A stretch of 64,000 bases of DNA from a virus. The first letter of the stretch is position 1; each line of letters begins with the position of its first letter. The notes under the pieces are model-generated. The model ran no database searches, was not told the origin of the DNA, and saw only the letters and a program-made list of their open reading frames with translations. Where the stretch lies: IMG/VR virus record IMGVR_UViG_3300026484_000053, positions 32,001-96,000 of that record; one strand, 5' to 3'. A program made the position numbers and the translations under genes. Positions 1-64,000 of this stretch are shown here, piece by piece.

Positions 1-2
1 TG

Positions 3-161
3 ATGCTTAATTATACGCCGTGTAAGAAATTCTTATTAAATATGGAGCAAAGTGTAGATATTAATGTAAATAAACTAGGTAATTGTACGGCTTATTATGA
101 GTCTGTAGAAGACAGTATTGATAAAGTACGAGAATATATAGACAAGAACTTTAAGAGATAA
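3..161 (+). CDS. Hypothetical protein (52 aa visible; may be the 3' end of a gene cut by the window edge)
   Basis: Open frame MLNYTPCKK...DKNFKR* read manually; co-oriented with next gene. Confidence 0.4.
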   Translation: MLNYTPCKKFLLNMEQSVDINVNKLGNCTAYYESVEDSIDKVREYIDKNFKR

Positions 162-185
162 ATAACAATAAACAAAGGAAACGAA

Positions 186-464
186 ATGAAAATATGTAAA
201 AAAGACGCAGCAATCTACTTTAAAGGTCTAAATTTAGAAATTAAACAAGGTGCAACTTACCAAGACGATTCTGAAATTGTATTAGCTAACGCATCGTTAT
301 TTGAAGACGTTAAGGTACAGAAAGCTCCAGTTGCTCCAGTAGCTCCAGTAGCTAAAGTAGAACTTAAAGAAGAATTACTTGCAGAAGCTCCAGTAGCTGA
401 ACTAGAAGTAGAAATCAAAGATGAAGAACTACAAGAAGAAGAGCAAGAAGAAGAAACTAAATAG
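186..464 (+). CDS. Hypothetical acidic protein
   Basis: 92-aa ORF, AAAGGA RBS, APVAPVAPV micro-repeat, Glu-rich tail. Confidence 0.7.
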   Translation: MKICKKDAAIYFKGLNLEIKQGATYQDDSEIVLANASLFEDVKVQKAPVAPVAPVAKVELKEELLAEAPVAELEVEIKDEELQEEEQEEETK

Positions 465-465
465 T

Positions 466-1134
466 TTATCTAGCTACTCTCTTAACAGGGTTGTATTTTC
501 CCTTATCAAAATACGCTAACTGAGAACTTTTGTTCTCTAGTTTAGTCTTAATTAAAAACTGTGTATTTAAGTAATACTCCAGTTTACCATAAGTAGGTAC
601 CTTCGGACCTCTTTTCAATCCACTATCACTCTCTTTACCAAAATCTAATAATATCCTAGTTTCAGAGATAAAGCCTTTTATATATGGGCTGAAGCATACT
701 AAAATATCAACACCTCTAGCATGACCCCATTTATAAAATTTTAAGCCACTTTCTCTAGATAGATCTCTTAGTTCAGAATCAGATGTACCTTTAAATACAA
801 TTACGTTCTTTTTAGATTGCATGTTTCTTAGAGGTACAGGTGCAGTATATTTTTCATACGCTTTATCCATGCCGTCTCTACGCTGTAGTAAGTAATACTC
901 ATTACTTTCAACTGGTATAAGCGCACTAATGAGAAAATTCATCTCTGTTTTTGAAGCAAATTCGTAGTTAATAAACTTAGGCAAATCTTCAGAATCAATT
1001 TGAATGAACCTGCTAAAAGGTGGTTTAATAAGGATATACTCCTTAAATTCAACTTTATTGTTTCTAGCTGCTTCAAGAAACTCATTGTATTGGTCAACAG
1101 TGTAATAATCGTCTAATGTTATATATTTTATCAT
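466..1134 (-). CDS. Hypothetical protein, probably late-expressed
   Basis: 222-aa ORF; TATAAATA late promoter on minus strand at 1140-1147. Confidence 0.7.
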   Translation of the reverse strand: MIKYITLDDYYTVDQYNEFLEAARNNKVEFKEYILIKPPFSRFIQIDSEDLPKFINYEFASKTEMNFLISALIPVESNEYYLLQRRDGMDKAYEKYTAPVPLRNMQSKKNVIVFKGTSDSELRDLSRESGLKFYKWGHARGVDILVCFSPYIKGFISETRILLDFGKESDSGLKRGPKVPTYGKLEYYLNTQFLIKTKLENKSSQLAYFDKGKYNPVKRVAR

Positions 1135-1139
1135 GTAAT

Positions 1140-1147
1140 TATTTATA
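1140..1147 (-). promoter_or_regulatory. T4-type late promoter TATAAATA
   Basis: Exact consensus just upstream of 466..1134. Confidence 0.55.
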
Positions 1148-1204
1148 ACGCAGCGTCATCTTTACACGTATAATTGCACTTTAATACTCTTTTAATACTA
1201 ATTA

Positions 1205-1213
1205 TGATATAAT
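1205..1213 (+). promoter_or_regulatory. Early sigma70-type extended -10 promoter (TGATATAAT)
   Basis: Preceded by two phased TTTAAT tracts like the other 12 copies. Confidence 0.6.
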
Positions 1214-1239
1214 TATAAAAATAAAATTAAAGGATTAAT

Positions 1240-1527
1240 ATGCACAGCACCCGTAACACAGGTCACATAGGTCGACCTGCACGAGCAGTAAAATATAAGC
1301 TAATTAAAGAAGACTCAATTAACGAGCTTAATGAGTTTGTCAATCAGTTTTTATACGATGGATAGAAATGCCAAGGTGGTGTATCAGTAGTTTAAGGTAC
1401 TGAAACTTCCGCTGGAAGTTTCGAAATTCCATCTTATAAGTACAACGGCACGCCTAGGGTAAAACAGTCATTTATACAGGCGATGATATTTACTGATGGT
1501 GTTAAAACGCCTCAAAAAGAGATATAA
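1240..1527 (+). pseudogene. Small gene with two in-frame stops (DUF1737-like pattern)
   Basis: AAGGA RBS and ATG; frame reads KYKLIKEDSINELNEFVNQFLYDG*KCQGGVSVV*GTET...FIQAMIF with TAG at 1363 and TAA at 1393; family pattern YKLI..L...VN..L..GW..GGVSV..QAM recalled. Confidence 0.55.
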
Positions 1528-1563
1528 CAAACAATTAAATTTAAAATTAAAGGAAAGAACAAT

Positions 1564-2037
1564 ATGACAGAACACGAAAAACAAGAAAGAGCAATGGCTG
1601 GATTACAGTTTGCTCTTAAAAAGGCAAGCTTTGAAGTGGCTACATTAATGCTAACTGCAAAGATGCCATTCTTCGTTATTATAGACAGAGATTGCTATAA
1701 TACTATACTTGATGAAGATATAGTAGAAGATTATCCACGAATGATGAAAATAGAGATAGATGGCGACACTCTGCATAATTCTTATATGGAAAACGATAAG
1801 GTAATGGTAATCAATACATATTTTGGCGACGATTCATACAGCATTAAAATACAATTTGAAAATGTATTAGGATTATATGCAGGATCTGATGAACTATTAG
1901 TAGCCGTTCCTTATTTTGAACATCAGGCTTTAATTACTGAAGAAAAAGAACTAGCAAAGAACATGTACAGCATTCAAAAAGCAAAAAGTTTTGAAGCTTT
2001 TAGCAAGCATAATGACTTAAGCAAATTCAAAATATAA
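1564..2037 (+). CDS. SspB-like (ClpXP adaptor fold) protein, tentative
   Basis: YPRMMKIEI...VMVINTYFGDDSYSIKIQFENVLGLY resembles the SspB core YP..M.I.L....V.L.FGG....L.IPF.AI..F. Confidence 0.45.
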   Translation: MTEHEKQERAMAGLQFALKKASFEVATLMLTAKMPFFVIIDRDCYNTILDEDIVEDYPRMMKIEIDGDTLHNSYMENDKVMVINTYFGDDSYSIKIQFENVLGLYAGSDELLVAVPYFEHQALITEEKELAKNMYSIQKAKSFEAFSKHNDLSKFKI

Positions 2038-2058
2038 ACGGTAAATGGTAAACGGTAA

Positions 2059-3174
2059 ATGGTAAAAGATATGAATAAGCAAAGATTTATAAACATGGGA
2101 AGTATTGGGAAATTCAGTGCAGTAGTTAAGAACTTATGTTACCAGGTAGACTACGATGGTAAAGATGAAGAAGGTAACGCTAAGTACTCTTACAAGGAAA
2201 GACCAGTACTTAAGGCGATTGCTACTGAGAAAATACATGGTACTAATATGGCAGTTTGTTATAACGCAGATAGTGGATTTTATGTTCAATCAAGAAAGAA
2301 TATAATTACTCCATTACAGGACAATAACGGCTGTGCGTTCGTTGCAGAGTCTAAAAAAGATGTATGGATGCACATTATCAATGCTCTAGCTGTAGAATAC
2401 AACGTTAATTTAGATACCCATATACTTACTATATACTCAGAATGGTGTGGTGGAAACATTCAACGTAACTCATGCGTATCTGGGCTTGATAAAAGAGCAA
2501 TTATGTTCCAATATTTTAAAGTAAGTCCTTTAGTGCAAGACGAAGAAAATCCAGAAGCAGCAATCTGGTTAGAGACTAGAACAACGCAAGGTTCAATGGG
2601 TAAAGTTTGGGAAGGTAACGCAGACGAGAACATTTTTAATGTTATGGATTTTGAGTATCACGTTATAGAGGTAGATTTTAACAAGCCAGAAGTAGCGCAA
2701 AATTCTATGATTAAACTATTAAAACAAAATGAACTTAATTCACCTACAGCTAAGGCATTTGGTATAGACAAGAATATCTTAGAAGGATATGTTTACACTA
2801 CAATGTTTGAAGGACAACGATACGTTTGGAAAGTAAAGGGAGAAGAACATTCAAAGTCTAGTGGTAAAGTTAAAACTCTTAAAGTAATAGATGAGAAAGA
2901 AGAACAGCTAAAAAGCCACGTAGCGCAAAAAGTAGTGCCTGGATGGAGATTAATGCAAATGTACCAAGAAATTATTAATTCTACATACAACGGTGATGAG
3001 AAGTTACTTAGTATGAAAGACATTGGTATTATGCTAAAATTAGTTAACCAAGATATTGTTAAGGAAGAACTAGATGTCTTAACAGAATCTGGATTTGAAT
3101 TCAAGCACATAAGCTCTTATACTTCTAAGATTATTAAAGCTTGGTTTATCGATAAGATTAATAATAATTTTTAA
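2059..3174 (+). CDS. rnlB: RNA ligase, Rnl2 family
   Basis: Nucleotidyltransferase motifs I (TEKIHGTN), III (YSEWCG), IV (EGYV), V (WKVK). Confidence 0.85.
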   Translation: MVKDMNKQRFINMGSIGKFSAVVKNLCYQVDYDGKDEEGNAKYSYKERPVLKAIATEKIHGTNMAVCYNADSGFYVQSRKNIITPLQDNNGCAFVAESKKDVWMHIINALAVEYNVNLDTHILTIYSEWCGGNIQRNSCVSGLDKRAIMFQYFKVSPLVQDEENPEAAIWLETRTTQGSMGKVWEGNADENIFNVMDFEYHVIEVDFNKPEVAQNSMIKLLKQNELNSPTAKAFGIDKNILEGYVYTTMFEGQRYVWKVKGEEHSKSSGKVKTLKVIDEKEEQLKSHVAQKVVPGWRLMQMYQEIINSTYNGDEKLLSMKDIGIMLKLVNQDIVKEELDVLTESGFEFKHISSYTSKIIKAWFIDKINNNF

Positions 3175-3193
3175 TGTTCCTTTAATCTCTTTG

Positions 3194-3202
3194 TGTTATA
3201 AT
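3194..3202 (+). promoter_or_regulatory. Early extended -10 promoter TGTTATAAT
   Basis: TTTAAT at 3170 and 3181 (11-bp spacing); 3181-3221 matches 19248-19288 at 40/41 nt. Confidence 0.7.
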
Positions 3203-3298
3203 TATATATGATAAACACTTATACAACAGCATCAACAGCATCAACAGCTACAACAGCTGCGTAAGATTTTATTAAAATTTAACACAAAGAGAGACAAA

Positions 3299-3622
3299 AT
3301 GGAAAAAGAAATTAAACACGTATTAACAACTTACAGTGCTTTAACAATACAAGAACTTAAAGACAAAAAACAAAGTACAATTGCAATATTAAGCCGTTGT
3401 AACGATGAGCTAGAAATAACAATACATTTAAGAGAAAAAATGATGAAAGACGTGTCAAATTATACTAATAGAGAATTCGATCTTATTTTTGCTGAAGCAG
3501 ATAGACTAAGCATGGAAAATCTTAAGTTACAAATGATAGTACTAAACAGTGATAGAGCTATACAAATTAAATCAAACGAAGTTAAATCAAACGAAGTTAA
3601 ATCAAACGAAGAAGGAAAATAA
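3299..3622 (+). CDS. Hypothetical helical protein
   Basis: 107-aa ORF after early promoter; EVKSN repeat at C-terminus. Confidence 0.65.
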   Translation: MEKEIKHVLTTYSALTIQELKDKKQSTIAILSRCNDELEITIHLREKMMKDVSNYTNREFDLIFAEADRLSMENLKLQMIVLNSDRAIQIKSNEVKSNEVKSNEEGK

Positions 3623-3623
3623 C

Positions 3624-3914
3624 ATGGCACACGCAAACGTAAGTGACGTAAAACAAGAGCACAAAGAAATCGATAAAGAAACAAGAGCTGGTACAACTGC
3701 AATTTATAACAATAACAAGAGAGTAGAAGAAATAAGAGAATGTTTTACAGATAGAACTCTTCCTGCTAAAGTGTTAGACTTTATATTTTCTGGTCCTGAT
3801 AACGATCAAGAATCTCCAATTGAAATTGCTTTAAAAGAAAATAAAGCTAAAAAGCAAAAAGAAGCTGAAGCTGCTAAAATTGCTTTAAGCGAAAAATACA
3901 AATCTCAGGATTAA
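3624..3914 (+). CDS. Hypothetical protein
   Basis: True start probably ATG 3624 (GAAGGA RBS); the ORF-track extension from 3549 is the off-frame reading of the upstream repeat. Confidence 0.65.
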   Translation: MAHANVSDVKQEHKEIDKETRAGTTAIYNNNKRVEEIRECFTDRTLPAKVLDFIFSGPDNDQESPIEIALKENKAKKQKEAEAAKIALSEKYKSQD

Positions 3915-3917
3915 ATT

Positions 3918-4367
3918 ATGAATGACTTATTACATACGTCACCTAGCTTGAAAAAAGAAAGAATCGACACGTATTTTATGGAACATGCTAAATTAGCATC
4001 TACTATGAGTTACTGTAAAAGAAATCTTGTTGGATCTGTTATTGTTAAAGATAACAGAATTATATCTGAAGGTAGAAATGGAACTGTTGAATCTTCAGAT
4101 AATTGCTGCGAAGAATCTTATAATGGAGAGTTTATTACTAAAAATTCAGTAGTGCATGCTGAAGCTAACGCTATCTTATTCGCTGCTAGACATGGTATAA
4201 GCACACTTGGTTGTACGATTTACATTACTCTTAGTCCTTGTATGGAGTGTGCTAAAATGATTATTCAGTCAGGCATTAAAAGAGTAGTTTATAAAGATGA
4301 TTATAGAGATCTTTCAGGAATTGAGTTCCTTAAAGAAAACAATATAATACCAGTGAAGTTAGGATAA
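3918..4367 (+). CDS. cd: dCMP deaminase
   Basis: Zn motifs HAE and SPCMEC; CKRNLVGSVIVKD; GxNG. Confidence 0.92.
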   Translation: MNDLLHTSPSLKKERIDTYFMEHAKLASTMSYCKRNLVGSVIVKDNRIISEGRNGTVESSDNCCEESYNGEFITKNSVVHAEANAILFAARHGISTLGCTIYITLSPCMECAKMIIQSGIKRVVYKDDYRDLSGIEFLKENNIIPVKLG

Positions 4368-4374
4368 AGACATA

Positions 4375-4980
4375 ATGCAAGAAGTACAAGAAACGCATGA
4401 AGTACAAGAAGTACAGGAAACGAAATTGCATAATTCTATTCTAAATTACGAAGGCAATTTTGTATCGTTAGAAACAGTGCAATACACGCAAGATGGAATA
4501 GATAAAGAGTGGGAATGCGTTAAGTCTATGGATTCAGTTCATATAGCTGTATTTGATGAAGACGCAGAGATATTCTATTTAGCTAAACAAGTTAGAATAC
4601 CAGTTCTAGTTAACGACTCGTCTAACGATGGTATTGTTTACGAATTATGCGCTGGTTGCGTAGATAAAGACAAGAGTATTGAAGAAATTGCACAAGAAGA
4701 AGTACAAGAAGAACTTGGTTTTGACGTACCGTTAGACAAATTAATGTATGTTAAGTCTCTTAAATCTTCTGTAGGTACATCAGGTAGTACATCTCATTTA
4801 TTTTCTTGTAAAGTTAATTCTAGCATGAGAGTAAATGCAGGTGGTGGTACAGAACACGAAAATATTGAAGTACACGAATTACACTTTGAAGACTTTGACC
4901 AATTCATGTGGAACTCAGATGTACACACAGACGCTATAACTATGATGTCATTATGCCAGTTCAGATATGAAAAATTGTAA
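4375..4980 (+). CDS. Nudix hydrolase (ADP-ribose/NDP-sugar pyrophosphatase type)
   Basis: Nudix box AGCVDKDKSIEEIAQEEVQEELG; KQVRIP; GGGTEHENIEV. Confidence 0.85.
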   Translation: MQEVQETHEVQEVQETKLHNSILNYEGNFVSLETVQYTQDGIDKEWECVKSMDSVHIAVFDEDAEIFYLAKQVRIPVLVNDSSNDGIVYELCAGCVDKDKSIEEIAQEEVQEELGFDVPLDKLMYVKSLKSSVGTSGSTSHLFSCKVNSSMRVNAGGGTEHENIEVHELHFEDFDQFMWNSDVHTDAITMMSLCQFRYEKL

Positions 4981-4989
4981 AGGAATAAA

Positions 4990-5925
4990 ATGCCACATGA
5001 AACCCATGAAACCCATGAAACCCAAGAAGAAACTAAATTAGTCTATGCTAAAAATATTATTTACTCAGTTACTGATATTGAATGGCAGTATTTAGACATC
5101 GATTATAGTAGTAATAAGTCTGATTACAAGAATGATGTAACTAAAGGTACTAAGTACGGAGACGAGTTATTAAAATGCTTTAAGTACGCATATAAGAAAC
5201 ATGATAAGAAACATCCAGTAATAATTACTCAAGCACAGTCAGGTCATATTAAAGCATACGATCCTATATTTACTATAGAATCTATAGACCAATCTGAAGC
5301 TAATAAGTTCAGAGATTATTTAGTATCGTACGTTAACAAGGTAGGAGATATCATTACTCATGACATTTGTAATGAATATGCATATGCATTTGACTATTCA
5401 GAAAACACGATTAAAGCTAATGACTTAAAGATGAATCTAGACAATGGTGAAGATAAAGCTGTTCTTAAAGAAATTCGAAAGTTCGAAAAATACGACGCTA
5501 AAGACTTAAACATAGAAATTGATGCTGTAAATATAGCTGCTTGTTTAGATATGTGCGTTAGACCAGGCAGTGATATTAGAGATGCTCTTGAATCAATTAA
5601 TAATTTAAAAGTAACTTATGTTTGTAACTTCGATGGAAAAGCTAAAGAGTATAAAGACGTAATTAAAGACATTATTAGAGTTATTAAACAATGCAGCATT
5701 AAAGTTATTGTAGTAATGAAAGTTACTCCTAAACTTTTTAATAAGATTAGTACTAAAAAGAAGTTAGTTAATTTAACTTCTGAAGCTTCAGAACTTGGAG
5801 TTAATGTAGTAGAAAATAATACTAATTTCAGAACAAAGCTAGTTAAGTGCACGTACGAAGAAAAATTTGATAACTTAATTGGCACTAGAGACGTGTCGTT
5901 TGATATAAAAAATATAAAGGAGTAA
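4990..5925 (+). CDS. Hypothetical protein
   Basis: 311-aa ORF with AAGGA RBS, HET tripeptide repeat at N-terminus; no family recognised. Confidence 0.75.
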   Translation: MPHETHETHETQEETKLVYAKNIIYSVTDIEWQYLDIDYSSNKSDYKNDVTKGTKYGDELLKCFKYAYKKHDKKHPVIITQAQSGHIKAYDPIFTIESIDQSEANKFRDYLVSYVNKVGDIITHDICNEYAYAFDYSENTIKANDLKMNLDNGEDKAVLKEIRKFEKYDAKDLNIEIDAVNIAACLDMCVRPGSDIRDALESINNLKVTYVCNFDGKAKEYKDVIKDIIRVIKQCSIKVIVVMKVTPKLFNKISTKKKLVNLTSEASELGVNVVENNTNFRTKLVKCTYEEKFDNLIGTRDVSFDIKNIKE

Positions 5926-5930
5926 ATAAG

Positions 5931-6233
5931 ATGAAGAAAATAGAAGATAAAACTAGAAACGCTAACAAAGCAATTAAATACTATCTAGAAACACTTATAG
6001 CTGAATGTAAAGAAGCTAGAGATGAAGTAGAAAAACAAGCTTGTAACTGCATAATAGCTAAGCTAAAGGATATTAAGAAAAGAGGCGTTAGAGAAGATGG
6101 TGAAAGAATAAGAAATTACATTGATACTCTTAAAGTAAAAATGCAAGCATCGCTTAGTAGTAGTGATTATCAGATTTACAAAGGTGCTAGACAAAAGTTA
6201 AAGCAAATTGTAAAACAACTGATTAAAGGATAA
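5931..6233 (+). CDS. Hypothetical basic helical protein
   Basis: 100-aa ORF, GGAG RBS, operon context. Confidence 0.7.
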   Translation: MKKIEDKTRNANKAIKYYLETLIAECKEARDEVEKQACNCIIAKLKDIKKRGVREDGERIRNYIDTLKVKMQASLSSSDYQIYKGARQKLKQIVKQLIKG

Positions 6234-6236
6234 TAG

Positions 6237-6575
6237 ATGCCATTAACAAATATATTAGGTGCAGGTGATTTAAGTGGGAAAAGAAATGTAAGAAATACAA
6301 TATTAAGATTTGGAAATGAAGATATAAACGCGATTATACGAGAGTTAGAAGTAATTAATCTTACAGGTCAATTACTTCATATTAAATCTAACAAGGATTT
6401 AGTACTTAAATTCTTTAAGGATTACATTAAATATAATCCTGAGCGTAAAGTATTTTCAACGAATAGTGAAGACAGGTATGATATTGCATTGAATATTAAC
6501 GAGCTAATTGAGCAAGTACCATTCGGATTAGTTGAGTTATTAACTCCTGAAGACGTAAATAAAAGTCATTTGTAA
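6237..6575 (+). CDS. Hypothetical protein
   Basis: 112-aa ORF, AAGGA RBS. Confidence 0.7.
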   Translation: MPLTNILGAGDLSGKRNVRNTILRFGNEDINAIIRELEVINLTGQLLHIKSNKDLVLKFFKDYIKYNPERKVFSTNSEDRYDIALNINELIEQVPFGLVELLTPEDVNKSHL

Positions 6576-6627
6576 TGACAGTAGCAGTAACGGCAGTAAC
6601 GGTAATAACGGTAATAAAGGCATTAAA

Positions 6628-6852
6628 ATGAATACGCACAGAGCGCACAGAGCACCAAGTAAAACGCAGCAAGAAATTAAATTTGCGCATGATAATAAAG
6701 TAGCAAATAGAGAATATAATATGTCTTATGAAGAAATTGCTAAAGAACTTAATATTACAGTAAGCGAAGTACAAATAGCTGAAAAATCAGCTATGAAAGT
6801 ATTTAAGCATCCAGTTAACGGTAATCTTTTAAAAGATTACCTGTCTATGTAA
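6628..6852 (+). CDS. Stand-alone sigma70 region-4-like HTH protein
   Basis: MSYEEIAKELNITVSEVQIAEKSAMKVFKHP matches sigma 4.2 pattern MTLEEIG..LGVT.ERV.Q.E..AL.KLRHP. Confidence 0.7.
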   Translation: MNTHRAHRAPSKTQQEIKFAHDNKVANREYNMSYEEIAKELNITVSEVQIAEKSAMKVFKHPVNGNLLKDYLSM

Positions 6853-6883
6853 ACGCATAAATAAAAATAAAGAAAGGACATAT

Positions 6884-8125
6884 ATGTCACAAAATAAATT
6901 AAGGTTCTTAAATTACGATCAGGAGTTTAAGTTTCAAGGTTTAAAACAAATGAGAGATACAGATGTTTACACTGTAACAGATAATAACTATTTAGCTAAT
7001 TTAACAACTTCCGAAACAGTACTACATGCTGGTAAAAACACATCTGGTCATAAACATGACGGATTAGACGAAGTGTATATGTTTACTAAAGGACATGGAG
7101 ATATCGAAATAGATCAAGTAAGATTTAGTGTAGAAGCAGGCGATATCGTGCATGTTAAAGGCGGCGAATTCCATAAAGTATTTAATACAGGAACTTCTGA
7201 CCTTATATTTGTAGCAATATTTCAAAAGTATACAAGACCAGAAGACGAAGCTATTAGTTCTACTAAAGGTATTCTGTTAGCAGGTGGAAGTGGCACAAGA
7301 TTAAGCCCTTATACTATTACAAGTTCAAAACAAGAGGCAATTGTGTATTCTAAACCAATGATTTATTATCCTTTAAGTACTCTAATGATGGCTGGTATTA
7401 AAGATATTCTTATTATTTCTACTCCTGTGGATCTTCCTAACTATGAGAAGATGTTAGGAGACGGATCTGATCTGGGAATAAACATAGAGTATAAAGTACA
7501 AGAAAATCCAGGTGGAATAGCTGAAGCATTTATCTTAGGTGAAGACTTTATTGATAATCATGATGTAGCACTTATTCTTGGAGATAATCTTTTCTATGGT
7601 GCAGGATTTACTGAAATACTTGAAGGTGCAAGAAGACAGGCGCAAAATGGTAATGGTGTTATATTTGGATATGAAGTTAAAGACCCTGAGAGGTTCGGAG
7701 TGATTGAAGCCCAAGGTTCAAGAATTATCTCTTTAGAAGAAAAGCCACAACATCCTAAGTCAAATATAGCTTCAGTAGGATTATATTTCTTACCTGCAGA
7801 TTGTGTATCAAAAGCAAAGAACATTAAACCTTCTAAAAGAGGCGAACTTGAAATTACAGATGTTCTTAATGAATTTCTATCTGAAGGAAGACTTCAGTTA
7901 AAAGAACTTGGTAGAGGCTTTGCGTATTTCGATTGCGGTACGATTGAGAGCCTATTTGAAGCTTCAAACTTTGTTAGGACGATTGAGAGTTGCACTAATG
8001 CTAAAATAGGATTAATTGAAGAAGTAGCTTATAACAAAGGTTACATCACAGCGGAGCAGCTTAATAAGTGTAAAAAATACGATAAAGTAGAACTTGGTTA
8101 TTACCTAAAATCGATAGCTCAATAG
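6884..8125 (+). CDS. rmlA: Cupin domain fused to glucose-1-phosphate thymidylyltransferase
   Basis: N-terminal cupin (GHKHDGLDEVY, GGEFHKVFN); then GILLAGGSGTRL, KPMIYYPLSTLMMAGI, LILGDNLFYG, EEKP, RGELEITD. Confidence 0.92.
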   Translation: MSQNKLRFLNYDQEFKFQGLKQMRDTDVYTVTDNNYLANLTTSETVLHAGKNTSGHKHDGLDEVYMFTKGHGDIEIDQVRFSVEAGDIVHVKGGEFHKVFNTGTSDLIFVAIFQKYTRPEDEAISSTKGILLAGGSGTRLSPYTITSSKQEAIVYSKPMIYYPLSTLMMAGIKDILIISTPVDLPNYEKMLGDGSDLGINIEYKVQENPGGIAEAFILGEDFIDNHDVALILGDNLFYGAGFTEILEGARRQAQNGNGVIFGYEVKDPERFGVIEAQGSRIISLEEKPQHPKSNIASVGLYFLPADCVSKAKNIKPSKRGELEITDVLNEFLSEGRLQLKELGRGFAYFDCGTIESLFEASNFVRTIESCTNAKIGLIEEVAYNKGYITAEQLNKCKKYDKVELGYYLKSIAQ

Positions 8126-8249
8126 AGCTGAAAGAGAGATAATTACGGGATCATTAATAATACTATTAATAGTAGCAGCACTAGGATTTGTATTCGGAGA
8201 TGGAGCTTTTGGAGCTAAGCTAGTAAATGCTTTTAATTGGTTAAACACT

Positions 8250-8594
8250 ATGCACTACATTGGGTTTATTATCTTAGGTGTTGTTTCATCTGCGCTGTTT
8301 GTTTTTATGACACTAAGTTCTGGAGCTGTAGCGAGTGATAAATTTGGAAAGCTAGGTACAGCGATAACAGCAGGAGCAGGTGGTATTATAGGAATTGTTA
8401 TTGCTATAATTTTATTAGCTTTTCCAGCCGTTAACATATTTGTAACTTACGAAGTTATGTCACTGATAAACGTTGACGCAACATCGATGTCTGAAATAGG
8501 TCAAGATGCTTGGAATATGATATTCATATACGCTTTAATATTTTTAGCTGCTCTTGGCGTTTCATCTGTTAAGAAGAAGCATTTTAAAGATTAG
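8250..8594 (+). CDS. Small multi-pass membrane protein
   Basis: Several hydrophobic segments; frame stays open and hydrophobic about 44 codons upstream of the ATG, so the true start may be non-AUG. Confidence 0.6.
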   Translation: MHYIGFIILGVVSSALFVFMTLSSGAVASDKFGKLGTAITAGAGGIIGIVIAIILLAFPAVNIFVTYEVMSLINVDATSMSEIGQDAWNMIFIYALIFLAALGVSSVKKKHFKD

Positions 8595-8596
8595 AC

Positions 8597-8618
8597 GTGT
8601 ATAACGCACGTTATACAC
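8597..8618. terminator. Intergenic hairpin (possible terminator or processing site)
   Basis: GTGTATAAC-GCAC-GTTATACAC, 9-bp perfect stem right after the stop codon; no long U tail. Confidence 0.35.
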
Positions 8619-8651
8619 TCAATAAATAACAATAAAACGTAGGATAAAACA

Positions 8652-9575
8652 ATGGATGGAATAAACATCGTAAACGTAATGAATGACTTAATTACTCATT
8701 ACGGAACAACTTATAACTACACTTGTACAGATAATATTAGTCAAGACGATACAACAATTGTTCTTGACAGTGCTGTCTTCCAGTGTGATGGATCTTTAGT
8801 AGGTCATCCGGTAAGTATAACAATAATAGATAATGTTACTACTGAAGAAGAAGATGACGAAGGTAATACAGTAACTACTACAGAGCAAGTACCCCAAGTT
8901 GTTTTTAGCGGTACCATACAAGAGCACGTATCAGGAACTGAATTCACACTAAGCGGTACTATTAACATCGAAAAGAATGACGATGACTGTGATGGAAGCG
9001 ACTCGTGCCAATTAAATCGAACAGCTACAATAGTTGAGATAGGACTTAATCCTAATGTTCTTAGTTTGTGCAACTCTTGTATAGATCAAATGAATTCTGC
9101 TAACGCTGGTATAATGACAGAGTACTACTTTCCTACAACTCATGATACTTTTACGAAATACGCCGATTGGGCTGAAGAAATGATATCTTATGCAGACTCT
9201 TGGAAAGACCCAGACTTTTTAAACAACAAGATGTCAGATTGGATTGTAAAGATGGAAGCACCGAATACTCCATGCGATTTAATTGGAGAAGCTAATATAA
9301 GTGCTTATATTATTAATATAACATCAATGAAAGATGAAGCGCTACAAATGCAAACTGATATTAAGGCTTACTTCGCTAGGTTAAAAAAGAATATTGTTAT
9401 GTGGAAAGTAGAAGCTAAAATGACGTCAGGACAGCCTTCTGATGGGATTTACGGTTCGTTAAGTTCAGAAAGTAAAGCTAAAGTTGATGACTTGTTAGAT
9501 TACAACGCTGCTCACACAGCTGAAGAATATAATGAATATAAGCAGCAGCTAATGCTTGATCTTAAGATAGACTAA
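8652..9575 (+). CDS. Acidic hypothetical protein, probably virion/baseplate-associated
   Basis: 307-aa ORF translationally coupled (TAATG) to the PAAR gene. Confidence 0.6.
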   Translation: MDGINIVNVMNDLITHYGTTYNYTCTDNISQDDTTIVLDSAVFQCDGSLVGHPVSITIIDNVTTEEEDDEGNTVTTTEQVPQVVFSGTIQEHVSGTEFTLSGTINIEKNDDDCDGSDSCQLNRTATIVEIGLNPNVLSLCNSCIDQMNSANAGIMTEYYFPTTHDTFTKYADWAEEMISYADSWKDPDFLNNKMSDWIVKMEAPNTPCDLIGEANISAYIINITSMKDEALQMQTDIKAYFARLKKNIVMWKVEAKMTSGQPSDGIYGSLSSESKAKVDDLLDYNAAHTAEEYNEYKQQLMLDLKID

Positions 9576-9859
9576 TGCCACCAGTAGTACGATTAGGAGA
9601 TAGCTGCTCAGGATGTTGTGCACCACCTGATGTAGCTGTAGGCGCATCAGGAGATGTGCTTGTAAATGGTATGGGTGCTGTTAGAGTAGGAGATCCTTAT
9701 AATCCACATGCTTGCCCTAAAAGTCCACCTCATGGTAGATCAGGAGCTGCAGGCAGTGGATCAGTAATAGTAAATGGAATGCCAGTTCAGCGAGTAGGAG
9801 ATCCTATAGATTGTGGTGCTTCTTGCGTTGCTGGAAGTGGTAATGTACTTGCTAACTAA
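9575..9859 (+). CDS. PAAR-domain spike tip protein (T4 gp5.4-like)
   Basis: VVRLGD, VLVNGMGAVRVGD, PPH, VIVNGMPVQRVGDPIDCG, GSGNV with Cys/His metal ligands. Confidence 0.92.
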   Translation: MPPVVRLGDSCSGCCAPPDVAVGASGDVLVNGMGAVRVGDPYNPHACPKSPPHGRSGAAGSGSVIVNGMPVQRVGDPIDCGASCVAGSGNVLAN

Positions 9860-9876
9860 ATTACGAAAGGTTAAAA

Positions 9877-10197
9877 ATGAATAACAATAATAACAATAAC
9901 AAAGCAGTAGAATGCGACATATTAGACGATATTGAGTGTATAGAAAGACGTGATATTAAAACTATAACAGGTAAAGAACTATTAGATAAAGTACAAATAA
10001 CGTACGATAGTGTTAAAGATCTTATTATAGTAAATACAGATAGCTCTTTGATAATTAAGTGTAATAATGTAGTTATAGCTAGTAATACAGATATAGTGAT
10101 GTTATCTGGAGATGCAGTAGGCGCAAAAGGTAACATACAACTTAATCCTACAGGTTTTAAAGGATTATTTAAAAAGATGCTTAATCTCTTAAATTAA
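9877..10197 (+). CDS. Hypothetical protein next to PAAR gene
   Basis: 106-aa ORF, AAAGG RBS, beta-rich C-terminal half. Confidence 0.6.
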   Translation: MNNNNNNNKAVECDILDDIECIERRDIKTITGKELLDKVQITYDSVKDLIIVNTDSSLIIKCNNVVIASNTDIVMLSGDAVGAKGNIQLNPTGFKGLFKKMLNLLN

Positions 10198-10216
10198 TAT
10201 TAATTTAATATTAGTA

Positions 10217-10225
10217 TGTTATAAT
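10217..10225 (+). promoter_or_regulatory. Early extended -10 promoter TGTTATAAT
   Basis: 10217-10246 identical to 30 nt of the promoters at 27301 and 28869. Confidence 0.7.
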
Positions 10226-10251
10226 ATACTATCTAAAAATAAAGGTTCAAC

Positions 10252-10479
10252 ATGAATTTAAGTAAAAAAATAACAATAGGTGCTAAAATAACTAAAAGTG
10301 CATTTAAAATAGGATTGGTTATTAAGCTACCAAAATTAGGTTCTAAATGGACTATAACTGCGATTGAAGATAATGTAGCTACTCTACTAAGAGAAGACGA
10401 GCAAATGGAAAGAAAAATCAATTATGCAAACATAAATAAATCATGGAGAACAGCTTCTGACACGCTGTGTGATAGTTAA
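10252..10479 (+). CDS. Hypothetical protein
   Basis: 75-aa ORF directly after promoter/RBS. Confidence 0.6.
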   Translation: MNLSKKITIGAKITKSAFKIGLVIKLPKLGSKWTITAIEDNVATLLREDEQMERKINYANINKSWRTASDTLCDS

Positions 10480-10688
10480 TGAGAAATGATAAGCATTATT
10501 TAAGCATCTTAGAACAGTTTGCTGTAGTTAGTAAAGCCTCAGTATCATTTAAAAATGGATTCTACGTAGTAAAGGTGCAAGGAATTTGTAAAGAACAAAA
10601 AGATAAAATTTTAAATACAAGTTACAAACATAAAAAAGTTTCATACGAAGTTCTTAAAAGAATTAAATACACCATAAATACACTGTAA
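10479..10688 (+). CDS. Hypothetical protein
   Basis: 69-aa ORF coupled by TAATG. Confidence 0.55.
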   Translation: MRNDKHYLSILEQFAVVSKASVSFKNGFYVVKVQGICKEQKDKILNTSYKHKKVSYEVLKRIKYTINTL

Positions 10689-10711
10689 CTGCACTAGTAA
10701 ATGATAAGTAA

Positions 10712-10876
10712 ATGCTAAGTAACAGAATAAAATTTATGATAACTATGGTAACTATTATGACGTTTGTATTATTGTACATGGTATATACCTTAATAGGGTG
10801 GTTAATTATAGGAGCAGTATTTTTTGGACTTGTTGTATCTACAATGATAACAACATCTCTATTTAACACTAATTAA
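10712..10876 (+). CDS. Small membrane protein (54 aa, below the ORF-track cut-off)
   Basis: Manual translation MLSNRIKFMITMVTIMTFVLLYMVYTLIGWLIIGAVFFGLVVSTMITTSLFNTN*; co-oriented with the operon. Confidence 0.5.
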   Translation: MLSNRIKFMITMVTIMTFVLLYMVYTLIGWLIIGAVFFGLVVSTMITTSLFNTN

Positions 10877-10891
10877 AAATAAAGGAAAGAA

Positions 10892-11887
10892 ATGGATGTA
10901 GAAAAAGTACGAAGTGCAGAAGGCGTAGAAGGCGTACTATGCGCAGAAAAGGTAATACTTGTTACTGGAGGATATGGTTTTATCGGCAGTAACTTCATTA
11001 GATATATGATCGACACGCATAATTATAAGATAGTTAATGTAGATATTTGCACTTACGCTGCAAATGAAAATAACTTAAATGGTTATACTACATCTCCGCA
11101 ATACGTGGAGTACATAAACGATATATGCGATGCTGATGCTATAAGTAAAATTATTAAAAGAGAAAATGTAACAGATATCATACATTTTGCTGCTGAATCC
11201 CATGTAGATATGTCACTAAAAGATCCTAACTTATTTGTTCGAACAAATGTTCTTGGAACGAGTGTATTATTAGAAGCTTTTAAAAGTAACAATTTAACAG
11301 GTAGGTTCCACCACGTTGGTACTGACGAAGTATACGGTGACTTACCTTTTGACACTTCAATGTTTACAGAAGAAACGCCTTATAACCCTAGTAGTCCTTA
11401 TAGCGCTTCTAAAGCTGCATCTGACATGTTAGTTAAATCTTTTAACAGATCTTTTAACATGAACTGTACTATAAGTAATTGCAGCAATAATTACGGTCCA
11501 AGGCAAGACAATACAAAGCTAATCCCTAAGGTTATTGAAAAAACTATTAAAGGCGAAGCGATTCCTGTTTATGGTACTGGAAGTAATGTAAGAGATTGGC
11601 TGTATGTTTTAGATCATTGTAAAGCTATAGATGTTATTTTTCACAAAGCGCAACCTGGTAGTCAATACCTTATAGGTGGAAGAAATGAAAGAACAAATCT
11701 TGACATAATTCATAATATATTTGACATTATGAAGAGCGGCGACATTGAATTTGTAGAAGACAGAGCAGGACATGATAGAAGATACGCTATAAATGCAGCA
11801 AAACTTGAAAATGAACTTGGTTGGAAAGCTGAAGAAACATTCGAAACTGGTATTGTGAAAACGATAAAGTGGTATAAAAGGAGATAA
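10892..11887 (+). CDS. rmlB: dTDP-glucose 4,6-dehydratase
   Basis: GGYGFIG, HFAAESHVD, TDEVYG, YSASKA, SNNYGPRQ, DRAGHDRRY. Confidence 0.95.
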   Translation: MDVEKVRSAEGVEGVLCAEKVILVTGGYGFIGSNFIRYMIDTHNYKIVNVDICTYAANENNLNGYTTSPQYVEYINDICDADAISKIIKRENVTDIIHFAAESHVDMSLKDPNLFVRTNVLGTSVLLEAFKSNNLTGRFHHVGTDEVYGDLPFDTSMFTEETPYNPSSPYSASKAASDMLVKSFNRSFNMNCTISNCSNNYGPRQDNTKLIPKVIEKTIKGEAIPVYGTGSNVRDWLYVLDHCKAIDVIFHKAQPGSQYLIGGRNERTNLDIIHNIFDIMKSGDIEFVEDRAGHDRRYAINAAKLENELGWKAEETFETGIVKTIKWYKRR

Positions 11888-11888
11888 A

Positions 11889-12350
11889 ATGCGTGGACAA
11901 ATATTACAATATTTGTTAGACAGTGATAAGAAGATTAAAGGTGCTGTATTAATAGGTTCTAGATCTATTAATGTACATGCAGAAAAGTCTGATTGGGATT
12001 TCTGTGTAGACATTGAAATGTGGGATAAGATAACTTATGATGTTGAAGTAGAGTATGGTGGATCAGGTCAAGACACTAATATTATGAGAAATATTGATTC
12101 TTGCAAGTTTACAGAAAACGGTGAAGTAATTAATTTAATATTATTTGATGAATACGGTATGACTAATCAAAGACGTATAAACGCTATTATGAAAAATTTA
12201 CAAGATGCTGTTAGCTATAAAAATGTTAGGCATCAGATAAACGAGGCTATAACTGATCTTATTTACGATGGTAGGCCTATAAGAGGTGAAGGTCATAATA
12301 GTGCGTTAAGAAGTTTAACAATACAAGACGATGACGAAGTACCATTTTAG
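11889..12350 (+). CDS. Minimal Pol-beta-superfamily nucleotidyltransferase
   Basis: LIGSRSINVHAEKSDWDF fits the hGS-x(9-13)-DhD signature; third acidic strand INLILFD. Confidence 0.7.
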   Translation: MRGQILQYLLDSDKKIKGAVLIGSRSINVHAEKSDWDFCVDIEMWDKITYDVEVEYGGSGQDTNIMRNIDSCKFTENGEVINLILFDEYGMTNQRRINAIMKNLQDAVSYKNVRHQINEAITDLIYDGRPIRGEGHNSALRSLTIQDDDEVPF

Positions 12351-12359
12351 GAGATATAA

Positions 12360-13439
12360 ATGAACGAGAATAAACCTCAAATAATATCGATGCACCAGAA
12401 GATAACTTCTTTTAAGAAAGGACAATCCTACACGCATTTACATACAGAGCATATAGCTTCTGTAATAGGTGCAGATGTAAAGTATGACGGAATATACGAT
12501 GATAAGTCGCCTACTTACGTTTACTTAGGTGCAGATTACTTTCCGGTGCTGCCTAATGGAAAGGAGAAAGCTATAAATCTTTACGGTGGACTTACAGAAG
12601 CTTATTATAAGTACTTCGAAAAGTTCGCGTTAAATAAAGCTACGTCTTATATATTAGATTACCCTGTACCTAAAGGATTTTTAAATGCTTTAGTAAAAAG
12701 AGCTGAAAATAAAAGTGCAAGTACATATAAAGGTGCTGAAGTAGAAGTATTAAAAGAATTACGAAATAAGTGCTTAAATTCTACAGTAGTTACCCAAGAA
12801 GATCTTGTAACAGAATCTAATTCTAATATGATGTTTGGCGACTCGCATTCAATTAGTATGACACCAGGTGGAGTACCTTGTACTAAAATAGGTGGAAGAA
12901 CTTTATTCGGTGCAGTTAAAAATAACGTTATTGTGAACGACTTTGGGAAAACTAAAGCTAAACATATTCTTCTTATGATGGGAAGCATAGATATTAGACA
13001 CCACATGTTTAGACAAGAAGATCCTTTTGGTAATATGAAAGAACTTCTTAATGCATATATGAAACAATGCATAGAGCTAGTAAAAAATGGTAAAAGCGTA
13101 GAAATATGCGCACCTGTGCCTATAGAAACAGAAACTAGGAAATTCAGTAAGGATAATGCTTATCCACCAAGAAGTGGAATATTCTTTCACGGTTCTAGAG
13201 AAGAAAGATTGTCATTAACATTATTCTTTATAGACGAAATACGAAGACTTATAGCTCATTTTGGCTATAATGAATCTATAACTCTTTCTACATATCCAGA
13301 AGAATGGTATACAATGAATCCAGCTGATTATGAAACTAAAATGGAAAGAGTAAAAGGAAGTCACGTTAGTATGCTTAATTGCAGAAGACTTAACTTTGGA
13401 AAAATAGGAGATGAAAATGATGAACACGAAGAATGGTAA
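12360..13439 (+). CDS. Two-domain protein: BGT-like N-terminal region plus SGNH hydrolase/acyltransferase domain
   Basis: INLYGG echoes BGT INFFGG; SGNH blocks FGDSH, GGRTLFG, MGSID and terminal GSHVS. Confidence 0.6.
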   Translation: MNENKPQIISMHQKITSFKKGQSYTHLHTEHIASVIGADVKYDGIYDDKSPTYVYLGADYFPVLPNGKEKAINLYGGLTEAYYKYFEKFALNKATSYILDYPVPKGFLNALVKRAENKSASTYKGAEVEVLKELRNKCLNSTVVTQEDLVTESNSNMMFGDSHSISMTPGGVPCTKIGGRTLFGAVKNNVIVNDFGKTKAKHILLMMGSIDIRHHMFRQEDPFGNMKELLNAYMKQCIELVKNGKSVEICAPVPIETETRKFSKDNAYPPRSGIFFHGSREERLSLTLFFIDEIRRLIAHFGYNESITLSTYPEEWYTMNPADYETKMERVKGSHVSMLNCRRLNFGKIGDENDEHEEW

Positions 13440-13845
13440 GGTAGAGAATTCTCTACCTGAAATTACAAATTTTAATGTACTTGGAGACAATCGAGGTAAT
13501 TTAGTAGCAATAGAGCAAAATAAAGATGTACCGTTTGATATTAGAAGAGTATTTTACGTATACGGTACGTCAGATGAGCCGAGAGGTTTTCATGCGCATC
13601 ACTTAACTAAGCAAGCGTTAATATGCTTACAAGGTTCTGTTACAATTGAATTAGACAATGGTACAGATAAAAGAGAGTACTTATTAGACTCTAAAGATAA
13701 AATGCTTATACAAGATAAAATGGTATGGGGAGTTAATAAGAACTTTAGTAAAGATTGCATATTGTTAGTACTTTCGAATATGTCATACGTTAAAGAAGAT
13801 TATATCACTGACTATGAAAAATTTAAATCAATAACGGCGCACTAG
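13411..13845 (+). CDS. fdtA: dTDP-4-keto-6-deoxyglucose 3,4-ketoisomerase (FdtA/QdtA cupin)
   Basis: [28 protein letters not shown] catalytic His pair. Confidence 0.88.
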
Positions 13846-14348
13846 TGAGAGGTGCAAACGTTGACATAACTTGCAGTATACATTGCAGCTCTGATGTTAG
13901 TAAAGATGCGCAAGTTGGTAAATTCACTAACATTTGGCAGTTTTGCACTATTATGCGTGGAGCAAGAGTAGGTTCAAGATGTAATATTAACATGAATGTT
14001 CTTGTAGAGACAGGTGGAATAGTAGGAGATAATTGTACTATTAAACCAGGTGTGCAAATTTGGGATGGAATAGTTATAGAAGATGACGTTTTTATAGGTC
14101 CTAATGCGACGTTTACTAATGACGTTTATCCTAAAAATAAAGTGCATTTAAAAGAAAACGAGTCGTATCCTGTAACTACAGTTTGTAAAGGAGCTTCAAT
14201 AGGTGCTAATGTAACTATACTACCTGGTATAACAATTGGAGAGAATTCACTTATTGCAGCTGGTAGTATAGTTACAAAAGACGTGCCTGCAAATAGTGTT
14301 TATAGAAATGAAGTAAAAAGTGTTGTTACTTTAATTAATAAAGACTAA
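13845..14348 (+). CDS. fdtC: dTDP-3-amino-3,6-dideoxyhexose N-acetyltransferase (hexapeptide repeat)
   Basis: [46 protein letters not shown]; GTG start coupled to fdtA stop. Confidence 0.85.
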
Positions 14349-14680
14349 TATTTGGTAAAGTTTTTGATAAAAATTGGTAGAAAATTGGTAAAGTACTTAT
14401 AAAATATTACTTAAATGTAAAGTAGTTTGTTAATTAAAAATACGAAGTAACGCAGGTAGTACTCTTGGGCTAAACCGTTTAATTTTTAAATTAAAACCGT
14501 ATGAGCAGTTCTGGTGTTACGCTGCGTAAAAGCATACTGCGCGGCACCTTTAAAGATATAATTTATGGCTGTATTATAATATGTGTAATATATGCATATG
14601 TAATATATGTAATATCTTTAACAGCGCTGCGTAACAGTGCAGTTTAACAGTGCAGTTTAACAACCATTTAATAATAACTA

Positions 14681-14689
14681 TGTTATAAT
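14681..14689 (+). promoter_or_regulatory. Early extended -10 promoter driving fdtB-bgt
   Basis: TGTTATAAT with phased TTTAA tracts, 50 nt before the fdtB ATG. Confidence 0.7.
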
Positions 14690-14738
14690 AACATAAATAA
14701 TAACGTAAATACAGCAAAATACAACTTAAAGGAATAAT

Positions 14739-15863
14739 ATGCAAGAAGAAAAAGTAAAGTTTTTAGACATTGGTGCTATAAACTCAAGAGATGAAGCACA
14801 GCTACAAGATGCAGCTAACAGAGTAATTAAATCAGGATGGTACTTAAACGGTAAAGAAAATGAACTATTTGGTAAAGAATTTTCTGAAATTATTGGTACT
14901 AATTATTGCGTACCTTTAGGTAATGGATTAGAAGCACTAGAGATTACTATTAGGGCATATAAAGAATTAGGTTTGTTTAAAGACAATGACGAGATTCTTG
15001 TACCAGCTAACACTTATATTGCTACAATATTAGCGATATCTGAAAATGGTTTAGTACCTGTTCTTATTGAACCAGGCGAAGATCATCTTATAGACGTAAA
15101 CAGATTAGAAAACGAAATTAACGATAAAACAGTTTGCATTTTACCTGTTCACCTTTATGGTAAAACGTGCGACATGAAAACCATAAATGATATCGCTTAC
15201 AGATACGATTTAATTGTTATAGAAGATTGCGCACAGTCGCATTATAGTAAAGACGATCAAGGTAATGTATCTGGTAGTACGTCAGATGTGGGTTGCTTTA
15301 GCTTTTACCCAGGTAAGAATCTTGGTGCGTTAGGTGACTCAGGTTGCATTTGTACTGACGATTCTCAAGTTGCTCAAATGGTTAAAACTATTTGTAACTA
15401 TGGTAGTAAGAAGAAATACTATAATGAAGTAAAAGGTGTAAACTCAAGAATGGATGAAATTCAAGCAGCGTTCTTAAGAGTTAAATTAACAAGATTAAGA
15501 TCAGATACAGCACTTAGACAAAAAGTAGCGCAATTCTACATGAATAATATTGAAAACGTAGATTGTTTACCTAAAATTGGTACTTTAAGTCAACATGCTT
15601 TTCATTTGTTTGTATTAACGATTCAAAATAGAGAAGCATTTATTGAATTTTTAGCTGCTAAAGGCATTGAAACACTTATACATTATCCTGTTGCACCGTT
15701 TAATCAACAATGCTATAAAGATGAATTCTTTCCAAAGGATTTTCCTATAACAGCTGAAATACACGATAAAATAATTTCAATACCTTTAAGCCCTGTAATA
15801 ACACTTAAAGAGCAACAAAGAGTAGTAGATGCTATTAACTCTTATTTTAAAGAGTCTTTATAA
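14739..15863 (+). CDS. fdtB: PLP-dependent dTDP-3-amino-3,6-dideoxyhexose aminotransferase (DegT/DnrJ family)
   Basis: VPANTYIAT, VHLYG, IEDCAQSH, SFYPGKNLGALGD with PLP Lys, NSRMDEIQAA. Confidence 0.92.
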   Translation: MQEEKVKFLDIGAINSRDEAQLQDAANRVIKSGWYLNGKENELFGKEFSEIIGTNYCVPLGNGLEALEITIRAYKELGLFKDNDEILVPANTYIATILAISENGLVPVLIEPGEDHLIDVNRLENEINDKTVCILPVHLYGKTCDMKTINDIAYRYDLIVIEDCAQSHYSKDDQGNVSGSTSDVGCFSFYPGKNLGALGDSGCICTDDSQVAQMVKTICNYGSKKKYYNEVKGVNSRMDEIQAAFLRVKLTRLRSDTALRQKVAQFYMNNIENVDCLPKIGTLSQHAFHLFVLTIQNREAFIEFLAAKGIETLIHYPVAPFNQQCYKDEFFPKDFPITAEIHDKIISIPLSPVITLKEQQRVVDAINSYFKESL

Positions 15864-17074
15864 TGAATATACTTTTAATGAAAATAGGTGGCAGAATTAA
15901 CACCGGTACTAGAAAACCTACTAATGGTAATGCTGGAGAGAATAAACTTATAGTAGAATTATTTTTAAAAGGTGGCCATAATGTGACGTTATGCACTAAA
16001 TACGTAAAAGGAGATGATCCTGAGACTTATTTCGGATCTAATAAAGTCTCTGCAGTTGATCTGGCATTAATTGATGACGTTAATAATATAGATATGAGTA
16101 AGTATGACAAGCTGGTAGTTATTAATGGAAGCAAGAATTTCTTTGGTGGACAAGATGGTGGAATATGCGCTACGTATAAAGTTCTTAACACATTTCCTAA
16201 AGAAGTAATATTCTTCTATACAGACCCTCTATTAACGCTTTCTCAAGTTTGGAATGATAAATTCGATGAAGCACGTAATCCAGGATGGGGTACAAAATGG
16301 ACTGAATCTGATCTTCTTATTACAAGAAAAGACATAACTCTCTTAGCAGCATCTAAAGGTACTGATCTTACAAAGAAACCATTCGTTGCTAAAGGAATAT
16401 TTACAGACTATAAAGAAATAATTGAATTTGAATGGCAAAAAGCTGTTATATTTGGTAATTCTGTACATGCTAATCCATCTGAAGAAAAGCAAATAGACTT
16501 AATTTATGGTGGATTTTACAGAGGTGGTGCAAGAAGATCGCAAATGATTGAATTTATGTTTGATACAGATTATAATGCTGCATTTTTTGGTAAAATTGAA
16601 GAACATGTATTTAAACTTACTAAAAAAGAGATTGCATCTATTAAAAAATATCCTTCGTTTAAAAAAGAGCTTGGAGACTGGGATTTCTGGAAGAAAGAAA
16701 CTAATAAAGCATACGCTACTATTGTATTTGCTGAAGATACATATTGCGACGCTATTGTTACTATGAGAGTTTATGCAGCAGCATTGAGTAATGTTATAGT
16801 TTTCATTGAAGACAAATATGATTCTAAACACACTATTTTTCCAAATGATACATTCAGAGGCTTTAATTACGTTAAAGATAAAGAAGATTTGTCTAGAAAG
16901 ATGAAGATAATTAAATCATTTACTACAGAGCAATATAATAAAATGTGTAAATCACAGATTAAACAACTTAGAAACGGTACTAAAGATTTATTTAAAGATT
17001 TTAATTCAGCTCTTGGATTAACATTTACAGAGCTTGAAGTTAAAGAATCTTCTGATGAGTTTAGCGACTGGTAA
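15863..17074 (+). CDS. bgt: T4 DNA beta-glucosyltransferase homologue (GT-B)
   Basis: Collinear blocks against T4 BGT (recalled): YDKLVVINGSKNFFGG, FYTDPLL..SQVW, DLIYGGFYRGGARRSQMIEFMFDT, VTMRVY, FIEDKYDSKH. Confidence 0.85.
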   Translation: MNILLMKIGGRINTGTRKPTNGNAGENKLIVELFLKGGHNVTLCTKYVKGDDPETYFGSNKVSAVDLALIDDVNNIDMSKYDKLVVINGSKNFFGGQDGGICATYKVLNTFPKEVIFFYTDPLLTLSQVWNDKFDEARNPGWGTKWTESDLLITRKDITLLAASKGTDLTKKPFVAKGIFTDYKEIIEFEWQKAVIFGNSVHANPSEEKQIDLIYGGFYRGGARRSQMIEFMFDTDYNAAFFGKIEEHVFKLTKKEIASIKKYPSFKKELGDWDFWKKETNKAYATIVFAEDTYCDAIVTMRVYAAALSNVIVFIEDKYDSKHTIFPNDTFRGFNYVKDKEDLSRKMKIIKSFTTEQYNKMCKSQIKQLRNGTKDLFKDFNSALGLTFTELEVKESSDEFSDW

Positions 17075-17136
17075 TGTTTAAGGTGCTAAGGTGCTAAGGT
17101 GCTTACATGTGCTTTAATCCTGTTTTAATCTTCTTA

Positions 17137-17145
17137 TGTTATAAT
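17137..17145 (+). promoter_or_regulatory. Early extended -10 promoter
   Basis: 17098-17146 repeats at 17937-17985 (46/49 nt). Confidence 0.7.
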
Positions 17146-17198
17146 AGTAGTATAACATAATTAAAACTTACAAATAATTGTAAAATAAAGGACATAAA

Positions 17199-17837
17199 AT
17201 GGCTAAAAATAAAACTTTCGTAGAATTAGTGCTAGAACATAGCAGAGCGATGAAAGGAAATTGGGCAGAAAGTAATTACATGTTAATGCCAATAAGCGAA
17301 TTTGGAATGCAAAGAGAATACTCAAAAATAGGAAACTTAAAATTAGGCGGTTCTGTATATGAGCTTTTTGAAAGTAAGATAGTAGATAATAGTTATTTTT
17401 TAGGTACTTTTCAAACAAAATCCATTAAAACAAAATTGGGTGACGAAAAAGAAACTAAATTTGAAGTAATATTTGCTATTACTTTTACTAAATACGACCA
17501 TTACAAATCATATGGAGAAGTTTACAATGTGGACGGTGTAGCTGTTAAAGATTTTTCAAGAGGTATAGCTACTAAAATGTATGAGTACTTCGTTAAAGAG
17601 AAGAAATTTACTATAATAGGCGACGAAGAGCAGTATTTTGGAGCTCGTAAGCTATGGAGTAAGCTAAGTAAAAAGTTAGATCTTACAGTAGATTTATTCG
17701 ACATTAAAAACGACGAAATTATAGAAAAAAATGTAGTGCTGCATCATGGAAATTATGATGAAGATTTTGATAAAAGATTATGGAGTTATAAAAGAGATAA
17801 AATAAATGTTAGGAGTATTCTTAAAGAATTAAAATAA
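17199..17837 (+). CDS. GNAT-like acetyltransferase-fold protein, tentative
   Basis: VDGVAVKDFSRGIATKMYEYF...IGDEEQYFGARKLWSKL fits the phage GNAT motif-A pattern. Confidence 0.55.
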   Translation: MAKNKTFVELVLEHSRAMKGNWAESNYMLMPISEFGMQREYSKIGNLKLGGSVYELFESKIVDNSYFLGTFQTKSIKTKLGDEKETKFEVIFAITFTKYDHYKSYGEVYNVDGVAVKDFSRGIATKMYEYFVKEKKFTIIGDEEQYFGARKLWSKLSKKLDLTVDLFDIKNDEIIEKNVVLHHGNYDEDFDKRLWSYKRDKINVRSILKELK

Positions 17838-17846
17838 GTTATGTAA

Positions 17847-17947
17847 CTTACATAACTTAATGGTGCTTACATAACTTAATGTGCTTACATAACTTAATGG
17901 TGCTTACATAACTTAATGGTGCTTACATAACTTAATGGTGCTTACAT
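17847..17947. repeat. Tandem array of 19-bp unit CTTACATAACTTAATGGTG (about 5.4 copies)
   Basis: Read directly; copy 2 lacks one G; array starts inside a 25-nt palindrome at 17835-17859. Confidence 0.95.
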
Positions 17948-17975
17948 GCACTTTAATCCTATTTTAATCTTCTTA

Positions 17976-17984
17976 TGTTATAAT
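17976..17984 (+). promoter_or_regulatory. Early extended -10 promoter
   Basis: TGTTATAAT plus two phased TTTAAT. Confidence 0.7.
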
Positions 17985-18009
17985 ATACTAACAAAAATAA
18001 AGGTATATT

Positions 18010-18318
18010 ATGGCAAAATCATTAAAATCATTAAAAACTTACAACAAAGAATTAGACATAAACTTTGACCTTATCAAAGAATGTAACAAAGAAATTAGAA
18101 ATCTAAGATCTAAACTAAAAGCCGCGAATATCTCGTGCATCAATTCAAACGATCAAAACCAAAAATATAAAATAGAACTAAGCATTAACAATTATAATAC
18201 TAAGCTTAATTCTAATTTAGCTAAATTAGACACATTAGAAGATAATGTTATTACACTAGCTCTTCGTATAGAAAAGTTAGAAAATGCTGACTTTATGGAA
18301 GCCCAAGGAGAAATATAA
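18010..18318 (+). CDS. Hypothetical coiled-coil protein
   Basis: 102-aa ORF with AAAGG RBS. Confidence 0.65.
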   Translation: MAKSLKSLKTYNKELDINFDLIKECNKEIRNLRSKLKAANISCINSNDQNQKYKIELSINNYNTKLNSNLAKLDTLEDNVITLALRIEKLENADFMEAQGEI

Positions 18319-18735
18319 ATGAGAGAGATACAAATACATGGTAAAGCGCAAGACTTTGCCAATTCAAATAATGCTATTCAAGCAGCGCAAGAAAACGCCA
18401 GATACCTGCTTACGAGCAAATTAGAAGAGAATGAAGTTGTTATCGAACGTAGTGACGAAACCCATTCTGAAGGTGACGGAAAATATGGTACATGTAAAGC
18501 TAGCTTTCTTGTAGGCACTATGGATGAAAAAATAAAATATTATAAAATGGTAACAGAAATACAGTTGGAAGAAGCTAAAAGAATGGATTTTAAACAAAGT
18601 CTTAAATTAGACAATCCTACAGACGCTTTGTTCTTAAAGCTAACTGAAAAACATGGTATAGATAAAATGAAGAATTTGCTTAAAGATTACAGAGATACGT
18701 TTAAGCAAAACACGCTAATACAGAGGGAGTTATAA
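18319..18735 (+). CDS. Hypothetical protein
   Basis: 138-aa ORF, operon context. Confidence 0.65.
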   Translation: MREIQIHGKAQDFANSNNAIQAAQENARYLLTSKLEENEVVIERSDETHSEGDGKYGTCKASFLVGTMDEKIKYYKMVTEIQLEEAKRMDFKQSLKLDNPTDALFLKLTEKHGIDKMKNLLKDYRDTFKQNTLIQREL

Positions 18736-19241
18736 TGAACGAAAATATTATAAGAATAGCCAAACTTGTACTTATTATATACGTACTTACTATTGGTGCA
18801 GCAATATGCCATGCTGGAGTAAGCTCTGGACTATTAGCTAATGAGCTAATAAAGCAGCATGAAGGATTTGTCTCAAAACCTTATATAGACGTTAACCATT
18901 TCAGTGTTGGATATGGAACTAACTTAATGGATGGTATTAGCAGAGCAGAAGCACAGTTACTGCTTACGCACAGGTTGGCTATTAGAGAAGAACAGCTAAA
19001 AAGGTATTCTTGGTATAAAAAAGCTAATAACACAAGAAAAGCTGTACTGTTAGACATGGCATATAACCTTGGATTAGGAGGCATACTTGGATTTAAATCT
19101 ATGATATGGGCCCTTGATAGAGGATATTACCATGGCGCTGCAAATCAACTTAAAAGTTCAGTTTGGTGTAAGCAAGTTAAAACTAGATGTACTCACTTAT
19201 ACAAACTTATGTGGAATGGGCGTATTAGTTCAAAACTTTAA
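18735..19241 (+). CDS. Phage lysozyme (GH24-like muramidase) with N-terminal signal/SAR segment
   Basis: HEGFVSKPYIDVNHFSVGYGTNL catalytic segment, RKAVLLDMAYNLG, WCKQVKTR; hydrophobic N-terminus LVLIIYVLTIGAAICHA. Confidence 0.85.
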   Translation: MNENIIRIAKLVLIIYVLTIGAAICHAGVSSGLLANELIKQHEGFVSKPYIDVNHFSVGYGTNLMDGISRAEAQLLLTHRLAIREEQLKRYSWYKKANNTRKAVLLDMAYNLGLGGILGFKSMIWALDRGYYHGAANQLKSSVWCKQVKTRCTHLYKLMWNGRISSKL

Positions 19242-19260
19242 TATTCATTTAATCTCTTTA

Positions 19261-19269
19261 TGTTATAAT
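19261..19269 (+). promoter_or_regulatory. Early extended -10 promoter
   Basis: Near-identical to the promoter at 3181-3221. Confidence 0.7.
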
Positions 19270-19353
19270 TATATATGATAAACACTTAAACACTTAAACG
19301 CTTAAACGACTAAGTGCTATAAAATTTATTAAAATTAACATAAACGAGACAAA

Positions 19354-19605
19354 ATGACAAACACATCGAACACAACAAGAAACTTCCAAACAATAACAGA
19401 TAGAATTATAGATAAACTAGCTATTCCATTTATAACAATAGGATTCATTACATTGATTTTTACTGCACTTTATTTCACACAAGAACCTATAACAGTTCAA
19501 GTTATTGACGGAGTAGAATATGTGGTAGAAACTAGTCAAGGCGAAGTATTTAGAGAATTAACAGAAATGGATGCAAGAGAATGCAGAATAACATACGTAA
19601 AGTAA
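19354..19605 (+). CDS. Hypothetical single-pass membrane protein
   Basis: 83 aa, one hydrophobic helix. Confidence 0.65.
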   Translation: MTNTSNTTRNFQTITDRIIDKLAIPFITIGFITLIFTALYFTQEPITVQVIDGVEYVVETSQGEVFRELTEMDARECRITYVK

Positions 19606-19674
19606 ACAACATACGTAAAGTAAACCACATACGTAAAGTAAACCACATACGTAAAGTAAACCACATACGTAAAG
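19592..19674. repeat. Tandem array of CATACGTAAAGTAAA(C) x5 duplicating the gene end and stop codon
   Basis: Read directly; units of 16-18 bp. Confidence 0.95.
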
Positions 19675-19686
19675 TAAAGGATTAAG

Positions 19687-20280
19687 ATGAAGATAAAATA
19701 TAAAGGCGACAACTATTGTTTGTCGCAATGCGCAAAGACAAAAATAGAACAGTTTATTGTTAAGCCCAGTATTGTAGTTGGAACGGGATTGTTAATAGTC
19801 ATAGCATTAACACTATTTGGAATCATAATGGGAGAATTTGTATACGTTATAGAAGTGAATCCGTTAACTAATGGTGTCGTTTATTTTACAACCTTAGCGT
19901 TAGTATTAACTGGAATAAGCGCGTTATATGTATCTATTGCAGAAATTGGCATAGTTAACATGCTTAATGATACAGTTAGATTTATATCGCTATTTTTAAG
20001 AAAATTAATTATTATAACTCCTGTAGTGTTTATCTTTGTAACTATCTTAGGAATTATTACAGGTGAGTTCTTCACTATATTCCATTACAATCCGTTTTTA
20101 AATGGAACAGTAGCTATTATGGCAATTACGTTTTTTACAGCTATGATTTTCTTAGTAGGAATGTCATTTAAAATGCTATGGCAAATGGCAAAATACACTA
20201 ACAAGTATATAGATAAATGGATAGACACTAAATACGAACGCAAAAGAACTTGTACTTTGTTAGAAAAGTGCGACGCTTAA
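19687..20280 (+). CDS. Multi-pass membrane protein with an internal duplication
   Basis: Two similar halves (IIMGEF..VNPLTNG / IITGEF..YNPFLNG), about 4 TM segments. Confidence 0.75.
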   Translation: MKIKYKGDNYCLSQCAKTKIEQFIVKPSIVVGTGLLIVIALTLFGIIMGEFVYVIEVNPLTNGVVYFTTLALVLTGISALYVSIAEIGIVNMLNDTVRFISLFLRKLIIITPVVFIFVTILGIITGEFFTIFHYNPFLNGTVAIMAITFFTAMIFLVGMSFKMLWQMAKYTNKYIDKWIDTKYERKRTCTLLEKCDA

Positions 20281-20330
20281 TAACAAACATTCAAAACAAA
20301 ATAAACGAAATAAACGAAATAAAGGAAATT

Positions 20331-20474
20331 ATGATGAAAATATTAGTGCTATCTGACATACATGGTTGTTATAAAACAATGATGAAAATGTTAGAAGGAG
20401 TAGACTTAAAGGAAACAAGAGTAATTTGGCCAAGTCTAGACATTAAACAAGTTAAAAATCAAGAAAGGATTTAG
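20331..20474 (+). pseudogene. Truncated metallophosphoesterase (first motif only)
   Basis: AAGGA RBS, MMKILVLSDIHGCYKTM...; stops after 47 aa without the GD/GNH motifs. Confidence 0.6.
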
Positions 20475-20696
20475 ATGCACATGCTAGTAAACGGAATCCA
20501 AATACAATTAGGACAACCTATACAGTTTCCTATTAAAGTATTAGTATTAAACTACCAAAGAGGCACAGTTATACAAGCTGGCCAATTACCGCAGATAAAA
20601 GCATATATGAATAGCTTAGTAGACAAGATGAATGACGACGCATATGCTATTATTAACGGTGTAATTATACAGAAGAAAGACATTACAAAGTTTTAG
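20475..20696 (+). CDS. Hypothetical protein
   Basis: 73-aa ORF. Confidence 0.55.
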   Translation: MHMLVNGIQIQLGQPIQFPIKVLVLNYQRGTVIQAGQLPQIKAYMNSLVDKMNDDAYAIINGVIIQKKDITKF

Positions 20697-20807
20697 AAAT
20701 TCTAAGAACATATTAGTCGATTAATTAGCACTTTATTTCAAGTGCTAAAGTAAGTACGAACTAGATACAATACAATACAACCAAATTAAAGGAAACAAAG
20801 GAAAATT

Positions 20808-21455
20808 ATGATACTATTACCACAAATTATTGAAGATTCAGGAAGAGGAAAGAGAGCGTATGACTTACCAAGTAAGTTATTCGAAAGCAACATTATAGTT
20901 ATTGAAGGTGAAATTTCAGAAGAATCTATGCAAGCAGCTAAGATGCAACTATTGTATTTAGATAAAAAGCCACAATGTACAGAGATTGAAATTTACATTT
21001 CATCAGGTGGAGGATCAGTGTATGCTGGTAATGGTTTAATAGACCTTATACAGTTAATAGATACTCCAGTTAATACTACTTGTACTGGTATGATAGCATC
21101 TATGGGTACTCAAATATTTGCATCTGGTACTGGAACTAGAAGATTAATGCCTAGAAGTAGAGTTATGATTCACAGTGTAGGTTCAGGAGCAAGTGGTAAA
21201 TACCAAGACTTACTAATAGAAATGAAAGAAACTGAGTACTTACAAAAGCAGCTTATGCGTGATTTATCTTCGTTTACTAAAGGTAAGACTACTTATGCTA
21301 AAATGTGCAAGTTAACAGATAGAGATAATTGGCTTAATTCAGAAGAAGCTATTGAAATAGGTATTGCTGATGAAATTTTAGAAACGAGAGATCAAAGAAA
21401 AGAAAACGCAGCAATTAGAGCAAACGCAGCAAACGCAGCTAAGGGTGATAAATAA
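20808..21455 (+). CDS. clpP: ATP-dependent Clp protease proteolytic subunit
   Basis: IYISSGGGSVYAG, CTGMIASMG (catalytic Ser), MIH, DRDNWL..EEA...GIAD. Confidence 0.93.
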   Translation: MILLPQIIEDSGRGKRAYDLPSKLFESNIIVIEGEISEESMQAAKMQLLYLDKKPQCTEIEIYISSGGGSVYAGNGLIDLIQLIDTPVNTTCTGMIASMGTQIFASGTGTRRLMPRSRVMIHSVGSGASGKYQDLLIEMKETEYLQKQLMRDLSSFTKGKTTYAKMCKLTDRDNWLNSEEAIEIGIADEILETRDQRKENAAIRANAANAAKGDK

Positions 21456-21482
21456 ATCTCCCACTAAATATAAAGGATAAAG

Positions 21483-21851
21483 ATGTTCTATAAAAACATA
21501 CAAACTAACGAAGTATACGAAATGGTATACTCAGATAAAGATGTTACAATCGTAATTGACCAAGCACAATCATTAGAAGCTAAAGTTGCTAAAGGTAAGA
21601 TTATCAAGGAAGGTAAGAGAGTATTTAAAAAGTCTCATAAAAAGTTAAAAGATGATTCTAAGCTAATTCTAATAGATTCGTCAGACAAAGGTGTTAAAGA
21701 TCAAATTATTAAACAATATAAAGAAAATAAAGCACTTATTGCTAAAAACAAGTTAATCCAAGAAAACGAGCAAAAAGAAAGAGAAGAATATTTTAAGAAT
21801 TTATCACCGCAAGAACACGAAGAGATGCTAGCTGCTCTAGCAGATGATTAG
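21483..21851 (+). CDS. Hypothetical protein
   Basis: 122-aa ORF, AAAGGA RBS. Confidence 0.7.
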   Translation: MFYKNIQTNEVYEMVYSDKDVTIVIDQAQSLEAKVAKGKIIKEGKRVFKKSHKKLKDDSKLILIDSSDKGVKDQIIKQYKENKALIAKNKLIQENEQKEREEYFKNLSPQEHEEMLAALADD

Positions 21852-21859
21852 GATATAAC

Positions 21860-23044
21860 ATGAGTACAACGTGTAATACACCAGTAAGTCTTTACAACTC
21901 TAACAGAATAGATTTTTCTAGCGAGAAGTTGTTTTTTGGAAGTGGTAAGAATAGCCAGCGCTTCGATGTTCTAAAATATCCAGTGCTAGATAAGAGTAAT
22001 GATAAACAGCAAGGTTTTGATTGGAAACATGACGAAATACCTCTTATTAAAGATTCTAAAGATCATAAAACAAGAGCTGTTTCTGCGCAAAAATTTGTTG
22101 TTAAACGTACTTTTCAGAAACTAATATTTTTAGACTCAGTTCAAGGTAGAGGTCCAGTATCTATATTTGGTCAAATCGCTACGTTACCTGAATTAGAAAA
22201 CGTTATTCTTACGTGGACTTATTTTGAAGGTGCTAAGCATTCAAGAACGTATACAGAAATACTTAGAGCTCTTTATAGCGAACCAGACGTAGTTTTTGAC
22301 GAAGCGTTTGAAGTACAAGAATTGCAAGAAGTAGCTAATAAAATTAGTTCAGTATACGAAAAATCGTACCAGTCAGTAATAGAATACATTTATAAGACTC
22401 AAAGAGGAATCGAGTTCACTGATGAAGACTTGCATGAACTAAAGAAAGACATTCTTAGGTGTCTGTTTGAAATTAATGCTCTTGAAGGTGTTAGATTCTA
22501 TAGCTCTTTTGCTGCTATATGGGCAATGCATAAAAGTCAAGATTTATATCCTGGTTGTTCAGAAGATCTGCAATTTATTGCTAGAGATGAAAATGAGCAT
22601 CTTGCTCTTACTCAGAATCTACTTAAATTTCTTAGAAAGAACGAAGACGAAGAGTTTATAGAAGCTTATGAAGAAATTAAAGACGAACTAGAAGCTAGAT
22701 ATTATGAAATTTACTTTGAAGAAGTAGATTGGATTAAGTTCTTATTTAGTGAAGGTTCATATATTGGTATGAACGAAGACATTCTTACTAACTATCTTAA
22801 CTACATTACTATAAGAAGAATGAAATCATTAGGTATCAATCCGACTAAAGAGAGACTAGGAGGTAAATATATTACTAAGAACCCTTTACCTTGGATTGAA
22901 ACTTACATTAACATGGATAAAGAAGAGAAGTTACCGCAGGAAGAAAAGATACTAAACTACGTTACAGGTGGAGTAGAACAAGATGATGATATTTGTGATA
23001 GCACGAAAGACATGTTAAATAAAATGTACGGCAAAACGGCATAA
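21860..23044 (+). CDS. nrdB: Class Ia ribonucleotide reductase beta subunit
   Basis: LDSVQGR, FEGAKHSRTY, LEGVRFYSSF, IARDENEH diiron ligands. Confidence 0.95.
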   Translation: MSTTCNTPVSLYNSNRIDFSSEKLFFGSGKNSQRFDVLKYPVLDKSNDKQQGFDWKHDEIPLIKDSKDHKTRAVSAQKFVVKRTFQKLIFLDSVQGRGPVSIFGQIATLPELENVILTWTYFEGAKHSRTYTEILRALYSEPDVVFDEAFEVQELQEVANKISSVYEKSYQSVIEYIYKTQRGIEFTDEDLHELKKDILRCLFEINALEGVRFYSSFAAIWAMHKSQDLYPGCSEDLQFIARDENEHLALTQNLLKFLRKNEDEEFIEAYEEIKDELEARYYEIYFEEVDWIKFLFSEGSYIGMNEDILTNYLNYITIRRMKSLGINPTKERLGGKYITKNPLPWIETYINMDKEEKLPQEEKILNYVTGGVEQDDDICDSTKDMLNKMYGKTA

Positions 23045-23056
23045 GAGAGGATTAAA

Positions 23057-24697
23057 ATGGCAAAAACGGCAAAAACGGGAAATAACAAAGTTATGAAGAA
23101 AATAAGAAAAGACAATGGAACTACGCAGGATTACAATCCACAAAAATTCCATGAGAAAGTATTCTTTGCACTAGAAGGCTTAAACACTCTGAGTGCATCA
23201 GAAATAGAAATGCAGGCAGCACCTATGATTGTTGATGGTAGTACAAGTAAAGACATCCAAAAAGCACTTGTAGAGGCTACAGCTGATATGATTAGTGAGG
23301 ATTTACCTGAAGCTGAAATAGCAGCAGCGAGATTGTTAAATCAAAGCATTAGAAAAGAAGTATACGGTAAATACGAAGTGCCTACTTTACTTGAAACAGT
23401 TAAGAAAAATATATCTGAAAAAATATACGACGGTAAGTACCTGTTCGATCACTACACAGAAGCAGAAGTACAGAAATTCGGTGAGTACATAAAATACGAC
23501 AGAGACGATAAATTCGTTTATTCTGGACTTAAGAAAACTAAAGATAGTTACTTAGTTAAGAAATATGGTAAACTTCATGAAACTCCTCAAGAAATGTTTA
23601 TGATGATTAACATGTTCGCATTTGCTAAGTATGAAGGTAAAGAGAGAGAGAAATGGGTAAAAGAAGGTTATAATATCTTAAGTAACTTTGAAGCTAGCTT
23701 ACCTACTCCAATTATGATTCAACTTAGAACAATGTTTAGAAGATTCGTGTCATGTAACTTAATACCTTATGGTGATTCTAAAGAAACAATCGCTAACTCA
23801 GCTAAATCTATGCTTACGTTAGTAGCAGGCGGCGCAGGTTTAGGAATTGGTACTGGAGATATTAGAGGACTTGACGCAGATATTGATAATGGTAGAATCA
23901 AGCATACTGGTTTACAACCTATACTTAAAGCTGCTGAGAAGTCAAGTAAAGCATTTGTACAACCAGATAGAGATGGAAGCTGCACAGCGTACTATCCATT
24001 TTATCATGTAGAAATAGAACATATTATGGTTATGGGTAATAATAAAGGTACTGAAGATACTAGAGTTAGAGATATCGACCATGCTATTATTTTTAATGAC
24101 TTATTCTTTGAAAGATATGCTAAAGACGAAGACATTACGCTATTCTTTATGAATGACGTAAAAGATTTGCAAAGTTACAACGGTTACTCAAAAGAATTTA
24201 AAGAGAAATACGAACATTACGAAAGAACTGTACCTAAAAGAAAACAAAAGAAAGTATCAGCTAAAAAGATATTTAATAGATTCTTAGATGAGCAATTTTT
24301 ACAAAGTAGAGAATATTGTTTATTTGCTGACGAATTCCAGAGCCATAGTAGTTTTGATATTCCACTTAAAATCTCAAATCTTTGCGTAAAAGGAGACACG
24401 AGTATTAATATTAAATATAACGACACTTATAGCGTTATTCGAATAGATGAACTACAAAGCTATTTAAATAAATTTGATGTGCAAGTTTTAAGTAGAAATA
24501 TTGATACTGCAGTGAATGAGTATAAAATTATTGAAGACTTCGCTATGACAAACCCTTGCGCTGAATTACTAAAAATAACAGATGAAAATAGTGGTAATTA
24601 CATAGAATGTACGTTAGAACATAAAGTATGGACTGAAAACAGAGGATACGTTGAAGCCCAACATTTAGTTCATGATGATGTTTTAAATATACTATAG
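23057..24697 (+). CDS. nrdA: Ribonucleotide reductase alpha, N-terminal half (442 aa) fused to split-intein N part (104 aa)
   Basis: ATP-cone-like N-terminus, ETPQEMF, LPTPIM, SCNL, GAGLG; ends SNL|CVKGDT...CTLEHKVWTENRGYVEA. Confidence 0.93.
   Translation: MAKTAKTGNNKVMKKIRKDNGTTQDYNPQKFHEKVFFALEGLNTLSASEIEMQAAPMIVDGSTSKDIQKALVEATADMISEDLPEAEIAAARLLNQSIRKEVYGKYEVPTLLETVKKNISEKIYDGKYLFDHYTEAEVQKFGEYIKYDRDDKFVYSGLKKTKDSYLVKKYGKLHETPQEMFMMINMFAFAKYEGKEREKWVKEGYNILSNFEASLPTPIMIQLRTMFRRFVSCNLIPYGDSKETIANSAKSMLTLVAGGAGLGIGTGDIRGLDADIDNGRIKHTGLQPILKAAEKSSKAFVQPDRDGSCTAYYPFYHVEIEHIMVMGNNKGTEDTRVRDIDHAIIFNDLFFERYAKDEDITLFFMNDVKDLQSYNGYSKEFKEKYEHYERTVPKRKQKKVSAKKIFNRFLDEQFLQSREYCLFADEFQSHSSFDIPLKISNLCVKGDTSINIKYNDTYSVIRIDELQSYLNKFDVQVLSRNIDTAVNEYKIIEDFAMTNPCAELLKITDENSGNYIECTLEHKVWTENRGYVEAQHLVHDDVLNIL
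24383..24694 (+). mobile_element. Split intein N fragment (IntN)
   Basis: Starts with Cys1 right after SNL; block B-like IECTLEHKVWT; ends at a stop codon. Confidence 0.9.
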
Positions 24698-24917
24698 AGT
24701 TATGATTAGAGATATTTGCCTCTTTGCCTCTTTAAATTTGCTTATATTAAAGAGCTAAATGATGCATTATGTAAAATTTTATTCTACTTTATATTATATT
24801 GTAAAAGTACAGATATAAACTTAATATAATTTACAATAGATATTATAAAAACTATAAAACGTAAGAAAGAAATAAAAGAAGCTCGTGCAAATAAGCGTAT
24901 AAAAACAAAGGATAAAA

Positions 24918-25016
24918 ATGATAAAGATTGAAAGAATATTAAAAAGAGAGAAAGTGTACGACATTACTGTAGAAGATAACCATAATTTTTATGCTAATAA
25001 CATATTGATACATAAT
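24918..25016 (+). mobile_element. Split intein C fragment (IntC, 33 aa)
   Basis: MIKIERILKREKVYDITVEDNHNFYANNILIHN|C: block F VYDITV and terminal HN followed by Cys+1. Confidence 0.92.
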
Positions 25017-26177
25017 TGTACAGAAATATCGGTACCTATCTTTCCATTAAGAGGTATTTCTATCAGAAGAAATATTAAATTCGATACTGCTCAAGACAGA
25101 GAGCTATACTATGAACTTAGAACTAGTGCCTATTTTCACCAAATAGATGAAAAAGAGCTTAATAAGAAAGTTAAGCAAATGGCTACGTTAGTTAAATTCG
25201 TATCGCAAGATATAAATGCTGAAGTAAATGAAAGCGAAGATTATGATTATTTTGACATAACAGGATTAGTTAATTTAAGTGAAATTGGAGTTTGTATACT
25301 TGGTGGAATTAACGTCGGCCATTGTAAAAGCAACAAAAGATTAGAAATAGTATCAGAGTATCTTGTTAGATTACTTGAAGAGCTAATCGATTATATGGTA
25401 TGGGATTTACCAGAAGCAGAAAAAGCTGCTAAAATGAGAAGAACACTTGGTATTGGATTCAGCGATATTTTCCATGATTTAGCTGTTAACAAAAAATTCT
25501 ACAATACAAGAGAAGGTAGACAATTCATAAGTGATAAAATAGAGTTATGCTCATATGCTATGATTAGAACTTCAGTTGAATTAGCCAAGGAAAAAGGCAA
25601 GTGTCAACTATTCAGCGATACGAAGTACGCTAAAGGTATATTACCTGTAGATACGTATAATAAAAACGTTGATGAGTTAGTAGACGTGTCAAAATTAGAT
25701 TGGCAATGGCTTAGAGAACAAGTACTTAAACATGGTATGAGACACAGCACGCTAATGGCAAACGCACCGTTTGGAAGTTCTAGCATTGTATCTAACTCTA
25801 CACCAGGATTAGAACCACCAAGAGGTATTGAAACTACTAAGAAGAAAGTCACTAAGTTGGTGCCTGACATTAAGAGTAGCAGCAAATATTATACTACAGC
25901 TTGGGGAGATGATTTTAATAATAGCGATTATTTTATGTTCGTTGCAGTATTCCAAAAATGGATGGATCAGACTATAAGTACTAACAAATACGTTAACTTA
26001 CTTAAAGAAGAAAATGGTAAAGTTAAAAAATCTACTCTTATTAAAGAAATGCTTGTGGCTTTATATTTTGGTCTGAAAACAGTATATTACTCAAATATTA
26101 GATCTAACGATGCCAAGGATGGAGAAGATCTGGAAGAAGAGAAAGAATCATGCTCTGGTGGTGGTTGTGAAGTATAA
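24918..26177 (+). CDS. nrdA: Ribonucleotide reductase alpha, C-terminal half preceded by IntC
   Basis: CTEI completes the NLCxE active site; CILGGIN, RTLGIGF, MRHSTLMANAP, QTISTN, KTVYY, C-terminal CSGGGCEV. Confidence 0.93.
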   Translation: MIKIERILKREKVYDITVEDNHNFYANNILIHNCTEISVPIFPLRGISIRRNIKFDTAQDRELYYELRTSAYFHQIDEKELNKKVKQMATLVKFVSQDINAEVNESEDYDYFDITGLVNLSEIGVCILGGINVGHCKSNKRLEIVSEYLVRLLEELIDYMVWDLPEAEKAAKMRRTLGIGFSDIFHDLAVNKKFYNTREGRQFISDKIELCSYAMIRTSVELAKEKGKCQLFSDTKYAKGILPVDTYNKNVDELVDVSKLDWQWLREQVLKHGMRHSTLMANAPFGSSSIVSNSTPGLEPPRGIETTKKKVTKLVPDIKSSSKYYTTAWGDDFNNSDYFMFVAVFQKWMDQTISTNKYVNLLKEENGKVKKSTLIKEMLVALYFGLKTVYYSNIRSNDAKDGEDLEEEKESCSGGGCEV

Positions 26178-26359
26178 TGCTAGAAGATAAAATGAAAAAG
26201 TACGCAATTACTTTAAAAAGTAAAGACGGAGACATATTTGAATATGTTTGCCGTGCTACTAGCGATGGTAAAGCCACTACGTTAGCACTTAAGAAAGTAG
26301 AAGATAATGCATGGACTCATCATAAATATGAAATAGTTCAATTGCAAAGATTAAAATAA
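26177..26359 (+). CDS. Hypothetical protein
   Basis: 60-aa ORF coupled by TAATG. Confidence 0.55.
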   Translation: MLEDKMKKYAITLKSKDGDIFEYVCRATSDGKATTLALKKVEDNAWTHHKYEIVQLQRLK

Positions 26360-26368
26360 GGAGAAAAT

Positions 26369-27235
26369 ATGAAGATATTATGCTTAAGCGACTTACATAG
26401 AAAGTACAATACGATAGACTTTACTGACATAGACGTAGACATGATTATAATAGCAGGAGATTGGACTATAACTGAATCATTACAAGACGTTGAAAACATC
26501 AATTTTCTTGAATGGTTAGAGGATCTTGATATTAAACATAAACTCGTAATAGCAGGTAATCATGAATTACTAATAGAATCTGATCCTGAATTATGGCAAA
26601 GACAACTTAAGATAGCTCCTAGCGTGACGTACTTACATAATTCAGGAATTGAAATTGAAGGTATTAAGTTCTGGGGTACACCTGACACACCTTGCTTTTA
26701 TGATTGGGCATTTAACAGAACAGAGCAAGAACTAGAAGAAATTCTAGATGCAGTACCTGAAGATACTAATGTTATTATATCTCATGGACCACCTAAAGGT
26801 ATATTAGATGCAGTATTAGAAGGCAGCCATGTAGGTAGCGACTCTTTAAGAAAGAAATGCTTAGAGTTACCTAATCTTAAAGCTTGCATATTCGGTCATA
26901 TACACGAGTCTAAAGGTGAACAAATTGTACACGGAGTACGTTATATGAACGTGTCGTATGTAGATAGAGGATATAGAGCACTTGAGGAACTACATTATTT
27001 AGAATTAAATAATAACAAAGTCTTATTTGGAGAAATACCTAAAGAAGTACTTGCTTTAATTAAACATTGCGGCAGTACAGAAGACGTAATTAGATCGTTA
27101 ATTACAGAATACGAGATTAAAGACGGATTTATAGATAGTTGCACTTGTATTAAAGATGGCGAAGAATACTTAACCTGGCAAATGATGAATTATAAGCCAT
27201 TAAGCTCGGGTAAATTAATAGACGATAATTTCTAA
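26369..27235 (+). CDS. Calcineurin-like metallophosphoesterase
   Basis: SDLH, IAGD, AGNHE, SHGPP, FGHIHE. Confidence 0.9.
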   Translation: MKILCLSDLHRKYNTIDFTDIDVDMIIIAGDWTITESLQDVENINFLEWLEDLDIKHKLVIAGNHELLIESDPELWQRQLKIAPSVTYLHNSGIEIEGIKFWGTPDTPCFYDWAFNRTEQELEEILDAVPEDTNVIISHGPPKGILDAVLEGSHVGSDSLRKKCLELPNLKACIFGHIHESKGEQIVHGVRYMNVSYVDRGYRALEELHYLELNNNKVLFGEIPKEVLALIKHCGSTEDVIRSLITEYEIKDGFIDSCTCIKDGEEYLTWQMMNYKPLSSGKLIDDNF

Positions 27236-27300
27236 GAATTATCGTTGCCCTTTAAATGTTGCATTTAAAGTTGCATTTTAATATTACTTTAACATTAATG

Positions 27301-27309
27301 TGTTATAAT
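27301..27309 (+). promoter_or_regulatory. Early extended -10 promoter
   Basis: 27278-27331 identical to 28846-28899 (54 bp). Confidence 0.72.
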
Positions 27310-27343
27310 ATACTATCTAAAAATAAAGGTACAAAGGTATAAC

Positions 27344-27724
27344 ATGAAAAAGATTCCAAAAGCATACGATCCACAAGCAAGAAGAGAAAGACACTTAAAA
27401 AACAAAGAGCACAATAATGCAGTATCTAGACTGTACAGACAAAACAACCCCCATATGATTAAAAAACACGCTGACTTAACGCAAGAACAAAAAGAAAAAC
27501 TGTACTTACAAGTTAAGAAATTTAGGCAAGAACACAACGATGCTGCTATTGAAGTATCTAAACAAGATGGTAAGTATAGAGCTAGATGGTCTTTTAACGA
27601 AGAAGAATTACTAATAGAGCTTATTGCTAATAACAAACAAGAAGACTGTGCATTTATACTTGGTAGATCGATGAGAGCAGTTGAAAATAGACTAGCTATT
27701 CTTAGAAAGTCTAACAGATGCTAA
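27344..27724 (+). CDS. Basic protein with C-terminal Myb/HTH-like domain
   Basis: RWSFNEEELLIEL...AFILGRSMRAVENRL. Confidence 0.55.
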   Translation: MKKIPKAYDPQARRERHLKNKEHNNAVSRLYRQNNPHMIKKHADLTQEQKEKLYLQVKKFRQEHNDAAIEVSKQDGKYRARWSFNEEELLIELIANNKQEDCAFILGRSMRAVENRLAILRKSNRC

Positions 27725-27948
27725 GTACACGTGAGAAAGACACTGTAGATACTATAGTGCACTTATACGGAATGAAATACGATGACGAAAAAGGTTTTTG
27801 GTCTATTAATTGCGACCGTGTTTCTATTGCAGACTGTAGAGATAATTGCCAAATCAGGAACACTGCTTGTAATGCTATAGACAACATAAACATAGATAGT
27901 GTGCAGCATTATATTAATAAAAAGAACATGGAGAAGCACGGTGTCTAG
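27718..27948 (+). CDS. Hypothetical Cys-containing protein
   Basis: 76-aa ORF. Confidence 0.55.
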   Translation: MLSTREKDTVDTIVHLYGMKYDDEKGFWSINCDRVSIADCRDNCQIRNTACNAIDNINIDSVQHYINKKNMEKHGV

Positions 27949-28162
27949 TACAGAAACATTAACGTACGAAGATTGGTATCACGAAGAAGGTATAGAACTT
28001 CTGGAAAAAAGACAGACGTTACTAGATGCAGTTAAAACTTATGACAATTCGATGGGTAAATTTACAGAAGGCGTACTAAGATCTGAAGATGAATTTCTTG
28101 AAGGTGCTTACACTGAATATTGCTCAGAGCAATACGAAATGAGAAGAAGAAGTGAGTTATAA
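27941..28162 (+). CDS. Hypothetical acidic protein
   Basis: Probable GTG start at 27941 after GGAG, in frame with ORF-track 27899. Confidence 0.55.
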   Translation: MSSTETLTYEDWYHEEGIELLEKRQTLLDAVKTYDNSMGKFTEGVLRSEDEFLEGAYTEYCSEQYEMRRRSEL

Positions 28163-28832
28163 AACAGAACTAAATAAGTTAATAAACTCTATAGACGAGA
28201 ATACTTGGATTATTTCAGATACTCACTTTAACCATAGCAATATATGTAATTTTGAACCAAATAGACTTAAAAAGATGCTTGAAGATGATTTCGAAGACAC
28301 GGATGATGGGCACAATAAGTGGCTTATTAAGAACTGGAATTCAGTAGTTAAAGAAGATGATTTAGTGTTAATGTTAGGAGATTTTGCTTGGAAAGGCATA
28401 CAAGATATTATACCTGAACTTAATGGGCGAATTATTCTTATACTTGGTAATCACGACAGGAAAGGATCTCAAGTATATAAGGGCTTTACTCACGTTGTAA
28501 GAGGTCAATATTTAATGTTTAATGCTAAATTGTATATTGCCAGTAGTAATGACGAACTAAATAGCTCTATTGTATGTATTATTAATGAACGTACCGTTTT
28601 GTTATCACACTATCCAGCCACAGTAGACGAGCACAGAAAAGACTCACATAGAATTAACAAAAGAGTAGATGATATGATTAGTTTATGTGATGAACACTCA
28701 GTAGAAGTTAACATTCATGGTCATACACATTCTAAATGCATGGACGACAGCAATTTGTATTATAAACTAGTGAACGTAAGTTTAGAAAACCTTAAAGATA
28801 TGAAGCCAGTTAGAATAGGATCTGTATTATAA
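28152..28832 (+). CDS. Calcineurin-like metallophosphoesterase (second, distinct family)
   Basis: SDTHFNH, LGD, GNHD, SHYP, HGHTH. Confidence 0.9.
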   Translation: MSYKTELNKLINSIDENTWIISDTHFNHSNICNFEPNRLKKMLEDDFEDTDDGHNKWLIKNWNSVVKEDDLVLMLGDFAWKGIQDIIPELNGRIILILGNHDRKGSQVYKGFTHVVRGQYLMFNAKLYIASSNDELNSSIVCIINERTVLLSHYPATVDEHRKDSHRINKRVDDMISLCDEHSVEVNIHGHTHSKCMDDSNLYYKLVNVSLENLKDMKPVRIGSVL

Positions 28833-28868
28833 TTAATTCTTTAGGTTAATATTACTTTAACATTAATG

Positions 28869-28877
28869 TGTTATAAT
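28869..28877 (+). promoter_or_regulatory. Early extended -10 promoter
   Basis: Second copy of the 54-bp promoter repeat. Confidence 0.72.
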
Positions 28878-28905
28878 ATACTATCTAAAAATAAAGGTAA
28901 ACAAT

Positions 28906-29211
28906 ATGACACTATTAGAACAAGTAAAGCAAATGCAAGAACAAAACGAGGCACTTTTAAAGTTCAACAAAGTATTACAACGTGATTATAACAAGATTCG
29001 TTTAAGTAATAATGGTCTAAAGAGAGATATTACACTTAAAGATAATAGAATAGATTCTTATAAAGATAAAATCAAAGAATTACAGCAACAAATCTCGTCG
29101 TTAAAAATAGATCAACAAGACATTAGTGTTAAAGAAGCTCTTAAAGTGTACCAATCGTTAACATTTGAACAAGGTATAGACTTTAGTAATGTAGAGCATT
29201 TAAGATGTTAA
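28906..29211 (+). CDS. Hypothetical coiled-coil protein
   Basis: 101-aa heptad-rich ORF. Confidence 0.65.
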   Translation: MTLLEQVKQMQEQNEALLKFNKVLQRDYNKIRLSNNGLKRDITLKDNRIDSYKDKIKELQQQISSLKIDQQDISVKEALKVYQSLTFEQGIDFSNVEHLRC

Positions 29212-29474
29212 TCACAGTTTCAATAGAAGAGCTAAATGAAATACTAATTAATTGTATTGTTAATGACGATACTTGCGACACGTACTTAGATATGTCATTT
29301 CTAGACCTTGGTTATGATAGTATAGATTTACTTGAATTAATGATGAAAATAGAGGAAGAAGCTAACATAGAACTTACTGACGAAAGTGCAGTAATGTACG
29401 CAAGTACACGTGACGATGTTAGAAAGCTAAAGACAGAAATGTCTAAACACTTAAATGCGCGATTAAGCGTATAA
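29205..29474 (+). CDS. Acyl carrier protein-like
   Basis: Acidic 89 aa; FLDLGYDSIDLLELMMKIEEEANIELTDE matches the ACP phosphopantetheine site LG.DS.D..E..M..EE.F.I.I.D. Confidence 0.75.
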   Translation: MLITVSIEELNEILINCIVNDDTCDTYLDMSFLDLGYDSIDLLELMMKIEEEANIELTDESAVMYASTRDDVRKLKTEMSKHLNARLSV

Positions 29475-29488
29475 TTGAAAGGAATAAA

Positions 29489-29728
29489 ATGAAAGAAAGT
29501 AAAGGTACTAAAGGGATTACCTTAAAAGGAGCTGCTGTAATGATGTTTGGCGGTGGATTCATAGGAGCAGTATTATCAATAATGGGTGTAAGTCTTGGAA
29601 CAAATCCTGTATTGTTTATTATGTTAGACATTCCTCTAGTAGTGATGTTGTACATTGTTAAAGACGATATAATAGAGTTCTTTGAGGGAACACACGACAA
29701 CGAAAACAACAGCAATAGAGAAATATAA
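29489..29728 (+). CDS. Small two-TM membrane protein
   Basis: 79 aa, two hydrophobic segments. Confidence 0.65.
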   Translation: MKESKGTKGITLKGAAVMMFGGGFIGAVLSIMGVSLGTNPVLFIMLDIPLVVMLYIVKDDIIEFFEGTHDNENNSNREI

Positions 29729-29746
29729 AAATATAGAGGAAAATAG

Positions 29747-30445
29747 ATGGAAATCAAACAAGAAACAAATAAAAACAAAACGACAGTACAAATGCTAAAT
29801 TATACGCCACTTTGGGTATGTAGTGACGCTATTAGAGAATGCTGGGCAAGTGGAGACCTAAGCGATACTACGAATGGTGTTGTAGGACAAAAAGATAAAG
29901 AACTTATTGCTAGAGTTGGCGTTAAATTTAAGCATGCTTCTACTATGGAACATCTTGCTTACAACTACAGATTAGACGGCATTAGTAGAGCACTTCTTCA
30001 AGAACTAGCACGTCATAGAATGGCAAGTCCTAGTGTAAAATCTACAAGATATACTTTAAAAGAACTTAAGACAGAGGAACCGTTTATTACTAACAGAGGT
30101 GTATATGATGGTGTTTATAAAGAAGGAGATTATAACTTTGAAAGAGCAGAAAAATATCTTGTTTTTACTGCAGACACTTATGTTGACATGGCAAGTATCG
30201 ATGCGCTTGAAAAGTTAAGAACTATTATCTTTCATGGTATAACTAATGACAGAGCAAAGTTTTGTATGCCTGAAGCGTATAGAACGTCTTTAGCTTTCAC
30301 TATTAATGCTAGGTCTTTAAGAAATTTCTTAAGTTTAAGAACTAGTAAAGCAGCACTTTGGGAGATAAGAGAATTAGCTCAAACTATGTTTAATGTACTA
30401 CCTGAAGAGCATAAGTATTTGTTTGAAGACTGTGTTGAAGTGTAG
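29747..30445 (+). CDS. thyX: Flavin-dependent thymidylate synthase
   Basis: HASTMEH, ISRALLQELARHRMASPSVKSTRY (RHRx7SxR), INARSLRNF..LR, WEIRELA. Confidence 0.95.
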   Translation: MEIKQETNKNKTTVQMLNYTPLWVCSDAIRECWASGDLSDTTNGVVGQKDKELIARVGVKFKHASTMEHLAYNYRLDGISRALLQELARHRMASPSVKSTRYTLKELKTEEPFITNRGVYDGVYKEGDYNFERAEKYLVFTADTYVDMASIDALEKLRTIIFHGITNDRAKFCMPEAYRTSLAFTINARSLRNFLSLRTSKAALWEIRELAQTMFNVLPEEHKYLFEDCVEV

Positions 30446-30539
30446 AAAGAAGGTGATGAATACGCGACTCTTATTACAGCGTATTCATCACCAGAAATAA
30501 CGATTAATCCAAAACTTTAATACACTTTTAATACTAATA

Positions 30540-30548
30540 TGTTATAAT
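30540..30548 (+). promoter_or_regulatory. Early extended -10 promoter
   Basis: TGTTATAAT with phased TTTAAT tracts. Confidence 0.7.
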
Positions 30549-30588
30549 ATACTATCAATTAAATACATAAACATATAAAGGTTATATT

Positions 30589-30948
30589 ATGACAAACGAA
30601 CAAAAAATAGCACTTGGATTAGTTAAAAAATTAGATGAAGCTGTAGATGTTGTACATACTACGTCTTACATTAATAAACGCGTATCTAAACATATAGACT
30701 TAGATTTTTCGCAAACGAACGTGTCAAAAGAAATCGTTAATTACGCTTTTGAGCTAGTTAAAAGCTACGATTTATACACAGGAGCTATTGATGACGGTGC
30801 TCAATGTAGAGACGCTAATAGACGAAATAAAATAACATTAAAAGAATTAAAGAATATAGGTGTAAAAACTATTATTTGGAAAGATTATACTCCTATAATG
30901 AGTACACGTATTTTTGATAAGATACTTAACTTAGATGAGATATCTTAA
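30589..30948 (+). CDS. Hypothetical protein
   Basis: 119-aa ORF after promoter/AAGG. Confidence 0.65.
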   Translation: MTNEQKIALGLVKKLDEAVDVVHTTSYINKRVSKHIDLDFSQTNVSKEIVNYAFELVKSYDLYTGAIDDGAQCRDANRRNKITLKELKNIGVKTIIWKDYTPIMSTRIFDKILNLDEIS

Positions 30949-30989
30949 GTGCGCAGAAATACTAGACTTGATAGGAAAGGAATAAATAT

Positions 30990-31241
30990 ATGCTAGTCAA
31001 ACCAATAAATTCAACAGTACAAGAAATAATGCCAGGAGTATTAAGTGTTAATCTTACAAAGCAGGAGATAACTAAATTAAAAGTATATCTAAGAGAAGAT
31101 ATACAGCATACTTTATTTAGCGCTATACCAGAAATATATAAGACTGTACACAGTAACTTTCACAAGTGTCATCAAATATTAGTTTTACCGTACAATGAGA
31201 ACGGTACAGAAAAATTAATCATACAACGTGTAAAAGCGTAA
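30990..31241 (+). CDS. Hypothetical protein
   Basis: 83-aa ORF, AAGGA RBS. Confidence 0.6.
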   Translation: MLVKPINSTVQEIMPGVLSVNLTKQEITKLKVYLREDIQHTLFSAIPEIYKTVHSNFHKCHQILVLPYNENGTEKLIIQRVKA

Positions 31242-31249
31242 AAGCGTAA

Positions 31250-31474
31250 AAGTGTAAAACAATAAAGGAATGGGCATGGGATAACTATAATCTTAATATA
31301 ATAGATGGTATTTCTAGTCGTGGAATATATGTTAGCATTATAGAAGAAGACTTTGCAAATCTTCAATCATTTACAAATAAATCAAGAGTAGAACCAAGAG
31401 CTGAAACAATATTTGAAGCTTGTCAATGGATATTAGACAACAAAGGAAACAAAGGAAAAAAACATGGATTATAA
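31250..31474 (+). pseudogene. Start-less open frame (5'-truncated gene remnant)
   Basis: 74 open codons KCKTIKEWAWDNYNL...EPRAETIFEACQWILDN with protein-like composition but no start; begins inside an 8-bp tandem repeat. Confidence 0.4.
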
Positions 31475-31868
31475 CAATGTAAGCAATGTAAGCAAGGTAA
31501 CTAAGGTAAGTAAGGTAAGCAAAATACGTAGCGTATTTAATGCAAGTAATATAAGTGCTGTTATACTAAGGGAAGATATACGTATGAACGCCAATCGAGT
31601 GTTCCGTATAACAGCTGATACTATGAAGCTACCATCTAAACACTATGATTGTAGATTTGTTATGAATATGCACTTTTTAGACGAGATTGAAAAGAGTCTT
31701 ATAAAAGACGGTCATACATTCTCGTGGATAAAAGAACAGAGCACGTTTGTAGGTATATATGTATATCCGATGATTAAATCAGAGTACGACAAGTTAAAGT
31801 ATGTACAAGATTGCATGACTCTTGAAGAGTATTCTAAAGATAGAACAGAGCTTCATTTAAAAAAGTAA
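31464..31868 (+). CDS. Hypothetical protein
   Basis: 134-aa ORF; SNV/SKV tripeptide repeats at N-terminus. Confidence 0.65.
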   Translation: MDYNNVSNVSKVTKVSKVSKIRSVFNASNISAVILREDIRMNANRVFRITADTMKLPSKHYDCRFVMNMHFLDEIEKSLIKDGHTFSWIKEQSTFVGIYVYPMIKSEYDKLKYVQDCMTLEEYSKDRTELHLKK

Positions 31869-31889
31869 GCCTTACTTGGCCTCTAAGCC

Positions 31890-32465
31890 TTACTTGGCCT
31901 GTAATTGCTTAAGTAGATCCTGAGGACTGCCTATAAAGACGTTATTAGTTACGTTGTTAGGCTGATCTGTCTTTATATCAGTAGTATTAAGCATTTTTAC
32001 GTCTTTTTGTACTCTAGTAAATTGAGTATATACAGATGTCATAGCTTTAGACGTGTCGTTTATACCCTTAATAAGAGAGCTAAATGATTCTATCATCTCT
32101 GCTGCTGAACCTTCTTCAGATTCAAGCAGCAGGTCTTGCTCGTACTTATCTAATACATTACTTGCACTTTTAATACTTCTTCTAAGCAACCTTCTCATTA
32201 ACTCAAAATCTTCCATCATAAGATCAGATTTAGCAATTGCTGTAATTACAGTATCATCTGATTCTACGTCTATAATTTCTGATTCTACATCGTGCGTGTC
32301 GTGCGTGTCGTGCTTTTCTATACTATGTTTATCTAAAGTGTCTTGCTTAGCCTTTTCCATAGACTGTTGCATATTACCTGCTTCAATCTCGAATGTGCCA
32401 AGTAGAGCTTTAAATTTGTCTATTTCTACCTTTGGTGTTTGTGTCGTGTGCGTCGTGTGTGGCAT
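31890..32465 (-). CDS. gp16: Terminase small subunit (T4 gp16-like)
   Basis: EDFELMRRLL..I central helix and C-terminal NNVFIGSPQDLLKQL typical of T4-like TerS. Confidence 0.75.
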   Translation of the reverse strand: MPHTTHTTQTPKVEIDKFKALLGTFEIEAGNMQQSMEKAKQDTLDKHSIEKHDTHDTHDVESEIIDVESDDTVITAIAKSDLMMEDFELMRRLLRRSIKSASNVLDKYEQDLLLESEEGSAAEMIESFSSLIKGINDTSKAMTSVYTQFTRVQKDVKMLNTTDIKTDQPNNVTNNVFIGSPQDLLKQLQAK

Positions 32466-32635
32466 TATTTTATCTTTCCTTCTTTTTTAAGTTGTTTAGT
32501 AAGTATTCCCATCTTTACTTCTCTTTCCCATACTAACATATTATCTACTTCAAAATCCGAGTAGTGTCCGAAATACTTAAAGTTATGGTATTCATTATAT
32601 AGAGTTCCTAACGTAGTGCTGAAACTCAAGTCCAC
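32465..32635 (-). CDS. gp51: Baseplate hub assembly catalyst (T4 gp51-like, 56 aa; missed by the ORF track)
   Basis: Manual translation from GTG: MDLSFSTTLGTLYNEYHNFKYFGHYSDFEVDNMLVWEREVKMGILTKQLKKEGKIK*; pattern HYS..E..NM..WERE; directly after gp26. Confidence 0.75.
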   Translation of the reverse strand: MDLSFSTTLGTLYNEYHNFKYFGHYSDFEVDNMLVWEREVKMGILTKQLKKEGKIK

Positions 32636-33324
32636 AAAAAATTGGGAATTGAACTAAATTCTATGTTATGTTCTTCTCCGCAAAATATGCACTTAAAATC
32701 TCCACTTATATGAAGAGATCCTTTCTGCTCTTTAAACTGATCGTAAAGTTCATCAAATTCTTTGCTTGGAAGTGAATTAATAAACTCGTAACATTCATCA
32801 AACGTAAACGTGTTGTTATATTCTCCATTAAAGTCTACACCTTTTACGCTAAGTATAAATTCTACATATGCTTTTTCTACTTTGGTTTTTGCTTCGTCTA
32901 TACGTTTTGTGCTACGTGGCTTTTGCAGTTCTATTTCGCATTGTTGTGACGTTATTTTTTTCAAAGTACGAGCTTTAAACTTAACTACGTCTGATAATTT
33001 AACGTCAAATTCTAAGTATTGACCGCATTTAGGGTTTTTACATAGTCTTTCTATTTGGAACGTGTCGCCGATAGATATTTTACGTATCTCTATCATTAAC
33101 ATTTTCTTGTCTATATCATCAAGAACTATTTTTTTAGATTGTGGTTTAATACAAGGTTCTATAAGGCATTCGTACAGATCTTGTTCTGTTATCGTCTCAC
33201 CTTCTGGTAAAGACTCTTTTAATATAAGATAATCTTTCTCGTTCTTTGTAGTCCATGGTTTAAAATAAACTACTTGACTTGAAAGTTTTACCTTGTGGTT
33301 GTAAGATTGAGTTTGGTTGAACAT
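32626..33324 (-). CDS. gp26: Baseplate hub subunit (T4 gp26-like)
   Basis: YFKPWTTKNEKDYLIL.ES, IEIRKISIGD, CxxxxC and CxxC, adjacent gp51. Confidence 0.8.
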   Translation of the reverse strand: MFNQTQSYNHKVKLSSQVVYFKPWTTKNEKDYLILKESLPEGETITEQDLYECLIEPCIKPQSKKIVLDDIDKKMLMIEIRKISIGDTFQIERLCKNPKCGQYLEFDVKLSDVVKFKARTLKKITSQQCEIELQKPRSTKRIDEAKTKVEKAYVEFILSVKGVDFNGEYNNTFTFDECYEFINSLPSKEFDELYDQFKEQKGSLHISGDFKCIFCGEEHNIEFSSIPNFLWT

Positions 33325-33355
33325 TAAGTTCCTTTCTGTTAGGTTTATATAAACA

Positions 33356-33363
33356 TATTTATA
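33356..33363 (-). promoter_or_regulatory. Late promoter TATAAATA
   Basis: Upstream of gp26. Confidence 0.6.
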
Positions 33364-34003
33364 TGAAATAAGACACTGAACCTGTCGTAAATCCGTGTTT
33401 TATCACGTTTTCATTTGTACTGAGCGTGTTCATCATCGTAGTGTATTGCATCGTTTTTTTTTTCAAAAACGACTTTTTCCTACTTGCCATACCTCTGTAG
33501 TCGTATAAAAGTCCTAACATGATCCTTATTCTCGATGATTGAGTACTTTGATCTTCTAATTCTTTACCTGTAATACTTTTGTAAAGAGACTTAACGTCCA
33601 GCTTTAAAGAATTTACCCAATACGCTACGCTTATAGCCTGGTTGTTTAGTTCTTGTCTTTGTAACATATATGGTACAAATTCTTTTCTTAAATCTTCTGT
33701 ACTAAAAGATGATACATTTTTATAAGACATGATGAGCATTTGCCCTTTTTCATCATCTTCTGCTTCGTACTGTAGTAAGTGTAAAAGTTCATGTATAAGA
33801 CTGGCTTTAGAACTGTATGCTACGGTGTATGGTCTTTGCGCGTGTCCACCCTGTTCTATTTTAATAAGTTTTATCTTTTTAATTAGATGGTCTACATTAA
33901 AAGCTTCACAGAATGCGTTTAACTCAGAAAGTTCGAAGTCGTTAGTACTTATTTTTACGTATTCTCTGAAGTGCTTTATGCGCATTATGTGCTTTATGCG
34001 CAT
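33359..34003 (-). CDS. Hypothetical late protein with HExxH motif
   Basis: LIHELLHLLQY, then ELNNQA (possible third ligand); 18-nt repeat at start. Confidence 0.6.
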   Translation of the reverse strand: MRIKHIMRIKHFREYVKISTNDFELSELNAFCEAFNVDHLIKKIKLIKIEQGGHAQRPYTVAYSSKASLIHELLHLLQYEAEDDEKGQMLIMSYKNVSSFSTEDLRKEFVPYMLQRQELNNQAISVAYWVNSLKLDVKSLYKSITGKELEDQSTQSSRIRIMLGLLYDYRGMASRKKSFLKKKTMQYTTMMNTLSTNENVIKHGFTTGSVSYFI

Positions 34004-34022
34004 TATGTGCCTTTATAGACGT

Positions 34023-34427
34023 TTATATTTTAACTATAATAGACGAGTGACTAAGTTCTACGTCTGTAACTCCAGCACTTTTAAGATCTTCGAATGCTTG
34101 TTCAGCAAACTTAGATTTAAAAAGTTCGATTTCTATTTGTTCTTTACCTGGATGTACTTTCTTTATCTTAAATCCTGCGTCTCTAAGATATTGTTCTACT
34201 TGCTTAGCATCTTTAGCGCTTTCTTCTATGTTGGGTTTACTCATTTTTTGAAGTAATTTCTGCGCTACTGTTTTACCACCAAGTGCTTTAACTATTTTCT
34301 TGAATTCTTTTTCTAACGCAGCGTCTTGAGCAATATACTCGTCAGCGTCTTTAGAACCTGTTCTACCTTTAGAGCCAACTGGGCTCTCGTTTAATGAGAA
34401 GTCTAGTACTAATTTTTCAAATGTCAT
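34023..34427 (-). CDS. Hypothetical late protein (possible internal head protein)
   Basis: 134 aa, late promoter at 34447-34454, LxE/IxE sites like gp21 cleavage sites. Confidence 0.65.
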   Translation of the reverse strand: MTFEKLVLDFSLNESPVGSKGRTGSKDADEYIAQDAALEKEFKKIVKALGGKTVAQKLLQKMSKPNIEESAKDAKQVEQYLRDAGFKIKKVHPGKEQIEIELFKSKFAEQAFEDLKSAGVTDVELSHSSIIVKI

Positions 34428-34446
34428 GTTTATTCCTTTTTATTTT

Positions 34447-34454
34447 TATTTATA
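34447..34454 (-). promoter_or_regulatory. Late promoter TATAAATA
   Basis: 20 nt upstream of the 34427 start. Confidence 0.6.
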
Positions 34455-34525
34455 ACAACTTATACTTAATGCTACGTTTAATACTGCGTTTAATGCTGCG
34501 TTTAATACTGCGTTTAATACTACGT

Positions 34526-36748
34526 TTAATACACATCTTCCATATCTCTTCTCCAGCCTGCACTGTCGAAGGGTTCTTCTGAAGCATGTTCTATATCTGA
34601 ACTAAATCCCATGTTCATAATCTTACACATTTCTAATTCTTCTTGTTTTTGCTCTTGCGCTCTTTGCTCTAAAAGATCTATAAATCCCTTAAAGTCATCA
34701 AAGTTTTTTATATCAAGCATAGGTGCAAATAACAGTGCTGTAGCCATAACCATGTCATCTTTATAACCGTCTTCAGCACTGTAACTTCCGTTTTTCTTTT
34801 CTATAAAATTAAATAATTGCTCTATAGTAACATGATCTTTAAGAATAAGCATATCTTCTTCAATAAATTTCTTTAAAAGACTAAGTATCTGTCTTTTAGT
34901 TTTTGTAGTAGTTCTAAAACCTAATAAGTTAGCACTTGCTTTTTTCTTTTTCTTTTCACGGAATATCTCACCTTCGTACTCATAGTTGTAATTCAGTGTA
35001 TCAAGTACGCCTATACCAATGTTATTCTCTCCTACTATAAGGGCTTTATTATAATAATTACCAAGATCAAATAATCTACCTGGCATTACCATATAAGACT
35101 CTGATATGTTGGCTGCTGCTACTTCCTTAAAAGGTATTGACGTCACGTCAAATACATGGACCCCTGCATCATCTTGGCCATCAATTTTAGGATCGAATGT
35201 AAGAATATAATGCTTACCTGATTCAGGTTCTTCAAATATTCTTAGTCCTTTAAATATTTTATCTTGTATTATTTCTTCTTCTGGTAATGCATTAAGACAT
35301 TTTAAAGCTTCGGCTCCTATTAAAGTAGCTGAAGAACCGACGAAAGCATTTTTAAAATTCTGTGCGAAATGTATTTCTCCATTTTTAGCTACTTGCTCTT
35401 GTTGAAATTGTTCAGGAGATTTTTTCGAACCGTCTTTATTCCATCTTGGTACATCTTTCCAAGATGCTTCAGCTATTCTGTATCCGTTTACTCCTTCTCT
35501 TGCTCCCTTAACAATTTGATAGAAATGATTTAATCCATTAGCTGTACTACTAAATATAATTTGTGAATCTTTAAACGATGCCATAGCTGGAGTAACAGAA
35601 TCCAACATATCATGAAATAGATTAGCTTTAATAAAAGATGCCTCGTCTATATATGCATATCTAAGAGAGTAACCCCTGAATGCGTCGCTATTTGAAGCAC
35701 TAATAAGTATTCTATTGTTATTAGTAAGTTCTATGGATTGCTTATTCCAAGATTTAACCCCAGGTTGCATCCAGATTGGTAAGTTCATGTAAATATCTCG
35801 TATTTTAGTTAATACTTCTTGAGCTAGCGATACTTTATTTGCTGCTACACCTATATTAATATCTTCTTTTATAAGAGCAATCCATAGCAAATAACAAGCG
35901 ATAGTAACTGTTTTACCGCTGTTATGACTAAGTATTCCATCACTATAAAACAACTCGTCTAAAGAGTCTAAAGATATATCATACATGTTTTCAAATACAC
36001 CTGTATGTTCTACACTTATTACTTTTGAATACCCTTCAGTAGTGATTAACTCCTGATTTAAAGAATTTTCTAAATGAACTTCTTCGTTACTAGAGTTAAT
36101 CACTACATGTTTAGGAGATCCAGATAAAGTCATACCATTTTCTAAAGTTATGTTTAGTACTTCGTATTTATGCGTTACGTAAACGTAATTTATATTAGAA
36201 CTTTCAGATGTACTTAAATCTTTATTAGTGCTTATGTTTTTACAGTTTAAAGTCCTAGAACTTATAAACGTGTCGTGATTTTCGATTTTAAATTCATTAG
36301 TTGCACTGTCGTATAATTCTTTAATAGTTATTTCTTCGTTGTTAACTTTTAACTTTGTATTTCCTGCAACGCACTGTCTAGGAAAAAATACTACAATGTC
36401 TTCTCCAGTAACTAACTGCTCTTCTAGATTTAGTTGATATTCTCTAGGTTCTGGTCTTGTTATTCCTTCTTTAGTAAGAATTCTGCAATAATTCCTTCTG
36501 AAATAGAAATAATCTTCATAAGCTGATTTAATTTCTATTTGCTGCATTTCAGACATAGGTATTTTAACATCTGCGCCTCTTAATCCATTTATTCCTGAAA
36601 AACTTATCTTCTGGCCAAACGCGTCTAAATAAAAACCGTTTTCATCTTTTTGCGTATCAATTGCTTCTAATAATTGATCTTTTGTTTTGTTGTCTAGTTC
36701 ATTACCGTTATTATCTTTAGCTAGAACGTCATATAATCCTTTTGACAT
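34526..36748 (-). CDS. gp17: Terminase large subunit with mini-intein
   Basis: REYQ, FPRQ|intein|SGKT Walker A, YIDEASF Walker B, SSTANGLNHFY, nuclease DP..GQD, DDMVMA. Confidence 0.95.
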   Translation of the reverse strand: MSKGLYDVLAKDNNGNELDNKTKDQLLEAIDTQKDENGFYLDAFGQKISFSGINGLRGADVKIPMSEMQQIEIKSAYEDYFYFRRNYCRILTKEGITRPEPREYQLNLEEQLVTGEDIVVFFPRQCVAGNTKLKVNNEEITIKELYDSATNEFKIENHDTFISSRTLNCKNISTNKDLSTSESSNINYVYVTHKYEVLNITLENGMTLSGSPKHVVINSSNEEVHLENSLNQELITTEGYSKVISVEHTGVFENMYDISLDSLDELFYSDGILSHNSGKTVTIACYLLWIALIKEDINIGVAANKVSLAQEVLTKIRDIYMNLPIWMQPGVKSWNKQSIELTNNNRILISASNSDAFRGYSLRYAYIDEASFIKANLFHDMLDSVTPAMASFKDSQIIFSSTANGLNHFYQIVKGAREGVNGYRIAEASWKDVPRWNKDGSKKSPEQFQQEQVAKNGEIHFAQNFKNAFVGSSATLIGAEALKCLNALPEEEIIQDKIFKGLRIFEEPESGKHYILTFDPKIDGQDDAGVHVFDVTSIPFKEVAAANISESYMVMPGRLFDLGNYYNKALIVGENNIGIGVLDTLNYNYEYEGEIFREKKKKKASANLLGFRTTTKTKRQILSLLKKFIEEDMLILKDHVTIEQLFNFIEKKNGSYSAEDGYKDDMVMATALLFAPMLDIKNFDDFKGFIDLLEQRAQEQKQEELEMCKIMNMGFSSDIEHASEEPFDSAGWRRDMEDVY
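35921..36373 (-). mobile_element. Contiguous mini-intein (151 aa, no endonuclease) in TerL Walker A
   Basis: CVAGNT...SGSPKHV...MYDISL...GILSHN|S. Confidence 0.92.
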
Positions 36749-36861
36749 TACTTTCCTTTCAATTAAAGTATATCTATTTATTATGCAATGCTAACATTTA
36801 TGTAATGCTAGTATTTAATATTCTTTTAACGTTAATATGTTATTAAGACACTCTGTATTCT

Positions 36862-37305
36862 CTAAATAAGCTCAAAATGCGGTAAGTCATGGAAAGTTTG
36901 ATCTGCATATGTTTGATCTCCATCCCAATCTAATCCAAATCTTATTTTGTGGGTTATTTTACCTTCAGAGTATAGTCTTTGCGCTATACTAGATACTTTA
37001 CCCATCATAAAATAAAATCTTCTGCTATCGAGTTCAGTACCAGAAAAGGCATTAGTGCCTTTAACATATGGCATAATATCAACAGCCATAGACACTCCGT
37101 TTATACCTTGGTGTTTAGATCTTTGCGTAACGCCGTCTAATTTGCTGCGTCCTTCTTCGAATAGTTCTATTTGTTCTTTTATAGTTCTTATTCCGCAAAT
37201 AACTGAGAAATCGTAATATTTAATAAGTTCTTCAAGTATTAACTGAATATCTTTATGACATGTGTCTAACTTACTTTTTGAAGATTCTGAAAATGAATAA
37301 GCCAT
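36862..37305 (-). CDS. Endolysin, M15 L-Ala-D-Glu peptidase
   Basis: Start MAYSFSESS at 37305; GIRTIKEQ, SKH, AVDIMP, DWD, DLPHFEL Zn ligands. Confidence 0.9.
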   Translation of the reverse strand: MAYSFSESSKSKLDTCHKDIQLILEELIKYYDFSVICGIRTIKEQIELFEEGRSKLDGVTQRSKHQGINGVSMAVDIMPYVKGTNAFSGTELDSRRFYFMMGKVSSIAQRLYSEGKITHKIRFGLDWDGDQTYADQTFHDLPHFELI

Positions 37306-37309
37306 ACTA

Positions 37310-37798
37310 TTACTCTTTAGGCTCTGAAGAGTCTTCGACGTCTTTTGTTTTGTCTGTAACGTCAGTAACGTCAGTAACGTCTTGACCATTATTATTAGAT
37401 TTTGCATCACTTTTTGCATCACTTTTTGCATCACTTTTTGCATTGTCTTTTTTACCTTTCGCTTTCATATCTTTCTGCTTTTGGTTGTCTTTAGCTATTC
37501 CTTCGTCGTCTAGTTCTGGCTCAGGATCTGCTTCTGCGTCTATTTCTTCTGCTGAAGCTTCGTATTCTACAGCTGTTGCAGCGTTAGACACGAAATCTTG
37601 TATATTCATAGTAAGTTCGTCTAAAGAAGATTGAAAATTTATCACCTCTTTTCTCAAAGGATTCTCTTCTCTCATAATTGCCACTACTGGCAAGAAACTT
37701 ACAGCTACAAGATTAGCCTGTATTTCTCTTAACTGTGATAATGCCTCGAATCTCATATCTTCATTTAATGGTCTGAAGTGTTCGTTTAATAATTTCAT
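37310..37798 (-). CDS. Hypothetical late protein
   Basis: 162 aa, LLNE N-terminus, DAKS and DVT repeats, late promoter upstream. Confidence 0.65.
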   Translation of the reverse strand: MKLLNEHFRPLNEDMRFEALSQLREIQANLVAVSFLPVVAIMREENPLRKEVINFQSSLDELTMNIQDFVSNAATAVEYEASAEEIDAEADPEPELDDEGIAKDNQKQKDMKAKGKKDNAKSDAKSDAKSDAKSNNNGQDVTDVTDVTDKTKDVEDSSEPKE

Positions 37799-37827
37799 TT
37801 GGTTGCCTTTTGCTGCATAACGCAGTT

Positions 37828-37841
37828 TATAAATATTTATA
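37828..37841. promoter_or_regulatory. Bidirectional late promoter TATAAATATTTATA
   Basis: Palindrome containing TATAAATA on both strands between divergent genes. Confidence 0.7.
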
Positions 37842-37886
37842 CAGCTTGATACGAATTTATGCGTGCAGGTTTGCTAAAGGAATATT

Positions 37887-38402
37887 ATGAAACAACTAAG
37901 AATTTTAAAATCATCTGAAATACCGATTATAAGAGAAGAGCTACTAAAAGAGCAGCATATGAAATGTAAGATATGTAATAAAGATTGGTCTGCAGATGCT
38001 GGATTTAGTCTAGATCATCAGCACGGTAACAAATCTGAAAAATTTGGAGAAGACGGATACGCATTAGTAAGAGGAATACTTTGCAGAGCATGTAATGTGG
38101 AAGAAGGTAAAATATGGAATTCTATGAAAAGATTTGGATTTGGTACGTCAGTTGACTCCAGGATTGAATGGTTAGAGTCATTAATATGTTATTATAAGTC
38201 AGACAAACCAAAGATAAGTGGCGAATTACTTATACACCCAAATGAAGTTCCTAAAGAACCTATAATAGGTAAAAGAGAATTTAATAAGCTTAATAAATAT
38301 TTTAAAATAAAGTATCCTAATAGAAAAGAGCTGCAATACCCAAAAAGTAAGAAGTGGAATAATATACTTAAAGAACTAAAAATAGAAATGGAGCAAAAAT
38401 GA
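37887..38402 (+). CDS. gp49: Recombination endonuclease VII (Holliday-junction resolvase)
   Basis: CKIC, LDHQH, VRGILCRACNVEEG. Confidence 0.85.
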   Translation: MKQLRILKSSEIPIIREELLKEQHMKCKICNKDWSADAGFSLDHQHGNKSEKFGEDGYALVRGILCRACNVEEGKIWNSMKRFGFGTSVDSRIEWLESLICYYKSDKPKISGELLIHPNEVPKEPIIGKREFNKLNKYFKIKYPNRKELQYPKSKKWNNILKELKIEMEQK

Positions 38403-39910
38403 TAGAAAAAGAACAAACATTATGGGAGTCTTTAAAGGCTAGATTTATGAAAGATCCTGAACTACCAGATTACGAATCAGAACCAGAAGAGGACGATATT
38501 GATATAGTTTTAAATTCTATAGTTCCTACAGGATTTAAAGATGACGGTCTTCATGGTCAAGGATTTGGTTTAGAATCTAAGAAAGAATTAGCTGTAAGGA
38601 AACAAGCCCAAGTAATTAGAGCTTATAGGAATCTTCTTAATATAGCAGAAGTAAATGACGCTTTAAAGGAAATAGTTAATGAAGCCGTTTTTAATCCTCA
38701 AGGTAAAGATCATATTAAAATAGATTTTGACAGCGAAATTATAGATAGTCTTAAAGATATTATACAAGACGAACTTGATAATATAGATGCTATGATGAAT
38801 CTTAAGAAAAACATGTACAGCGTATTTAAAAAATATTACGTAGACGGACAGCTTAATTTCCACTTATCGTACGCTAAAGGTGCTAAAGGTGCAAAAGGTG
38901 CGAGTGGAATTAAAGATATTAAAATAATTAGTCCTATTAATTTTATTTACAACAAGACTAAAAAACAATTTGAATATGTTAAAGAGTCTGATGGGAGTAC
39001 AGTTGAAAATACAGCTGGGTTTGATATAGAAGAAATAGTTAGAATAGATAGTGGCGAATACTCTAACGACATTATACTTGGAAATTTACATCCTGCTATT
39101 AAACCTGCAAGTATGCTTACTACACTTGAAAATATGCTTGTTCCTACTAGATATAACAGAAGTAAATCTAGAAGATTATTTAACGTAGACGTGGGTGGAC
39201 TTAATCCTGCTAAAGCGCAAGAAGCAATGAATAAGATAGAAAGAGAGTTTAAAACAAGTAAGTATTACGACGTTAAGAAAGGAACTATTAGTACTGAAAC
39301 TAATATGAGTTCTTTAACTGAAGATTATTGGTTACCTAATAGAGATGGTGGAAAAGGTACTACTGTTGAAATGATGGATGAGTCTTTTAGTGAAGACAAC
39401 CTTAATGACTTACAGTACGTTAAAAGAAAACTATATCTTAGTATGAATGTACCTATAGGTAGATTAGCTGGTATAGATTCTGCTGGTGAAGCAGAATTTA
39501 GTACAAGCGATGATACTATATCTAGAGAAGAACTTGCTTTCTTCAGCCATATTAGCAGATCAAGAATACAATTCCTAGACGGTTTTTACGAAATAATTAA
39601 GAGACAACTTATTAGTAAAGGAAAATGCACTGAAGAAGAATGGGTTAAGATAAGAAAGCAGTTCACGCTTAAATTCACTAATGAAAATACTTTCTTTGAA
39701 AAGATGGAAAGAGACAAATTAAGTGAGAATTTAGGTATTATAGACGACTTAGATGAAAAACTTGGTAAATTCTTTAGTTATGAAATGGTATTTAAAGACG
39801 TTCTGAAAATGGATGAAGAACAAATAAAAGAATTATCTGAACAAATTGCTAAAGAGAAAAAGGATCCTTTATATGCAGCGTTTTATAACTCATCTGAAGA
39901 AGAATGGTAG
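38399..39910 (+). CDS. gp20: Portal protein
   Basis: YRNLL..AEVNDAL.EIVNE, YYVDG, RLFNVDVGGL, EDYWLPNRDGGKGT, YVKRKLYLSMNVP..R, ISREELAF. Confidence 0.93.
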   Translation: MIEKEQTLWESLKARFMKDPELPDYESEPEEDDIDIVLNSIVPTGFKDDGLHGQGFGLESKKELAVRKQAQVIRAYRNLLNIAEVNDALKEIVNEAVFNPQGKDHIKIDFDSEIIDSLKDIIQDELDNIDAMMNLKKNMYSVFKKYYVDGQLNFHLSYAKGAKGAKGASGIKDIKIISPINFIYNKTKKQFEYVKESDGSTVENTAGFDIEEIVRIDSGEYSNDIILGNLHPAIKPASMLTTLENMLVPTRYNRSKSRRLFNVDVGGLNPAKAQEAMNKIEREFKTSKYYDVKKGTISTETNMSSLTEDYWLPNRDGGKGTTVEMMDESFSEDNLNDLQYVKRKLYLSMNVPIGRLAGIDSAGEAEFSTSDDTISREELAFFSHISRSRIQFLDGFYEIIKRQLISKGKCTEEEWVKIRKQFTLKFTNENTFFEKMERDKLSENLGIIDDLDEKLGKFFSYEMVFKDVLKMDEEQIKELSEQIAKEKKDPLYAAFYNSSEEEW

Positions 39911-39916
39911 AAAATT

Positions 39917-40639
39917 ATGAACTTCAATCAAGGTAACACTAATAATAACGAGTATATGTTATTTAGATCCCAAACTGAGGAGCTAATAAACTTATATGGT
40001 GTACCAGTTACGTATATAAACGTAGTTAAGGAGAATCAAGATAAAGTATTTGGAGAGCATTCTCATATCAAAACTACTGACACTCACGAGTTATATATGC
40101 TTCCTGAAGATCCGCAAGGTTGGGAAGGCGACGGTGGACTTTTTAGTTCATTCGGATTAGAAAACTTAGATAGCGTCACGTTGTTTGTTTCAAGAAATGA
40201 TATGGAGAAAATCCATCCAGCTTTGACTGATAACGAATCGGGTGAATTACAGGTTAATGATATACCTAATGGTAGCTTATGCGTGTTTGAAAGTGACAGA
40301 ATTATGGAAGTGACTTCTTTCAAACTGCATGCAGAAGGTGCGAATAACATATATACTTCTAAATTAGGTAAAAACGTTTATAAACTTGTTATGACTACTT
40401 ATATGCCAAATGGAGATAACGTGTCTTCAGTTGATGATGTACAGGAGGACTATGAAAGTTTTGGAGATCTTGATAAAATATTCGGTAAAATAGCTGAAGA
40501 CAAAGTTGAGCAAGAGCATATTGCAGAAGAGAGAATTATGGAAGATGAAGTGGTTTATCCTGCTCCTGTTAGGAAAAAACCAATAAGAGCTAAAGTAAAT
40601 GAAATAAGTACATTAGGTGTATTTGGAGATTTAGACTAG
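39917..40639 (+). CDS. gp14: Neck protein
   Basis: EELINLYGVPVTY, FSSFGLENLDSVTLFVSR, F...IMEV pattern of T4-like gp14. Confidence 0.8.
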   Translation: MNFNQGNTNNNEYMLFRSQTEELINLYGVPVTYINVVKENQDKVFGEHSHIKTTDTHELYMLPEDPQGWEGDGGLFSSFGLENLDSVTLFVSRNDMEKIHPALTDNESGELQVNDIPNGSLCVFESDRIMEVTSFKLHAEGANNIYTSKLGKNVYKLVMTTYMPNGDNVSSVDDVQEDYESFGDLDKIFGKIAEDKVEQEHIAEERIMEDEVVYPAPVRKKPIRAKVNEISTLGVFGDLD

Positions 40640-40652
40640 TTTAGACATATAA

Positions 40653-40661
40653 TGTTATAAT
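40653..40661 (+). promoter_or_regulatory. Extended -10 promoter upstream of the PolA-like gene
   Basis: TGTTATAAT; a late TATAAATA also occurs at 40743-40750. Confidence 0.55.
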
Positions 40662-40801
40662 AGCATAGATTTAAAATATAACCTTACGCTTCTACGCTTC
40701 TACGCGCTATATTTTAGTCACATTTTGGCCGCTTTTAGTTAGTATAAATAACATTATAACTGACGTACTTTAAAGTATTAACAAACATTATGATTAGAGA
40801 T

Positions 40802-40858
40802 TTTAATTATTGGTAGCTCTCGCAGGTCCTACCAATAATTAAAGTGACCTGCGGTCAC
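40802..40858 (+). promoter_or_regulatory. Structured leader: 15-bp inverted repeat with loop complementary to downstream sequence
   Basis: 40802-16 pairs with 40829-43; loop CGCAGGTC (40821-28) pairs with GACCTGCG (40846-53); alternative hairpin GTGACC-TGC-GGTCAC (40844-58). Confidence 0.7.
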
Positions 40859-40884
40859 TCTCTTATCAATTAATAGGAGATAAA

Positions 40885-42861
40885 ATGAAAGCAAAATTAC
40901 AAGCTCAGTCAAATCTAAATTTTGACAATATAAGCTCATTATTATTATCTTCTATAAAAACTAACAAATTCAATCAAGCTAACAAATTCAAACAATCTAA
41001 ATATAAATCTAAATTAAAGAAAAAGAAGCATATTAATGCTATATACCCTAGTTTAAGCGTTCTTAAAATGCATAAAGAATACATATCAAGCCTAGATAAC
41101 GCACCGCAATCTAGAAGTATAGATATACTTATTGACGTTATAATCGATTTTACTAAAATGCACAGAACTAATCATATGCTAAGTAAGACTAACGGTCATC
41201 TGCTTTTAAGTTCTGAATTCATGAAAAAGTCAATTAGGCATTTCAACACCAGAAGCAACCTTACAGGTACTTTAAGAATAATCACTGGTTTTTATAACAG
41301 AACAAGAAAAGGTAACAATAAAGACAGACTTGGTGCAAGTACTTATACTAAAATAGAGCAAGAAGACACTACTTATGGGTGTGATAAAAATGTACATGAA
41401 GCAGTTAAAGAATATCTACTAAGTACTGATCCTAAAGCAGATGACCATTACGAGCAAATATCTAAACCTAAGGAAAAATCTAATAAAGACAGTAAGAATT
41501 TCCTTAAGGCAATATCAACTCCTGTAAAAGCCCTTAAGCAATGCGAACAATGCGAACAATCTAACCATTATGAGCAAGGTAGTAAAACGACGCAATCTAT
41601 AAAGCAATACAGATTTGACTATAAAGATATACAAGATGAGCTAAATGTTAATAGCTTAGCTAACAGACTAAAAGAAAAAGAACGATTAAATGAGTATATG
41701 AAAGAACAAGTACGTAACGACACGTATAAGCATGCATACCAAAAATACATTTATAAGAAAAATATTGCTGAAAATAACGAGATAATACGTTATTGTAAAG
41801 ACTTCTTTGCTAAACTAACTCTTAAAGGTAATATTCGAAGCACTCAGTATTATACAATAGACATAAAAGAAAGTACAAGTATGAGAAATGGTAGAGTATA
41901 TTCTTACTTTACGTCTTTACCATCTAAAGTAAGAGACTTTATATTTAATGGAATATCACTTGACGGTAAAAACATGGCATTCGCTACGTTATATAACAAG
42001 TACGCTAAAGAAGGACTTGATCTACCATATATGAAAGACTATGTACAGAACAGAGAAAAGCACATCAGACTATTATGCGACTTTGCATATATTGAAGCAA
42101 ACGTCCTAAACGGCTATGAAATGATAGAAGATACAGATTGTAGCGGCTATACTAAGCTTATAATATATGATTACGCTGGAGAAGTAAAAAAGCATAGAAT
42201 GACAAATCTGTATAAAAAAATGAAGAAAGAAGCTAAAATGTTATACTTAAGTGCTCTATTCGGATCTAATCTTAATGAACACTTCACTGACGACAGTACA
42301 TTAAAAATGTTAAGAAGAACGGCTACAGGTGTAAATTATGATAATCCTGCGCATCATTTTATTAAAAACCTTAAATCTGATCTTCTTAAGTGCTGCGCCT
42401 TTAGTAATGTAAAAGTTAAAGATCTGGCTAATGAATTTATGAAGATAGAGACAAGTATGATGAATGAAATACAAAATACGCTTAAGTCAGACATTAAAAA
42501 TACTATAAGAATACATGATGAAGTTATTATACCTTTTATACCTAGTAAAGGTAAAGATACTATAAGAATAAGTTCTATTAATAAAATAGAACAGATATCT
42601 GATCTATATAACGTAAAGATATCTAATGTAGATGATTTATACGATTATGCTTATTATCATAATAGTTGCACTACTTGTAGTACTTGTAGTACCCAATCAA
42701 CACCAGCAGAGATTAGTATAATCGAAAATAATAAAGTACATAGTATCATTAGTAATACAAAGCTATATGATAATGCTACGTATAAGAACTTTAGTTTCTT
42801 TGTTAGAGCTAATAAGCTAAATTACAAAGATAAAGTACCAATTTCGAGCTGCAATAGTTAA
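40885..42861 (+). CDS. Large protein with family-A (PolA/T7 RNAP-like) polymerase palm motifs
   Basis: NGRVYS..TSLP...R, SLDGKN (motif A), K.....LFG (motif B), KIETSMM, IRIHDEVII (motif C) in correct order; no exonuclease motifs seen. Confidence 0.6.
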   Translation: MKAKLQAQSNLNFDNISSLLLSSIKTNKFNQANKFKQSKYKSKLKKKKHINAIYPSLSVLKMHKEYISSLDNAPQSRSIDILIDVIIDFTKMHRTNHMLSKTNGHLLLSSEFMKKSIRHFNTRSNLTGTLRIITGFYNRTRKGNNKDRLGASTYTKIEQEDTTYGCDKNVHEAVKEYLLSTDPKADDHYEQISKPKEKSNKDSKNFLKAISTPVKALKQCEQCEQSNHYEQGSKTTQSIKQYRFDYKDIQDELNVNSLANRLKEKERLNEYMKEQVRNDTYKHAYQKYIYKKNIAENNEIIRYCKDFFAKLTLKGNIRSTQYYTIDIKESTSMRNGRVYSYFTSLPSKVRDFIFNGISLDGKNMAFATLYNKYAKEGLDLPYMKDYVQNREKHIRLLCDFAYIEANVLNGYEMIEDTDCSGYTKLIIYDYAGEVKKHRMTNLYKKMKKEAKMLYLSALFGSNLNEHFTDDSTLKMLRRTATGVNYDNPAHHFIKNLKSDLLKCCAFSNVKVKDLANEFMKIETSMMNEIQNTLKSDIKNTIRIHDEVIIPFIPSKGKDTIRISSINKIEQISDLYNVKISNVDDLYDYAYYHNSCTTCSTCSTQSTPAEISIIENNKVHSIISNTKLYDNATYKNFSFFVRANKLNYKDKVPISSCNS

Positions 42862-42952
42862 ATCCTGCCTATAGTGGCGTCTGCTTTACGTCAAGTCCTT
42901 TAACGTGACTTCAACTACTTCAACTACTTTAATACAACTTTAATCTATCTTA

Positions 42953-42961
42953 TGTTATAAT
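42953..42961 (+). promoter_or_regulatory. Early extended -10 promoter
   Basis: 42918-42983 repeats at 43737-43803 (one A indel). Confidence 0.72.
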
Positions 42962-42990
42962 ATACTTATAAAAATTATAAAGGATAATGA

Positions 42991-43410
42991 ATGAAATTTA
43001 AAACAATAAAATCGCCTACAACAGGCAAAATATGGATGGACAGAAACATCGGTGCCAAGAGAAGAGCCAAAGCAATTGACGATAAAAAGTCATATGGTAA
43101 GATATTAACTTGGGACGAAGCAGTAGATGTATGTAAAAAATACCCAGGCTTTAGATTACCTACGATAAAAGAGCTTAAATCCGAGAATATACAAAACAGT
43201 AATGACGCATTTAATAAACTTAAACTACCTTCTGCTGGTGACGGTTTTGCGTACAGTCAAGGTTCTTGGGGTACTCTGTGGTCGAGTTCTATCGAAAGCA
43301 AGCGCTCTTTCGCATTGGGCTTCCATTCAAAGTCTACGAGCAAGTACAAATACAATCGCGAATTTGAATTTTCAGTAAGATTAATAATGAAAAGAAGGCC
43401 AAATAAATGA
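42991..43410 (+). CDS. FISUMP/DUF1566-like C-type-lectin-fold protein
   Basis: TGKIWMDRNIGA, TWDEA..C..GFRLPT..EL, LKLPSAG, WSSS, FSVRLI. Confidence 0.7.
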   Translation: MKFKTIKSPTTGKIWMDRNIGAKRRAKAIDDKKSYGKILTWDEAVDVCKKYPGFRLPTIKELKSENIQNSNDAFNKLKLPSAGDGFAYSQGSWGTLWSSSIESKRSFALGFHSKSTSKYKYNREFEFSVRLIMKRRPNK

Positions 43411-43580
43411 AAGCAAGTAACGAAGAAATGAGAGACCAATAAGCAAGAGTCAGCTGTGACGGTTGTCCATTTTTCGATGCTATAGATAGATGCACTATAA
43501 TAAATTATAACGAAGAGATTTTCGCAGATACTGAACATAAATGTGGAGCTTACGCATGTATTGCAAATGAAGGTAATTAG
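43407..43580 (+). pseudogene. Small Cys-rich gene with one in-frame TAA
   Basis: ATGA-coupled start; MKASNEEMRDQ*ARVSCDGCPFF...HKCGAYACIANEGN*; stop at 43440. Confidence 0.5.
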
Positions 43581-43598
43581 GAACTTCATAAACCTGAG

Positions 43599-43751
43599 AT
43601 GGAGAAGCATAATTGCAAATTCCAAGTTGGTGATACAATCAGATTCAAGGGATTTTCAGGTAAATACAAGATCATCGACATTGATCACGAAAAAAGAAAA
43701 TACATCCCGGAAATTCAGACACATCATTTAATGCGACTTCAACTACTTTAA
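43599..43751 (+). CDS. Small SH3/KOW-like protein or remnant (50 aa)
   Basis: MEKHNCKFQVGDTIRFKG..YKIIDID; its 3' end runs into the promoter repeat. Confidence 0.4.
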   Translation: MEKHNCKFQVGDTIRFKGFSGKYKIIDIDHEKRKYIPEIQTHHLMRLQLL

Positions 43752-43771
43752 TACAACTTTAATCTATCTTA

Positions 43772-43780
43772 TGTTATAAT
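43772..43780 (+). promoter_or_regulatory. Early extended -10 promoter
   Basis: Second copy of the 66-bp promoter repeat. Confidence 0.72.
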
Positions 43781-43809
43781 ATACTTATAAAAAATTATAA
43801 AGGTTTATT

Positions 43810-44010
43810 ATGAAACTTCAAACTTCTATTAATGGTACGTTAAAAGAGTATCTTCATCTTTTAATAGGTAAAAAATTCAAGAGTGCTTCAGGTAACATTT
43901 ACGAAATTAATGTTCTACCTTTCGCTTTTTATGCTATATCTTTTAATGATAACGTATTATTTACGTCTAACAGAGCAGATGTTATAAATGATTGGCTGTA
44001 CAGAAACTAA
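43810..44010 (+). CDS. Hypothetical protein
   Basis: 66-aa ORF after promoter/AAGG. Confidence 0.55.
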   Translation: MKLQTSINGTLKEYLHLLIGKKFKSASGNIYEINVLPFAFYAISFNDNVLFTSNRADVINDWLYRN

Positions 44011-46700
44011 TGTATTTAACAATTTTTAACGCTATTAAAAGCACTAACAAAGCAAATAAAAAGCCTATATCTCAATATGATGACGAGTCATTTATTTTTT
44101 ATAATGTTTATTGCGCATCCTTAAGACAGTGTTTTAAGGTTCTATCTAACGAATACATCCTTAGCCAAACCATAAATATTGACGAACCTTTAAAACTGAC
44201 TAGAAGTGTAAAGGTTTTAAAAGAATTTAAAAGTGACAATTTAGAAATACTACCATTAGATTTAGATTACATTTATACGCAAGAGATGTGTTTAAAAGTT
44301 ATACAGTTTTTTAAAGATATGAACTTTAAATGTATATTAGGTAAAAGTAGAGGATTTAATAACAAAGATAAATTTACTCTTAAAGGATTTATCGTACTAG
44401 ACATTAAAAATGACAGAGCAGTAATATCAGGATTGCTAAATTACATCCAAACTTTAATGAATGAATATGGATTAGAAGGAGTTGAGTTAGACTGTGCTAT
44501 TAAAACAATAAATTCAGTGCAAAGCCCAGTCTTAAATAATGATGTTTTATATATTAATGAGTCAAGTAAAGCAAGAGTATTAAATAACACAGACTTTAAT
44601 ATTATAGAAGTGCAGTCTTATAACGATACGGTAGTTGATTTATCTAGCTTAAATACTAAAGAATCAGCATTAGACACTTGTTTAGAAATATTTGCACAAA
44701 AAGGATTTACAGCCGTATCGCAAAGAGAAGATACTAGCATTAATTTTAGTCATCCAAGTGAGAAGAAGTCTAAAGGTGGTTTCTTCTTCTTTAAAGAATC
44801 ACCAACTATAATGCACCATCCTAATAGTGCAAGGACTATTAATATAGCTCAAGAATTTAAACGTACCGCTATTGGTAAAGCATATTTTATTGAACGTGGA
44901 AAACTTATACAGAAGAATATGTTAGAAAAACCTGATTATGGTATATTCGTAAATGAAAGATACCTTAACGTAGAGCCTAAAATTAAAGAAATACAGGATT
45001 TTGTTCATAAAGATACAGAAGTTTTAAAGATAAAATCAGCTATGGGTACAGCTAAAACGAATATCATATCAGCAGTTATTAAAGAAGCTCAAATTAAAAA
45101 AGAAAAGTTAAGAGTTATTTTAGTGTCTAATAGAGTAAGTGTAGCAAGAGATTTTGCTGATAAGTATGAAGAATATAATATGTCATATTATAAAGAAGTC
45201 CAAAACAGTAAAACAGAGCCTTTTAATCTTATAGTACAGTTTGATAGCCTTTATAAATTTAAAGTGCATGAATATGATATTGTCATTTTTGACGAGTTTA
45301 TAAGTCTTTTATTGCATCATCAAAGTCCGTTAGGTACGAATGGTAATTTAAACGCTGCAAAATTCAGAGTTTTATTAAATAAGAAAATTCTATGTTGCGA
45401 TGCTTTTCTTACTGGATACGAAGACGTTTTCTTTAAAGACAGAAAAATAGTACAGTTTGCTAACAAATATCGTGACGATGTTAAACTTATAGAGTATAAA
45501 GATAAAGGTAGATTTTGTAAAGATATAATAAACAATTCACTTTCACTTAAAGAAGGCGAACATATTAGCGCATCTTTTACTTCTTTAAATATGCTGAAAG
45601 TTGTACAACAGGAGTTACTTTCAAAAGATATAAGGGTAATCAGTCTTACAGGAGAGACACCAGATACTACTAGAGAATTAATTTATAAAAGATTTAAAGA
45701 AGACAGCCACAACGCATTTCAGGTTATACTTTATACTCCTACACTTACAGTAGGAGTAAGTAATGTTAATAACGTATTACAGCACTACCATTATGACTCT
45801 AGTATGAGTTGTGACGTTATTAGTTCATTACAAATGATTAAAAGATCTAGAACAGCTAAAGAGATACGATTTTATTTAGAAGATAAAAAGGCAATTAACG
45901 AAACGTCGGCTGCTAAACTAAATGAGATAGCTAAAAACAATATTGTAGAGTTCTACAATAACAGTGATAAAACTCTTCTAGTAAAATTAAATGAAGATAC
46001 AGGAGAGGTTGAACTTACTAAATTAGCTTACTATCTTAACAATATTAATGCTTTTAGTAATCTATTAAGCAACGATCATGCTAATGCTTTTAAAGTTCTG
46101 CTGAAATACCAATTTAATGGCGGCTACGATTCTGCTGAAATTAATGAAGAAATTTATGAATTCGACTATAAATCAAAAATAAAAGAGATTAAAACTAAAG
46201 AAAAAGAAAACGCTGCTAATTTATTGGAAGAATATTCTTATTTTAATTATACTGAGCAAGATGTTAACGACGCTAAGTTTAGTACTATAGAACTTAAAGA
46301 CGAAGAAAAAGTTATGCTGATGAAAGATAATATCCAAAAGCTATTTAAGCACCAAATACCAAAACATATTTTAAATGAACTTGTTAAGATAGATCAAAAA
46401 GATAATATAGTTAGAAAGATTAAAAACTACCATTTGTTTAGTGGCGACAAAGATTATTTAATGTATAAGCTTAGTTTTACAGTAAGTAATAATCTTCATG
46501 TTAGTAAGCGATTCGTTAAAAATATTAAGATAGCTTGTGAAGTGAAAGAGTTAAAAGACGCTTACTCTAACAACGATATAAAACGTATAGAAAGTAACAT
46601 ACAAGGTTTTGGAGAATTTATAAAAGAAATAGGTTATGTTAAACAAAGAAACAAGTACAGATTAGATAAAAGAATACTAACATATCTAAAGTATCTATAG
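44010..46700 (+). CDS. Primase-like (AEP) plus UL9-type SF2 helicase, paralogue 1
   Basis: Probable start ATG 44010 (TAATG); ILPLDLD; SAMGTAKT, IFDEF, DAFL, YTPTLTVGVS, QMIKRSR. Confidence 0.75.
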   Translation: MYLTIFNAIKSTNKANKKPISQYDDESFIFYNVYCASLRQCFKVLSNEYILSQTINIDEPLKLTRSVKVLKEFKSDNLEILPLDLDYIYTQEMCLKVIQFFKDMNFKCILGKSRGFNNKDKFTLKGFIVLDIKNDRAVISGLLNYIQTLMNEYGLEGVELDCAIKTINSVQSPVLNNDVLYINESSKARVLNNTDFNIIEVQSYNDTVVDLSSLNTKESALDTCLEIFAQKGFTAVSQREDTSINFSHPSEKKSKGGFFFFKESPTIMHHPNSARTINIAQEFKRTAIGKAYFIERGKLIQKNMLEKPDYGIFVNERYLNVEPKIKEIQDFVHKDTEVLKIKSAMGTAKTNIISAVIKEAQIKKEKLRVILVSNRVSVARDFADKYEEYNMSYYKEVQNSKTEPFNLIVQFDSLYKFKVHEYDIVIFDEFISLLLHHQSPLGTNGNLNAAKFRVLLNKKILCCDAFLTGYEDVFFKDRKIVQFANKYRDDVKLIEYKDKGRFCKDIINNSLSLKEGEHISASFTSLNMLKVVQQELLSKDIRVISLTGETPDTTRELIYKRFKEDSHNAFQVILYTPTLTVGVSNVNNVLQHYHYDSSMSCDVISSLQMIKRSRTAKEIRFYLEDKKAINETSAAKLNEIAKNNIVEFYNNSDKTLLVKLNEDTGEVELTKLAYYLNNINAFSNLLSNDHANAFKVLLKYQFNGGYDSAEINEEIYEFDYKSKIKEIKTKEKENAANLLEEYSYFNYTEQDVNDAKFSTIELKDEEKVMLMKDNIQKLFKHQIPKHILNELVKIDQKDNIVRKIKNYHLFSGDKDYLMYKLSFTVSNNLHVSKRFVKNIKIACEVKELKDAYSNNDIKRIESNIQGFGEFIKEIGYVKQRNKYRLDKRILTYLKYL

Positions 46701-46737
46701 GGTCTATATCGTCTCTTATCTTCGTTTAAGCTTTTAT

Positions 46738-46745
46738 TATAAATA
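46738..46745 (+). promoter_or_regulatory. Late-type promoter TATAAATA
   Basis: Upstream of helicase paralogue 2. Confidence 0.5.
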
Positions 46746-46781
46746 TTTTTATAACATCACATAACACTATAAAGGCATATA

Positions 46782-49403
46782 ATGCATGAACATAAAACTA
46801 AAATAACTTTATTTGACGGTCAAGGAGATACTAAAATTCCTTTTTCTACAAGAGAAGATGGATCTTTTATTTTTGCCACTCTAGAATTAAGTTACACTGA
46901 AATAGTAAAAGTTAAGCAAGATTCTTATTCCCTAGCTTATTCATATAATATACAAGAACCAATATTAACTCACAGAGCAAAATTATCAAACGTAGCGCCT
47001 ATAAATGATGGAGATATTGTAGATTCAATTACGTTTAATATTAAAGTCGAAGATATTAATATAGAAGACGCTATAAATGTACTTAGAAACACACAATATG
47101 ATATGATAGCACTAAAATCAAAGCAAGGATTAACTTGCATATTAAAAGTACAAATGGAACTAAAATATATTTACTACAGCATGATGGAACTTCAAAAATT
47201 ATTAGGTTCTCAATGTAGCATTAAAGTACCTAACATTTACGACATCGAGAAACCGTTTGAAAACCTTGAGGTACTTTACGAAAGAAACACTAATAAAGCT
47301 TTACATAATATAATGATAGAGAAAGAACTTGAAAACACATCTTCTATGACATTTATAGAGATATGTTTATCAGAATTTGAAAATATGGGATACGAACAAA
47401 CTAGCATAAAATCACTTAAAGGTAAACCAGGAGTGTTCTTATTTACTAAAGACCAGGATAAATTTCATTTTAACGAAGAATATCCCATTAAAATGCAAGG
47501 TATTTACGGTGCAAAATCTGAGTCAATATTTTATCTTATAAACAAAACAAAGCAAGGTAAAGAGTGGCTTCAAAACAGAAATAAAAAAGAACAGATAAAC
47601 GCTTTAGAAAATAAAAAATCTAAGAAAAGCAAAAATAATATCATAATAAACGAGAGATATCTTAAGGCTGAAGATTTAAAAGCAGTTACAAATAAATTCA
47701 TTCAAACTAAGGACTGCGTTTTAAAGATAAAATCAGCTATGGGTACAGCAAAAAGTGACGTTATTTATGATATTATAAAGCAAGCACATGAAGATGGCAT
47801 GAAGATTATAGTTGTTTCAAACAGAATATCAGTAGCGAAAGATTTTGCAGAAAAGTACAATATGGATATCTATCAAAATATGTACAACAGTTCTAATTCG
47901 ATAGTAGTACAGTTTGATAGTTTACACCGTTATAATCCAGCTGATTATGACTTAGTAGTATTTGATGAGTTTATGAGCTTATTGCTGCACCATAGAACTT
48001 CTTTAGGTACAAACAGTAACATTAACGCTATTAAATTTAAAATCCTACTCCAAAAAAGAGTAATACTTGCTGATGCCTTTCTTACTGGATACGAAGACGA
48101 GTTTATAAAAGATCGTAAAATTATACAGATAGAAAATACTTATAGAGATTGTACTGATCTTTTTAACTACTCTAATAAAGAGCACTTTATACAAACTTTA
48201 ATAGACGAGTCTCAAAAGTTAAAAGATGAAGAGCATATAAGTGCGTCGTTTACTTCATTAGCAGCATTAAAATTGGTATACTACTCTCTTAAAAAGAAAG
48301 GTGTAAAGGTAGTTAAACTAACAAGTGAAACGTCTGAAGATACAAGGCAGTTAATTTATAAAAGATTTAAGGAGCAAACGCATATTGCATTTCAGGTTAT
48401 ACTTTATACTCCTACACTTACAGTAGGAGTAAGTAATGTTAATAACGTCACTAAACATTTTCATTATGACTCTAGTATGAGTTGCGACGTTATTAGTTCA
48501 TTACAGATGATTAAAAGATCTAGAACAGCTAAAGAGATACATTTCTTTTTGCAGAATAGACAACTTCATAAAGACATCGATCTTGAAAGTATAAACAGAA
48601 GAGCTGAGCATAATGCTGTAAAATACTACGCTAATAAAGATAAAGCATTACTTTTAGATGTAGATTATGAAACAGGTGAGATGAAGCTTACACCTTTAGC
48701 GCATTATATTAACAAGATAGAAGTGTTTAACAATATCCTTATGAACAATCACAAGAATGCATTTTTAGTACTTCTATCTTACCAGTTTAATTCAGCACCT
48801 ATAGAAGTTAAAGGTAAAGTATCTTGGAAAATGAGAGATCTTACTAGACAAATAAAAGAAAAAGAATTACAAGACGCTTTAAGTGTTTTCGATAAATTTA
48901 AAGACGTTAAATTAAGTGATAAAGAAGTTAAAAGACTAAGATTTAAAACGTCAGAGTTATCAGATGAAGAAAAAGTAGCACAAATAAAACATGATATTCA
49001 ATCTATGTATAGCAAAGAAATTCCTCAAAAATCGCTAGACGAATTAACGCGTTTAGAAATAGAACAGAACTTTAAGTTTACTGATAAAGTTAAATTAAAT
49101 AAGATATTTCAAAACGAAGACGACAGTTATGCAAAATACGAATTATCTGAAGCTATAAGTAATAATATAGGAATGTTGCAAGATAATAATAAAGAGACAA
49201 TAAACTTTTTAAAATATCTTATTATTAACGATAACGCAGCATTAAAAGGATCTTATACTTTAGATGACATAAAAAGAATTGATTTCGAAAGAGGTAAAGG
49301 TTCTAAACTTGCTAATTTCTTAAAAAGCTTAGGATATACGTACAGCGCTGGTAAATGGGAAGTAGACCTAAGAGTTCTTGGTTATATTAAGTACCTTGAT
49401 TAA
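46782..49403 (+). CDS. UL9-type SF2 helicase, paralogue 2 (degenerate primase-like N-terminus)
   Basis: SAMGTAKS, VFDEF, DAFL, YTPTLTVGVS, QMIKRSR; collinear with paralogue 1. Confidence 0.75.
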   Translation: MHEHKTKITLFDGQGDTKIPFSTREDGSFIFATLELSYTEIVKVKQDSYSLAYSYNIQEPILTHRAKLSNVAPINDGDIVDSITFNIKVEDINIEDAINVLRNTQYDMIALKSKQGLTCILKVQMELKYIYYSMMELQKLLGSQCSIKVPNIYDIEKPFENLEVLYERNTNKALHNIMIEKELENTSSMTFIEICLSEFENMGYEQTSIKSLKGKPGVFLFTKDQDKFHFNEEYPIKMQGIYGAKSESIFYLINKTKQGKEWLQNRNKKEQINALENKKSKKSKNNIIINERYLKAEDLKAVTNKFIQTKDCVLKIKSAMGTAKSDVIYDIIKQAHEDGMKIIVVSNRISVAKDFAEKYNMDIYQNMYNSSNSIVVQFDSLHRYNPADYDLVVFDEFMSLLLHHRTSLGTNSNINAIKFKILLQKRVILADAFLTGYEDEFIKDRKIIQIENTYRDCTDLFNYSNKEHFIQTLIDESQKLKDEEHISASFTSLAALKLVYYSLKKKGVKVVKLTSETSEDTRQLIYKRFKEQTHIAFQVILYTPTLTVGVSNVNNVTKHFHYDSSMSCDVISSLQMIKRSRTAKEIHFFLQNRQLHKDIDLESINRRAEHNAVKYYANKDKALLLDVDYETGEMKLTPLAHYINKIEVFNNILMNNHKNAFLVLLSYQFNSAPIEVKGKVSWKMRDLTRQIKEKELQDALSVFDKFKDVKLSDKEVKRLRFKTSELSDEEKVAQIKHDIQSMYSKEIPQKSLDELTRLEIEQNFKFTDKVKLNKIFQNEDDSYAKYELSEAISNNIGMLQDNNKETINFLKYLIINDNAALKGSYTLDDIKRIDFERGKGSKLANFLKSLGYTYSAGKWEVDLRVLGYIKYLD

Positions 49404-49413
49404 GTACCTTGAT

Positions 49414-49421
49414 TATAAATA
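49414..49421 (+). promoter_or_regulatory. Late promoter TATAAATA
   Basis: Upstream of gp3. Confidence 0.62.
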
Positions 49422-49443
49422 ATTATAAAATAGGAAAGTAAAA

Positions 49444-49911
49444 ATGAGAAACTTAAGAAACTTCAGTACTACTAGTAACTACCAATTTGGTACGTCTTTA
49501 TTCGGTACAGAGACAACATACGCTATACAATCTGTTAACTTACCAGGTATATCATTTACTCATCCTGAAGTTTCTTCTGGTTCAGTACTTGGCCATATAC
49601 AAGGCGATACAGCACAGTACAATGAACTTGAGTTAAATTTTATTATAGACGAAAACCTGGAAGTATGGAAAGAGATTATTAATGGAATGATTAAGATGAG
49701 AAATACAGAAGGTCTTGGTCAGCAAGTGAATTGCAATTCATTTCTTAAAATATTAGATTCTAATAATAAGGAAATTCTTCACTTAGACTTCACAAACACA
49801 TTAATAAGCGTTATTAGCGACGTAGAATATTCTAGTACAGAAGAAGATGAAATAATAACTCTTCCTGTTACTATAACTTATGACTACTACAATATCAAGA
49901 ACACTAAGTAA
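49444..49911 (+). CDS. gp3: Tail tube terminator / completion protein
   Basis: QSVNLPGISF, GD..QYNEL.L.FIIDENL..W.EI, F......SD..Y. Confidence 0.75.
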   Translation: MRNLRNFSTTSNYQFGTSLFGTETTYAIQSVNLPGISFTHPEVSSGSVLGHIQGDTAQYNELELNFIIDENLEVWKEIINGMIKMRNTEGLGQQVNCNSFLKILDSNNKEILHLDFTNTLISVISDVEYSSTEEDEIITLPVTITYDYYNIKNTK

Positions 49912-49916
49912 CTTTA

Positions 49917-50543
49917 ATGCTTAGAAGACAACTACCACTACAACCAGACGGTTCAGTAAATAGATTCGACCTGCCAGAAGATTATACTGGTGGTGACGTT
50001 ACGATATTTGTTAATGGACAATTATTAGCTACAAGAGATATAGAAGATCACGTATACGGATTTGAAGTTAAACTAGATGACGAAGATAATGTTTATTTCC
50101 TAGAATTCTACACTGTACTTGAAGATGAAGAGCATCTATACGTTCTTTATGATGGTGAAGGTGACGGAAATTTCGCTGGAGAAGGTACAATCAGTGTTGA
50201 AGCAAATGTATGGCAACTTATAGCTCTTCCATTAGAAAACCAAGTATGGCTTGATGGTAAGATGCAGAAAAGTGATGAGCAAAGTACTATTAAGAATTGC
50301 GTCGTAGATCAACTAGAAGATGTATACGATAGACCAGCTGAAGAATTATTTAAAGTGGCTAATTGTGCTATAGGTGATGAGGGTGGACAATTAAGAAATT
50401 ATATACCTGGATTTACTAAAGATACTTCTGTACATAATTTCCCATTAGTATATATTGACGATAACGGTGATACAACTAGTAAGGAAATAGTAGGTTTTTG
50501 GATTAGATCCTTAGAAGAGTTTATTATAACTTGGAAAGTGTAA
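49917..50543 (+). CDS. Hypothetical acidic virion protein
   Basis: 208 aa in late operon. Confidence 0.65.
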   Translation: MLRRQLPLQPDGSVNRFDLPEDYTGGDVTIFVNGQLLATRDIEDHVYGFEVKLDDEDNVYFLEFYTVLEDEEHLYVLYDGEGDGNFAGEGTISVEANVWQLIALPLENQVWLDGKMQKSDEQSTIKNCVVDQLEDVYDRPAEELFKVANCAIGDEGGQLRNYIPGFTKDTSVHNFPLVYIDDNGDTTSKEIVGFWIRSLEEFIITWKV

Positions 50544-50555
50544 CGCACTAGTACG

Positions 50556-50774
50556 TTATAACTTAACGTATATAACTACAAAATTATCCGTACTCCAATC
50601 AACACCTGAATCATCTATTATGGATATACTGTTATCCGTTATATCTAACTCATCTTGCATTAATGCAATCATTCCATTTAGTACTACGTCAACTTGTTCA
50701 GACGTGTCGATGTTTTCTTTAACAGTAATTGTCTTATTATCTTGATCTATACTTGGATTTTTATCTATTATCAT
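50556..50774 (-). CDS. Hypothetical protein
   Basis: 72 aa, last gene of the neck operon. Confidence 0.55.
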   Translation of the reverse strand: MIIDKNPSIDQDNKTITVKENIDTSEQVDVVLNGMIALMQDELDITDNSISIIDDSGVDWSTDNFVVIYVKL

Positions 50775-50786
50775 AACTACCTACAA

Positions 50787-51503
50787 CTACTTAACGTGTA
50801 TACCAAAAGGTTCTACGTTATTTTCTAATTCTTCATCAGTCTTCTCGATTATTGCTTCACCTTTAGCTTGCATATCACCGTAAGATATTTCTGATCCAGA
50901 TACAAGACTAGTACTATACTTACCAGTAACAGTAGCCCATTTAAAGAAAGCCTCTCCGATTGCTCTTTGTTTTATCCATACATTGTTATATATTAGATCT
51001 TCTTCTTGAGGCTCGTACTCTTTCGCTACTTCTAAAAGGATAGCACTATGTGTAGGTGTTTCTAACATAGTAAGTATTTTACTATTTGAGTTGAAGTCGT
51101 AATTAAGTTTCTTGTTAAATGTACTTTTAATGTTACTAAATTTAGCTAGCGTAGAACTCATACCTGCCATGTCAAAACTAGATGTAGTATCAAACATTAT
51201 TGATTTAGTATCAAGTACCATACCTTGAGGTATCTGCGCAAATAAAGAGCTTATAGCACTTGAACTTATACCAGTTATTTCCATTATATTATCTGGAAGT
51301 TTGTAAGTATATACGTTATTTTCTAACGTAACTATATGAGATCCTATAATTCTTCCATCGTAATGCCATTCTGAATACCTTTGTATTGTATCGTCTATGC
51401 AATCTGATAATTGCTCTTCTGTAAGTTCTACTCTTAGTGTAGGTGCACCTAAAGATCTTTTAATATACTCTATAAGCTTTTCTTTTGTGTTTATTCTAGC
51501 CAT
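50787..51503 (-). CDS. gp13: Neck protein
   Basis: KEKLIEYIKRSLGAP...VELTEEQ..DCIDD..Q.Y.E.HYDG; WIKQRA; W.....KYS. Confidence 0.88.
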   Translation of the reverse strand: MARINTKEKLIEYIKRSLGAPTLRVELTEEQLSDCIDDTIQRYSEWHYDGRIIGSHIVTLENNVYTYKLPDNIMEITGISSSAISSLFAQIPQGMVLDTKSIMFDTTSSFDMAGMSSTLAKFSNIKSTFNKKLNYDFNSNSKILTMLETPTHSAILLEVAKEYEPQEEDLIYNNVWIKQRAIGEAFFKWATVTGKYSTSLVSGSEISYGDMQAKGEAIIEKTDEELENNVEPFGIHVK

Positions 51504-52260
51504 CTATATCTCCATTAGTTATTGTTGTACCGTTTTCATTAGCTTTTATAACACTCTCAAGTTCATTACCTGGAGTATCTAACGTCTCATCAAGTCCGTA
51601 ATCAGCACCTGTATTTGTACTATTTAACTTTATCTCAACTTCTTTAATTATAGATGAACTTCTAGTAGGTGGATATAAGTTACCTTGTAATGTAACTTCT
51701 ATACTTGCTGTTATTATTCTTACTTGAGCATCATCAAGATCTTCAGGTATTTCGATATCAGGATCTGATATCTTTACAATAACTGTAGTAGGTTCAAGAA
51801 GTTCATCTATTTCATTAATCTTTAATACTACACTTGGGTTAAATGAAGTAACTATTTGTTCTATTATTATAAGGCAATCTGTAAGTGATTTTGTAGCAAT
51901 ATTTAAACTGAAAGTAAAATCATAAGCACTAGCGTTATAATAAAAATCTACAAGTTCGTTAGATTTGTTATTTTTAACTACTCTAGATAATTTATTAGTA
52001 TTTCTTTCAGGAGCTTTACTCATAGACTCTAAACTAAGAGACATTCTAGGCATAATATTTGCTCTAACATTACCACTAAGAAGTGACTTCATATCGTTTT
52101 CTGAAATAGTATAGTTGTTTTCTCTAGTTCCGAATTTAATAGGCACCACGAGATCTTTAATTCTGTCGCCGTTCTCATATCTAGGAACAGAGATGTCGTT
52201 AAAAAGATCTAGAAGAGCTACTGTATAATTCTTAATACTTGAATGATAGTAGTATTCCAT
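51496..52260 (-). CDS. gp15: Tail sheath stabiliser / completion protein
   Basis: YYYHSSIKNY.VA..DLFNDI, VPIKFG, MPRMS, Y...F.L.I..K, QIEQI...FNP. Confidence 0.88.
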   Translation of the reverse strand: MEYYYHSSIKNYTVALLDLFNDISVPRYENGDRIKDLVVPIKFGTRENNYTISENDMKSLLSGNVRANIMPRMSLSLESMSKAPERNTNKLSRVVKNNKSNELVDFYYNASAYDFTFSLNIATKSLTDCLIIIEQIVTSFNPSVVLKINEIDELLEPTTVIVKISDPDIEIPEDLDDAQVRIITASIEVTLQGNLYPPTRSSSIIKEVEIKLNSTNTGADYGLDETLDTPGNELESVIKANENGTTITNGDIDG

Positions 52261-52278
52261 GTATTTTCCTTACATTTG

Positions 52279-52300
52279 TATAACGACTAAAGTCGTTATA
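52279..52300. terminator. Intergenic hairpin between gp19 and gp15
   Basis: TATAACGACT-AA-AGTCGTTATA perfect inverted repeat. Confidence 0.4.
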
Positions 52301-52301
52301 T

Positions 52302-52814
52302 CTATGATTTTACCCAATGAGAATATGCAAAAGTTACCTCTTGTTCAGTGATTTCATCAACGCTTGATGTGTCTAATGCTACTTCTGCAAGTTCAGTAGG
52401 GAATGCATTTTTGAAAGTATATACTTCAATTACTTCATTAGATGAAGTATCTAAAGGTTTAATTTCTAAGAATGACATATAGTCGTCATTCTGAGTAACA
52501 CTTCTTTCTCCAGTTTGTACTGAATCAATAATGTCCATCCAATCGATAATTACAGATCTAATATTTAAATTAGGTGTATTCCAGAAAGTCATGCTGTAAG
52601 TACCCTCAAATTGTGCTTCTCCAGCTAATGTCATTTTATGACCTTGGCTATGTACTTCTACTGATCCAATTGTTTTACTTGGTAGTGAAGCCACTTTACA
52701 AAGTGCTGATATAACATTACCATCAAGAGATGCTCCTTTAGGTGCAAATGATGCAACAAATTTATTTCCTCTATAACCTAAACCTAGGTTCTGTTTTAAT
52801 ACGTCTAAACTCAT
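52302..52814 (-). CDS. gp19: Tail tube protein
   Basis: RGNKF, CKVASLPSKTIG, LAGE..F...MTFWN, F.NAFP..L....L, VTFAYSHW. Confidence 0.85.
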   Translation of the reverse strand: MSLDVLKQNLGLGYRGNKFVASFAPKGASLDGNVISALCKVASLPSKTIGSVEVHSQGHKMTLAGEAQFEGTYSMTFWNTPNLNIRSVIIDWMDIIDSVQTGERSVTQNDDYMSFLEIKPLDTSSNEVIEVYTFKNAFPTELAEVALDTSSVDEITEQEVTFAYSHWVKS

Positions 52815-52836
52815 AGTTTAACTCCTGTTTTAGTTG

Positions 52837-52844
52837 TATTTATA
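52837..52844 (-). promoter_or_regulatory. Late promoter TATAAATA
   Basis: Upstream of gp19. Confidence 0.62.
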
Positions 52845-53307
52845 TACCTAACTCTTTTTCAGTAATTATAATAAAAGTAGCACCCATTGAAATTGCAAAT
52901 AATTTAGCTGCTTCCCATTTAGCTTGGTTTATAACGTATGTTTGTAAGGATTTTTGATAATTAAGATTAGATTTAGGAGTATCTTTTTTAGGCTTTTTAG
53001 GTGGATTACATTCTGTGCTTGGCTTTACTTCTACAAGAAATATCCTACCGTCTTCCATCTGTATAGTATAATCGATATAATACCTGTGCTTTTTACCGTC
53101 AACAGGACTTATATACGGTACAATCGTTCCTTCTGAATTTGCTTTTACTATATACGGATTATGAGAGCAAAATACGCAAAATTTATGTTCCCAAGAAGAC
53201 CTATATTTTATACCTGGTTCTTTCATATCAAAAGCCTCTGTTATAATCCACTTATCTTTTGCACTTTCAGGTGGAATATATATTCCTTGCTTGTATTTTC
53301 TGCCCAT
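52840..53307 (-). CDS. gp4: Head completion nuclease
   Basis: YKQG.Y.P, YRSSWE, SE...PY.SPVDGK.HRYY.D, VEVKP, NQAKWEAA. Confidence 0.92.
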   Translation of the reverse strand: MGRKYKQGIYIPPESAKDKWIITEAFDMKEPGIKYRSSWEHKFCVFCSHNPYIVKANSEGTIVPYISPVDGKKHRYYIDYTIQMEDGRIFLVEVKPSTECNPPKKPKKDTPKSNLNYQKSLQTYVINQAKWEAAKLFAISMGATFIIITEKELGI

Positions 53308-53654
53308 TATTCTATCTCTATTGTCGCTTTGTCATATTTGAATAGCTGTTCTATTTCTTCTACTTCAGGTACGTCTTTATTAAGAGATTCGTTCCTTTTT
53401 AAAATTGTTTCTGATTCGTCTTTTATGAAAGACTGTATAGCACTATTTTTACTGATGCTTAGTTTATTAAATACAAGAGTTTTATCACTTAAGTGCGTAT
53501 CGTTTATTTCTCCAGCTATAATAAAATAATCTGAATAACATTGCACATATAAATCGTCACTATACAATTCGTCTTTCTTAAATATTTTAGATTTACCTTG
53601 CAATCTAAGAGTTATACCTTCATTATAAGCGTCTTTTAATTTGAACTTTTTCAT
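53307..53654 (-). CDS. Hypothetical protein
   Basis: 115 aa coupled to gp4. Confidence 0.6.
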   Translation of the reverse strand: MKKFKLKDAYNEGITLRLQGKSKIFKKDELYSDDLYVQCYSDYFIIAGEINDTHLSDKTLVFNKLSISKNSAIQSFIKDESETILKRNESLNKDVPEVEEIEQLFKYDKATIEIE

Positions 53655-53694
53655 TACTAACCTTTATATGCTATTAATAGCATTTATCTGTAAA

Positions 53695-53716
53695 TATTTA
53701 TAAATATTTATAAATA
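53695..53716. promoter_or_regulatory. Overlapping bidirectional late promoters
   Basis: TATTTATAAATATTTATAAATA holds two TATAAATA per strand between divergent operons. Confidence 0.7.
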
Positions 53717-53752
53717 CAACTAAATACGTTAAACGTATCTAAAGGAAATAAA

Positions 53753-54631
53753 ATGAAAGTAAACGAAACTGAAGGCATAGATGTAATTAATCAAGCCGAA
53801 CTATTAGGTAAGTTAGACAAGATAGTTCAGAAAAAATCGATAGCATATAGATGTAGTGATATGCAACCTCTTCAAGGTGGTAATGGAGTTATCTCTGGTA
53901 TAACTTATGACGCTGTACAAGACAAATTAAAAGTATTAAGTACTAATATTGAAGCTAGTACTGAAAGAATTAGAGCAGCACTTACTTCAGAAAGTACTGA
54001 AGACCTGAAAGCTATCTATGGAGAAGATATTATAGATGTTTTAGCATATTACTTAGCAGACGAACTTGTATACAGAATTGATACTAGATATCTTCAAATG
54101 ATAAAAACGAGAGCTAAAGCTTCTAAAAATCTTGTATTTAGTTCAGATTATGCGTTAGAACTAAATACAGTAATTAAAACTATTGTTATGAGAGTAAGCA
54201 AGTCTTTAAATGATCTTGCATTTAGTGATAGAAGAGCAAGTGGAGCGTTCTGTGTAGTTAATTCAGATGTTGCTGCGTTACTTGGATTCGATGCTCAAGG
54301 TGGTATTGATGGCGACTGTTCTTACCTTGGAGAATTAAGTGGAATTTCATTTTTTATTGACTTCACTAACGATAATTCTGGTACTGATGCTTGCGTATGT
54401 GGTATTAAAGGAAATGGAATTAACAGAGGAAGTACTGTTATAAGTCATTATAGAGAAGATTGGGTTAGCACTGTGGATCATACTAATGGATCTAACATTG
54501 AATTTCTTGTTGATAGAACAGCAATGAGTATTAATCCATTAGATAACGAGTTTTGGTTAGAAGGTGACGGAGAAAGCGCTTTCTTAGTAAAATTCGATGT
54601 TGATTTAACTGATGTGCATGCAGCTGTATAA
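53753..54631 (+). CDS. Short major-capsid-fold paralogue (gp23/gp24-like)
   Basis: DMQPLQGGNG, STEDLKAIYG, LADEL...ID..YL, F.VVNSDVAA; only 292 aa. Confidence 0.6.
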   Translation: MKVNETEGIDVINQAELLGKLDKIVQKKSIAYRCSDMQPLQGGNGVISGITYDAVQDKLKVLSTNIEASTERIRAALTSESTEDLKAIYGEDIIDVLAYYLADELVYRIDTRYLQMIKTRAKASKNLVFSSDYALELNTVIKTIVMRVSKSLNDLAFSDRRASGAFCVVNSDVAALLGFDAQGGIDGDCSYLGELSGISFFIDFTNDNSGTDACVCGIKGNGINRGSTVISHYREDWVSTVDHTNGSNIEFLVDRTAMSINPLDNEFWLEGDGESAFLVKFDVDLTDVHAAV

Positions 54632-54652
54632 CGCTGTGCACATTATGCGCAT

Positions 54653-54660
54653 TATAAATA
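54653..54660 (+). promoter_or_regulatory. Late promoter TATAAATA
   Basis: Upstream of tail fibre 1. Confidence 0.62.
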
Positions 54661-54680
54661 AAATAAAAAGAGGAGTTTAG

Positions 54681-57146
54681 ATGGCTGGTATTATAACAGA
54701 AAACGAAAATCTAGAATTTCATGCTAAAGGTGCTAATTCTAAAGTAGTTTTTAAAGAAAATGATGTTGAAATAAACGTAGCTAAAATAGAAGATGTACAA
54801 GCTGTTAAGACAGAACTTACATCTTACGTTTATAGCCAAGCTGCTAGTAACGTTATAGATATTAAAGGTGTTAGTACTTCTAACGTAGTTAAGACTAAGA
54901 ACCATGCTGTAGTTACTTATACTGGGAATGGCGACACGCAAACAATTGAAACTGGTATATCAAGTGTTGACTTTACTCAACCAAATAATGGAAGTGGCTT
55001 TTATAATAAAAGAGTTGCTGGAGGCTTTGCAGTTATTGCTGATGATGCTGTAGATTTGATAGATAGTACTAACGATACGAGTTCAGTGGATAACTGGACT
55101 GCTGTAAATGATGCTAATTTAAGTGTAAGTAATGGAGTGTTAAGTGTTAACGCTGATGATACTGATTATCCATACGCAAAAAGAACATTCACGCTAAATA
55201 AAGGTAGTTATGCTATAAGTTGCACTGCTGAAGGTACTGCACCAAAGTTAAAAGTAATGACAGATGACGATATAACAAGCATTACACCTTTAATTAGTGG
55301 TTCTATGTTATATATAATAAATGTGCCTAATGATGATACTAATTATGTAATTAGACTCGAATGCGGTACATCTGACGATGATGCTACAGCTACATTTAGT
55401 AACCTATCGATATTACCCGTAGCTGGTAATGGAAGTGGTAGTTGTGTTGCTAATACTAGTAATGTTCATTTTAAGAGTAGGAGTAGTGAAGGAAATAATC
55501 AAATATATGATGGGCTAAGAGGAGTTCATCGTAGAGTATTCTCAAACTTAACTAATGTTGAGTTCCACGATGACACAGACGATTTATCAGAATTTACTTT
55601 AAATGGTGTAGTTATAGAAGGTGCTCAAGTTGGTCAAAATGAATTAGACGAAACATATGTACTATACCAAACACTGTTCACTCATATCAAGTGGGGAATG
55701 ACTTCACATAATAAATTCTATGTAGAAGCATACAATCCTGTTACTAAAGAAGGTACGATACTTTATAGTGGTTCAGCTAGTGCTGGTCATCAAGTTCCTC
55801 ATAGTGCTGGGGTTGAGTTGGGTTATACTGTTGTTAAGAACCTAGTAAGTGCTTCACAATGGCGAGTCAGCATCAAAGGTATAGCAGAAAATGGAAAGAA
55901 GATGCTCTTGAATACGGATAGTGCTAAGGTCTCTACTGGGTACTATTCAAATATAACAAGCACAAGTATTAATGGAGTTCAAACAAGCGATAACTACATG
56001 TTATATTACAAGTGTAAATCAGAAACATGGACAATAGGTACTTATATTGGTACAGGTAGTACCGGTAATAAGATTATTACTACTGATGTTAATGGTAAAG
56101 AAGTTAAGTTAAGAGATGTTGTTATTAAGAGGATTGATGATGTTGGTGATTGGGGAGTCTATAATAGTGAAACCTTAGTTAGGTTAGAGCTTAACACACC
56201 AGACAAAGAGGCAACTGATGGATATAGAGCTATACTGTTAGATTATGGTTTTGTTTTAAACACTTCAGCTGCAATAGTTAACGCACTAAACGGGCAATAC
56301 CTATATATGGGATATATCGACACAAATGCTACAACAACGCCTGATGATTCATATTATATGAAACCAACTCATAGTACAGACCCATTAGCGATAAGTACAA
56401 CTACTTTAAATAGTGACGTTTCTATAAGCGTATCTAAAGACGCTCTTGGTTACAAAAATGTTCTTAAGAATTTCAATCAAGTAATAGACGCATCTCAATT
56501 AGAAGATGGTAAGTACTACGTAGGTATTAAAGAAGACGGTACTAATATGTTCGTTAAAAACAAACCGATGTACAGAGATTATGAAGCTCAATTTGCTCAA
56601 GACAGCAGATATGTTCTTAAAGAAGGTAAATGGTACCTTGCAGAGACTGCTGAGTTACTTATTAATGGTACATTTAAAGATGGTACTACTAATGGATGGA
56701 GTGCTGTTAATGCTGAAATAAGTGTTGAAAATGGTATGTTAAAAGTAGATGATAGTGCTGACTCTGGTAGTTGGAGTAGTGCTAGGACTAATATTTTATT
56801 AGAAATCGGTAAAAGGTATTCTATTTCTATAGGTAATTTTTCTTCAAACGCCACTGACGTTACTAATAAAGTACATATTAGTATTTACAGTGGGTACAAT
56901 TGTGGATTAATGGCTACGGGGGATGTATACTATCACCATAACGGAACATCTTACGCAGAGTTCGTAGCCACTGCCAGCGAAAACACACTCTCTGTCGGAA
57001 TTCACCATGAGGATATTGCATACTTCGACAATATAAGCATATACAAAACACAACCAACATTAGGAACAACACCTGAAGCTATTACATGGTTATCTAAACC
57101 AGTTCAAGTTGCTAACGGAATAATACAAGACTTACCAAGTTCATAA
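54681..57146 (+). CDS. Tail fibre / receptor-binding protein 1
   Basis: Beta-rich, TYTGNG/TYIGTG repeats, CBM-like modules (LLINGTF..GTTNGW); followed by C1q-like and chaperone genes. Confidence 0.75.
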   Translation: MAGIITENENLEFHAKGANSKVVFKENDVEINVAKIEDVQAVKTELTSYVYSQAASNVIDIKGVSTSNVVKTKNHAVVTYTGNGDTQTIETGISSVDFTQPNNGSGFYNKRVAGGFAVIADDAVDLIDSTNDTSSVDNWTAVNDANLSVSNGVLSVNADDTDYPYAKRTFTLNKGSYAISCTAEGTAPKLKVMTDDDITSITPLISGSMLYIINVPNDDTNYVIRLECGTSDDDATATFSNLSILPVAGNGSGSCVANTSNVHFKSRSSEGNNQIYDGLRGVHRRVFSNLTNVEFHDDTDDLSEFTLNGVVIEGAQVGQNELDETYVLYQTLFTHIKWGMTSHNKFYVEAYNPVTKEGTILYSGSASAGHQVPHSAGVELGYTVVKNLVSASQWRVSIKGIAENGKKMLLNTDSAKVSTGYYSNITSTSINGVQTSDNYMLYYKCKSETWTIGTYIGTGSTGNKIITTDVNGKEVKLRDVVIKRIDDVGDWGVYNSETLVRLELNTPDKEATDGYRAILLDYGFVLNTSAAIVNALNGQYLYMGYIDTNATTTPDDSYYMKPTHSTDPLAISTTTLNSDVSISVSKDALGYKNVLKNFNQVIDASQLEDGKYYVGIKEDGTNMFVKNKPMYRDYEAQFAQDSRYVLKEGKWYLAETAELLINGTFKDGTTNGWSAVNAEISVENGMLKVDDSADSGSWSSARTNILLEIGKRYSISIGNFSSNATDVTNKVHISIYSGYNCGLMATGDVYYHHNGTSYAEFVATASENTLSVGIHHEDIAYFDNISIYKTQPTLGTTPEAITWLSKPVQVANGIIQDLPSS

Positions 57147-57155
57147 GGAGAAATA

Positions 57156-57659
57156 ATGATACGTAAAGAAAGAGAAGAAATCCTTGAGAATGTTCAAGGC
57201 GGTACAGAGTTTACAGGAGCCATTGTAGCTCCTGAGATGGAATGCGACACAATGATAATGAAAGATAGACCTATGTTCTTTGCTGGTAGAAATGCTGGAC
57301 ATATAGATACAGATATTATTATAGACTTTAACGATGTTCAAATAGATACACATAATGCTTACAAAGGTGGTATTTGGGTTTGTCCTAAGGACGGGGTTTA
57401 TAGTATTGAATTATTATTTTCAGTAATACTGCAAGAAGGGGTTATAGAAATACAAATACGTTATCCTCGTTCAAGACATTTATTGCAATTAAATGATGAT
57501 ACCTCTAATGGAATAAGATGTATATCATACGCTAAAACCATTAAATTTAAAGAAGGCGATACTTGGTATGTTAAATCAAATAACACAGATGATAATGAGT
57601 ACATTTATGGTAGTAGCTCGAATTATACAAACCTATCAATAAGCTACCTAGGAGCATAA
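57156..57659 (+). CDS. C1q/TNF-like domain protein 1
   Basis: RPMFFA, IIDFNDVQIDTHNAY, WVCPKDGVY, F.EGD...V. Confidence 0.7.
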   Translation: MIRKEREEILENVQGGTEFTGAIVAPEMECDTMIMKDRPMFFAGRNAGHIDTDIIIDFNDVQIDTHNAYKGGIWVCPKDGVYSIELLFSVILQEGVIEIQIRYPRSRHLLQLNDDTSNGIRCISYAKTIKFKEGDTWYVKSNNTDDNEYIYGSSSNYTNLSISYLGA

Positions 57660-57660
57660 A

Positions 57661-58110
57661 ATGATAATACAAAACAAAGACAATAAAATAACAATAATTT
57701 CTGAAACAGCTACAGAGTTACTTCCCATACACAAAGAACTAGGTTACGAACTTATGCCTAAACCTGATTTCGATGTAAGAACTAAGTTACATTTAGTTGA
57801 TGGCGTTCTTAAAGAAGATACTCAAGAAGTTCAAAGATTAGATCAAGCCGCTACGCACAAAGAACAAAAAGCTCAAAAACTTAAAGCTCTTAAAGAACTT
57901 ACAGTTACTACAGAAGCAGGTAATACATTTGATGCTGACGACCAGTCAAGAGCCAACATGAATGAAGCTATTACGGCAGCTGCAGTACTTGGATTAACAG
58001 AAAGTCCTTGGAAACTACATGATAACTCAGTAGTAACTATAAGCGTAGATGAGATTAAAGAGGCACTTGCACTAGGAATAGTAGAAAAGGGTGCTATCGT
58101 ACTAGGTTAA
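57661..58110 (+). CDS. Tail fibre assembly chaperone 1 (DUF4376-like)
   Basis: FDADDQSRANM, WKLHDNS.V. Confidence 0.7.
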   Translation: MIIQNKDNKITIISETATELLPIHKELGYELMPKPDFDVRTKLHLVDGVLKEDTQEVQRLDQAATHKEQKAQKLKALKELTVTTEAGNTFDADDQSRANMNEAITAAAVLGLTESPWKLHDNSVVTISVDEIKEALALGIVEKGAIVLG

Positions 58111-58114
58111 AGTT

Positions 58115-58624
58115 ATGCACGAACTAGAGTCTAACGAGTATATTGTTAGAGTACCTGTAAAGGTACTCATGTATAAGGGTACTTCTAAAGACAATCCTAA
58201 GAGTACTATAACGGACAAATCAATTTCTTGGTGGACTAACTCAATGTACAGCCATTGCGAGATTGTAGTTAACCGTACTCATATTACAGTAGCACCTGAA
58301 ACTGGTATAGTAATAGACGACGCAATACCAGAAGATAAAACGCCCAAAGTGTGGGATATTATCGAACTATCGTATGAGGTTACGCAAAAACAATACCTGG
58401 ATTGTATGCAGTTCATTCATTCTCTTGAAGACGCAGAATACGATTGGAAAGGAATACTACTATGCCAGTTCTTGAAGATAGGTCTTGATAGAACTGACAA
58501 GTGGTACTGTTCTGAACTTGTAAGCAAGATATTACAGATACTCGGAGAAGAGAAAATGTATTATATAGAACCTCATAGAATTAATCCAGGTGACGTGTCA
58601 GAAATACTTACTGGTATGAGATAA
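58115..58624 (+). CDS. Permuted papain-like (NlpC/P60, YiiX-type) amidase
   Basis: YSHCEIV (His before Cys), YDW, WYCSELV. Confidence 0.75.
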   Translation: MHELESNEYIVRVPVKVLMYKGTSKDNPKSTITDKSISWWTNSMYSHCEIVVNRTHITVAPETGIVIDDAIPEDKTPKVWDIIELSYEVTQKQYLDCMQFIHSLEDAEYDWKGILLCQFLKIGLDRTDKWYCSELVSKILQILGEEKMYYIEPHRINPGDVSEILTGMR

Positions 58625-58633
58625 CACGCTCAG

Positions 58634-58641
58634 TATAAATA
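58634..58641 (+). promoter_or_regulatory. Late promoter TATAAATA
   Basis: Upstream of tail fibre 2. Confidence 0.62.
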
Positions 58642-58663
58642 AAATCAAAACATAGGAGATTAC

Positions 58664-60943
58664 ATGGGAATTAAGATTAAAAGTCCTAATGGAGCACTAA
58701 TATTAGAAGCTCAAGATGGTGCAGATAACGCCACGGTAGTATTGCCGAGAGAACCCATAGCAACAGAAAGTCATGTTCAGACTAAGGTAACAGACGCTAC
58801 AACTATTTTAGACAGTAAAATCAATAATACACCAAGACAAATAGTTAGTAACGTACTGGTGAATAGTAATAGTGTAACTATAGATAATATAATAGTTACT
58901 AAAAATCACGCTGTGATTACTTATACGGGTATTGATGGCGATATATCAGTTCCAGTTGGTATTAATGCAGAATGGTTTACAGATTCAACTAATAGTTCAG
59001 ATTATTACTTAGATGGAGAAGAAGTAAAGCTACAGTCAGATGATAGTGTTATAGCTAGTGGAAGTTGTGTATTAAATTTAGTAAAAGTGAAAATCAAAAA
59101 GAGAAGTGGTGGAGATTTTGATGATGATAATTCTGCTAACTTTGTGTTTGATGGACTAAGACTTAAAACGGATGTTATTAAAACAGGCCAAACAGACGCA
59201 AGAGCAACAGTAGCGGGTATTGATTTTTCTGGTAGCAATATCATAATAAAAGGGAATGATGCTAATACTAATGAAATAGATAGTGAATATGTAATGGGTG
59301 TTACTTTATATACACATATCAAATGGGGAATGACTAGTCATAATAAATTCTATGTAGAAGCATACAATCCTGTTACTAAAGAGGGTATGATACTTTATAG
59401 TGGTTCAGGTAGTGCTGGGCATGAGATTAAACATAGTATGGGTGTTGAGTTGGATTATTTCGGTTATAAAAACTTAACATCTGCCATAGAATGGAGAGTT
59501 GGTACAAGATACAATGGTGGTACTAATAAGTATCTAGTGTTAAACACTGATGCTTCTATAGCTACTAATAGCGGACAGAATGAAAGCACAAACAACAGTA
59601 TTATATTCGGAACTTCTACTTCTTGTAATGCTTCAACTGATACCTACATAGCATACTACAAATGTAAATCAGAAACATTTACAATAGGTACTTATATTGG
59701 TACGGGAGCTAGTGGTAATAAGATTGTTACTACTGATGTAAATGGTAAAGAAGTTAAGTTACGAGATGTTGTTATTAAGAGGATTGATGATGTTGGTGAT
59801 TGGGTAGTACTTGATAGTGCAAGAAACGACGCTGATTTAACATTGAATGGGTCTGGAGCAGAAGAATCAAGACATAAGCTAAATTATACTACAGGTTATA
59901 TTGTAATTGATGACACTTCCACTTATGGTGGTGGTATTAACAAGCTAAACGCTCAATACCTATATATGGGGTACATAGACACAAATGCTACAATAACACC
60001 TGACGATAGTTATTACAATAAACCAGTAGATAGTTCAGATGTAGATGCAACAGACACAACTACAACAACAGCAGATTATACAGTTGATACCATTGTAAAG
60101 GATAGTACAAGTGGTAAGATGTATAAAGCTATCGTTGATATAACGAGTGGGGATTTACTGACTAATACAGACAAGTTTAAAGCACTAAGTACATTATCGA
60201 TAACAGATGGTACATTTATAACAACTAATGGTATTGATGGTCAAGGCTATATTCATTCAACTGAAAAGTTTACTGGAACTATTGATTTTAGTGGCGTTAG
60301 TGATGGACTTAAATGGGTAGGTAAAAGAGGTACTAACTTTGTATTTGAAGATAAGAAGCCTATGAATGGTTTATATACAAAAACAAGTGCTGATGATAAT
60401 AGATTAGTTAATATTGATGGTAAATTATATGATACTGTTGGTGGTGAACTGGTTGTAGGTGGTAACTTTGATACACAAGCTGATGTTGATTTAATAAACA
60501 GTACTACTGGTACAGTATCATTATCAAGTGGAAAACTAAGGGTAACACAAGATGGCTCAATTGGTGAAGCTTATACTCAATATATAGACACGATAATAGG
60601 AGAAGAATATATAATCTCTTGTAATGACATAGGAGGTACTGCTAATGGGTATTTTTTCCCTGTAAAATCAGATGATAGTTATTATCTATCGCTGGGCTAT
60701 AACACTACAGGAAACTTAAGTGGAACATTTATAGCGTCTGAAACAACTGCACGTGTTAAGTTTAGAGTTATTGATGGTACTGATGACTATGCAGAGTTCG
60801 ACAATATAAGTGTATATAAAATAAAACCAACACTAGGAACACTACAAGAACCAACAGCGTTCCTAAAGTATCCAGTTATGGTCGCAAGTGAAACACCTAT
60901 GCATATAGTAAAACCAATGACAAATAGAACAAGGAGAGTATAA
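58664..60943 (+). CDS. Tail fibre / receptor-binding protein 2 (paralogue of RBP1)
   Basis: Shares near-identical blocks THIKWGMTSHNKFYVEAYNPVTKEG and TTDVNGKEVKLRDVVIKRIDDVGDW with RBP1. Confidence 0.75.
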   Translation: MGIKIKSPNGALILEAQDGADNATVVLPREPIATESHVQTKVTDATTILDSKINNTPRQIVSNVLVNSNSVTIDNIIVTKNHAVITYTGIDGDISVPVGINAEWFTDSTNSSDYYLDGEEVKLQSDDSVIASGSCVLNLVKVKIKKRSGGDFDDDNSANFVFDGLRLKTDVIKTGQTDARATVAGIDFSGSNIIIKGNDANTNEIDSEYVMGVTLYTHIKWGMTSHNKFYVEAYNPVTKEGMILYSGSGSAGHEIKHSMGVELDYFGYKNLTSAIEWRVGTRYNGGTNKYLVLNTDASIATNSGQNESTNNSIIFGTSTSCNASTDTYIAYYKCKSETFTIGTYIGTGASGNKIVTTDVNGKEVKLRDVVIKRIDDVGDWVVLDSARNDADLTLNGSGAEESRHKLNYTTGYIVIDDTSTYGGGINKLNAQYLYMGYIDTNATITPDDSYYNKPVDSSDVDATDTTTTTADYTVDTIVKDSTSGKMYKAIVDITSGDLLTNTDKFKALSTLSITDGTFITTNGIDGQGYIHSTEKFTGTIDFSGVSDGLKWVGKRGTNFVFEDKKPMNGLYTKTSADDNRLVNIDGKLYDTVGGELVVGGNFDTQADVDLINSTTGTVSLSSGKLRVTQDGSIGEAYTQYIDTIIGEEYIISCNDIGGTANGYFFPVKSDDSYYLSLGYNTTGNLSGTFIASETTARVKFRVIDGTDDYAEFDNISVYKIKPTLGTLQEPTAFLKYPVMVASETPMHIVKPMTNRTRRV

Positions 60944-61464
60944 TGAGTGATTATAAAGATTGGACAGATAGAGAGTTACCATCAAGTGTGATGGATACTC
61001 TGGAGGTAGATGATTTAGCAGTTAATTATGAGATTGTATGTGCTGACTTGAAGATGACTGATAGACCTATGTTCTTTGCTGGTAGGACTGCTGGTAATAT
61101 AGATACAGATATTATTATAGACTTTAACGATGTACAAGTAGATACACATAACGCTTATAGTGGTGGTGCTTGGGTTTGTCCTAAGGATGGTGTTTATAGT
61201 ATAATATCTAATATTTTTATGTATATATCTTCTTCAGATTATAGTACTTTTGCAATAATGTATATAAACAATGACATAGTGCAAATAACTTATCAAAGAG
61301 ATACTGATGTTAGTGGAGATAGGCACTCAGTAATAGTATCGAGTAGAGAACTTAAAAAAAATGACTTAGTTTTTATAAAATCATACGCAGTTAATGGAGA
61401 TGAATATATAAGCGGTACAGACTCTGCTAGAACAAACCTATCAATAAGCTACCTAGGAGCATAA
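60943..61464 (+). CDS. C1q/TNF-like domain protein 2
   Basis: Paralogue of 57156..57659; identical C-terminus TNLSISYLGA. Confidence 0.7.
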   Translation: MSDYKDWTDRELPSSVMDTLEVDDLAVNYEIVCADLKMTDRPMFFAGRTAGNIDTDIIIDFNDVQVDTHNAYSGGAWVCPKDGVYSIISNIFMYISSSDYSTFAIMYINNDIVQITYQRDTDVSGDRHSVIVSSRELKKNDLVFIKSYAVNGDEYISGTDSARTNLSISYLGA

Positions 61465-61465
61465 A

Positions 61466-61912
61466 ATGATAATACAAAACAAAGACAATAAAATAACAAT
61501 CGTATCAATGGCAGATAAACTACTGCCGATACACGAAACACTAGGGTATGAACTTATGGCTAAACCTGATTTCGATGTGCAAGGACAAAAATTACATTTA
61601 GTAGATGGTATTTTAGCAATAGATACAGAACTTACAAATGAGTTAGCTACTAAACAGCTTATTAAAGAAATGGAGAAGTCTGTACAAGGACTGATTGATT
61701 CAACAGCTAAAGGATTAGGTTATGATAACATGAACTCAACAGCTAAGTATTTACGTCCTAATAGTCCGTTCTACGATGAGTGTATTGCGCTAGGCGACTG
61801 GACAGATGCAGTATGGGCCAAAGTATACGAAGTACAGGCTGATGTTGACTCAGGTGCCGAATCACCTACTATAGAAGAATTACTTGAATTAATGCCTGTT
61901 TACGGTGCGTAA
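61466..61912 (+). CDS. Tail fibre assembly chaperone 2 (different C-terminal family)
   Basis: N-terminus like chaperone 1; C-terminus GYD....A.Y....F..E......W...VW...PT.EELL..MP. Confidence 0.7.
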   Translation: MIIQNKDNKITIVSMADKLLPIHETLGYELMAKPDFDVQGQKLHLVDGILAIDTELTNELATKQLIKEMEKSVQGLIDSTAKGLGYDNMNSTAKYLRPNSPFYDECIALGDWTDAVWAKVYEVQADVDSGAESPTIEELLELMPVYGA

Positions 61913-62180
61913 TTAAACTTGAACGCCTTAACTAACATATACCAGAAGGACCTATACGAAATTATAGGTCCTAAAGACAGAGGTAATGCAGATATAGTAG
62001 TAAAGCAACGAGTAGAAGTTAAATCTTACAAGTCTCCTCAGTATCTGGGGTTTATGCGAATACCAAAGTTCTTCATAAAGAACAAGATGCATAACTTTTA
62101 AATACAAGGTACTGAATACAAGGTACTGAATACAAGGTACTGAATTAAAGATAAATAAACCAAAATATTAGGATGATAAT

Positions 62181-62630
62181 ATGAACACAACTTTCCAAGA
62201 ATTAGTACAAAACTTTAAAATAAAGTCTCCACTTGTGTCAGAAGAACAAGAAGCATGGACTAGAGAAGATCTGCATGATATTATAGATTTCTTATACGAA
62301 GAAGACTTTGAAGATGCAGTAGAAGCTCTTATTGACTTTATAGACGACGAAGACTTAGAAGATCTTGAAGACGAACTAGACAAAGACGTTACTGAGAAAA
62401 TGTCAGCTTCATCTAAACGTGACGCTGCAAAAGGTAGACGTAAAGCTTCTTTTAAGAACAAAATGAGAAAGAAGAAAAAATGCCTACAAAAACACGGAGA
62501 TACTATCAAGAAATCAAACGGTAGAAAAACATGTAACGTTAAAGGTAAGCTTGTAAAAGGTATGTCTAGACAAGACAGAAAGTCTATGAGAAAAACTAGA
62601 CGCAAGAATAAAAACAAAATTACTTCGTAG
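62181..62630 (+). CDS. Prohead core-like protein (gp67/gp68 type), tentative
   Basis: Very acidic N half and very basic C half as in T4-like core proteins. Confidence 0.5.
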   Translation: MNTTFQELVQNFKIKSPLVSEEQEAWTREDLHDIIDFLYEEDFEDAVEALIDFIDDEDLEDLEDELDKDVTEKMSASSKRDAAKGRRKASFKNKMRKKKKCLQKHGDTIKKSNGRKTCNVKGKLVKGMSRQDRKSMRKTRRKNKNKITS

Positions 62631-62644
62631 AATAGTAGAGCATT

Positions 62645-62962
62645 ATGTTTAAAAAAATAGTACAATCTATATCTGAGTCACTTCAAAGTGACGGTTCTAT
62701 AGCAGATCTGCACTTACAAAAGTCTCATAGTAATAATTTATTAGAACTTAGTATGGATCTTAAGAGATCAGTAACGTTTGTTAAGTCTTTAGATTCTATT
62801 AAAGCTGAATACGAAGAATCTCAGTATGACGAGATAGAAAAACGATACGCTAAAATAGAGCAATCTTATACCAAAGACTTTCATAAGATACATAAAGATT
62901 TTGAAAAAGACATAAACTTATTATTACAGAAAATGGGTAAAGATATTAAAAAGGCATTCTAG
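62645..62962 (+). CDS. Hypothetical protein
   Basis: 105 aa, ISES motif near N-terminus. Confidence 0.6.
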   Translation: MFKKIVQSISESLQSDGSIADLHLQKSHSNNLLELSMDLKRSVTFVKSLDSIKAEYEESQYDEIEKRYAKIEQSYTKDFHKIHKDFEKDINLLLQKMGKDIKKAF

Positions 62963-64000
62963 ATGAATATTACAGTAGCAGGAGATGTTTACTTAGAAGA
63001 CGATACGTTAGTAGATTGTAAAATCGAAGTATTTGTTAAAACAACTTTAACAGGTTGGAGTGACATCAGAGATACAGAAGACACTTCTTACAATATAAAC
63101 TTAGGAGATCCTGATATTTCAGGTCAGGACAATGTACTTAAGATAACTAACTCCAGCACTGAATCTGTTCTTTTAGCTGCGTACTACCAAGGTTCTCGCA
63201 CAGACAACGACAATATACCAGATCAATTTTGCTATTATTTCTTTAACCTTGATGGTTCAGATCTTTATTTAAATGACTTATATCTTAAACCTTTACAGGC
63301 TATAGATTGTTCTTTATGGAATATTCCTGATACTCTTAATGTAAATGATGTACTTGTAGCAAAAAACGGTGCGACTAATGAAGAGTCTTATGTTAAAGAT
63401 GGTAAAACTTACTGGCACAAAAAATATTACGGATCTGAACTCGTTTATAACTTCGTCGGTACGTCTTTAACTGAATACAGGTTCTGGTACGACGACGAAG
63501 ATGAAGACGAGTACAGTACTACTAATGTGCACGTTCTTACTAGAAGTGGAGATATACATGTAGACATTCGTACTACTGATTATCTTGGAAGAACTAGAGA
63601 ATGTCATGACTCGCTAGAGATATATCACACAGCTTTTGCTTGCTTTAATAACAATAATCCTACTAAGAACCAAGAACTCGTAGTTACGTCATGTGCTGGA
63701 AGTACAACTGACTTCTCTGTAGACTATGTTATAGACGGAGAGTATTACAATACAGAAGATGTACAGATATTTGAATTAACAAAACACGACATAAAAGCTA
63801 CTCAGTACGTACACTTCTTTAATGGTTACGAAGATATAACTCTTGAATTAAGTAAAATAATCCAGATGACTAACATACCTCCTGAAATGGATCTTGTAGT
63901 TACAGAACCTTTAAACGACACGTTGCTTTATAAATTCGAGCATAACGGTACAGATGAAGATGGAACTATACAGCATACTCAATATGACATTTATAAGAAT
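62963..64000 (+). CDS. Partial acidic beta-rich virion protein (runs off the window end)
   Basis: ATG directly after the previous TAG; frame read open for over 230 codons (MNITVAGDVYLEDD...). Confidence 0.6.
   Translation, partial: MNITVAGDVYLEDDTLVDCKIEVFVKTTLTGWSDIRDTEDTSYNINLGDPDISGQDNVLKITNSSTESVLLAAYYQGSRTDNDNIPDQFCYYFFNLDGSDLYLNDLYLKPLQAIDCSLWNIPDTLNVNDVLVAKNGATNEESYVKDGKTYWHKKYYGSELVYNFVGTSLTEYRFWYDDEDEDEYSTTNVHVLTRSGDIHVDIRTTDYLGRTRECHDSLEIYHTAFACFNNNNPTKNQELVVTSCAGSTTDFSVDYVIDGEYYNTEDVQIFELTKHDIKATQYVHFFNGYEDITLELSKIIQMTNIPPEMDLVVTEPLNDTLLYKFEHNGTDEDGTIQHTQYDIYKN

Follow-up and report, generated by a model that had tools for sequence, protein, structure and literature searches.

The window analysed here is a stretch of 64,000 nucleotides from a complete T4-like phage genome of 193.7 kb that was recovered from a hydrothermal-vent sample. 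A single hydrothermal-vent DNA run contains the stretch and may be its source sample; no RNA data were listed with it. We found no tRNA genes in the whole window and no Rfam families between positions 6500 and 18000. Eight features carry the analysis of the locus:

6884..8125, + strand: cupin-RmlA fusion, a glucose-1-phosphate thymidylyltransferase (yielding dTDP-glucose) by homology to solved members
10892..11887, + strand: RmlB, dTDP-glucose 4,6-dehydratase, exceeding the TIGR01181 cut-off
12360..13439, + strand: SGNH-like protein (GDSH ... H335) with an acidic-Trp tail, overlapping fdtA
13411..13845, + strand: 3,4-ketoisomerase of the FdtA/QdtA family, with RGFHAH, by sequence match
13845..14348, + strand: left-handed beta-helix N-acyltransferase of the hexapeptide type, in the FdtC role, matching 4mzu and 7s43
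14681..14689, + strand: extended -10 promoter motif TGTTATAAT, 58 nt before fdtB, with TTTAA upstream
14739..15863, + strand: FdtB/QdtB-type PLP C3-aminotransferase of the DegT family, matching sugar aminotransferases including QdtB
15863..17074, + strand: predicted GT-B DNA glycosyltransferase (GT) of the T4 beta-glucosyltransferase (BGT) family, in a clade lacking Glu272, by profile, structure and residue matches

Sugar-pathway genes and their arrangement

RmlA, RmlB, FdtA, FdtB and FdtC form an established route to dTDP-3-acetamido-3,6-dideoxyhexose, and sugars of the Fuc3NAc/Qui3NAc type are usually found in O-antigen or S-layer. The sequence-only reading of this DNA had recognised an RmlA, an RmlB, an FdtA/QdtA ketoisomerase, a hexapeptide acetyltransferase and a DegT aminotransferase, and homology searches bore this out, with strong matches to solved members for all five enzyme types. 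The ketoisomerase scores 115 bits against FdtA and 71-77 bits against QdtA, which places it nearer to the former; it has DxRG and WGV in common with 4zu4, but relatives have WREM at the second position. The PLP-lysine motif of FdtB is intact, and the nearest matches to the acyltransferase are the acetyltransferase domain of 4mzu and 7s43 (E ~1e-45). The cupin domain of the RmlA fusion (approximately amino acids 1-120) has no known role, and the same fusion occurs in the related locus L008.

The promoter proposed at 14681 before the fdtB-GT pair and the TAATG overlap of these two genes (15861-15865) were both found at those positions. TGTTATAAT belongs to a promoter class spread over the whole genome, with 55 TGnTATAAT sites on the + strand, mostly just 5′ of genes. 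Three different promoter motifs precede rmlA, rmlB/fdtA/fdtC and fdtB/bgt, and a PAAR gene and other genes interrupt the sugar gene groups, which together rule out a single contiguous operon in this genome. The GC and GC3 values of the sugar genes equal those of the genome and therefore give no sign of recent transfer.

A glycosyltransferase of the BGT family and its probable acceptor base

That the last gene of the locus encodes a homologue of T4 BGT, as had been proposed, was confirmed by profile (PF09198, E 1e-13; phrog_7922, E 4e-43), by PDB 1bgt (E 2e-33) and by structure (Foldseek E 8e-20, TM 0.69/0.78). Residue mapping likewise agreed with the earlier assignment of the catalytic Asp (D121, equivalent to T4 D100), the three phosphate-binding arginines (R220, R224 and R302, equivalent to R191, R195 and R269) and the replacement of Glu272 by Ala305; E22 and the NFFGG loop are also retained. 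Glu272, which we take to contact the UDP ribose in T4 BGT, is present in 113 of the 125 BGT homologues. Since the phage enzyme has A305 at this position, we regard it as BGT-like in its working and do not class it as a UDP-glucose transferase. The loss of Glu272, together with clade-specific changes around the uracil pocket, would fit a switch from a UDP to a dTDP donor.

These residues bear on the idea that the GT was repurposed to place the sugar on virion proteins or the host surface, for receptor masking or superinfection exclusion, in the manner of giant-virus fibril glycans. There is viral precedent for pathways that supply amino-dideoxy sugars to virion glycans, and the position of T4 R115 is occupied by a non-basic residue in the phage enzyme. 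However, the NFFGG loop, D100 and the three arginines have been kept, the nearest folds are BGT and then AGT with other GT-B enzymes far behind, no signal or membrane segment is evident in the protein sequence, and in three clusters the GT gene follows a hydroxymethylase gene, so we consider this use of the enzyme very unlikely.

The sequence-only reading had also noted that the window contains no enzyme making the acceptor base. A dCMP hydroxymethylase, sought in the rest of the genome (G000), was indeed found upstream of the window, and three nucleotide genes are relevant here:

G000:14138-14668: dNMP kinase, adjoining the hydroxymethylase
G000:14671-15357: gp42-type dCMP hydroxymethylase with 56% identity to the T4 enzyme, outside the window, ~17 kb before its start
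window 29747-30445: ThyX, a separate dTMP synthase

The genome encodes further dNMP kinases at G000:173435 and G000:184989, and its sugar genes are scattered, at least 24 kb away from the hydroxymethylase gene. The equivalents of Cys148, D145, D169 (not N) and D179, described as a signature of 5hmdCMP synthesis (PMC13326640), are conserved in the hydroxymethylases, and RSND is kept in those of G000, L008, L027 and L112. Because of its 56% identity and conserved active-site residues, we infer that the enzyme makes 5-hydroxymethyl-dCMP. The retained D169 rules out a 5hoC acceptor of the D169N arabinosylation type. A gp56-type dCTPase (PF08761) was not found in this genome, which therefore may replace cytosine only partially; a MazG-like gene lies at G000:25360, and the relative L027 carries a gp56-like gene. 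In a count of palindrome avoidance, CGCG, CCGG and GATC were mildly depleted, with no clean split between C and non-C sites.

Linkage of the sugar genes to the Glu272-lacking clade

The GT belongs to a clade in which position 272 is A, Y or C throughout (SH-aLRT 100, stem 1.11 in a quick tree). The sequence-only reading had raised the possibility that bgt and fdt genes co-occur in other phages, and they do so in all the other clade members for which sufficient flanking sequence is available. Seven other members have upstream DNA (L007, L008-13, L026, L027, L112, L113 and the P0009 contig): fdtC-fdtB directly precedes the GT in all seven, and six contain all of rmlA, rmlB, fdtA, fdtC and fdtB. 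The rmlB gene of L008 is located ~10 kb downstream, and the sequence of the P0009 contig begins at fdtC. L112 and L113 were found later and examined after co-occurrence had been predicted, and both have the module. In L008, L027 and L112, the sugar genes come directly after a gp42-type hydroxymethylase and before the GT, the order in L027 being kinase-HMase-rmlA-rmlB-fdtA-fdtC-fdtB-GT-dCTPase-like. The GT of L026 has an out-of-frame deletion of ~100 codons, either real or an assembly error, while its fdtA, fdtC, fdtB and rmlB have uninterrupted frames. Over six clusters, the pairwise identities of FdtB correlate with those of the GT (rho 0.81), although the pairs are not independent. The clade has a single origin, and the loss of Glu and the gene module therefore represent one shared event rather than independent convergence.

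By contrast, none of the 11 Glu-keeping control loci (T4, PS2, Muldoon, L019-21, L024, L025, L028, L029 and L114) contains rml or fdt genes. Counting against the link between Glu loss and the module, three or four unrelated BGTs have Q or D at position 272 and no module. The comparison with the Glu-keeping loci weighs on the simplest alternative, namely that the GT is a plain beta-glucosyltransferase using UDP- or dTDP-glucose to make T4-like glucosyl-hmC, with the Fdt enzymes forming a co-transcribed auxiliary module for the host envelope or another glycan. The retained BGT fold and catalytic residues are compatible with it, RmlA alone would supply dTDP-glucose and so accommodate the loss of Glu272, and the pathway sugars are normally components of O-antigen or S-layer. 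It leaves unexplained, however, why five sugar genes precede the GT in clusters with a mutual identity of only 40-60%, and why such genes stand between hydroxymethylase and GT. Nor was another glycosyltransferase detected that could use up the sugar, GT1, GT2 and AGT genes having been sought in the genome without a match. We therefore consider plain glucosylation unlikely.

The SGNH-like gene raises a further alternative, in which the same enzymes act on DNA and the final group differs, through O-acylation or deacylation by the SGNH-like protein or through a non-acetyl N-acyl group. The gene overlaps fdtA and encodes an intact GDS...H motif as well as an acidic-Trp tail, and 16 viral contigs have homologues of it close to hydroxymethylase genes. 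Against this, homologues are also found in contigs that have neither BGT nor fdt genes in the vicinity, and the gene is missing from all other module loci, which rules it out as a core part of the module. An altered final group thus seems very unlikely, with the SGNH-like protein possibly providing an accessory acylation or deacylation step.

A search of GTDB genomes yielded no clade member, and cultured phages had neither clade members nor the module; a single-sequence scan of IMG/VR gave no match, and the sole matches of an alignment scan were the L008 phage and two phages of Serratia.

A proposed amino-dideoxy sugar on 5hmC

Taken together, we think it likely that this phage glycosylates 5hmC from a dTDP-3-amino-3,6-dideoxyhexose, most likely adding Fuc3NAc (+187 Da), with donor, product and C4 stereochemistry all predicted from the enzymes encoded. 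Within this proposal Fuc3NAc is the probable sugar, Qui3NAc is a distinctly lesser prospect, and a free amine or another acyl group is somewhat less probable again. The gp42-type enzyme would produce 5-hydroxymethyl-dCMP, to be phosphorylated and copied into phage DNA. RmlA would form dTDP-glucose, RmlB would convert this into the 4-keto-6-deoxy sugar, and FdtA would isomerise the latter to the 3-keto sugar; FdtB would then introduce the 3-amino group, which FdtC would acetylate. The BGT homologue would flip out 5hmC and, using D121 as the base, join the sugar to the oxygen of the hydroxymethyl group, probably by an inverting mechanism like that of T4 BGT. The likeliest product would be 5-(3-acetamido-3,6-dideoxy-beta-D-galactosyl)oxymethyl-cytosine, with a calculated gain of 187.08 Da and a nucleoside of ~444.19 Da, and it would probably shield the DNA against host nucleases, including those that target glucosyl-hmC. 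For the clade as a whole, we favour with nearly the same confidence a replacement of UDP-glucose as donor by an O-antigen sugar linked to dTDP, by which a co-inherited five-gene pathway places a 3-acetamido-3,6-dideoxyhexose on 5hmC genome-wide; SGNH-type tailoring may follow in this phage.

The predicted system resembles T4 gp42 and BGT in its hydroxymethylase, dNMP kinase, BGT fold and catalytic residues and in the clustering of hydroxymethylase and GT in relatives of this phage, but it differs in the loss of Glu272, in the five phage-borne dTDP amino-dideoxy sugar genes and in the absence of detectable AGT and gp56-type dCTPase from this genome. It shares its five enzyme types with the dTDP-Fuc3NAc and dTDP-Qui3NAc pathways (FdtA-B-C; Shewanella FdtD; QdtA-B-C), yet here these are phage-borne and coupled to a DNA GT rather than to O-antigen or S-layer glycosyltransferases. 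RB69 and DLP3 make arabinosyl-5-hydroxycytosine with a D169N thymidylate-synthase homologue (PMC13326640) and likewise encode a nucleotide-sugar pathway beside this homologue and a DNA GT; in our phage, however, D169 is kept, the predicted acceptor is 5hmC, and an amino-dideoxy sugar derived from a hexose and carried on dTDP is predicted as donor instead of NDP-arabinose. Clusters linked to TET/5mYOX also put non-glucose sugars (hexose, HexNAc and heptose) on 5hmC, some produced with the help of a partner epimerase, but there 5hmC arises on DNA through a methylase and a dioxygenase; the text of that study mentions neither dTDP nor deoxyhexose nor aminotransferase (Pyle et al., 10.1101/2023.12.21.572611). 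An origin of DNA coats in lipopolysaccharide-sugar pathways has been proposed (PMC13326640), and our proposal, if true, would provide a clear case of an entire such pathway taken over for this purpose.

A literature search for amino-dideoxy sugar modification of DNA found no report. If the proposal holds, this would be, to our knowledge, the first case of a DNA glycosyltransferase with a deoxynucleotide sugar as donor and of an amino-dideoxy sugar attached to DNA, and it would add a new chemical class to the known hypermodified bases. One residue would mark donor switching within the BGT family, and nucleases or glycosylases aimed at glucosyl- or arabinosyl-hmC might miss such DNA. Since the sugar bears an amine or acyl handle at C3, a BGT able to use dTDP-3-amino sugars as donors could also be employed to label 5hmC. 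All parts are small soluble enzymes, and the claim is therefore directly testable without phage culture.

The C-terminus of the GT is an acidic-Trp tail, which is also present in three T4-type clamp clients of this phage: the late sigma factor, RNase H and the C-terminal subunit of the DNA polymerase. A model of the tail with the clamp scored 0.50 against 0.01 for the best control, with a contact agreement of at least 57% and a partner pLDDT of 45-47, and thus weakly suggests that the tail may contact the clamp; of the pairs used to calibrate the mark, 51 of 78 with solved structures reached it, as did 2 of 108 mismatched ones.

The glucosyltransferase homologue and its sugar genes

The 403-aa protein encoded at window 15863-17074 (GT), previously read as a T4 beta-glucosyltransferase (BGT) homologue, is one at the level of profile and sequence (30% over 272 aa) and also in its predicted fold. 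Across 125 aligned BGT homologues, D100, R191, R195 and R269 (T4 numbering) are near-invariant, and E272, which presumably binds the UDP ribose hydroxyls in T4 BGT, is retained in 113. In the GT and its 37-48% identical relatives, E272 is replaced by A, Y or C. The seven rows with these replacements formed a single clade in a quick tree (SH-aLRT 100, stem 1.11), and three members found later carry the same replacement. Other features common to the clade are an N-terminal loop of NGNxGE type, D258E, and a GxW insertion close to T4 I238-V243; we take I238 and V243 to line the uracil pocket. A further BGT homologue (L110) lies on contig P0057, which reads TAG as Gln.

The sequence-only reading had placed five dTDP-3-acetamido-3,6-dideoxyhexose genes before the GT, and all six genes are present and intact, with the TAATG overlap and promoter motif at the positions it gave (15861-15865 and 14681). 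RmlA and RmlB both exceed NCBIfam equivalog cut-offs; the ketoisomerase is nearest to FdtA 2pa7, the acetyltransferase to 7s43 and the 4mzu beta-helix domain, and the aminotransferase to sugar aminotransferases including QdtB. In the phage genome, G000, the six are split among three promoter motifs, with unrelated genes interspersed. The bgt and fdt genes also co-occur in other phages: sugar genes precede the GT in every clade member with upstream DNA.

Gene order in the other GT clade members (HMase, gp42-type dCMP hydroxymethylase)
L007: rmlA-rmlB-fdtA-fdtC-fdtB-GT-thyX
L008-13 (one phage): HMase-cupin/rmlA-fdtA-fdtC-fdtB-GT; rmlB 10 kb further on
P0009 (contig): fdtC-fdtB-GT
L026: rmlA-rmlB-fdtA-fdtC-fdtB-broken GT
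L027: kinase-HMase-rmlA-rmlB-fdtA-fdtC-fdtB-GT-dCTPase-like
L112: HMase-rmlA-rmlB-fdtA-fdtC-fdtB-GT
L113: rmlA-rmlB-fdtA-fdtC-fdtB-GT, as L112; no HMase within view

The last two loci were retrieved later as a test of the linkage and both agree; mutual identity among the clusters is only 40-60%. Module genes occur in none of 11 Glu-keeping BGT loci, most of which adjoin a hydroxymethylase or kinase gene, and the module is absent from all 80 further hydroxymethylase loci. Because the GTs form one clade of one origin, the linkage shows tight co-inheritance, not repeated convergence. The search of G000 detected no GT1, GT2 or AGT gene, so no further enzyme that would use the sugar is apparent. 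Gene context is the main evidence for the proposed transfer of the sugar to DNA.

Several local features were also recorded. In L026 the GT (3455-4290) lacks ~100 codons after residue 12, a deletion that is out of frame and is either natural loss or assembly error; rmlA there likewise lies in two reading frames. A metal-binding cupin is fused to RmlA in G000 (window 6884-7243) and L008 (6774-7115; 54% identity), whereas RmlA of L007, L027, L112 and L113 lacks it. Window 11889-12350, between rmlB and an SGNH-like gene, encodes a small Pol-beta-type nucleotidyltransferase (PF18765, weak) with a C-terminal acidic-Phe tail. Upstream of fdtB, the 390-nt gap (14349-14738) has a GC-rich stretch and contains direct repeats of a short sequence (ACAGTGCAGTTTA, twice), with no Rfam match. 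At L029:1884-5393, CofD-family and IspD-like genes come after a Glu-keeping BGT, a possible further sugar-donor variant.

Predicted acceptor base and product

A genome-wide search for a hydroxymethylase, as had been suggested, found a gp42-type gene at G000:14671-15357 (56% identity to T4 gp42), preceded by a dNMP kinase gene. It retains the catalytic Cys and D169; the L143 position is acidic and the N177 position is Asp. Since these residues fit signatures separating 5hmdCMP synthase from 5-hydroxy-dCMP synthase (PMC13326640), which rule out the latter, we assign it by sequence as a 5hmdCMP synthase. Separate ThyX and dCMP deaminase genes would, by homology, supply dTMP. No gp56-type dCTPase was found in G000, and its MazG-like gene could fill that role.

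Homology and context show the predicted enzymes, the acceptor-making gene and their linkage. dTDP-glucose would pass through 4-keto-6-deoxy, 3-keto and 3-amino forms to the 3-acetamido sugar, which the GT would transfer to 5hmC by BGT-type inversion. The calculated adduct on 5hmC is +187.08 Da (nucleoside ~444.19 Da). Fuc3NAc is favoured over Qui3NAc for G000 because its isomerase scores 115 bits to FdtA versus 71-77 to QdtA and agrees with 4zu4 at DxRG and WGV; relatives' isomerases depart from it at the second site (WGV), which limits the stereochemical assignment. Computational support for transfer of the module sugar to 5hmC by the GT is good, and we regard it as likely. An anti-defence role is assumed by analogy with T4 and RB69.

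Sugar-modified cytosines and phage nucleotide-sugar pathways for them are already known: arabinosyl-5hoC is made with such a phage-encoded pathway (PMC13326640), and HexNAc or heptose occurs on 5hmC (10.1101/2023.12.21.572611). In the literature covered, which takes in few subscription journals, no paper described a dTDP donor for DNA or DNA carrying an amino-dideoxy sugar, and the module was found in no cultured phage.

DNA as the proposed substrate

The GT retains the NFFGG loop and catalytic set of BGT. It shares an acidic-Trp C-terminal tail with the late sigma factor, RNase H, polymerase C-terminal subunit and a gp33-sized protein; the T4 late sigma factor, gp33, RNase H and polymerase are sliding-clamp clients. 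The portal also carries the tail, as does the SGNH-like protein, the second candidate DNA-modifying protein besides the GT.

Genes with the acidic-Trp tail, a candidate clamp-binding motif
G000:9985, 15405, 27505, 70399 and 165953
Window 12360 and 15863

GT orthologues on P0004 and P0008 end in an LxxFF motif. A tail-on-clamp model scored 0.50 versus 0.01 for the best control (contact agreement at least 57%, partner pLDDT 45-47), which is weak support; 51 of 78 solved pairs reached that mark, as did 2 of 108 mismatches. Clamp binding by the GT tail is plausible.

Phage, host and other hydroxymethylase clusters

The window spans positions 32001-96000 of the G000 record, a virus genome of 193.7 kb that CheckV rates 100% complete. 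Its genes include those for a T4-type portal, late sigma factor, sliding clamp, split DNA polymerase and RNase H. The only public run containing the window is a hydrothermal-vent metagenome. The host is probably a vent member of the Campylobacterota, because the promoter motifs (TTTAA...TGTTATAAT) are of what we take to be the Campylobacterota sigma70 type. SmpB (G000:5514-5963, above the NCBIfam cut-off), a ClpX-like ATPase (G000:21153-22442) and a ClpP-like protease (window 20808-21455) make a near-complete phage trans-translation and proteolysis set; no tmRNA was found within the window, which the search covered. A small signal-peptide protein with CxxCH (G000:25816-26133) appears cytochrome c553-like from sequence, with no PHROG or strong NCBIfam match.

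The SGNH-like gene (window 12360-13439) overlaps fdtA and encodes GDSH and a C-terminal His in a fold weakly resembling GDSL esterases. Because it is absent from the other module loci, its product is at most an accessory step. On 16 viral contigs, and in Aeromonas T4-like phages, homologues lie close to hydroxymethylase genes; the cultured Aeromonas phages 44RR2.8t, 31 and 25 have homologues. This unnamed family, phrog_13881 (loci L057, L067, L080, L082, L088), frequently has clamp-type C-terminal tails. Its block (dCMP hydroxymethylase, dCMP deaminase, two or three unknown proteins of 290-390 aa and, in many cases, a C5-methylase-like gene) is conserved in phages without BGT nearby and may represent a separate, undescribed hmC hypermodification pathway. 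Hydroxymethylase clusters at L033:862-9578 and L050:9980-17903 carry a nucleotidyltransferase/kinase fusion, an epimerase, a divergent GT-B protein and a C5-methylase-like gene, and probably place another phage-made sugar, from a heptose-like pathway, on hmC.
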